This document shows positions 1 through 34,538 of a stretch of 34,538 nt of DNA, one piece after another (position 1 is the first letter of the stretch; each line of letters begins with the position of its first letter). The translations under genes and the position numbers were made by a program. The stretch spans positions 1 to 34,538 of the forward strand of contig NW_025214824.1 in the NCBI RefSeq assembly GCF_004010195.1, written 5' to 3'. The notes under the pieces are model-generated. The model ran no database searches. It worked only from the letters and a program-made list of their open reading frames with translations, and was not told the origin of the DNA. The DNA comes from Chiloscyllium plagiosum. Taxonomy: Eukaryota.

Positions 1-510
1 ATACTGTGTGGAGTTCTTGGAGCCACATTACAGAAAGTATATGATTATTTTGGAGTGGGTGCAGAGATTCACCTGGATGCTTCCAATTATGGAGCATATC
101 AGCTATGGAGAGAGGCTGGATAAGCTCGGGTTGTTTAGTTTGAATGAGAGAAGGCTGAGGGGGACGTGATTCAGAAGTATAAGATTACAAGGGACATGGA
201 CAGGATAGAAGGACAGCAGCTGTTCCTTTTAGTCAAATGGCCAAGAACAGGGGAGCACACTTTTAAAGGGAAGGATTTGAGGTTTAGAGATGATTCAGAG
301 ATTCTTTTTCATCCAGAGGGTCATGTGATCTGGTATGCACTTCCTAAGGGGGGCAGTTATCACGGGTCACCTCACAACCATTAAAAATTATTTGGACATG
401 CACTTGAAGTGTCGTACCATTCATGGCTACGGGACTGATGTAGGAAATTTGGAAGAATATAGATCGTGCTGTATTTTTGATCGTACAGAGTCTATGCTTC
501 TGTGATTGTA
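1..510 (+). mobile_element. CR1 LINE 3' fragment (degenerate ORF2 C-terminus and 3' UTR)
   Basis: The start reads as a frameshifted YCVEF-W-SHY..LEWVQRFTWMLP, matching the CR1 ORF2 C-terminal motif YCVQFWSPHY..LERVQRRFTRMLP. It is followed by RRLRGD-like sequence. Confidence 0.8.
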
Positions 511-512
511 TG

Positions 513-1307
513 GCTGTGGAAGGTCAATCATTGAACAGCTTAAGGCAGGAAGTAATGGGATTTGGAATAGTACATTAACAAGCATGAAATGTAATATCTT
601 CTCAATGTACAATATACCAAGGTGAAATGTTGGAGAAAATAATTGAAGCTTCCTTACAGTCCAAAACCAACGAATGGAGAACAGGAAAATGGCAGACTAT
701 GAAGCATCTACTTCAGTTCTGCCTTCCTGATAGGATTTTTTTTTTAAAATGCTTCCAAACAATTCTAGGTCTGCTGTGAAAGAATGGAAATACAATCAAA
801 TCACTAAATAAGTAGTTTTGGAGAAATTATTTGTTCTGAAATCTGATAAATCCCCATCGAATGATAATCTATATCTTTGATTCCTAAAGGAGGTAGCCAT
901 GGGAATAATGAAGCTGTGGAAGGTCAATGATTGAACAGCTTAAGACAGGAAGTAATGGGTTTTGGTAGAGTACATTAACAAGCATGAAATGCAAAATCTT
1001 CTCAATGTACAATATACCAAGGTGAAATGTTGGAGAAGATAATTGTAGCTTCCTTACAGTCCGGAACTAGCGAATGGAGAACAGGAAAATGGCAGACTAT
1101 GAAGCATCTACTTCAGTTCTGCCTTCCTGATAGGATTTTTAAAAAATGCTTCCAAACAATTCTAGGTCTACTGAGAAAGAAAGGAAATGCAATCAAATCA
1201 CTAAATAAGCAGTTTTGGAGATATTATTTGTACTGAAATCTGATAAATCCCCATGGAATGTTAATCTATATCTCTGATTCCTAAAGGAGGTGGCCATGGG
1301 AAGAATG
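513..1307 (+). repeat. Tandem duplication, ~400-bp unit x2 (513-910 and 913-1307), made of decayed CR1-like sequence
   Basis: Both copies start GCTGTGGAAGGTCAAT(C/G)ATTGAACAGCTTAAG and end GG(T)(A/G)GCCATGGGAA(T/G)AATG. They are colinear with scattered substitutions. Confidence 0.95.
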
Positions 1308-1656
1308 GATACTTTGCTTGCCGTCTTCCAAATTCCAGATGATTGAATTGACAGATTTGAGAGCAGCAAATGTAACCCCAATATTTCTAAAAGAGGCAGG
1401 GAGACAGCAGGGAATTTCAGTCTGCTTAGCACCAAAGAAGCAGTCAGGACAATACAAGAGTCTATTAGAAAGAATGCTTTGCCAGGGAACTTCGAGAATT
1501 ATGTTAATTTGAAAGTAATGAACGTGGATCAAGTCAATATCAAATCATTAATGGCGAATCATATTTAAGAATCCGACTGCGAAATAAATTATGGCGAAGC
1601 AATGTATGCAGTGAATTTGAATTTTCAGAAACATTTTTGATGATGTCCCAAGTGTG
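1230..1656 (+). mobile_element. Old CR1 ORF2 RT fragment, 5' part; continues at 5504-6490 after the nested insertions
   Basis: Degenerate DKSP..YP..LKEVA and AVNLNFQK.FDDVP (YLDFQKAFDKVPH-like) motifs. Confidence 0.7.
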
Positions 1657-2506
1657 GTGTTGTGACAATACTACTCCTTTAACAAGGTTATGCTGTCCTT
1701 GTTTTTCTTTCCTAGCAGTCTTAAAAGCAGCGAATCCGAAGAGTCTGGGTTTGACTACTTGGGAATACTTTCAAGTCTAAAATTAAAACACGTACAATGA
1801 AGAGTGAGCTATGCTAGATCGGGTCCTGTGTAATGAGACAGAAATAATTAATGACCTCATTGTTAGGAATCAACTTGGAAGGAATGATCACAGTATGGTT
1901 GAATTTAAAACACAGATGGAGAATGAAGATAAAATTCAATACCAGGGTCCTGTGGTTAAACGAAGGAGACTACAACAGAATGGAGGGAGGACTTGGCAAA
2001 AGTGGACTGGAAACAAATACTTTATGGTGAGAGTTGACGAGCAGTGGAGGATTTTCAAAGTAGTTTTTCAAAGTCCTAAGCAAAAGCATACTCAGTGAAA
2101 AGGAAAGACTGTAAGAAAAGGGCAAATCTGTCGTGGGTGGGCAAATACGCAAGGTTATCAAATTGAAAGAGATGGAATGCAAAATGGCCAAGAACAGCAG
2201 GAACCTAGAAGATTGGGAAAAGATTAAAGGTCAACAGACAGCTACGAAAAGAGCTATAAAGAAAAGTAGGATAGAACACGAGAGAGAAAAAAAAACTAGC
2301 ACAGTATATGAAGACAGATAGCAGATGATTCCCTAAATATATAAAATGAAAATAAGTGGCTAACTTAAATGTTGATCCTTGAGAGGGTAAGAAGGAGCAT
2401 TTAGTTATAGGATATGATGAAATGGCTGAGGCATTGAACAGGTAATTTGTATAAGTCTTCATAGTGAACTACACTAATAACATACCTGTGATCGACGAAG
2501 AGATGA

Positions 2507-2685
2507 AGAGTCCAGATTAGAGTGGTGTTGGTAAAGCACAGAAGTTCAGGTAGCATCTGAGGAGCACAAAAATCGACGTTTCGAGCAAAGGCCTTTCATC
2601 AGGAATGCTCTGAACTGTTGTGCTTTACCAGCACCACTCTAATCTAGAATCTGGTTTCCAGCATCTGCAGTCCTTGTTTTTACCA
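2507..2685. mobile_element. Short Penelope-like pseudo-LTR insertion with internal inversion, containing a hammerhead motif
   Basis: 9-bp TSD AAGAGATGA (2498-2506 and 2686-2694). Inverted arms 2511-2540 and 2619-2648 match 28/30. Same family as 28424-28553. Confidence 0.85.
2571..2606 (-). ncRNA. Minimal type I hammerhead ribozyme motif (Penelope-associated)
   Basis: Minus strand reads ATTC-CTGATGA-AAGGCCTTTGCTC-GAAAC-GTC-GATT. The core is intact and helix II is slightly degenerate. Confidence 0.75.
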
Positions 2686-4600
2686 AAGAGATGAGGGTAG
2701 GTGAGGACTTGTGAACAATCATTATTACAGAGGAGGTAGCGTTGGGCAAGCTAATGGAGCTAAGGGTAGACGAATCGCCCGGCCCTGATGTAATGTATCC
2801 CAGGGTACTAAAAAGATAGCGGGAGAAATAACAAGTGCACTTGTGGTAAATTTCCAAAATTTGTTGAACTCTGGAGCAGTCCCAGCAGATTGATAAACAG
2901 CAAATGGGACGCCATTGTTGAAAAAAGGCAGGTGGATAAAAGTTTGGGAATTATAAACCAGTTAACTGAATCTGAGTAGTGGGGATGATGCCTTGACTGT
3001 ATTATCAAGGAAGAAATAGCAAGGCATTTTGATAGAAAACGGCCCATTGCACAGAAGCAGCAAGGATGCATGAAATGCAGATCATGCTTAACAAGTCTTT
3101 TAGAAATCTACGAAGACATTACGAGCAAGATAGACAACGAGGCCGCAGTGAATGTGGTGTATCTAGGTTTCAAAAAGGCTTTGACAGGGTGCCACATAGT
3201 AGGCTGCTGCATAAGATAAATTTGGATGGCGTTACGGCTGAAGTATTAGCATGGATAAAAGATTGGGTGACTAACGGGAAGCAAAGTGTGGGTATAAATG
3301 AATGCTATCCTGGCTGGAAATCAGTGCTGAGTGGTGTGCCTCAGGGATCAGTGTTGGGGTTGCAATTATTCACAATTTATATAGATGATTTGGAGTTGGG
3401 AGCATACGTAGTTTGTCAAAGTTTGCAGATGGCACGAAGATGAGCGGCAGAGAAAAGTGTGCAGAGTACTGTGAAACTTTGCACAGGAAAATAGTTACAT
3501 TGCATGAATGGGGAAAGGTCTGGCGGATGGAATACAATGTTAATAAATATGAAGTAATCTATTTTGTTAGGAGTACTAGTAAAAAGGATTATTACTTGAA
3601 TTGTAAAACGATGCAGCATGCTGCTGTGCAGAGGGACCTGTTTGTCCTTGTGCATGAATCACAGAAGGTTGATCTGCAGGTACATCAAGTAATTAGGAAG
3701 GTAAATGGTATTTTGTTCTTTGTTGCGAAAGGCATTGAATTTAAAAGCAGGGAGGTTATGTTGCAGCTGAACAGGGTGCTGGTGAGGTCATACCTGGAGT
3801 ATTGTGAGCAGTTCTGGCCTCCTTACTTGCAAAGCGATGTACTGCCAGTGGAGGTGATGCAGAGGAGATTCACTCTGGTGATTTTGGAGTTGAGGGGGGT
3901 GTCTTATGAGGAGACACAGAGTAGATCAGCATTATATTCATTGGAATTTAGAAGAATGAGGGGAGGATCTTATAGAAACATAAAAAATATTATTAAGGGA
4001 TGACGTAAGAAAAAAGTAGAGAGGATGGTTCCACTGGCAGGTGAAGCTAGGACAAGATGGAATAACCTCAATATGAGAGGGAGCAGATTTAGGATTGAAT
4101 TGAAAAAACCTTTTCACCCAGAGGCTTGTAATTCTATGGAATTCCCTGCCCAGTGAAGTAGTTAACGCTACTTCAGTAAATGTTTTTCAAGCTGAGATAG
4201 ATATGTTTTGAACAATAAAGTAAATTACGGATATGGTGAGAGCGCGGGTAAGTGGATATGAGTCCACGAGTATATCAGCCTTGATGTTACAGAATGGCTG
4301 AGCAGGTTAGAAGGACCAGATGGCCTACTCCTGCTCCTAGTCCTTCTGTTCTTATGAAAGGGGAGTGGACAGTTCTCCCAGCGCAGACCCTCTGCTTTGA
4401 TTTATTTGGCCTGATTTCTCACAGACTGGCTGTTTACTAAAAGCAGGCAGCCAGTTGTGAAGCTATCAGGCCAAAGAAGAAGGTCTATGCTGATCCCCCC
4501 TCTCTCTGATATCTCTCCTGGAAGAGCCTGGGTTTGATTTTTCCTTTCGAATTTTCCATGGGGTGTTTATGGGGATGTTTCAAGTACTTCGAACAACACC

Positions 4601-4928
4601 TTAGATTATTTAGATACAGATTACTTACAGTGTGGAAACAGGCCCTTTGGCCCAACAAGTCCACACCGACCCTCCAAAGAGCAACCCATCCAGATCCATT
4701 TGCCTACATTTACCCCTTCACCTAACACTACGCGCATTTAGCATGGCCAATTCAGCTAACCGGTGCATTTCTGGACTGTGCGAGGAAACCGGAGCACCCG
4801 GAGGAAACCCACACAGACACGGGGAGAAGGTGCAAACTCCACACATACAGTTGCCTGAGGCTGGAATTGAACCCGGGTCCCTGGCGCTGTGAGGCAGCAT
4901 GCTAATCAAAGTGAAACGGTACCACCCA
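4601..4928 (-). mobile_element. HE1/V-SINE family tRNA-derived SINE
   Basis: Minus strand has GCCTCACAGCGCCAGGGACCCGGGTTCAATTCC (B box) and the V-core GTGGGTTTCCTCCGGGTGCTCCGGTTTCCTC. It ends in a TCTAA-type tail. Confidence 0.92.
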
Positions 4929-5503
4929 ATGGCTTTCAACCATTTTCAGATTCTCAGTTGAGAAGTGGAGTGCTACTGAAGACCAGAAAGCTTCACCTGG
5001 AAGATTAGTTGATTTGCCAACTTTTAATATTTTTTAATATTTATTTATAAAACTTTAAAATGACAAAAGCTGGGAATAGTCTCTTTACTTCTACTTACTG
5101 TGGAACTAGTAGCATGGATATGGCTTCTAATTGGCTGTCTCTTGGTATTGTCATCCCTAATCATGTTACACAGTAATGCCCTACATTTTTGTAGGCTGGA
5201 TTGAAAGTCAGTTCTTGGTCTTTCCATGTACCCACTCCTTACGAATTTAATTTGCTAGCATCATTAAGTTAGGATAATCTGTTGGGTTTTCGGATAGGTT
5301 GTTATTTTGCATGCTATTCTTTTCTGTTTGTGTTTCATTCCGTAACCTTGAAAGTAAATTCTGTTTTAATTAAAACGAAGTGGTTTGACCAGCTGCGTCA
5401 CTCCTGGAATATCTGCCTTACATCTGCTTAAGGCAACAAGCAAAGTTTGAGTCTGCACTACTTCCTTGAAATGACTTGAAGTGGTCTGTCCTGGCCCATA
5501 ACA

Positions 5504-6490
5504 GTGTGCAACAGTGAGATCTAATATACTGGCATGGGTTGAACATGATAGAGAGCTAAAAGAAAAAGTGAGTCAGAATAAGCAGTTCCTTTTTTTGGAG
5601 TGGAAAGCAATTACGACCAGGATGATCCCGGAATTGATGTTTGCCACCCATCTATTCAGGAAGCAGATTAAACATCTGCTCGAGGGTACTAAATGTAATG
5701 TTTCAAAATCTGCTGATGGCACAAAACTGAGAATTGATTGGGTGAGGTGGACGAAAGAAGTTCAAGGTAATTGAGACACGTGGAGGGAATGGGCAAATAC
5801 GTGGCAGATGAACAGCAATGTGGATNNNNNNNNNNNNNNNNNNNNNNNNNNNNNNNNNNNNNNNNNNNNNNNNNNNNNNNNNNNNNNNNNNNNNNNNNNN
5901 NNNNNNNNNNNNNNNNNNNNNNNNNNNNNNNNNNNNNNNNNNNNNNNNNNNNNNNNNNNNNNNNNNNNNNNNNNNNNNNNNNNNNNNNNNNNNNNNNNNN
6001 NNNNNNNNNNNNNNNNNNNNNNNNNNNNNNNNNNNNNNNNNNNNNNNNNNNNNNNNNNNNNNNNNNNNNNNNNNNNNNNNNNNNNNNTTTGGGGCGACTG
6101 AGTCTGTATTCCATGTGGTTTAGGAAAATGAGTGGAGATCTCAGTGAGATATATAATACTCTGACAGGGCGAGATATATTGGAAGCAGGGATGATAATGC
6201 ACCTGGCTGGGACGTCTAAAACAAGTGGCCACAGTATTAGGTACGGTCAGGTCATTCTGCATTGAGTTGAGAATAAATGTCTGAACTCATAGACTGGTGA
6301 ATCTGGGAATTCTATGCTACACAAGCCTGTGGAAGCCAAGGCACTGAATTTCGTTAAGTATTGCTTGACCCTAAATGGACAAGGTTGCAACAGAAGTTTG
6401 GTGTGGGGAGAAAGGATCAACCACCGTTATATTGAATGGGAAAGCAAAATTGATGGACGGAAGTTCCTAATTCATATTGTTCCAATAATT
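5504..6490 (+). mobile_element. Old CR1 RT fragment and 3' end, continuing the 1230-1656 fragment; includes an N gap
   Basis: SNILAWVEH, CNVSKSADGTKL, MGKYVADE and RLSLYSMWFRKMSGDL motifs. Confidence 0.8.
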
Positions 6491-6639
6491 AATCACGGAT
6501 AGACAGTATGCAGTGTTTGTGAAAAAAAAATTGAAGAGATGTTAGACCAAAAACTAGAATGGGGGAGGCTCAATGTGTCGGATGACCTACTCCTTTCCCG
6601 ATGTTTCTGTGCAGTCTGTGGAAAAACTCTGTAAATGTG

Positions 6640-7520
6640 TCACAAGCTCTCAGCTGTTAGGAAGGAGGCATCTGCTGGATCAATAGGACTGTGCTCCCAT
6701 TCCCGTTTCTGATACCGAGACTGGTGCTGGGTGTACTGTCCAATTTTAATCATTAAGTGCTCGGAACAGTTTGATACAATACAATGTCTTGCTTGGCATT
6801 TTAGAGATCGTTGAAGAGTTTGCCACATGTTTGTCGTCTGGAGGCACTTTTAGGCCAGAACAGGAAAGCAGGGGAGATTCACTGCCTGAAAGTACATTGG
6901 GAAGGCAATTGGTGTTTACAATCGACATTGGCTTCAAGGTCACTGTTACTGACAGCGAATTTTAGATTTTGATATCTTATTAGTTGATTTGAACTTCCAC
7001 AAGCTGCCAGAGCATTAGCCTGGTCGGGATTGGTAATCAAGTGACATTTCCACAACAGCACCATTTCCACATGGGACCCAATCGGAAACCACACTGAGCA
7101 GATAATTTCTGTGCTGCTTGACAGCTCTGTAAAAAATAACTCACACCATTTTGTCTATCGTGATGGGACTGAGGGGGTGGTAAATTGTCAGATTGTAATG
7201 ATTCTTCTCTTAAGAGACTGGACATAGTTGAGGAATTTTCCACGTTGCCAGGGAGATGTCAGAGTTGGAGCTGGAATGAAACAGTTTCCCCAGGGACACG
7301 GCTTGTTATGCAGCACAAGTCTTCAGTCCTATTGCAAGAATGGTGTCAGGGCCCAATGCCTTTTTCTTACCTACTGTGTTCAGCTCTTGCTTCATGTGAG
7401 GTGCAGCGAATCGAATTGGTTGGAGACTGGCATCTGTGATTCTGTGGGGATCATCTAAGGAACACTTCTGGCTGAGGATGGTGCAGACATTGCATACTGT
7501 CTTTTACACTGATGTGCAGC
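6640..7520 (-). mobile_element. Degenerate fragments of a second LINE family (CR1/L2 group, distinct from the main CR1)
   Basis: Minus strand 7230-7520 gives IFSQKC..DASLQPIR..GIGPDTILAIGLKTCA..LGKLF..WKI, the pre-RT GPD/LK/WK motifs. 6640-6810 resembles the same family's upstream region. Confidence 0.55.
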
Positions 7521-7544
7521 AAAGTTCCATTCTTTCGGGGAATG

Positions 7545-7875
7545 GCAAAGTAATAACCTAGTGGTATTGAGCTGTTAGTCTAGCGACCCAGGCAATGCTC
7601 ATGTGACCTGAGTTCGAATACTGCCACAGCAAATGGTGGAATTCAAATCCAATAAATGTTTGGCATGAAGAGTCTAATGATGATCATGAAACAGTTGCTG
7701 ATTGTGTGGGAAACCCATCTTGTTCGCAGATGCCCTTTCGGGAAAGAAACTGCCATTCATTCCTGCTCTGGCCTACTTGTACCTCCAGACCCACAGCAAT
7801 GTGTTTGACTCTTAACTACTCTCCGGGCAATAAATGATGACATACCAAGCGACACACTAACCCCATTGAACATTT
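7545..7875 (+). mobile_element. tRNA-derived SINE (second family) with LINE-derived tail
   Basis: A-box-like CCTAGTGG, B-box GAGTTCGAATAC, body CCAGACCCACAGCAATGTG, tail GGGCAATAAATG. A degenerate relative lies at ~18560-18850. Confidence 0.7.
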
Positions 7876-8469
7876 TTATATAAAAAAAATTGTGGAGTAC
7901 TCTTCTTTCGTCAGTTGTTTCATAGTTCAACTCCATTTCTAACTGGCTGTGGCAAGACTGCAGAGCTTCGATCTGATCTGTTTGCTTTGTAATCATTTCG
8001 TCCTCTCTATCAGATGTTAGTCCTGCTGTTTGCAATGTAAGTGAGTAGTCAAGTGTGGTAGCTTTAAATGCGTTGTCATCAGTTTTAGGTACACACGTCT
8101 CTGACCCTGGTATGTTCACCTACACTCGTGACTGAAACATCATTCAGCTTAATGGGAATAATGGACTGAGGAATTATCCTAGGCAAAAAGTTACAGATTG
8201 TGACTTAGTACAATTCTGCTTCTGTCCAACTGTGATCTACACTATTACATGAATTCCCGGGTTTGAGCTGCAGTTTCTGTAATGCAATTCTGATGTCTGT
8301 CGATCAACTCATACCGAGACCCATTGACCCGTACCCCGTGAGCTACTCTGGTTTATCATGTGTAGCACTTCCATTTTCACATTCTCATTCCTCTGAACGT
8401 TTGTTTATTGTGTCACACCTCTTACTTGTCATGTTTTTTCAAAACTCCAAAACATATTCCGTGAGGTAA

Positions 8470-8740
8470 CACCACGGCTCAGTGTTTAGTGCCGCTGCCT
8501 CACAGCGCTATGGACCCAGGTTTGATTCCATCCTCCAGCGACCGTCTCTGTGGAACTTGTGCATTCTCCCTGTGGGATTCTTCTGAGTGCTTTGGTTCCC
8601 TCCACAAACCAAAAAAATCCAGGTTAGGTGCATTATTCAGGGGTAAATATAGGGTAAGAAAATGGGTATGCTTGGTTTACTCTTCAGAGGATCGGTGTGG
8701 ACTTGTTGGGCTGAAGGGCGATTCTAATTCTAACATTCAT
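8470..8740 (+). mobile_element. HE1/V-SINE, degenerate
   Basis: GGCTCAGTGTTTAGTGCCGCTGCCTCACAGCGC..GGTTTGATTCC head and GGACTTGTTGGGCTGAAGGG..TCTAA tail. Confidence 0.85.
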
Positions 8741-8974
8741 CTGAACGTATTCCCTTGCAGTTATGCCATTTTCGGTGTTTAAACTGAATGTGCTTCACTC
8801 AGTTCTCTCCATGGTTTCTAATATGAACTCTGTAGTGTCAATGATTCCAGTCTTATGTAGTTTCAGAACCAAGATATTTGTGCATCGTTTGGTATTTTTC
8901 ACTTCCCAGTGTACGGCAATCCAAGTGGGTCAGAACATTTGAGCAGCTTTGACATATACCTTTGAACATGTTCA

Positions 8975-10360
8975 AAACCAGAAATTTCTGGAGAACCTCA
9001 GCATATCTGTCAGCATCTGTGGAGACAGAGAAACAAAGATAGTGTTTCAAGTCCAGCGTGGTCCTTGTTCAGAACTGAAAAGGGCTGCTTAATGCCTTGG
9101 CAAAAGTGGACGAGGGATGATAGAAAACATAGCATGTGGAGATGCAATGGCACAAAGGGATGGGCTTTTAAATATGGTGAAAGAGAAACAGATATAAAAT
9201 TGGTGTAAATTAAAGTGTGGATGGCAGAAATTGGTTGTCTCTATTGAGTGCAGGATAAAAAAGACACAGACAAGATCAATGGGAGGCCAGGAAGTAGAAT
9301 ATATGAAAAATGGAGAACAGCCATAATGGAATCAGGCTGTGAATTTGGAATTGTGTATTAACTCCTGCAGGCTGTGACACATCAAAGTGTAAAGTTTTGT
9401 GTTACTCGAGCTTGGGTAGTGTTTCACTAGAACATTGCAGCAGCTAGGACCGAAATGTTAGGATGAGCGCGAGGTCAGTTATTGAAATGAGAGGCACAGG
9501 GTTATTCCTACAGACAGAGTGAAAGTGGTCCTCGAACCAGTCTCTATTTGGTCTCCACAGTGTAAAGGAGACAGCATTTTTTTAGATTAGATTAGATTAG
9601 ATTACAGTGTGGAAACAGGCCCTTCGGCCCAACAAGTCCACACCGACCCGCCGAAGCGAAACCCACACATACCCCTACATTTACCCCTTACCTAACACTA
9701 TGGGCAATTTAGTATGGCCAATTCACCTGACCCTGCACATCTTTGGACTGTGGGAGGAAACCGGAGCACCCGGAGGAAACCNNNNNNNNNNNNNNNNNNN
9801 NNNNNNNNNNNNNNNNNNNTGTGAGCAGCAATGACAGGAGACCGGATTGAAATAGTAAAAGTGAAATGCTACTTCACCAGGAAGGTATGTTTGGGGTCTT
9901 GGACAGTGAAGAGGGAAGAGGTGAATGGGCAAGTGTTGCAGCTTCTGTCATTGCATGGGAAGGTGTCATGGGGGATTTGGGAAATGTTCAGGATGATGGA
10001 GGGTGTCACAGAAGAAATGGTCCCTATGAAATGCTGTCAGTGGTCGCGAGGGAAAGATATGTTTGATGGTGCTGCCCCCTTGGAGATGGTGGGAGTGGCG
10101 CAAAATGATTCTGTGAATGTGGATTCTCGTACAGTAGAAGTGAGGACGAGGGAGATCTATCATTGTTCTGGGAAGGATGGGACGGAGTGAGGGCATAAGC
10201 GTGGGAGATGGAATAGTCACAGCTGAAGGCCCTGTCCACCGGAATTAGTGGATTTCTGAGTTGAAGGAAAAGGAGGTCACGTCACAAGCAGTTCACTGGA
10301 ATGTGGCGTCATCAAACAGAAACAACAGAGACGGAGAAACTGGGAGAATGTAGTCAGCCT
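8975..10360 (-). mobile_element. Penelope-like element, 3' portion: RT thumb/linker, GIY-YIG endonuclease, 3' UTR and pseudo-LTR; degenerate and interrupted by a SINE
   Basis: Minus-strand pieces ALTPSHPSQNNDR, HIHRIILRHSHHLQ..KHIFPSRPLTAFHRDH, NPVSCHCCS..CCLLYTVETK (VYCIxCxxC.LYIGET-like). The terminal repeat has a decayed hammerhead at 9042-9074. Confidence 0.85.
9581..9819 (-). mobile_element. HE1/V-SINE inserted into the Penelope GIY-YIG domain; 5' end lies in the N gap
   Basis: (TTAGA)n tail then GTGTGGAAACAGGCCCTTCGGCCCAAC..GGAGCACCCGGAGGAAACC, close to the 4601-4928 copy. Confidence 0.9.
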
Positions 10361-11369
10361 CCGCTGATCATGTGTACAGCTACATGCAGAAGTCCCCCCT
10401 GAATGATTGAAAAGAACCAGACATCTAAATTGAGGCTTTCTGTCTCACATCTGGTCTGATGCAGGATGTGGAAGTAGGCCCAGAGGAAGGTCAGTGGGTA
10501 TACCTGGCAGACATTCAAGCAGATATCCAATAATGCTCAGAAAGTGTTGTTTCTGTTCAAAAAGAAGGAGTCGATTAGAAGATGTACCATCCATGTTTGA
10601 TAAGGATACTATGATGAGCATTAGTGTAGGGTCAGATTTAGGATGTTTACTTCAGGGATCATAAGCAGATGCTGGGCATGACTTTCAGCTCTGCATCCTG
10701 AATTCCCCCCAGAAACCCCTGCCATTGCTGTTCCATCCTTTTCCCTGTTCCCCTCCCTTCCTGATTCCAGGTTCTCCATCTCAAATTACAGAGCACATTC
10801 TCTCACATTATTGTCCCTCCCCACTTCACCTGAAGCTCTTTGATCCAGTCTACCTTCCCTGCACTGGCATCAATCTGCGTTTTGTGCTGCCACCTTGCCT
10901 CTGGCCTCAGTGTGGCTCGGCCTCTTCATTCATGCTGTTTTAGACCTCCCACTCACATCTCACTCCGGAAAGTTTTATTCTTGGAGTGACTGTATTGAAA
11001 ACACCATTCTCCCTTTGCACTGAATTCACATTGTGATCCCAAATCCAAAAAGTACACCCAGACTTCATCTCACTCTGCTAAAGGTGCATGCTGACCATAT
11101 GGCATAAGAATTCTTTTTTTTTACATAGAACTGGCCAAAGTAACGTTTACACTGTAGAGATCATCACCCCCTTTAGACAAAGGAATGTGTTTGCTTGACG
11201 TCTTATTAGCACTAGTAGGAGATGCAAGCTGCCTTAGTATTGTAACATGGAGAAAAAACAAATCACATTATGAAGTTTGGGCTCAGTGTTGTTTACCTGT
11301 CATTTTTAATACTGTCACAAATTTGCAGTGCTTATCTTTAAATGCTTGCTCTTGAAGCTAGAATTAGAT

Positions 11370-11752
11370 GGAGTGTTGAGGGGCGAGATTCTAGAAGTTT
11401 TAATATCATGGGAGACATGGATAGGGTGAATAGCCAAGGTCTTTTTGAGAGGATAGGAGAGCCCAAACATAGATGACGTAGCTTTAAGGTTAAAAGGGAG
11501 GAAATTTAAAAGGGACAAATTGACAACGTTTTCACACAGAGGGTAATTTGCTTATGGAATGAGCTGCCACAGGAAGATACAAGTACAGCTACAACATTTC
11601 AAAGACATTTGGACAAACGTATACATGGGAAACGTTCAGAAGCACATGGGCCAAATGCAAGCAGATGAGACTGAGCAGATGAGTTTAGTTTGGAAAACCT
11701 GGTCAGCATGGAGAAGTTGGACCAAAGGGTCTGTTTGTGCGTGATATGACTG
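11370..11752 (+). mobile_element. CR1 3' fragment
   Basis: TTGAGGGGCGA..ATGGATAGGGTGAATAGCC..TTCACACAGAGGGT..TGGAATGAGCTGCCA, ending with tail GATATGACTGTATGA. Confidence 0.8.
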
Positions 11753-11754
11753 TA

Positions 11755-13378
11755 TGAATCTAGAAAGCAAGGAAAAGGGGAAGACACGATATGATGTAAG
11801 CAAACTGGCAAGAAATATAAAAGCAAGCAGAGCAAGCTTTAATGTGTATCCAAAGAAAGTTCAAGATGAATGTATGCCCTTTAGTAGAAATGAAGTCAGG
11901 AAAATATATTGGGGACGTTTGGAGGGTATGCCTAGAGGGAACAGACAGATAATTTACACCAGAATTTTATATCATTCCTCACATTAAAAGGCACTGTAAG
12001 TATTTCAATTATATTATCAAAATAGCAATAGGAGCGAAGTTCTTGAACTGCCTCTAACAAAAGGAACAAGGCTTTTTAATAAACAGATAAAAGTAAGGGT
12101 ACACAGGTCAGCTGTAATTCACAGTTGGTTTTAAAAGCAGCGGTTACAGTGACTGGTGTTACTGTAAGAAATATTTCATAACTCTGGATTGCAGGAATCT
12201 TCCAGTAAACTGGAGACCCTACAATGTGGCACCTGTTTTCAAGAAAACAGCAAGACTGAAAGCAGTAACCATTTAGCCTCAACATTATTGTTGGGAATCT
12301 GCTAGAGTCTATTAATAAGGAAGGAATTGCAGGGCATTTAGAAAAGCTTCACGCAAAGTCAACATGGTTTTATGAAAGGCGATCTATATTTTGCCTGTTA
12401 AATCATGCATTTTTTTTTTCTGGAGATCCCTGAGAATGTTACAAGCGGACATGATAAAGGGGATCTGGTAGACACGAGGCTTTCTCGAGATTTTTCAAAA
12501 GGTTTCACGAAATAAAACTTGTTACACAAGACAGAAGCTCATAATTTGACTGCTAATATATTAGCATGGGATGACGGTTGGTTAACAAATAGAAATCACA
12601 CTGTCGGGGTTAATGGATCTTCCTGATGAAATATATCTGCTGGAGTATCGCAAATATCAGTCCAATGCAAGATTTAGTTACAATCTATACAGAAAGCCGG
12701 AGCTGAGTGCAATATATATCCGAGTTTGAGGATGACACTGAGAATCAAAAGGCAGGCTGTTAATTAATGGTGAGGACACCCACAAAAGGGATGGGATTGT
12801 TTTTGTGTCGTGAGGACACCCACAAAAGGGATGGGATTGTTTTTGTGTCTGAAATATAACGTCAGCATGCTGATGCAACAAGTAACTAGGTTGGTTCATG
12901 AGGCGGGTTCCTGGAAGGAAAGTGTTTAATTATTGAGTACATCTAAAAGGGTGAGGCGTTTATTCATTGTAGTTGGAATGAATGTGGATGATATTACTGA
13001 AATAGACAAGATGCAGAGGGGGCTTGACAAGTAGCTTTCGAGAATGTGGATAAATTCCAAGGCAGAGAGTCGAACTCAGGGTTGTAGATACAGAATAAGG
13101 GTATCGATTTCAAACTGAGATGCAAAGAAACGTCTTCTTTCAGAAGGTAGTGAATGCCTGGAATTCCCTAACCCAGAGGTTATGGAGACTGGGTCAATGA
13201 ATGTATTTACAGACTGGCTGGATTGGATTTTGACATATCAGCGAGTTGAGGGATACAAGGGGTTAGCAGGAAAGTGGAGTTGAGCCCTGAAGTAGATCAT
13301 CCATGTTCTTATTAAATGACAGTGCTGGCTTGAGGGGCCGAATAGCCTGCTCCTGTTTCTATTTCTTACGTTTTATGT
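11755..13378 (+). mobile_element. Old, heavily decayed CR1 ORF2 and 3' end
   Basis: SQHGFMKG, DFSKGF, ILAW and EFEDDT (KFADDT-like) remnants. 3' end GGGCCGAATAGCCTGCTCCTGTTTCTATTTCTTA. Confidence 0.8.
12770..12849 (+). repeat. Perfect 40-bp tandem duplication
   Basis: GTGAGGACACCCACAAAAGGGATGGGATTGTTTTTGTGTC occurs at 12770-12809 and 12810-12849. Confidence 0.95.
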
Positions 13379-13684
13379 TATTCTTCCGGAGAGTAACTGG
13401 TTATTTTTCTGAAAATGGTGTTATACAATGTTGCATTAATGGAGACCAGAGGATTTTTTTGAGCTAACGCTGGATACGGGTACAGGGCTGTATTCACAGC
13501 GAATCTGAATCTGTAACATGACCCACATCTGGAGCAGAAGTTGCAGAGACGGGAAGCCTGAAAAGAGGGATTGGGGTGCGGGTCAATTCCTGGCTCAGCC
13601 TGGATTTCCCAAACTACACCTAACCATCGGGGTGGCCTCGATCTGCCCCTGTGTAGCAGGTCCGAAGGGCTGAATAGAATATCA

Positions 13685-13945
13685 GAACATAAGGCTGAGG
13701 GACACGAGTGGGGCATTCGGCCCTTTGACACTACTCAACCAGTAAACAAGGTCGTGGCTCATCTCATTGTGGTCCCAGCTACACTTTTCTTTCCAAACAC
13801 CATCATCCCTGATTCAACTTTCTATGGAAAATCAGATGAAACCAGCCTCGATATAATATGAAGCTTCAGCCATCCCATACTTCTGGGAAGGAGAATTCCT
13901 ACGTGAATAAATTCCCACTTTGAGAATTTCTGCTCACTCCGGTTC
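13685..13945 (-). mobile_element. CR1 3'-end fragment, inverted
   Basis: GAACATAAG..GGCATTCGGCCC..GGCTCATCT..CTTCTGGGAAGGAGAATTCC is the reverse complement of a CR1 3' UTR. Confidence 0.6.
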
Positions 13946-14127
13946 TGACTGAGGTTGGAGGGTGTCACTGTTTCCTTTTCTAGTCCCACTCCTTCACTAC
14001 TGACATCTCATTTCAAATGTGACCAGGTTGGTGATATGGCCGATGATAAAAGTTTTAGACGAGGTGATAAGAACAAGTCAAGCAGATTTCTTTAGTCAGA
14101 CACAAGTAACTAATATAACTAACGGAG

Positions 14128-14480
14128 GAGCATGGTGGATCTGTTTTTCGCACTGCTGCCTCACATCACCAAGGAGCTGGGTTCAATTCCAACCTCGGGG
14201 GTCCTGTATGTGGAGTTTGAACATTCTCCTGTGTCTGTGTGGGTTTCCTCCCAGTGTGCCAGTTTCCATCCACAGTCCAAACATGTGCAGCTTAGAGTGG
14301 ATTGGCCATGCTAATTTGCCCATAGTGCCCAGGAATGTGTATGTTAGGTGAGTTAGTCATGCGAAATGCAAGTTTACATGGATCGGATGAGGGGCAGGTC
14401 TGGCTGGGATGCTGTTCGCTGGGTGAATGTGGATTTGATGGGCAGAATGCCCTGCCTCCACACGGTTGAGGTTCTATAAC
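14128..14480 (+). mobile_element. HE1/V-SINE
   Basis: GCACTGCTGCCTCACA..GGGTTCAATTCC..GTGGAGTTTGAACATTCTCC..GGATTGGCCATGCTAATTTGCCC. Confidence 0.9.
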
Positions 14481-14489
14481 AATATCAAG

Positions 14490-14900
14490 AAGTTTGGACG
14501 ATACAAATACCCAGTGGGTATCTACCTGATACATGCTGCTGAAGATCTTGTATGTTTCAGTAAGATCACCTCTCTTTCTATGAGTAACCATAATATAAGG
14601 CCTCCATCCCTCGAATACATGAAGTGAACCATCTGTGAACTGCTTCCAATGTAATTATATCCAATCTCAGGGAAGTAGACAAAAAATAAACCTCACACCC
14701 AAGATGAGGCTTTTTTTTTTGTTTTCTCAGTGCTATGAGTTTTTGGAACTCTCTTCCCCGCAGACCGTTGGAGGCAGAGATATCGAATATTTTTGAGGCA
14801 CAGATAGAAGGTTCATAAGTAACAACAGAGTCAATGATTATCAAGGAATGTGCAGGGATGTGCAGCATGGAGAAATGTTGACAGTGGTACAAAATGACAC
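14490..14900. mobile_element. Two short CR1 fragments: minus ~14490-14705 and plus ~14720-14900
   Basis: Minus strand RKRGDLTETYKI and LEAVHRWFT. Plus strand TTGGAACTCTCTTCCCCGCAGA..GGAGGCAG. Confidence 0.65.
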
Positions 14901-15044
14901 TGCTTCAGAACATCCGGCAAAACGAAATGGTAATCTAGAAAACATCTTAAAATGCTAACAGTGATAGAACAGAGTTCCAAGGACCATAGAGCTGCTCTGT
15001 CCTTAGAGAGAGACCACTTGTGCTCGTTTAAACTGAGGGTCACC

Positions 15045-15489
15045 TGTTTTAAAAAATTCTCAAGGTCAGGTTCGTAGGAGAGTAGTCTGACACAGAACAA
15101 ACGACCAAGAGGCGAGTCTGCTAGAATATGAGCATTTTATTCCCCGCAGCGTCGCCACAACCAGGTCTCATACTTACAACGGGTCTGGCTTATCTCACTC
15201 TACATGTTACCGGAACTGGGAGCCGTCAGTTCTCGTAGAGCGGTTGCCAACAACCCACGCTCGGCGGTTAAAACGTAACCCCGGAGCAGACTCACCGAAC
15301 TGGAAACTTTTCCAGCTGATATACTCTTTTCCAGATATAAACATTCATGTGAACAGCAGAGCAAGGCTAAAAAACACATTCCATTCTGGTTACATACAGA
15401 TAAGAAGATTCACACGGGACTAAGCAACACCTCCATTCCGGTTAGATTCACACATGTATTGGGACATAATTTTTAACCGTTTCACCACA
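15045..15489 (-). repeat. 3' LTR (445 bp)
   Basis: Minus strand TGTGGTGAAACGG...AAAACA, with AATAAA near 15135-15141. Confidence 0.95.
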
Positions 15490-16014
15490 TTCCACTGCTT
15501 GGAATTTTACACCACATGGCTGGGCTACAAACGCCCGTACTTGTACCGGGTCCGGGGTTCGAGGGACCTTCCTTTTCTCTTTCCGTTTCTTAGCAGACAG
15601 ATACATAATAGTTCGTCCTGCTAGTTTAGTTAATGCTGTCAATTCAGCTTTTAACTTCATAATTTCCTGCCTCAACATAGAGGCATCTCCCGAACTGAGT
15701 CCCTGCTCATGTTTCAGGAGGGCTAATTCTGCTTCAGCTTTTTGGCGCTTGTCTGACTGTTGTCTACAAGCCGCCGCACAGGCCCACATCCTCCGCTGTA
15801 CCCCAGGCAATGGGTTCTTCGGCAGGACTGGGATCCTCTCAAGGGTGGACAGCAGCGACCCTGGGGTTCCTACGCCCTCGGCCTCCCAGTCCTCCGGTCG
15901 CCCCCCACCATTTCTCAAACAAACTGCCACGCCATGCCACGGCCCATGCCATCCTGGGACGGTCGGGACCTCCACAGTTTGTTCCTCTGGTTTCTTAGCC
16001 TTTTTCCAAAACAT
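15448..16014 (-). CDS. gag: 188-aa ORF resembling the N-terminal region of ERV-L/class III-like Gag; C-terminally truncated, reads through the PPT and stops in the 3' LTR
   Basis: True ATG (ACA-ATG) lies 35 nt after the PBS and there are no internal stops. Motif order GPWHGVAVCL / MWACAAAC / heptad coiled coil / PDPVQVRAFVA parallels ERV-L Gag SPW..GW..coiled coil..VKVRAL (by-eye similarity). Confidence 0.7.
   Translation of the reverse strand: MFWKKAKKPEEQTVEVPTVPGWHGPWHGVAVCLRNGGGRPEDWEAEGVGTPGSLLSTLERIPVLPKNPLPGVQRRMWACAAACRQQSDKRQKAEAELALLKHEQGLSSGDASMLRQEIMKLKAELTALTKLAGRTIMYLSAKKRKEKRKVPRTPDPVQVRAFVAQPCGVKFQAVECGETVKNYVPIHV
15490..15500 (-). promoter_or_regulatory. Polypurine-tract-like sequence
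   Basis: Minus strand AAGCAGTGGAA directly abuts the TG of the 3' LTR. Confidence 0.65.
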
Positions 16015-16049
16015 TGTTCTGTATCAAAATCTTTCCTCAATTGCGATTG

Positions 16050-16067
16050 ATCCTGCCGGCTACGCCA
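16050..16067 (-). promoter_or_regulatory. Primer-binding site, tRNA-Ser
   Basis: Minus strand TGGCGTAGCCGGCAGGAT lies 3 nt after the 5' LTR. It matches the complement of the vertebrate tRNA-Ser(AGA/TGA) 3' end ATCCTGCCGACTACGCCA at 17/18. Confidence 0.9.
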
Positions 16068-16070
16068 AAA

Positions 16071-16549
16071 TGTTTTAAAATAATTCTCAAGGTCAAGGAC
16101 CAGGCTCGCAGGAAAGTCGTCTGACACAGAACAAACAGCCAAGAGGCGAGTCTGCTAGAATATGAGCATTTTTATTCCCCGCAGCGTCGCCACAACCAGG
16201 TCTCATCTTACAACGGGTCTGGCTTATACTCACTCTACATGTTACCGGAACTGGGAGCCGTCAGTTCTCGTAGAGCGGTTGCCAACAACCCACGCTCGGC
16301 GGTTAAACGTAACCCCGGAGCAGACTCACCGAACTGGAGACTTTTCCAGCTGATATACTCTTTTCCAGATATAAACATTCATGTGAACAGCAGAGCAAGG
16401 CTAAAAAACACATTCCACTCTGGTTACATACAGATAAGAAGATTCACACGGGGAGGTGTGTAATAAGATTCACACGGGACTAAGCAACACCTCCATTCCG
16501 GTTAGATTCACACATGTATTGGGACATAATTTTTAACCGTTTCACCACA
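16071..16549 (-). repeat. 5' LTR (479 bp)
   Basis: Direct repeat of 15045-15489 with an extra 26 bp in U3 (16453-16478) and a divergent U5 end. Confidence 0.95.
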
Positions 16550-17102
16550 GTCACCACACCTCCATTAATGGGTTAAGGGTGAGACAGCGTCCCCATCATG
16601 GTAACCTCTGTCAGTGTGGTGAATTGAACCGGCGCTGTTGGCCTCCAACTGCATCACAAACCAGCCATCCAGCCAACTGAGTGGGAGACAGAAACAGTCA
16701 CAGGCAAAGGGCAAGAGAAACTTTCATAACAAAGAAAAAGGTACAATTCAGATAACGGTCAAAATAACGACTGAGAGTAAAAACGTTCTCAGCTAGAAAT
16801 TGTATTTTATGATGAGACAAGTATTTCAAAGCCGTCTTTGACTGAATACGATAAGGTGATACAAATGACATAACGAGAATTACTAATTGTGATTGGATAT
16901 CGATAACCATAAAATGAGTGTAGACATTTGATTGGTCTGTGTAAAATGTGCTTACCATTTTTATAAAGCAAGACACTAGTGTGGGCTGCATATCACCCAA
17001 TGCTGGACAGACCGTTTCACCTGGGTTACTGAATCAATGCTCCGGTGTGACTGTGCTGGTCCCCATGTTGGACAGATAGCCAGTGGCCTGCTGAGACTTA
17101 CG

Positions 17103-17310
17103 CAGTATTCCATCCTGGAGAGATTGCTGGGTTGTACTGAGCCTAGTCTGCACAGTGCTCCATCCTGGATGATTGCTGAGTTGTCCTGAGCCTGGTCTGC
17201 ACAGTACTCCATCCCAGACAAATTGCGCGGTTGTCCTGAGCCGGGTCTGTGCAATGCTCCATCCTGAACAGATTGTTGTGTTGAACTGAGCCTGGTCTGC
17301 ACAGTGCTCC
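17103..17310. repeat. Diverged minisatellite, ~50-bp unit x ~4
   Basis: Consensus CAGTGCTCCATCCTGGANAGATTGCTGNGTTGTCCTGAGCCTGGTCTGCA, with a weaker copy upstream from about 17050. Confidence 0.9.
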
Positions 17311-17499
17311 GTGCCCAGCAGGTATCTCATCTAGGTTTATACGTGTCTGGGCAGGGTCTGTGAAGTGGATTGAGTATCCAGTATAATTCGTTATCGAGCT
17401 ATCACTCCTCCAGCTCGGCGCATTCCGCTGTTAAACCCCGTATTTCTGCAAAATGTTGTCCATTAAGTAATTAACCAATTAAAACATGAATGTCTGTCC

Positions 17500-18166
17500 T
17501 TCTTGCGATGCACATGAGCTGACGTACCTGAAAACATATGATGAAGGTCGACTCAACCCGAAAGTTTTCTTATTTTAATGGTAAGTATGAGGTGCTCTGT
17601 TTCAGATGCAATTCGCTTGGTCAAAATATTCGACATTCAGCAAAATACAATATATTCAAACACCATCGATAAAATACAATAAAAACAAGAGCAACTTGTA
17701 ATAACTTAATGCTATTGGAAAACATAACAGAATAATAGATTATTTAACTACTATACAGTAACAACTCCAAAATGGCAACATTCTATAAACACCCGCTTTT
17801 ACAAAACGAATTCAGGAAACAGATTGTCTCACATGCAGTTCTCCAATCCAGGAGGAACGAACATCAAAAGACAATTCTGAGAGAAATCTCACAGAGAGAG
17901 TGCAGCAGCCGGGAGAGATTTCCTGCCTTCCAACCCTGCTGAGGCCCTACCAATAACTGGCAAAAGATAAAACTAAGATTCCTGCTTCTATGAGAGCTTG
18001 GCCATCACTCCACAGGACCAGACTGCAGCTACAAGGGATGGAGTGTATTAAGCCGTCTATGGCAAGTCTATCCCTTTCAATTTTATAAACTATGATGAAA
18101 ATCATTGCTAATTCTGTTATTTATATTTCGCAAAGACGTAGAGTATTTTATTCAGTTTCAGTCACA
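17500..18166 (-). mobile_element. Degenerate Gypsy-type solo LTR; boundaries approximate
   Basis: Resembles the reverse complement of the LTR type at 1661-5503 (AT-rich U5-like part, GTCACA end at 18161-18166). Recognised by eye. Confidence 0.5.
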
Positions 18167-18559
18167 AACTCGGCTTCCTTTAAATTAGTTTCAGACTCTT
18201 CACTCATAACCATCGCAGAAGAAAAATGACTGTCCACATCCTCAACCTGACTATTGCCTTGAAATGTTTTATGTCTCGGTATTCTTTCTGCCATCGAATC
18301 TGCCCACACCCACCTCGACAATATCCCCAGTCTCGACGTTTGCCTCAATGCTGTTGCTGAATTAAACATCATCTAGCCCTTTGTTAACTTCAGCATTTAT
18401 GGCTCCCGTTGTGTTCTGACCTCTCTACCAGTAACAAATATTTTGACCACAAACTTGTTGCCGTCACTACAGGTACTTCACAACAGGTACTCTGTATCAG
18501 ATTCATAATGTCACTGCATGTGTAATTCAGAGGCAAAGGTGATGACTCTAAAGGCTTTG

Positions 18560-18850
18560 TTTGAAATCTTATCACCGTCGATGACTGAACTTAAAGTCGA
18601 ATGACAAAAATTGGAATAAAATTGAACTGATAGAAACAATAAACAATCAGGATTTCTTTTAATATTTCACTGATAGCCTTTGGTAAATAAACTGAACATT
18701 ATTGCCCGGTCTGGACGAAGGGCGACTTCAGATCCACGATAAAATATTTGGCTCCATGTTGTCTTGCAAAATGGCCTCACAGTCAAGGGCAATTTGGATG
18801 GACAACACATGCTGCCCTTGCCAGTGATGCTGACATACCATGAAACAACA
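18560..18850 (+). mobile_element. Degenerate SINE related to 7545-7875
   Basis: CAAGGGCAATTTGGATGGACAACACATGCTGCCCTTGCCAGTGATGCTGACATACCATGAA tail. Confidence 0.6.
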
Positions 18851-18916
18851 ACATTAAAGGTGAAATAAACCAAGGAACTGTGGATAATGGAGATCTGAAA
18901 TAAAATTCTCCAGTGT

Positions 18917-18918
<2 letters not shown>

Positions 18919-18970
<52 letters not shown>
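18919..18970. repeat. (AG)26 microsatellite
   Basis: Read directly from the sequence. Confidence 0.98.
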
Positions 18971-18977
<7 letters not shown>

Positions 18978-19335
18978 AAGGAAAAGAAAACAAAAGGATT
19001 GCTGATGATGGACTGGAAGGAAAATAGAATGTTCCCTCTGTCTCTCTTTTCTGAGTGTGATGATCTCCATTGGCAATACTGGTGCTGCCCTGACAGTTGC
19101 TGAGATACAGAAGAAGGAAATGTTACAGAGTCAGCAGCTTCTTTGGAGAGAGGAACTGTTAATGTGGGGCTTTACAGAGATGCAACAGCTTTCTCAGCCA
19201 GGAAGAGAAACTAAGGAGAGGGAGGCATTTTCAACACTGAATGGGTGCACAATGTGTGTGGGGCATTGACTTGCTGCTGTCATTAGAAAGTCAGTGGAGT
19301 TTCTGTGGATGGTGTTCTGAGGTTTGTTTTGTCAG

Positions 19336-19415
19336 CTGCTGAGTTCATTCTGGGAGAACGGAGGGTCTGGTGATCGCACTCTGGACACTGCATTTGCAGC
19401 GTGTCTGGGTCCATG
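19336..19415 (+). pseudogene. Candidate signal-peptide (leader) exon with ACG in place of ATG: (M)EGLVIALWTLHLQRVWVH-G
   Basis: Acceptor TTTGTTTTGTCAG, Kozak-like AGA-ACG-G at 19358, 19 mostly hydrophobic codons and a phase-1 donor ATG|GTAAAC. An in-frame TGA lies upstream at 19340. Confidence 0.45.
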
Positions 19416-19799
19416 GTAAACAAATGGAGCGAAGACTACACAGAAGGGAAGCTCTGGAAACAAGGAGGAGCAAAGCACTGCACTTTCCTTCCTGGGCTTT
19501 CCAGGAAGATTTGTCTAAGCTGGACCCATTCAGGTGTAATGTGTGAAACCAGCTTGTTTCAAAAATGAGGTGCTCACTGAGCTGTGTCCCTCCTTCAGTA
19601 TAACCTGTAGCCTCACACCAGGGGCAGGACTGTGCTTTCTTTCACCATTAATTTACCTGTTTTAATTCTGGAACTTTCCAGGCAGGAGTGGGTAATGTAT
19701 TCACCATCTCTGAAGTGTTGTCCTCCGATGTATAACGAGCTAACAGAAGCCACCTGCCTGCTGAAAGGAATGCATTGATTCCATCTCCACAGGAGAAGG

Positions 19800-20420
19800 T
19801 ACAGAAACCAACTTCCAGATATACTAGAGAGAAGTGGGACTGGTGAAAATGAGGAAATGCAGGAACTTAGAATTAATGCAGGTTATTCTTTTGGAAATCC
19901 AATTGAACTGAAGTTTCATAAGTTGCTGCATCTGATGAGTTACATCCCAGAGTATTGAGGAGATGAAAACAGAGCTAGTGAAAAAAATACTTATTATTCT
20001 TCAAAGCTGGTTTATTCTGGAAAGGATCCTGCAGACTGAAAAACAGATATTGGAAACGTAAATATTTAGAACAGGACGAAGAGGGAAAACATAAAACTAA
20101 ATAGCTTGATGTCAGCTGTGAGAAAAAAAAATCATTGGAACCTTATGTAAGGAACGTGACAACTAGACACTTAGAAATAATGATATGATTTGGTAGAATC
20201 GGCCTAGATTTAGGAAAGGGAACTGGTCGTCGATAAACCTTTTTGTGGAGATTGTGCATTGTGCCTTCGACAATTGAGAACCAATGGGAGTGGACTATTT
20301 GAGTTTTTAGAAGACGCTTGACCTGATTGAATACAGGTGAGTGGGGAATGTGAGAGTCCATGGGAATGTAGGGGTGGAATATATACCATATGGATTAAAC
20401 ATTGGTAATGGAGATACGAG
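19800..20420 (+). mobile_element. Old CR1 ORF2 fragment
   Basis: ASDELHPRVLR, GKDPAD*K and GIYTIWIKHW remnants of the CR1 pre-RT and RT region. Confidence 0.7.
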
Positions 20421-20422
20421 AA

Positions 20423-21786
20423 GAGGGAGCTATCTTGAGGATCTCCTGTAGAGATGCCCCATGGCCGAGATGATAGATGCCCACCAATTGTGATCATCTT
20501 CCTTTGTGCCGTGAATGGCACCAAACAGTGGAGAGGTCACAATCTATTTTCATTTAGTGTGATTTTCCTCAGGCTCCTTGATCTCATCCTCAGTCAAATA
20601 CTGCCTTGAGTTCAGGGTCAGTCTCTCTTACCTGAACCCCTGTGTCCATCTTTTGTTCATATCAATAGGTCATGATGTAGAAGAAGAAAATGTTTTCTTC
20701 AAACAGAGGGTAGTGAATGTCAGGAATTCTCTTACATAGTGTTAGGGGAGCTAGATCACTGAAAGTGACCAGTGATGTTCTGCAGGGAGCGGTTCTGGGA
20801 CCCCTACTCTTTTTTATTTCTGTGAATGACTTGGATGGGGGTGTGGAATAGTGGGTTACCAGCTTGAGAAGCTGAATGACCTCTTCCTGTTCCTTTTTAA
20901 TGACACCGGGAGTGAAATTTTCTCTTACTGATCCTGTGTAAGTGTGTATGGGAGTGAGCAGATCCCTTATCTTCCTGTTTTATAGGCAGGAGGGACTGGA
21001 TGTGCTATCCGCCTTTTTGCTCAGTAGTTTTGGTGGGCTGAATGGCTTCCTCATATTCTTGTGAAACCAGAGTGAAGTGCTCAATGTCCTCCTCGTTTTA
21101 CTGTAGAAATGTACAGTGCTGTAACATGAATGTTACCCAGATTTTAACAGCACAATCTTGAATGTAGTCCAGGTCTAGTTGTACATGGACACAGACTGCT
21201 TCAAGAGCTGAAGAGGGACAACTTGTTTTAAACATTATGTAAACTTCAGTGAATATCCCCACTTCTGCTAAGTTTTGACTCAATGGGCTGAAAGGCCTCC
21301 TTCCAAACTGCAGGATTCCCCGCAGACAAACAGAAGATGCCTGGGCTGAGGGAGCTATCTTGAGGATCTCCTGTAGAGATGCCCCATGGCCGAGATGATA
21401 GATGCCGACCAATGGTAATCATCTTCCCTTGTGCCGTGAATGGCTCCAAACAGTGGCGAGGTCACAATCGATTCTCATTAAGTGTGATTTTCCTCAGGCT
21501 CCTTGATCTCATCCTCAGTCAAATACTGCCTTGAGTTCAGGATCAGTCTCTCTTACCTGAGCCCCTGTGTCCATCTTTTGTTCATATCAATAGGTCATGA
21601 TGTAGAAGCAGAAAATGTTTTCTTCAAACAAAGGGTAGTGAATGTCAGGAATTCTCTTACACAGAGTTAGGGGAGCTAGATCACTGAAAGTGACCAGTGA
21701 TGTTCTGCAGGGAGCGGCTCTGGAAACCCTACTCTTTTTTATTTCTATAAATGACTTGGATGGGGGTGTGGAATAGTGGGTTACCA
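20423..21786 (+). repeat. Dispersed 439-bp direct duplication (20423-20861 and 21348-21786) of a composite LINE segment
   Basis: Colinear at a constant 925-bp offset from GAGGGAGCTATCTTGAGG to GTGGGTTACCA. Confidence 0.95.
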
Positions 21787-22688
21787 CGTTTGCCAATGAC
21801 ACAAAGGTTGTTGGAGTGGTACAGAATGTGGAGGGATTTTGTAGGTTGCAACGGGACATTGACAGGATGCAGAACTGGGCTGAGAAGTGGCAGATGGAGT
21901 TCAAACTGGAAAAGTGTGAAGTGAATCCCTTTGCAAGCTCGAATGTGAATGCAGAATACATGGTTAAAGACAGGATTCTTGGCAGTGTGGAGGAACAGAG
22001 CGACCTCGAGGTCCGTGTCCACAGATCCCTCAAATATGCTCCCCAAGTTGATGATGTGGTTAAGAAGGCATATGGTGTGTTGGCTTTCATTAGCAGGTGG
22101 ATTGAGATTAAGAGCCGTGAGGTTAGGCTGAAGCACTATAGAGCCATGGATAGACCACATTTGGAATATTGTGTTCAGTTCTGGTCACCCCATTATAGGA
22201 AGGATGTGGAAGCTTTAGAGCGGAAATTTACCAAGATGCTGCCTGGACTGGAGGGCAAGTTTCATGAAGGAAGCTTGAGGGAGCAAGGGATTTCTCATTG
22301 GAAAGAAGAAAGATGACAGGTGACTTGATAGAGGTGTGCAAGATGATGAGAGACATAGACAGAGTGAATAACTAACGACTGTTTCCTAGGGCAGAAATAT
22401 CTATCACAAGGGGTCATAATTTTAAGGTAATTGGAGGAAGGTTTAAGGGAGATAACCGAGGTAGGTTGTTTAGACAGAGAGTGGTGGGTGTGTGGAATGT
22501 ACTGCCAACAGTGGAAGTATAGTCAATTACGTGAGGGAAACTGAAGAGATTCTTGGATAGGCATATGGAAGAATGTGAACGGAAGCATGTAGGATAGTCT
22601 GATCATAGAGTAGGATAAACGGGTGGTACAGCATCGAGATTCGAATGTCCTGTACTGTGCTCTACTGTTCTTTGTTCTGTGTTCTATG
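21688..22688 (+). mobile_element. 5'-truncated CR1 (RT C-terminal half and 3' UTR), relatively young
   Basis: TFANDTK, LQRDIDRMQNWAEKWQMEF and RPHLEYCVQFWSPHYRKDVEALER motifs. Tail TGTTCTTTGTTCTGTGTTCTATG. Confidence 0.93.
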
Positions 22689-22850
22689 GAAGTGCTCATA
22701 GAGGTTGGAGACAGATTTTGACGTATCAGAGAGGTGAGGGCTATGAAGCCATGATCTTAGTGAAAGGCAAGGCAGGCTTGGGAGGTGAACGACCTGCCTT
22801 TGTTTCTGATATTCTCACATTCTGTTATTGGAAAATTTGATTAGGTTAGA

Positions 22851-22887
22851 ATAGATTAGATTAGATTAGATTAGATTAGATTAGATT
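22851..22887. repeat. (TTAGA)n microsatellite, probably SINE/LINE tail-derived
   Basis: Read directly from the sequence. Confidence 0.9.
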
Positions 22888-24077
22888 ATTTACAGGAAAG
22901 TACCTGGAAGGTCTGTTATGGAATGTTGCAGTCAAGGAGCCCATAGGACTTTGTGAGCCATCTCTGGGTGAGGTATGGGGGCTGTATTCACAGTGAATCT
23001 GGGTCTACCAACAAATGAAGCACAAGTTGCAGAGAGGGGAAGCTCAGCAAAGAGAAATGAGGGACCGCTTTCATATCCAGCCTGGGTTTTCCAATTACAT
23101 TTTCCAAATCTCCCAAACCGAGTGTGACAGTCATGAGGGAGTGAATGTTCTCCTCTGTTTCTGTGCACCAGATGATAGCAGTAAGTGGCCTCCAACTGCT
23201 CAGATCCAGCAGGTTTGAGGGTCTGAATGGAACATAGAAACAAGGGACTGACGAGTAGGACTGGGTCCTGAGATACTTTGAGTCTTCTCCACCAGACACT
23301 AAGATTGTGGTTGGTCAGGTTTGGTTTCAGCCCCATTTTCTTGTCTGTATCCCATTAGCCATGACGCAGTCTCTGTGAAATCTTTAAATAACTCAGCTGT
23401 GAATACTTGCAATCAGAGAGGCACCACAAACTTCTGGGGAAGAGAATTCCCATTCAAAAGCCCTTTTAGCATTTTTTCCTCATCCCTGTGATAGAATAGG
23501 AGAGTCATAAAGCATGGAAACACATCCTTTTGTCCAAATTCTCCATGCCGATCAGGCATCCTAACCTAACCTAGTCCCAATGCCAGCATTTGGTCCATAT
23601 CCCTCTGAACCATTTCTATTTATATATCTATCCAGATATATGATAAATATGTAATTGTACCCGTCAGTGCAACCACCGGTTTCTGCAAACGTTTCCCCTC
23701 AGGTTCAGTCCAAATCTTTCCCTTTTCATCTTCAACCTATGCCGTCTAGTTCTGGAAGTCCCTACACTGGGAAAAAATATGTTGGCCATTGAGACTATTC
23801 ATGGCCCTCGGGATTTTATAAGCCTCTGTCATGTCACTATTGAGACTCCAACAGTCCAGGGGGAAAGGCCTCAACCTGTTCATCCTCTCCTGCAGCTCAA
23901 TTCCTCAGGTTCCACTAAATCCTTGTAATTTTTTTTTCTGCACTCTGTCAAGCTTAGCAACATCCATCCTTTAGCAGTGCCAACTGAATTGTACGCAGTA
24001 TTCTTAACGTGACCTCGACAAAGTCCTGTAGAAGCGTAATATGCTACCCCATCTCCTATACTCATGGGATTTTCACC

Positions 24078-24570
24078 AGAATGAAGGACCCGATACCCAG
24101 CATGAGCAAAACTAATGTAGTGTACAAAATCCCATGCAAGGATTGCACAAAACACTATATAGGACAAACAGGAAAACAGCTAACTATACGCATCCATGAA
24201 CATCAACTAGCCACGAAACGCCACAACCAACTTAATAGCCACACACGCAGACGACAAGCAACATGAATTCGACTGGGACAACACTACCATTATAGGGCAA
24301 GCCAAACAAAGAACAGCCAGGGAATTCCTAGAAGCATGGCACTCATCCACAAACTCCATCAACAAACACATCGACCTGGACCCAATATACCGGCCACTAC
24401 AGTGGACAGCTGAAACTGACAACCGGAAGCGGCAGGGACAGGCCACTATAAATGCCGGAGGAAACACCACAGAAGCGCTTCACAGGAGGCTCCCAAGCAC
24501 TGAGGATGTCACCTCGACAGGGGACGAAACGTTTGCAAAAAAAATTTCCAGCTCGGCGAACAGAACCACA
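24078..24570 (+). mobile_element. Penelope-like element 3' fragment: GIY-YIG endonuclease (one frameshift) and terminal region with hammerhead
   Basis: NVVYKIPCKDCTKHYIGQTGKQLTIRIHEH, then a frameshift to HADDKQHEFDWDNTTIIGQAKQRTAREFLEAWHS..SINKHIDL. Confidence 0.93.
24497..24536 (+). ncRNA. Minimal type I hammerhead ribozyme motif
   Basis: GCA-CTGAGGA-T-GTCACCT-CGAC-AGGGGAC-GAAAC-GTT-TGC. Helix I is GCA/TGC, helix II has one mismatch, and AAACGTTT is palindromic. Confidence 0.8.
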
Positions 24571-26254
24571 TCTCACAAATGTTTGCATTAAATTCTATCT
24601 GCCAGTCCTTGGCCCTTTGTTTGTCAAGGGTGCTGTTGTACTCTGAAATAATCATCACTGTCCACTGCCCCACTTTTGTTTTGATGTTACCTGTAAACGT
24701 ACTAACCATGCCTCCGATAATCACATACAAGTTGTTTAAATACATGATAAAAAAGCACTGAGCTCAGCACTGATTTTTCAGCGCACCCCGGCCCACAGGC
24801 CTACTGTCTGGAAAACAACGCATTACCTTCACTCCAATTTTGTATACAATTGGTTAGCCTTTCCTGAATTCAATATGACCTAACCTTAGTATTCTGTCTA
24901 CGATGAGGAATCTTATTAAATGCCTTGCAGAAGTCTGTGCAATGTATACCACAGTGCCTTCCTCAATCTTCTTCGTCACTTTTTCAAAATACCAATCACA
25001 TTAATGAGACATGATTTCCATCGTACAAAGCCATGTTGATTGTTCCTAATAAGTCCTCGTCTTTCGAAATGCATGTAAATCCTATCCCTCAGAATTCCCT
25101 CCAACAATCTCCTCTACACTGCCATTAGGCTGACTGAGTCGATAATTTCTTGTGCTTTTGGATCGCTGTTCCCTTTTTTAGTCCCACTCTTCCACTAGCC
25201 ACAAAAAAATATATAACTAGATTGGTGATATGGCCAATGATATAGTTCTCAGACTGTCTAAGGGTCAGTTTTAGGAACAAGTCAGACAGATTCCTTCAAT
25301 CTGTTAAAAGAACATGTGTATGACCAAAGCAAAGGTGCTCAACTGTGATGGAAAGAAGAATGACGAGTGGATATTGCAAACACGCACATAACACTACAAG
25401 TGCAGTCTCACCTACATTCCTGTATAACTGCAACATAACTTACCAACTTCTCTCCTCCGTGTCCTGACCGTTGACTGCCAGTGAGCCAAAGACCTTCTTC
25501 ACTGCCCATGTCGACCTGTGACGCCATTTTCAGAGAACGGTGGACCTGAACTTCATGGTCCCTCTGCTCAACGACACTGCTTAAGGCCTTACCATTCACC
25601 ATGAAACTCCTACATTGATCTAAGTTTGCGAAAAATATTCCTCAGCCCACTTCTCCAGTTGATCAACATCCTGCTGCAATTTCTGATAACCTTCCTCACT
25701 GTCCACAATACCACCTATTTTCGTGTCACCTTCAAATTTACTAATCATGCCTTGTACATTCTCAAGAATATCATTGAAATAGATAATAAACAACAATGGG
25801 TCCAGCACTGACCCCTGAGTCATTTCATGTGTCACAGGCCTCCAGTCCGAGAGCATCCTTCCACTATAACCCTCTGCTTACTACCATCAAGCCAATTACC
25901 TACCCAATTTGTCAGATCCATCCGGATTCCATGCGATTCTAAACTTCCAGACCAGCCTATCAAGAGTAATCTTGTCAAAGGCCTTACTGAAATCNNNNNN
26001 NNNNNNNNNNNNNNNNNNNNNNNNNNNNNNNNNNNNNNNNNNNNNNNNNNNNNNNNNNNNNNNNNNNNNNNNNNNNNNNNNNNNNNNNNNNNNNNNNNNN
26101 NNNNNNNNNNNNNNNNNNNNNNNNNNNNNNNNNNNNNNNNNNNNNNNNNNNNNNNNNNNNNNNNNNNNNNNNNNNNNNNNNNNNNNNNNNNNNNNNNNNN
26201 NNNNNNNNNNNNNNNNNNNNNNNNNNNNNNNNNNNNNNNNNNNNNNNNNNNNNN

Positions 26255-26351
26255 GAATCGACGTTTCGGGCATGAGCCCTTCTTCAGGAATCATCGAGGA
26301 AGGGCTTCAGGATGATTCCTGAAGAAGGGCTCATGCCCGAAACGTCGATTC
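26255..26351. ncRNA. Inverted pair of minimal hammerhead motifs (minus 26255-26295, plus 26311-26351) in a Penelope pseudo-LTR running to ~26400
   Basis: Perfect 41-bp inverted repeat with a 15-nt spacer. Each arm reads GATTC-CTGAAGA-A-GGGC-TCAT-GCCC-GAAAC-GTC-GATTC. Confidence 0.85.
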
Positions 26352-26432
26352 CCCTGCTCCTTGGATGCTGCGTGACCTGCAGCGCTTTTCCAGCAACACA
26401 GAATAGATTTTGTAACTGTGTCAAAAAAGCAA

Positions 26433-26740
26433 GGGTGGCATGGTGGCTCAGTTAGCACTGCTGCCTCATAGTGCCACGGATTTGGGTTTGATTTCAGCCT
26501 CGGGTCACTCTCTTTTGGAGTTTACACATTCTCCTTGTGTTTGCGTGGGTTTCCTCTGGGAGCTTCATTTTCCTTACACAATCCAAAGATGTGCAGGTCA
26601 GGTAAATTGTCGACAGCCTTATGTGCATTAGTTAGGGGTAAATATAGGATAGGGGCATGGGACCGGGTGGGTTGCTATTCAGAGGGTCGGTGTGGCCTTG
26701 TTGGGCTAAATGGCCTGTTTCCATACTGTAGGAAATTGAA
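26433..26740 (+). mobile_element. HE1/V-SINE
   Basis: GGGTGGCATGGTGGCTCAGTTAGCACTGCTGCCTCA head and GCGTGGGTTTCCTC core. Confidence 0.9.
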
Positions 26741-27924
26741 AAAAAAGCCATTTCTAATCAAACACTGTCTTTCCAAACGTGTGCATATCTTATCCCTCAG
26801 AATCTTCACAAGTAACCTACCTACTACAGATGTTAGGCTTCTCGGTCTATAGTTCCCAGATTTTTCTTTGCTTCCCTTCTTGAAAAATGGCACAACGTTT
26901 GCTACACTTCAATATTCTATAACTTAACCTGCGGCTAACGATGATGCAAAAATATCACGCAGGTCCCCGTAGTTTCTTCTGTAGCCACTTGCAGATTTTT
27001 GGATGCATCTGTTTAGGACCAGGAGATTTATCCACCTTCATACATTCTGATGCATCCAACACGTCCTCTCCTGTGATATTGACTAACCCCAAGATATCAC
27101 CACGACCTTTGTTAACCTCCCAAGTCTTCTTGTATTTCTCCACAGTAAAGAGAGAGGAGAAATATTCATTGAGAATCTCACACATCTCCTATGGTTCTCG
27201 ACATGCATGTCCACTTTGGACCTTGAGGGGTCATATTCTCATGTAGTTATTCATTTAACTTTAATATACTTAAAGAACCTCTTTGTATTCACCCTAATCT
27301 TCTCAGATAATGCTATCGTGTGCGCCCTTTTCGCCCTTCTGATTTGCTTCTTCGGTAAACTCCTGTATTCCCTGTACACCGCCAGGGATTCCCTTGATCC
27401 CAGCTGCATGGACCCCAGCCACACCTCCTTTTTGCCTGTCAAAGCCTCAATATCTCCTGACATCCAGGGTTCCCTCTTCCTGCCAACCTTGCCTTTTATC
27501 CTCACAGGAACATATAGACATTGAACTGTAGACATTTCACTTTTAAAGGTCTCCCACGAGCCGGAGGTCTCTTCACTTCTAAACAAACCCCTCCAACCAA
27601 CCCGTACAAGCTCCTATCTAATTCCATCAAAGTTCGCCTTCCCCCAATTTAGAACTTGAACATGCGGGCCAGTTTTGTCCTTCTCCATAAGTATTTTAAA
27701 TCTATGGTCACTGGTCCCAGCGTGCTCCCCCACTGTCACCTCAGTCAACTGTCTTGCTCTATTTCTTACAGTAGGTCAAGTTTTACCTCTTCCCGAATTG
27801 CACCCTCTACATGCTGCTTGAGGAAACGTTTCTGAACACACTTAATAGATACACCCCATCTCAGTCCTTAATTCTATGTAATTCAGTCAATGTTAGGAAA
27901 ATTAAAATCTACGACTATGGCAAT

Positions 27925-28100
27925 CCCATTGGCCCTGCAAGTCTACCCAATCTCTGTACATATTTTAATTATTCTAATTCCCGTTTACTATTAGGGGGCC
28001 TATAGTACAACCCATTGGTCCTGCAAGTCTCCCCAATCTCTGTACATATTTTAATTATTCTAATTCCCGTTTACTATTAGGGGGCCTATAGTACAACCCA
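27925..28100. repeat. 86-bp tandem duplication inside the CR1 endonuclease region
   Basis: 27925-28010 is repeated at 28011-28096 with two substitutions and CCCA microhomology at the junctions. Confidence 0.93.
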
Positions 28101-28423
28101 AATAATATCATCATTCCCTTTTTATTTCTTAGCTTCCCCCACAAATCCTCACTGGATGATCCATTAGTTATTTTATCTTTGATTACTGCTGTGGTACTCG
28201 CCTTAATCAAAAATGAAATCCCCACACCTCCTTCCACCAACTCTGTCTCGCATAATGCACCTTTACCTCGGTACATTAAGCTGCCAGTCCTGTCCCTCCC
28301 TTCGCCATGTTTTGTAATGTCTATAATATCCCAGTCCCACGTACCTCTCCACACACTGAGTTCATCGGCCTTACCTGACAGCCATCTTACATTGAGATAG
28401 ATGCAATTTAATGCAACAGGCAT

Positions 28424-28553
28424 ATTCCTGATGAAGGGCTTTTGCCCGAAACGTCGATTTTGCTGCTCGTCGGATGCTGCCTGAATTGCTGTGCTCTTCC
28501 AGCACCACTGATCCAGAATCTGGTTTCCAGCATCTGCAGTCATTGTTTTACCT
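28424..28553 (+). mobile_element. Solo Penelope pseudo-LTR with intact minimal hammerhead (28424-28459)
   Basis: ATTC-CTGATGA-A-GGGC-TTTT-GCCC-GAAAC-GTC-GATT, then GGATGCTGCCTGA..CCAGCATCTGCAGTC. Inserted at the CR1 ORF1/ORF2 boundary. Confidence 0.88.
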
Positions 28554-30141
28554 CATTCCTTGCTCCCTGTCGTGTTCCTGCCTAAGCTATCCCTGCACTT
28601 TATTGTTTGTGATTACGGTATCTCCTTCCAGCCTCGCACTTGCAACCCTGCTGTTGAGGATCCCATGCCGTCCCCCACGCCAGCCAATCTAGTTGAAACC
28701 CTCCCTTGTAGCATTAACAAACCTGCTAGCCAGGATATTAGTCCCCTTCCAATTCAGGTACAACCCGTCCTTCCTGAACAGGTCACCTCTGCCCCACCAA
28801 AGATCCGAGTGATCTAAAACTCTGAATCCCTACCTCCTGTACCAATTATTTAGCCACGCATTCCTCTGCCGTGTCCGCCTGTTCTTACCCTCACTAGCAC
28901 AAAACACTGGAAGTCAACCGGACATTACCACTGTCGTGGTCCTGTCTTTTACCCTTTTTCCTCGCTCTCTATAATCACTCTGCATGACCTCATCATTATT
29001 TCTACCTGTGTCATTTGTACCCATGTGCACAATGACTTCTGGCTGCTCCCCCACCCCGGTGAGAACGTTCTGCAGCCGCTCTGAGACATCCTGGACCCGG
29101 GAACGTAGGAATCTATACATCATCTTGGATTCCCATTTGCATCCACAGAATCTCTTGTCTGATCCCCTCACATATCGAGTCTGAATCATTACTTCTGAAG
29201 TTATCCGTCTCGCATAACCTTCTGACAATGGGATTTCTTCCTGAAACAGTTGGATTTGGCTGAATTGCTTTGCTTCAGGCAGTGGGGAGATTCCAATGAA
29301 TCATCATCAGGAAGCCTCCATGAGGGAAAAGACGACTAGGCTTTTTTTAGTCCCACACAGTGCTGTGTTGAGCGGCAGGGAAACAGAAAAGGAGCAACAG
29401 GCTGTTCCTTCACAGACAGGCTACATTTTCTATCTGTAAGTTAAATCAGTAAAGTTATCAGGTCCGAAACGGGACCATGTGAGCTCTCCTTGAATATTGT
29501 CTGAACTATATGACTCCATCACATTCTCGTCTCCAGGTCAGTGCATTATTGCTGTTGTCATACACCGAATCAATTCATTAACAATAAATGGCTCTACTTG
29601 TTTTGAAGATGTGTTAATATGCACCTGCATAATGTAAACATAAGCGTTTGATGACTTCACAATATCTGTGTTAAGATGAATAAGTTTTATTGTTAAACAA
29701 ATACAGAAATTGCTGGAAAAGCTCNNNNNNNNNNNNNNNNNNNNNNNNNAATCTTTGAAAAAATTCGAAAGCAATTTTGTTTTTATCAGTTAAGGCAATT
29801 ATAACGACACATAATACATCAGATGTGATCTCAGCAATGGCCTGGTCTGATGCAAAAATCATCACTAAGATCAAACACAACACCCCTTACACGAAACAGA
29901 ATCATTCCATTTACTTCCAAATCACCAGCTGCATCTTCACAGTAAGTTGATGTGGTTCATGTACTCAGACACACAGATCCCTCTGTACCACTCAGTTCTG
30001 CATTCTCCTTGCATTTAAATAATTTTCTGCTGTTTTGTCTTTTCCCCAAAACAGAAAATTCCCATCACAGAAATGTTGTACTTTTTTTTCTGCTGAAGAT
30101 TTGCTCAAAACTGTCCTCTGTCTGTATGTCATTGCTTGATT

Positions 30142-30686
30142 CTCTGCCCCTCCCCTGTCTGCATCCCATTGCAGACACTCTGCCCTCCCCCTGTCTGTAT
30201 CCAATTGCAGACGCTCAGCCCTCCCCCTGTCTGTATCCTATTGCAGAAGCTTTGCCCCTCCCCTGTTAGTATCCCATTGCATACGCTCTGTCCTCCCCTG
30301 TCTGTATCATATTGTAGACGGTCTGCCCTCCCCGTCTGTATTCCACTGTAGACGCTATGCCTTCCCTGTCTGATGCCATTGCAGACGCTCAGCCCTCCCC
30401 CTGTCTGTATCCCATTGCAGACGCTCTGCCCTCCCCCTGTCTGTATCATGTTGTAGGCTGTCTGCCCTCCCCCTATCTGTATCCCATTGCAGACGGTCTG
30501 CCCTCCCCCTGTGTGTATTCCACTGTAGACGCTATGCCTTCCCCGTATATATCCCATTGCAGATGCTCTGCCCTCCCCCTGTCTGTATTCCATTGCAGAT
30601 GCTCTTCCCTCCCCCGTCTGTATCCCATTGCAGATGCTCTTCTCTCCCCCTGTCTGTATCCCATTGCAGACGCTCTGCCCTCCCCC
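30142..30686. repeat. Minisatellite, ~36-bp unit x ~15, running into an N gap
   Basis: Consensus CTGCCCTCCCCCTGTCTGTATCCCATTGCAGACGCT. Confidence 0.97.
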
Positions 30687-31899
30687 NNNNNNNNNNNNNN
30701 NNNNNNNNNNNNNNNNNNNNNNNNNNNNNNNNNNNNNNNNNNNNNNNNNNNNNNNNNNNNNNNNNNNNNNNNNNNNNNNNNNNNNNNNNNNNNNNNNNNN
30801 NNNNNNNNNNNNNNNNNNNNNNNNNNNNNNNNNNNNNNNNNNNNNNNNNNNNNNNNNNNNNNNNNNNNNNNNNNNNNNNNNNNNNNNNNNNNNNNNNNNN
30901 NNNNNNNNNNNNNNNNNNNNNNNNNNNNNNNNNNNNNNNNNNNNNNNNNNNNNNNNNNNNNNNNNNNNNNNNNNNNNNNNNNNNNNNNNNNNNNNNNNNN
31001 NNNNNNNNNNNNNNNNNNNNNNNNNNNNNNNNNNNNNNNNNNNNNNNNNNNNNNNNNNNNNNNNNNNNNNNNNNNNNNNNNNNNNNNNNNNNNNNNNNNN
31101 NNNNNNNNNNNNNNNNNNNNNNNNNNNNNNNNNNNNNNNNNNNNNNNNNNNNNNNNNNNNNNNNNNTGCTGTATTATCACGATGCTGACTGGCTGAATGG
31201 GATCTTTCTCTCCCTCTGTAACAGCCTTGGGGGTGAATTGACAGAACAACGGATGAGGTAGGAGCAGCAATTGGTCATTCGTCCCCTCCAACTTGCTGCT
31301 CAGTTGAGAAACATCGTGGCTGGTCTGATTGTAACTGAATACCCCTTTCCTGTCAGTTCCCAATAAACATTGACCCTCCTGTCCATCAACGGTCAGTCAA
31401 GGTCAACCTTGAATGTCCTCAATGACCCAGACTTCACTGTTCCCAGGAGATGACAACGCCACAGAACGCATAATCCAAAGGAGAAAGGAGCAACGTTATC
31501 TCAAATGGAAATGGGAGACCCCTTTTATATTAAAGCGTGTTAACCTCACAGCAAGTCACCTACTCTTTTCAGAAACAAGGGCACAGCAAATGGGAGCAAA
31601 CATATACCATTCAGCCCCTCAAACGGTATCCCACAGTCCCATTGACTGTTCAGTCAAGTATTTATCAAACTTAGCTTTTACTGCACCCTTGGAAAATAAT
31701 CCTGACACCTTAAGGCCACACAGCATAAGAAATTGGATTTAGGCCATTTGGCCCATCAAGTCTACTTTGCTATTTGATTCTGTCGGGTGTGTTTCTCAAC
31801 ACAGCTTTCTCGCCTTCTCATTGTTTTAATCTAACCTTTGTCTTGAAGACATGGTTGCGTCGGTGTCATTGTATGTGTGTGTGATTGCGTGTGTGCTTC

Positions 31900-33568
31900 T
31901 GTGTATACCTGTTTAATGGCAGGAGACAGGGTGGTGGTGGATGGTTGTTTTTTGAAATGGAAGCCTGTGGGCAGCGATGATCCAGAGGCAAAATTGTTCG
32001 GTCCACTTTTGTTTGTCATTTATATAAATGATTTAGATGAGAGTCATAGAAGGTATATTTCGCAAATTTACGGATGACATCAAATTTTGGTGTACAGTGG
32101 ACAGTGTTTGTACAATGGTGAACAGCTGAAGATTACAAAGAGACCTTCATTAATTAAATCAATGATTCATAGAGGTGTACAACAGGGAAACAGACCCTAC
32201 AACTTGTTCATGCCATCCGATTATTCTAAATTAATCTACTCCCATTTGCCAGCATTTGACCCATATCCCACTAATCATAAAGCCATCCAGTTGCCTTTTA
32301 AATACTGTAATTGTTCCAGCCTCCACCAGTTTCTCTGGCAGCTTATTCCATAGAATCGCCACCCTCTGCAGGAAGAAACAGTTGTTCTTCATTGTCTTTC
32401 AAATATTTCTCTTCCCACCTTAAACCTATGCGTTCTAGTTTTAGACTCTCCTACCCTGGGGGGAAGGAACCTGGACCACTCACACTATCCATGCGCTTCA
32501 TAATTTTATAAATCTCTAGAAAGTGTAAATGTGACTCCAATCAAGACGATTGGCTGTGCATTCAGTCATCCTGGGTCTATAGTCTCAAACTCAGTAGTCG
32601 TACCTCTTCCTTCTCCATCAAGGCACGATTCCAAAAAAGTTTAATCAACTTGTTCAGACATATTATGTTTCGGGTCATATTTGAAGTGTATGGATTTATT
32701 AAATTCTGGTTAACATTACCAAATGATACAGGGGACATTTCTCATTAAAAAAAAGTACAAGTTATTAGCCTCAACTAAAGGATGTTGAGTACATTCGCTA
32801 TGCCATTGAGATAACCAATGAACATCTTCAATTTTTGGCTATGATTTCCGGTTTAAATGGATATTACCAGTAGTCTGCTATAGTAGGGAAAGAAATCCTG
32901 CAGACACACACTGCACTATGAAGGATCTCGAGTAGATATCAACACTGAACACCAGAGAGGAGAAAGGAGCACAATTCTGGGCCCAAAACACCGGTCACTA
33001 TTTCAAATCTCTATCACGTGGCTTCCCTCCTCCTAAAATCACTCATTGATACAAGGCAACTGTTTCCTTCCCAGCTTTTGCTTACCGACTCCTCCCTCTG
33101 CCTGCGCAAGGCAAACCAAGCTCTGTGTCTTTGGGAAACTCAAGGCTGGTGTTTGTAAACCTTCTGGAGAGGGGATTGTCGTTTTCATCCGAAGGGTGAG
33201 TGTGAGGGGGCAGTAATATCATTCACTGGGCTGAGGTGTGGCAGATGGAGTTTAACATGTATACGTGTGAGGTATTGCATTTTGATAAAACAAACAAGGG
33301 GAGGGCTTATACAATTAATGGTGGACATTGGTAGTTATATAGAAAAGAGGGACCCAGGGGCGCAGGTATAATTCTTTGAAGTTGGTGGCGTAAGGTGCTT
33401 AAGGTAACTTCATTGCTCATACCTTTGAGGTTAGAAGTTGGGAAGTCATGCTGAGATTGTGCAAGATATTGATACAGCCTCTTCTGAAGTACTGTGTGCA
33501 GTTCTGTTATAGGAAGGAGATTATTAAGCTAGAGATGGTTGAGAAGAGATTTACCAGGATGTTACCAG
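31900..33568 (+). mobile_element. Split CR1 RT fragments (31900-32150 and 33220-33568) with a minus-strand CR1 3' end between them (~32165-32520)
   Basis: GPLLFVIYINDLD..SQIYG (FADDTK region), WAEVWQMEFN and LKYCVQF..KLEMVEKRFTRMLP. Confidence 0.8.
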
Positions 33569-33570
33569 TA

Positions 33571-33975
33571 ACACCTCATCTTCTGCTTCGGAAGCCACAA
33601 ACACACGGCATGAACATTGGATTCACTGGTTTACAAATCTCCCCTGGCCAACCCAGATCCCAGATCCAACCCCCGGACTCATTTCTGCCCTCTCGAGGAG
33701 ACCTAATGTCCATCTTCCTTCCCATCATCTGCTCCACACTCCCCACCGATCTATCACTATCCCCTCCTACCTTCACTCACCTATCACTAATCTCTCCCCC
33801 AGCATCACCCCATCACCCATTTTCTCTTAGCTCCTTCTCCCTCCCCAGTCCTGAAGAAAGGTCCTGCCTGAAACAATACTCTCTTGCTCCTCGGATGTTG
33901 CCGAGCTTACTGTGCATTTGCACCGCCATACTTTATCTACACTGAATTATCCAATATCTGCAGTCCCCAAAATCT
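33571..33975 (+). mobile_element. Penelope-like 3' fragment (endonuclease C-terminus, pyrimidine-rich 3' UTR, pseudo-LTR with decayed hammerhead at 33851-33875)
   Basis: HLIFCFG..THGMNIGFT (HLIFRLGTLQPxGxN-like). CTGAAGA-AAGGTCCTGCCT-GAAAA-type core lacks the GTC site. Confidence 0.8.
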
Positions 33976-34538
33976 CTTAGGTACAATTCCCTTTTAACAT
34001 AGCCATGTCGCAGTCTGTTATAACCGCATGTAGTCTTAGGGATATTTTATTCTCAGATCATGGCCGATAAAAGTTCTCTCAATGTCTTCCTGATATTGCA
34101 GTGCCTGATCAGTAGATACAGAACGTATGGTTCAATTTATAAACGGAGAAGCATGCTTATATTTTGATAAACCTCTGGCATTGTTCCCATATCCAAGGCA
34201 GATTGAATGCTTACACATGATTGATCTACCAGACCCAACATTTGTTCCCTCAGTCACCCCCACATATCCCATCCAAAATATGTAAATTTTAATCATAATT
34301 TTGAATTTTAATAGTAAGTATTGAATTGAAATGGGTTAACGGGAGGTATTTGTTCAGCGACTGTGATTGATTTCAGTCTCAGTGCATCCTAAATTTATCA
34401 CTGGAGGGCTTTCCTCTTCTATTAATTAGGGACTCGGTTCAATGTATTAGCCCATAGTATCAGCGGAAGCATCACCGACAGCTCAAACAGACATCAGCAG
34501 ATCTAGAGAGAGGGGAAGGAGAGATCAGAATCTGAGAA

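Follow-up and report, generated by a model that had tools for sequence, protein, structure and literature searches.

A single, heavily deleted provirus in the shark Chiloscyllium plagiosum, very probably a dead-end copy of a young ERV-L/XtERV-S-like retrovirus

Among class III endogenous retroviruses (ERVs), ERV-L uses a Leu primer, and the MaLRs keep a gag-derived open reading frame (ORF) in very many copies. The formation of LTRs from two templates is thought to be rare in retroviruses. For XtERV-S of Xenopus tropicalis, the available text of PMC8278194 describes 19 deleted copies (Xt-S4 to Xt-S22) that keep the primer binding site (PBS), the leader, the 5' part of gag and the polypurine tract (PPT), and that are flanked by 5-bp target-site duplications (TSDs). 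Deletions from gag to the 3' end are common among defective HIV-1 proviruses according to the accessible part of PMC12657518, and an intermolecular second strand transfer has been inferred for HIV-1 (available text of PMC5651808). Lokiretroviruses have an F-like env and a reverse transcriptase (RT) that is sister to those of all other retroviruses (PMC7947760); the available text of that paper holds no PBS or TSD passage for comparison. We describe here a short provirus-like element of Chiloscyllium plagiosum, whose deletion design (PBS, 5' gag and PPT) is one already known from XtERV-S. The element very probably derives from a young class III retrovirus of sharks, similar to ERV-L and XtERV-S, and is a lone dead-end provirus with an internal deletion.

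The window analysed is a stretch of 34,538 nucleotides (positions 1 to 34,538 of contig NW_025214824.1, assembly GCF_004010195.1), and the element occupies 15045-16549 on its minus strand. Both LTRs have TG..CA ends; they measure 479 bp (5') and 445 bp (3') and enclose an interior of only 581 bp. Read in the direction of the element, the 5' LTR (16071..16549) has a U3 and R of the short-copy type and a U5 of haplotype A, with an AATAAA at 16176-16171 and an R/U5 border placed near LTR position 392-398 by poly(A)-tailed RNA reads of the family. A 3-nt TTT spacer precedes the PBS (16050..16067), 17 of whose 18 bases are complementary to tRNA-Ser(AGA). The start of gag (15520..16014) comprises 165 of the 603 codons of the parent ERV, the gag-side interior being 98-99% identical to that of long copies. 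It ends at the deletion junction, which consists of three bases, CCA, without a match in the parent gag (15517..15519), and is followed by a 27-nt short unit (15490..15516) made up of a 14-nt copy of the LTR start and a PPT-like 13-mer. The 3' LTR (15045..15489) is wholly of the short-copy type and has a U5 of haplotype B. LTRs, PBS and PPT are present, pol is absent, and no N gap lies inside the element. A preliminary description of the locus had reported the TG..CA LTRs, the 581-bp interior, the 17/18 tRNA-Ser PBS and a GTCACC on both sides, all of which are borne out, as is the CpG richness of the LTRs (observed/expected 0.83-0.89, versus 0.37 in the rest of the window). The PPT-like tract is likewise present, but it is weak (9 purines in 13 bases), and the 14-nt LTR-start copy that precedes it offers an alternative start at 15516, leaving the 3' LTR start ambiguous (15489 or 15516). 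Elsewhere in the window there are two minisatellites, at 17103-17318 (50-bp period, 4 copies) and 30118-30686 (36-bp period, 16 copies), and decayed LINE-like RT and endonuclease fragments at 3036-4003, 21777-22316 and 28055-29300, which we take to be of CR1 type.

The GTCACC copies lie at 16550..16555 on the element's 5' side and at 15039..15044 on its 3' side. The host flank (14700..15044) belongs to a multi-copy repeat with at least 41 matches, and its other copies provide the empty site. Since GTCACC is present once in all five of the empty paralogous sites examined, 6 bp were duplicated at insertion. In a check of sequencing reads, one contig from one of four runs joins 15038 to 16550 with six bases shared, and this contig represents either an allele without the insertion or a closely related paralogous site. 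TSDs were surveyed at 38 loci, four of which had no junction motif and were left out. The remaining 34 short loci comprised 16 with exact 5-bp TSDs, one with a mismatched TSD, 16 without a call, and the window copy, which alone has 6 bp; exact 5-bp TSDs were also found in three long copies and 6 bp in none. With 5 bp in 19 other copies (16 short, 3 long), the 6-bp duplication is either an integration outlier or a 5-bp duplication with one base added, and it says nothing about lineage.

The copy in the window exits gag at interior base 551 and passes through CCA into the 27-nt short unit, which also begins the 5' LTR of three other copies (L011, L021 and L028). A 31-base pattern spanning this junction, searched with up to two mismatches, has a single match in the 3.56 Gb assembly, namely the window itself. 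In eight of ten long stretches gag continues past interior base 551, while one of the others hits an N gap and the second ends earlier. Clean microhomology is absent at the junction, which, together with the CCA bases, counts against the recombination reading given below. Because the junction of gag to PPT is unique, the window copy does not represent an amplified MaLR- or TRIM-like family, as the preliminary description had proposed. This young shark ERV is represented at the locus by one isolated copy that has lost most of its length and keeps its cis signals, yet has no progeny in the assembly.

The interior, used as a query of the genome, gave 54 matches (87 candidates, 40 scored), and ten longer stretches were analysed. 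The parent is found in the same genome at 98-99% identity and has the order gag-TAG-pol(PR-RT-RH-IN-dUTPase)-env. In long copies, a gag of 603 codons is separated by an in-frame TAG from a pol of about 1,160 codons, and an env is present as well; gag, pol and env are all unbroken in none of the ten. Pfam places the integrase domain rve at 816-911 and a dUTPase downstream of it at 986-1113. Compared with Table 2 of PMC8278194, the parent has a Gag without a Cys-His box, an in-frame stop between gag and pol, YIDD, and HX4HX28CX2C. Its RT relatives, at 61-76% identity, are proteins of teleosts, amphibians, lungfish and an owl. The two owl proteins (P0008 and P0026, 62-67%) stand among fish and amphibian relatives, with P0008 beside a lungfish protein, and it is possible that they reflect a host jump.

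Phylogeny was inferred using FastTree from 41 RT regions (40 of 67 matches plus the query; 291 columns), a set without HERV-S, foamy, SnRV or loki references. The shark clade, whose own support is weak (0.38), joins a clade of mouse ERV-L-type and XtERV-S-type proteins with a support of 0.97, these labels having been given by motif spacing equal to the columns of Table 2 in PMC8278194. The outer branches are ENS-3, a gamma-like protein and gypsy elements. Together, the RT clade, the dUTPase after integrase and the gag-pol motifs place the parent among the class III ERVs, in the ERV-L/XtERV-S group. The preliminary description had held that the lineage could not be fixed without RT and had suggested a search for full-length relatives and an RT phylogeny; both were carried out, and they yielded RT-bearing gag-pol-env parents in the same genome and a class III placement (support 0.97 with ERV-L/XtERV-S types). 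Its view of the window copy as young, non-autonomous and derived from a cartilaginous-fish class III ERV was upheld. The lokiretrovirus-like ancestry that it also entertained is disfavoured by the position of the dUTPase after integrase and by the RT tree, which contains no loki sequence.

The parent env has a furin site, and CX6CC is absent from both of the env copies compared. Homologues (n = 25) were found in sharks (59-94% identity), teleosts (43-55%), and marsupials and Xenopus (about 30%). The last group, noted for the TM part of the L037 env, consists of P0141-P0144, proteins of 603-669 aa from Xenopus and three marsupials, and the marsupial homologue is possibly a captured envelope gene. 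A low-confidence model of the TM part (pLDDT 51.5) had foamy Env in the post-fusion state as its best fold match (E 7e-4, TM-score about 0.12) and pneumovirus F as its second; the available text of PMC11468914 gives foamy Env and F a common fold. Clusters of F0, baculovirus F and gypsy env came up in a feature search, at scores below the recognition threshold. A fold search of BFVD gave no match at E<=0.001, no sequence match was obtained, a profile search of PDB and Pfam gave none, and PF00523 was found in 0 of 22 homologues. The parent env may be of the foamy/F type, and we offer this as a lead only.

Separate from the window copy, the genome holds a family of minis, in which interior bases 1-293 (gag) are followed by a GAACT-rich filler and the PPT region. 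The family (examined at loci L011-L030 and L060-L076) has 35 junction matches in the genome, with 16 exact 5-bp TSDs at different flanks, and is truly amplified and non-autonomous, unlike the window copy. Two further loci, L037 and L038, are independent insertions with a common large deletion that joins gag to RNase H and with a third type of U5; they make up another subfamily, either semi-autonomous or non-autonomous. The family also has tandem arrays in which a unit of 63-80 nt, made of the PPT and the start of U3, is repeated up to about ten times, and 5' LTRs start at different PPT/U3 units, so that LTR length varies among copies. Such an array precedes the 3' LTR of L037, and others are seen in L012, L014, L021, L026 and L032. 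Plus-strand priming would be possible at any of these PPT units. As for minus-strand priming, the PBS of the window copy agrees with the tRNA-Ser(AGA) genes of the same genome at 17 of 18 positions, and the PBS variants of L001-L030 and L060-L074 match tRNA-Ser(AGA), tRNA-Ser(TGA) and hybrids of both, as expected where reverse transcriptase copies the primer. The search for tRNA-Ser 3' ends had 34 matches, many of them on small contigs with one common variant, and five of six scanned were tRNA-Ser.

The LTRs of the window copy had been described as near-identical, which holds in part only, in that they are not a clean pair: between them there are 8 substitutions and 7 gap events, two of which span 26 nt and 7 nt, and their U5 regions belong to two haplotypes of the family. 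Six of the eight substitutions lie in U5, where five of the six and the 7-nt gap make up the shared A/B haplotype block. Only 2 substitutions (443 aligned sites) and 3 single-base indels are private to the window LTRs, the remainder being shared family variants. As most LTR differences are shared variants, dating by raw LTR divergence was rejected. Both LTRs have short-copy U3/R alleles except for the 26-nt unit and one base, and the switch of haplotype, to U5-A in the 5' LTR and U5-B in the 3' LTR, falls between LTR positions 386 and 412, an interval that brackets the poly(A) site derived from RNA reads. The 3' LTR is separated from the 3' LTR of the mini L013 by 1 substitution and 3 gap events, against 8 substitutions from its own partner.

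We lean towards the view that the window copy is a dead-end recombinant formed in reverse transcription. Its parentage, the junction and its uniqueness, the LTR mosaic and the TSD are observed, whereas each step of the history set out below is inferred. Recombination between two RNAs packaged together is the simplest account that needs one event only. Two different RNAs of the family, one of the short type and one of the long type, would have been co-packaged. A minus strand primed by tRNA-Ser would first extend through U5-B, R, U3 and the tandem PPTs on the short-type RNA, and an illegitimate template switch would then carry it into gag codon 165 of the long-type RNA, a single switch that would remove capsid, pol and env together. 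The U5-A of the 5' end would arrive with the PBS and gag of this second RNA, either because synthesis ran on into the 5' end of that RNA, left unprimed, or through a second strand transfer between molecules. Integration, by a helper integrase, would have involved an atypical 6-bp stagger. The open state of the frame would reflect the youth of the copy and a junction that by chance reads through 23 codons.

The rival that survives best is an assembly chimera, which we regard as unlikely but serious: the real locus would be a B-type mini or a solo LTR, into which U5-A, the PBS and gag up to interior base 551 were brought from another copy by the assembler. The flank-anchored ends are of the short-copy type and enclose an inner part of long-copy type, as a chimera would have it. 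The assembly is in 101,977 contigs, the window has five N gaps, and the LTRs, with 1,641 matches in the assembly to a U5 motif, could confuse an assembler. In a whole-LTR comparison of 10 pairs, the nearest LTR was the own partner in none, which fits path-swapping by the assembler. So does the haplotype switch in the 5' LTRs of L013 and L015, which lies inside U3 and not at R/U5. L019 (C17) and L020 (C36) have an identical 40-nt left flank and LTR start on two contigs, reflecting segmental duplication or misassembly. Among the read records listed, in which collinear junctions are not recorded as joints, none supports the junction, and the only listed read contig that reaches 15520 departs from the window sequence there. 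Against a chimera, the two halves of the junction have no overlap and are separated by three bases that occur in neither half, which a path through an assembly graph could not invent, and there is no N within the element. U5 typing of the 16 short copies with both U5s further found 11 concordant, so that swapping is not general at U5. Five copies were discordant, and discordant pairs were present in 3 of the 11 short copies with exact TSDs. The copies with discordant 5' and 3' haplotypes (L013, L015, L020, L023 and the window copy) may reflect biology or an assembly artefact.

Improbable, in our judgement, is an origin after insertion, in which non-homologous deletion removed the interior of a longer provirus and another copy of the family converted part of one LTR. 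The unique junction and the intact TSDs agree with such a history, and the family offers abundant donors for conversion. It needs two independent events, however, in a copy as young as this one (2 private substitutions), and the deletion would have to stop exactly at the 27-nt unit that is elsewhere the 5'-LTR start of short copies. The U3 is moreover of the short-copy type in both LTRs. Recombination at the level of co-packaged RNAs remains our preferred reading for the window copy.

The minus-strand frame of 188 codons (16014-15448) bears on a different proposal, namely a non-autonomous family selected for an intact Gag N-terminus, whether as a MaLR/TRIM-like parasite or for a product like a restriction factor. 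The frame had been reported as an intact ORF; all 188 codons are open, but only 165 are gag, the other 23 (with the stop, 15448..15519) being read-through across the junction, 13 of them within the 3' LTR. A Pfam search with the window ORF gave a sub-threshold chance match only, searches of Pfam and PDB sequences with the full Gag gave no usable match, and a feature search of an atlas with the Gag N-terminus matched clusters of generic coiled coils, at values under the recognition threshold. The longer relatives of the protein are only two shark gene models, at 73-75% identity. Compared with the gag of four long copies, 2 of 5, 4 of 7, 4 of 10 and 4 of 11 codon differences in the window gag are synonymous, and non-synonymous differences exceed synonymous ones in three of the four comparisons. 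In all eight of the minis translated, the Gag frame is broken after 53-88 codons, and a ninth locus has no start. Since the minis that amplified have broken frames, the open frame of the window copy would appear to be inherited, without sign of selection.

Transcription was assessed in a poly(A) single-cell run with the same species label, of which about 2% was read. The reads that fit the stretch numbered 459 and came mostly from U3/R, and RNA reads of the family carry tails after AATAAA. Over the copy-specific gag at 15537-15737 the depth was at most 1, compared with more than 200 in U3/R, in this portion of about 2% of the library. The LTR activity so documented is that of the family and not of the window copy in particular. 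Complete cis signals, an open frame, an LTR that is transcribed and polyadenylated in the family and a related mini family that did amplify all speak for a selected Gag N-terminus; set against its single copy, the broken frames of the amplified minis, the absence of a synonymous excess and the RNA depth over gag, the proposal is very improbable, and retention of the frame by selection was not substantiated. A nested insertion followed by LTR-LTR recombination was rejected, as it should have left a U5 of the host type in the 3' LTR and duplicated target bases where gag ends, neither of which is seen.

The locus itself is of little weight, as such single deleted proviruses are known for XtERV-S and are common in defective HIV-1. 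Of more interest is the family, which carries the ERV-L/XtERV-S group into sharks and comprises young copies, at least 35 minis and some 1,600 LTRs. No description of a shark ERV-L-like family was found in the literature searched, which covers few of the subscription papers, and the available texts of PMC6001957, PMC4977317, PMC10536682, 10.1101/2023.10.26.564294, 10.1101/2021.11.23.469661 and 10.64898/2026.05.06.723177 do not describe this one. Judged from papers and not from Repbase or Dfam, the shark class III ERV is apparently, and with weak confidence, undescribed. It is tentatively hypothesized that a recently active, undescribed class III retrovirus of sharks combined an ERV-L-type gag-pol(dUTPase) with a foamy/paramyxo-F-type env shared with teleost ERVs and a marsupial gene, and left progeny with tandem-PPT priming, variable left ends of LTRs and, often, LTR pairs of two haplotypes. 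If true, the germ line would hold a record of two-template (intermolecular) LTR formation as a routine event. If the discordant LTR pairs are real, dating by LTR divergence fails here, and two-template LTR synthesis can be counted in a genome. Should the env belong to the foamy/F type, it may represent the envelope of class III before its loss (ERV-L) or replacement (XtERV-S).

The closest described system is XtERV-S, which, by the available text of PMC8278194, resembles the shark family in its tRNA-Ser(AGA/TGA) PBS, TGT..ACA ends and 5-bp family TSD, and resembles the parent in its in-frame gag-pol stop, dUTPase after integrase, YIDD and lack of a Cys-His box. The shark RT is 49% identical to a Xenopus protein with XtERV-S motif spacing (P0030), which is not its sister in the tree. 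The env of XtERV-S is described there as gamma-type with CX6CC, whereas the shark env lacks CX6CC, and the tandem PPT/U3-start arrays of the shark family have no mention for XtERV-S in that text. ERV-L of the MuERV-L type, as far as the same text describes it, resembles the shark parent in the order of pol with its terminal dUTPase and in its 5-bp TSD, and the shark RT shares 52% identity with P0019, a mouse cluster of 753 members whose motif spacing is that of ERV-L; the shark parent differs from ERV-L in having a Ser primer and an env. The env of lokiretroviruses is F-like (PMC7947760, available text), a type at which weak fold and feature matches hint for the shark parent, but the shark RT, unlike that of lokiretroviruses, nests among class III proteins in our tree, which is without a loki sequence. 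Unlike the multi-copy MaLRs, the window junction is present in one copy. BHIKHARI of zebrafish is, like the window copy, a non-autonomous gag-bearing LTR element, and according to the available text of 10.1101/2024.03.25.586437 it retains the whole Gag including capsid, whereas the window copy retains the Gag N-terminus only.

Follow-up and report, generated by a model that had tools for sequence, protein, structure and literature searches.

Within a stretch of 34,538 nucleotides of the shark Chiloscyllium plagiosum genome (contig NW_025214824.1, positions 1 to 34,538, hereafter the window), an LTR-flanked element contains an open reading frame (ORF) of 188 codons that begins like a retroviral Gag protein and ends inside an LTR. 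The first-pass annotation of this DNA saw a truncated Gag with a possible retained function, either as an aid to the packaging of its own RNA or as a dominant-negative protein reminiscent of Fv1, and kept as a fallback that the frame is open only because the element is young. Why is this frame still open, and does its product have a role? Here, we followed the element from its insertion site to its parent family and compared the ORF with its closest relatives in the same genome and in protein databases.

Structure and insertion site of the element

The ORF-bearing element is 1505 bp long (15045-16549, minus strand) and has two LTRs about 1035 bases apart (Table 1). When the complement of its primer-binding site (PBS) was searched in the genome, all three matches were tRNA-Ser(AGA) genes. 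The host sequences on either side of the element belong to one repeated unit, of which contig C8 contains many copies. Four paralogous sites without the insertion are contiguous across the duplicated bases, with a 6-bp overlap. The element therefore represents a clean insertion into a host repeat. This host unit covers positions 14560-17050 of the window, and its many other copies, at 77-94% identity, lie for the most part on the same contig C8. Tandem repeats are also present elsewhere in the window, with a 50-bp unit at 17103-17318 and a 36-bp unit at 30118-30686. One contig from run X8 ended at the target duplication with 11 unaligned letters and could have corresponded to an empty site, but it was discounted because the flank is repeated. 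As for host genes near the insertion, the 46 frames of at least 75 codons starting in the 9-26 kb region returned only weak RT and GIY-YIG matches.

Table 1. Features of the element and of its target site, in window coordinates.
Feature	Position	Strand	Remarks
Target-site duplication, upstream copy	16550..16555		6 bp, identical to 15039-15044; family norm 5 bp
Upstream (5') LTR, 479 bp, TGT...ACA	16071..16549	-	U5 subtype A, like most long proviruses
Primer-binding site	16050..16067	-	17/18 bases complementary to the host tRNA-Ser(AGA) 3' end + CCA
188-codon ORF	15448..16014	-	165 Gag codons + 1 filler codon + 22 LTR codons, stop
Gag N-terminal 165 codons of a 603-codon ERV-L/Fv1-family Gag	15520..16014	-	96-98% protein identity to long sisters
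Predicted long helices, residues 70-149, likely coiled coil	15568..15807	-	Model prediction; present family-wide
Basic patch, residues 142-149, closing the helical stretch	15568-15591	-	Family-wide
Three junction bases	15517..15519	-	Absent from sister gag genes and from the LTR
Downstream LTR, 472 bp, whole subtype B	15045..15516	-	Start and U5 as in the abundant solo LTRs; not preceded by a PPT
PPT relic in U3: 13 bases of the family's PPT-position sequence	15490..15502	-	A second TGTGGTG follows
Target-site duplication, downstream copy	15039..15044		6 bp, identical to 16550-16555

The ORF as the N-terminus of a Gag protein

The stop-free frame starting with ATG at 15448-16014 was recovered in full, with 188 codons on the minus strand; the plus strand of the same interval contains stops. 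Several features pointed out in the first-pass annotation were also found, namely the A at position -3 of the ATG and the basic run, located at residues 142-149. Around residues ~85-135, where a heptad coiled coil had been proposed, long helices are predicted at residues 70-103 and 108-149. Moreover, the identification as a truncated ERV-L-type Gag was correct, residues 1-165 being the N-terminus of the 603-residue Gag of sister copies. The similarity had been said to end at VRAFVA, just before a tryptophan-rich motif, and the break indeed lies one residue after VRAFVA. A W-D-x-x-x-W-x-G-x-x-W motif is present right after the break point in the sister Gags and in most of 23 aligned homologues. 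This motif and the basic patch are family-wide among the aligned Gag homologues, and the helices, the basic patch and the ATG context are features inherited from the virus.

A search of the shark's own genome with the internal region of the element gave at least 53 matches, with 40 of the 67 candidates scored. Apart from the element itself, the seven best loci match the first 520-548 internal bases at 94-99%, and none of them enters an LTR at that place. Starting from the same ATG, two of seven long sisters have ORFs of 603 codons and three have ORFs of 331-526 codons, while another is interrupted by a gap and the last has an early frameshift. The 603-residue sister Gag had 98 homologues at E<=0.001. 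Among its best matches, three of the ten clusters that were looked up were named Fv1-like or Gag (killifish, pipefishes), as was a fourth, from a frog. The Fv1-like name reads in full "Friend virus susceptibility protein 1-like" (E 3e-78 for the representative of that cluster). The relatedness to Fv1 suggested earlier thus holds for the family, whose Gag has fish homologues with the annotation "Fv1-like". The window ORF itself matched a killifish Gag at 33% over 168 columns (E 8e-20). Word-index protein searches returned two shark proteins only, from basking shark and white shark (73-75%). Both are in-frame fusions of the Gag N-terminus to env-like or RT sequence, and open-frame deletions are therefore common in the family.

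Searches against domain and structure libraries covered both the stub and its parent protein. The only Pfam match of the 188-codon ORF had an E-value of 0.18 and is not meaningful, and none of the Pfam Gag families matched the ORF or the sister proteins. Neither the ORF nor the full Gag nor two profiles gave anything informative in sequence searches of the PDB, and an ESM Atlas search with the ORF retrieved generic coiled-coil clusters only, with low recognition. The model of the ORF was weak (mean pLDDT 58), and Foldseek found no match to it at E<=0.001 in the PDB and viral libraries. The single-sequence fold of the full sister Gag (mean pLDDT 40) was too poor to be used as a search query, so the position of the capsid rests on homology and on published studies.

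The junction between gag and the LTR

The first-pass annotation took the frame to run through the PPT into U3. Instead, gag and three extra bases abut the LTR tip at 15516. The 34 bases at 15483-15516 have 524 exact occurrences in the genome, and at 21 of 30 sampled loci they mark the start of a solo LTR whose 5-bp target duplication lies at the same TG. At three other sampled loci they follow the full PPT-position sequence, and at the remaining six no LTR end was found. The downstream LTR therefore starts at 15516, the PPT-like 13-mer being internal to it. This LTR is complete, and the PPT relic is contained within its first 27 bases. The stop codon had been placed about 40 nt into the LTR, which is right when counted from the inner TG (42 nt) but not from the true LTR start, 69 bases away. 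The three frames of the LTR start extend over 22 (the one used), 2 and 10 codons before a stop, and a tail of 22 LTR codons is ordinary and not beyond chance. The relic inside U3 is likely a leftover from the loss of a hairpin from one unit of the tandem PPT-U3 repeats of this family (see below).

The gag stretch preceding the junction was found at nine loci. Eight of these go on in gag and one, the window element, joins an LTR. The three junction bases are absent at that place in all eight sister loci, and the junction pattern has a single match in the assembly with one mismatch allowed. The two LTRs of the element are of different subtypes, the upstream one resembling that of most long proviruses and the downstream one having the U5 end of the solo LTRs. 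We rejected the idea that a solo LTR had simply inserted into gag, since no 5-bp duplication surrounds the downstream LTR. Dating by LTR divergence was also rejected, as the pair differs at 8 of 420 bases with additional large gaps and consists of two subtypes. The word "young" thus stands in this analysis for few mutations and not for an absolute age. At the slow rate given for the elephant shark, with 0.033 taken as 75 million years, 1% may amount to ~20 million years (PMC4422223).

A class III shark retrovirus as the parent family

The parent copies (L031-L038) are little diverged and differ in which of their genes are broken. One of them has a 1332-codon in-frame fusion spanning a deletion. 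Downstream of the sister gag is a pro-pol ORF in the same frame, followed by a third, env-like ORF; in L034 and L035, the pol ORF begins directly past the gag stop, again in the same frame. Pfam recognized RVP, RVT_1, RNase_H and rve in the sister pol ORF, then a dUTPase at 986-1113, and found no envelope match in the third ORF. The solved RTs nearest to the RT of this family are of the MLV and foamy types. Target duplications were 5 bp in 11 of the 13 two-LTR sisters for which both ends were found, and the other two had none. The parent family has all the class III layout features that were tested (ERV-L/XtERV-S-like), namely the ERV-L/Fv1-type Gag, the dUTPase after the integrase, the stop between gag and pro-pol in one frame, the tRNA-Ser PBS and the TGT...ACA ends with a 5-bp duplication.

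The XtERV-S family of Xenopus tropicalis is described as having a tRNA-Ser PBS, an in-frame gag stop, a dUTPase after the integrase and a 5-bp duplication (Yedavalli et al., 2021, PMC8278194), all of which are shared by the shark family. According to the same description, the basic patches of XtERV-S Gag are at residues 6-10 and 130-149 (PMC8278194). The shark Gag also has basic patches near its N-terminus and around residues 130-149, and no Cys-His box, and TGT...ACA ends and a third env-like ORF are further common points. The differences are the shark host and a Gag of 603 instead of 530 residues, and the likeness between the two families is one of layout. XtERV-S is reported to include 19 deleted two-LTR copies (Xt-S4 to Xt-S22), mostly single, which usually keep the PBS, leader, 5' gag and PPT (PMC8278194). 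Single deleted two-LTR copies with PBS, leader and 5' gag are found in the shark family as well, and both families have many solo LTRs of altered type. The window copy departs from the deleted XtERV-S copies as described in its lack of a full PPT, its 6-bp target duplication and the differing subtypes of its LTRs.

The 3' ends of the shark family contain tandem repeats of 63-80 bp, each made of the PPT-position sequence and the first U3 bases, with up to about ten units. They were located in L032 (minus strand, ~6760-7200 from the element-sense start), L012 (2076-2848), L014, L021, L026 and L037. The 5' LTRs and solo LTRs begin at different repeat units, a pattern that suggests plus-strand priming at alternative PPT copies. 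In the literature covered, nothing on point was found on tandem PPT-U3 repeats or alternative priming. In addition, the PPT-position sequence and the tip of the LTR lie within an inverted repeat of 13-14 bp (L037:4685-4800 and L032:2790-2890, both on the minus strand). One arm of this inverted repeat lies upstream and the other in U3, and it folds, with z-scores of only -1.5 and -1.1.

Mismatched U5 subtypes were observed in 5 of the 12 LTR pairs scored (window 15045-16549, L013, L019, L020 and L023). The target duplication is intact in the window copy and L013 and absent in L019 and L020. Such mixed pairs could result from intermolecular strand transfer, conversion, ectopic recombination or assembly chimeras. 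We also observed among the ERV-L-type Gag homologues four proteins on short contigs (P0088 and P0128-P0130) that are filed as "hypothetical" proteins of Klebsiella pneumoniae and are likely vertebrate contamination of bacterial assemblies. No description of the shark parent family was found in the literature, within the parts covered of the ERV surveys PMC10699275, PMC10435555, PMC6001957 and PMC4422223; their supplements may list it, as may the supplement of bioRxiv 10.1101/2024.07.05.601823.

An amplified family of short sisters

A short non-autonomous family (L011-L030) is present in at least 21 copies, with 21 exact matches to its junction, and its gag is broken near codon 80. The gag break is followed by ~250 bases of degenerate pentamer repeat (L013:1790-2045) and then by PPT repeats. 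At all 18 loci read, the frameshifted gag stubs are only 53-88 codons long, and spread therefore requires no long Gag. The short family has the full PPT-position sequence and has spread, whereas neither is true of the window copy. Short non-autonomous LTR elements of this kind, called TRIM-like, are represented here by L011-L030. Like the window copy, they are small, with two LTRs, a PBS and a gag remnant but without pol.

Why the frame is open

As far as they are sequenced, six of the seven long sisters with the ATG are open over the stretch. Compared with five sisters, the window ORF has 5-11 substitutions in 156 codons, with pN/pS ratios of 0.24-1.26 (L007 and L008 were excluded from this count because of gaps). 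Four of the five pairwise ratios are below 1, from tiny counts that mostly reflect the virus's own history. Only one change is private to the window ORF relative to four sisters, and it is synonymous. In a neutral simulation, the frame was still stop-free in 78% of trials after 5 substitutions. The comparison of dN/dS and stop frequency among copies, which had been proposed as a check on function, thus returned no selection signal, the counts being too small to show constraint either way. A synonymous private change and low ratios would be compatible with constraint, in the sense that they do not contradict it. The frame is likely open by descent, from a parent gag that was open and with about one change gained since, which would leave nothing to explain. 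The data therefore favour the fallback explanation of a frame that is open only because it is young, with almost no mutations collected.

We consider it highly probable that the ORF, in which 165 codons of a class III shark gag are fused to an LTR tip within one deleted provirus, is an unselected by-product with no job. One accidental join would have placed gag on the exact start of a subtype-B LTR, and the same event would have removed the full PPT together with env, pol and what remained of gag. That the join falls precisely on the TG tip suggests that a processed LTR end was broken or joined during integration or reverse transcription, and speaks less for a random later deletion. The three filler bases and the 6-bp duplication would fit such an aberrant event. 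The frame, presumably inherited open and altered by about one change since, would simply end at the first stop of U3. The resulting copy is probably unable to spread, its relic PPT being judged a poor primer because hundreds of LTRs retain it untrimmed inside. The inner TG is where the upstream LTR starts, as expected had the relic primed; the different subtype of the upstream LTR, on the other hand, argues against its being a copy of the downstream LTR. In one run, poly(A)-like loose ends were found near the AATAAA of the LTR, a hint of transcription of the family. Translation of the stub would be possible, given the intact LTR and native start codon, and any product may be expected to be a helical, basic Gag stub without the capsid core. 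The window copy is likely a dead-end deletion derivative.

Alternative explanations

The ORF would not exist at all if the element were an assembly chimera and the real locus a longer provirus, an element of the short family or a solo LTR. The contig is indeed unplaced, 52 kb long and interrupted elsewhere by N gaps, and the two LTRs are of different subtypes. Moreover, in four runs from four studies, no contig covers 15517-15520 among the 32 of 2437 pieces listed; in these pieces, the gag contigs end at 15520, and loose ends continue in the parent gag in two runs. However, the element is free of N, and its flanks belong together, as indicated by the 6-bp overlap in the paralogous empty sites. 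A junction with filler bases and no shared sequence would also be unlike an overlap mis-join. Rare variants are lost from contigs, and a junction that occurs once, next to a family with many copies, counts among them. We therefore regard a chimera as unlikely.

If the stub were expressed, it could behave as a dominant-negative, Fv1-like inhibitor, its coiled coil pairing with full-length Gag and poisoning assembly. Fv1 is a mouse restriction factor derived from the MuERV-L gag, described as having an N-terminal coiled coil for dimerisation as well as an MHR and a C-terminal domain needed for function and virus binding (PMC3948346). The stub belongs to the same Gag superfamily and keeps, as a predicted helical and likely coiled-coil N-terminus, the region that in Fv1 is reported to be a coiled coil needed for dimerisation (PMC3948346); its family is Fv1-related, and its native promoter region and start codon are intact. 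A precedent is found in p22 of Ty1 (PMC4599808), reported as a dominant-negative Gag fragment that inhibits particle assembly. However, Fv1 has the MHR and the C-terminal capsid-binding domain that its activity requires (PMC3948346) and is found across wild mice, whereas the Gag part of the stub ends at residue 165 of 603, inside a provirus, in one copy and with no sign of selection or conservation. The MHR is given at ~238-276 in XtERV-S and Fv1 (PMC8278194, PMC3948346), and that of XtERV-S at 238-257, well beyond residue 165 (PMC8278194); the most distant Gag homologues align in ~250-430, a region that is lost in the stub. Lacking the MHR and the C-terminal domain, the stub therefore falls outside the Fv1-like proteins and would have at most the role of a dimerisation half. 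No solved restriction factor or capsid matched it in sequence or fold, with a weak model (mean pLDDT 58). Such an inhibitor is thus very improbable, and we give as little credit to an Fv1 in the making, in which the LTR-driven 188-residue stub would pair with full-length Gag and block particle assembly of its own recently spreading family in the shark germ line with the dimerisation half alone. More generally, the retained function put forward in the first-pass annotation found no support, given the single-copy junction, the one private substitution and the missing capsid-binding domain of Fv1, and its chances appear very slim.

The same annotation had also proposed that the stub favours its own RNA, which would make the window copy a non-autonomous but active element, with a Gag stub that promotes packaging of this RNA by assembling together with helper Gag. 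The element does have two LTRs, a PBS, a PPT relic and a target duplication, and the basic patch could bind RNA. However, there is one copy of this element against at least 21 for the family with a frameshifted stub, no full PPT precedes the 3' LTR, and the LTRs are not copies of each other. Neither a full PPT next to the 3' LTR nor dispersed copies, as expected of a mobile element, were thus observed (1 junction match). That the junction is single-copy speaks against any benefit in cis to the RNA of this copy. The packaging reading is largely refuted by copy number and has almost no chance of being correct.

Significance for the family

If the frame is an unselected by-product, as we favour, the window element is, on its layout, ordinary, one more deleted two-LTR copy with 5' gag of the kind known from XtERV-S. 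What is of some value at this locus is the parent family that it reveals, a shark class III retrovirus with the layout of XtERV-S, little-diverged copies and unusual tandem PPT-U3 repeats. Were the stub nevertheless expressed and inhibitory, it would represent a first step of Gag domestication in cartilaginous fish.
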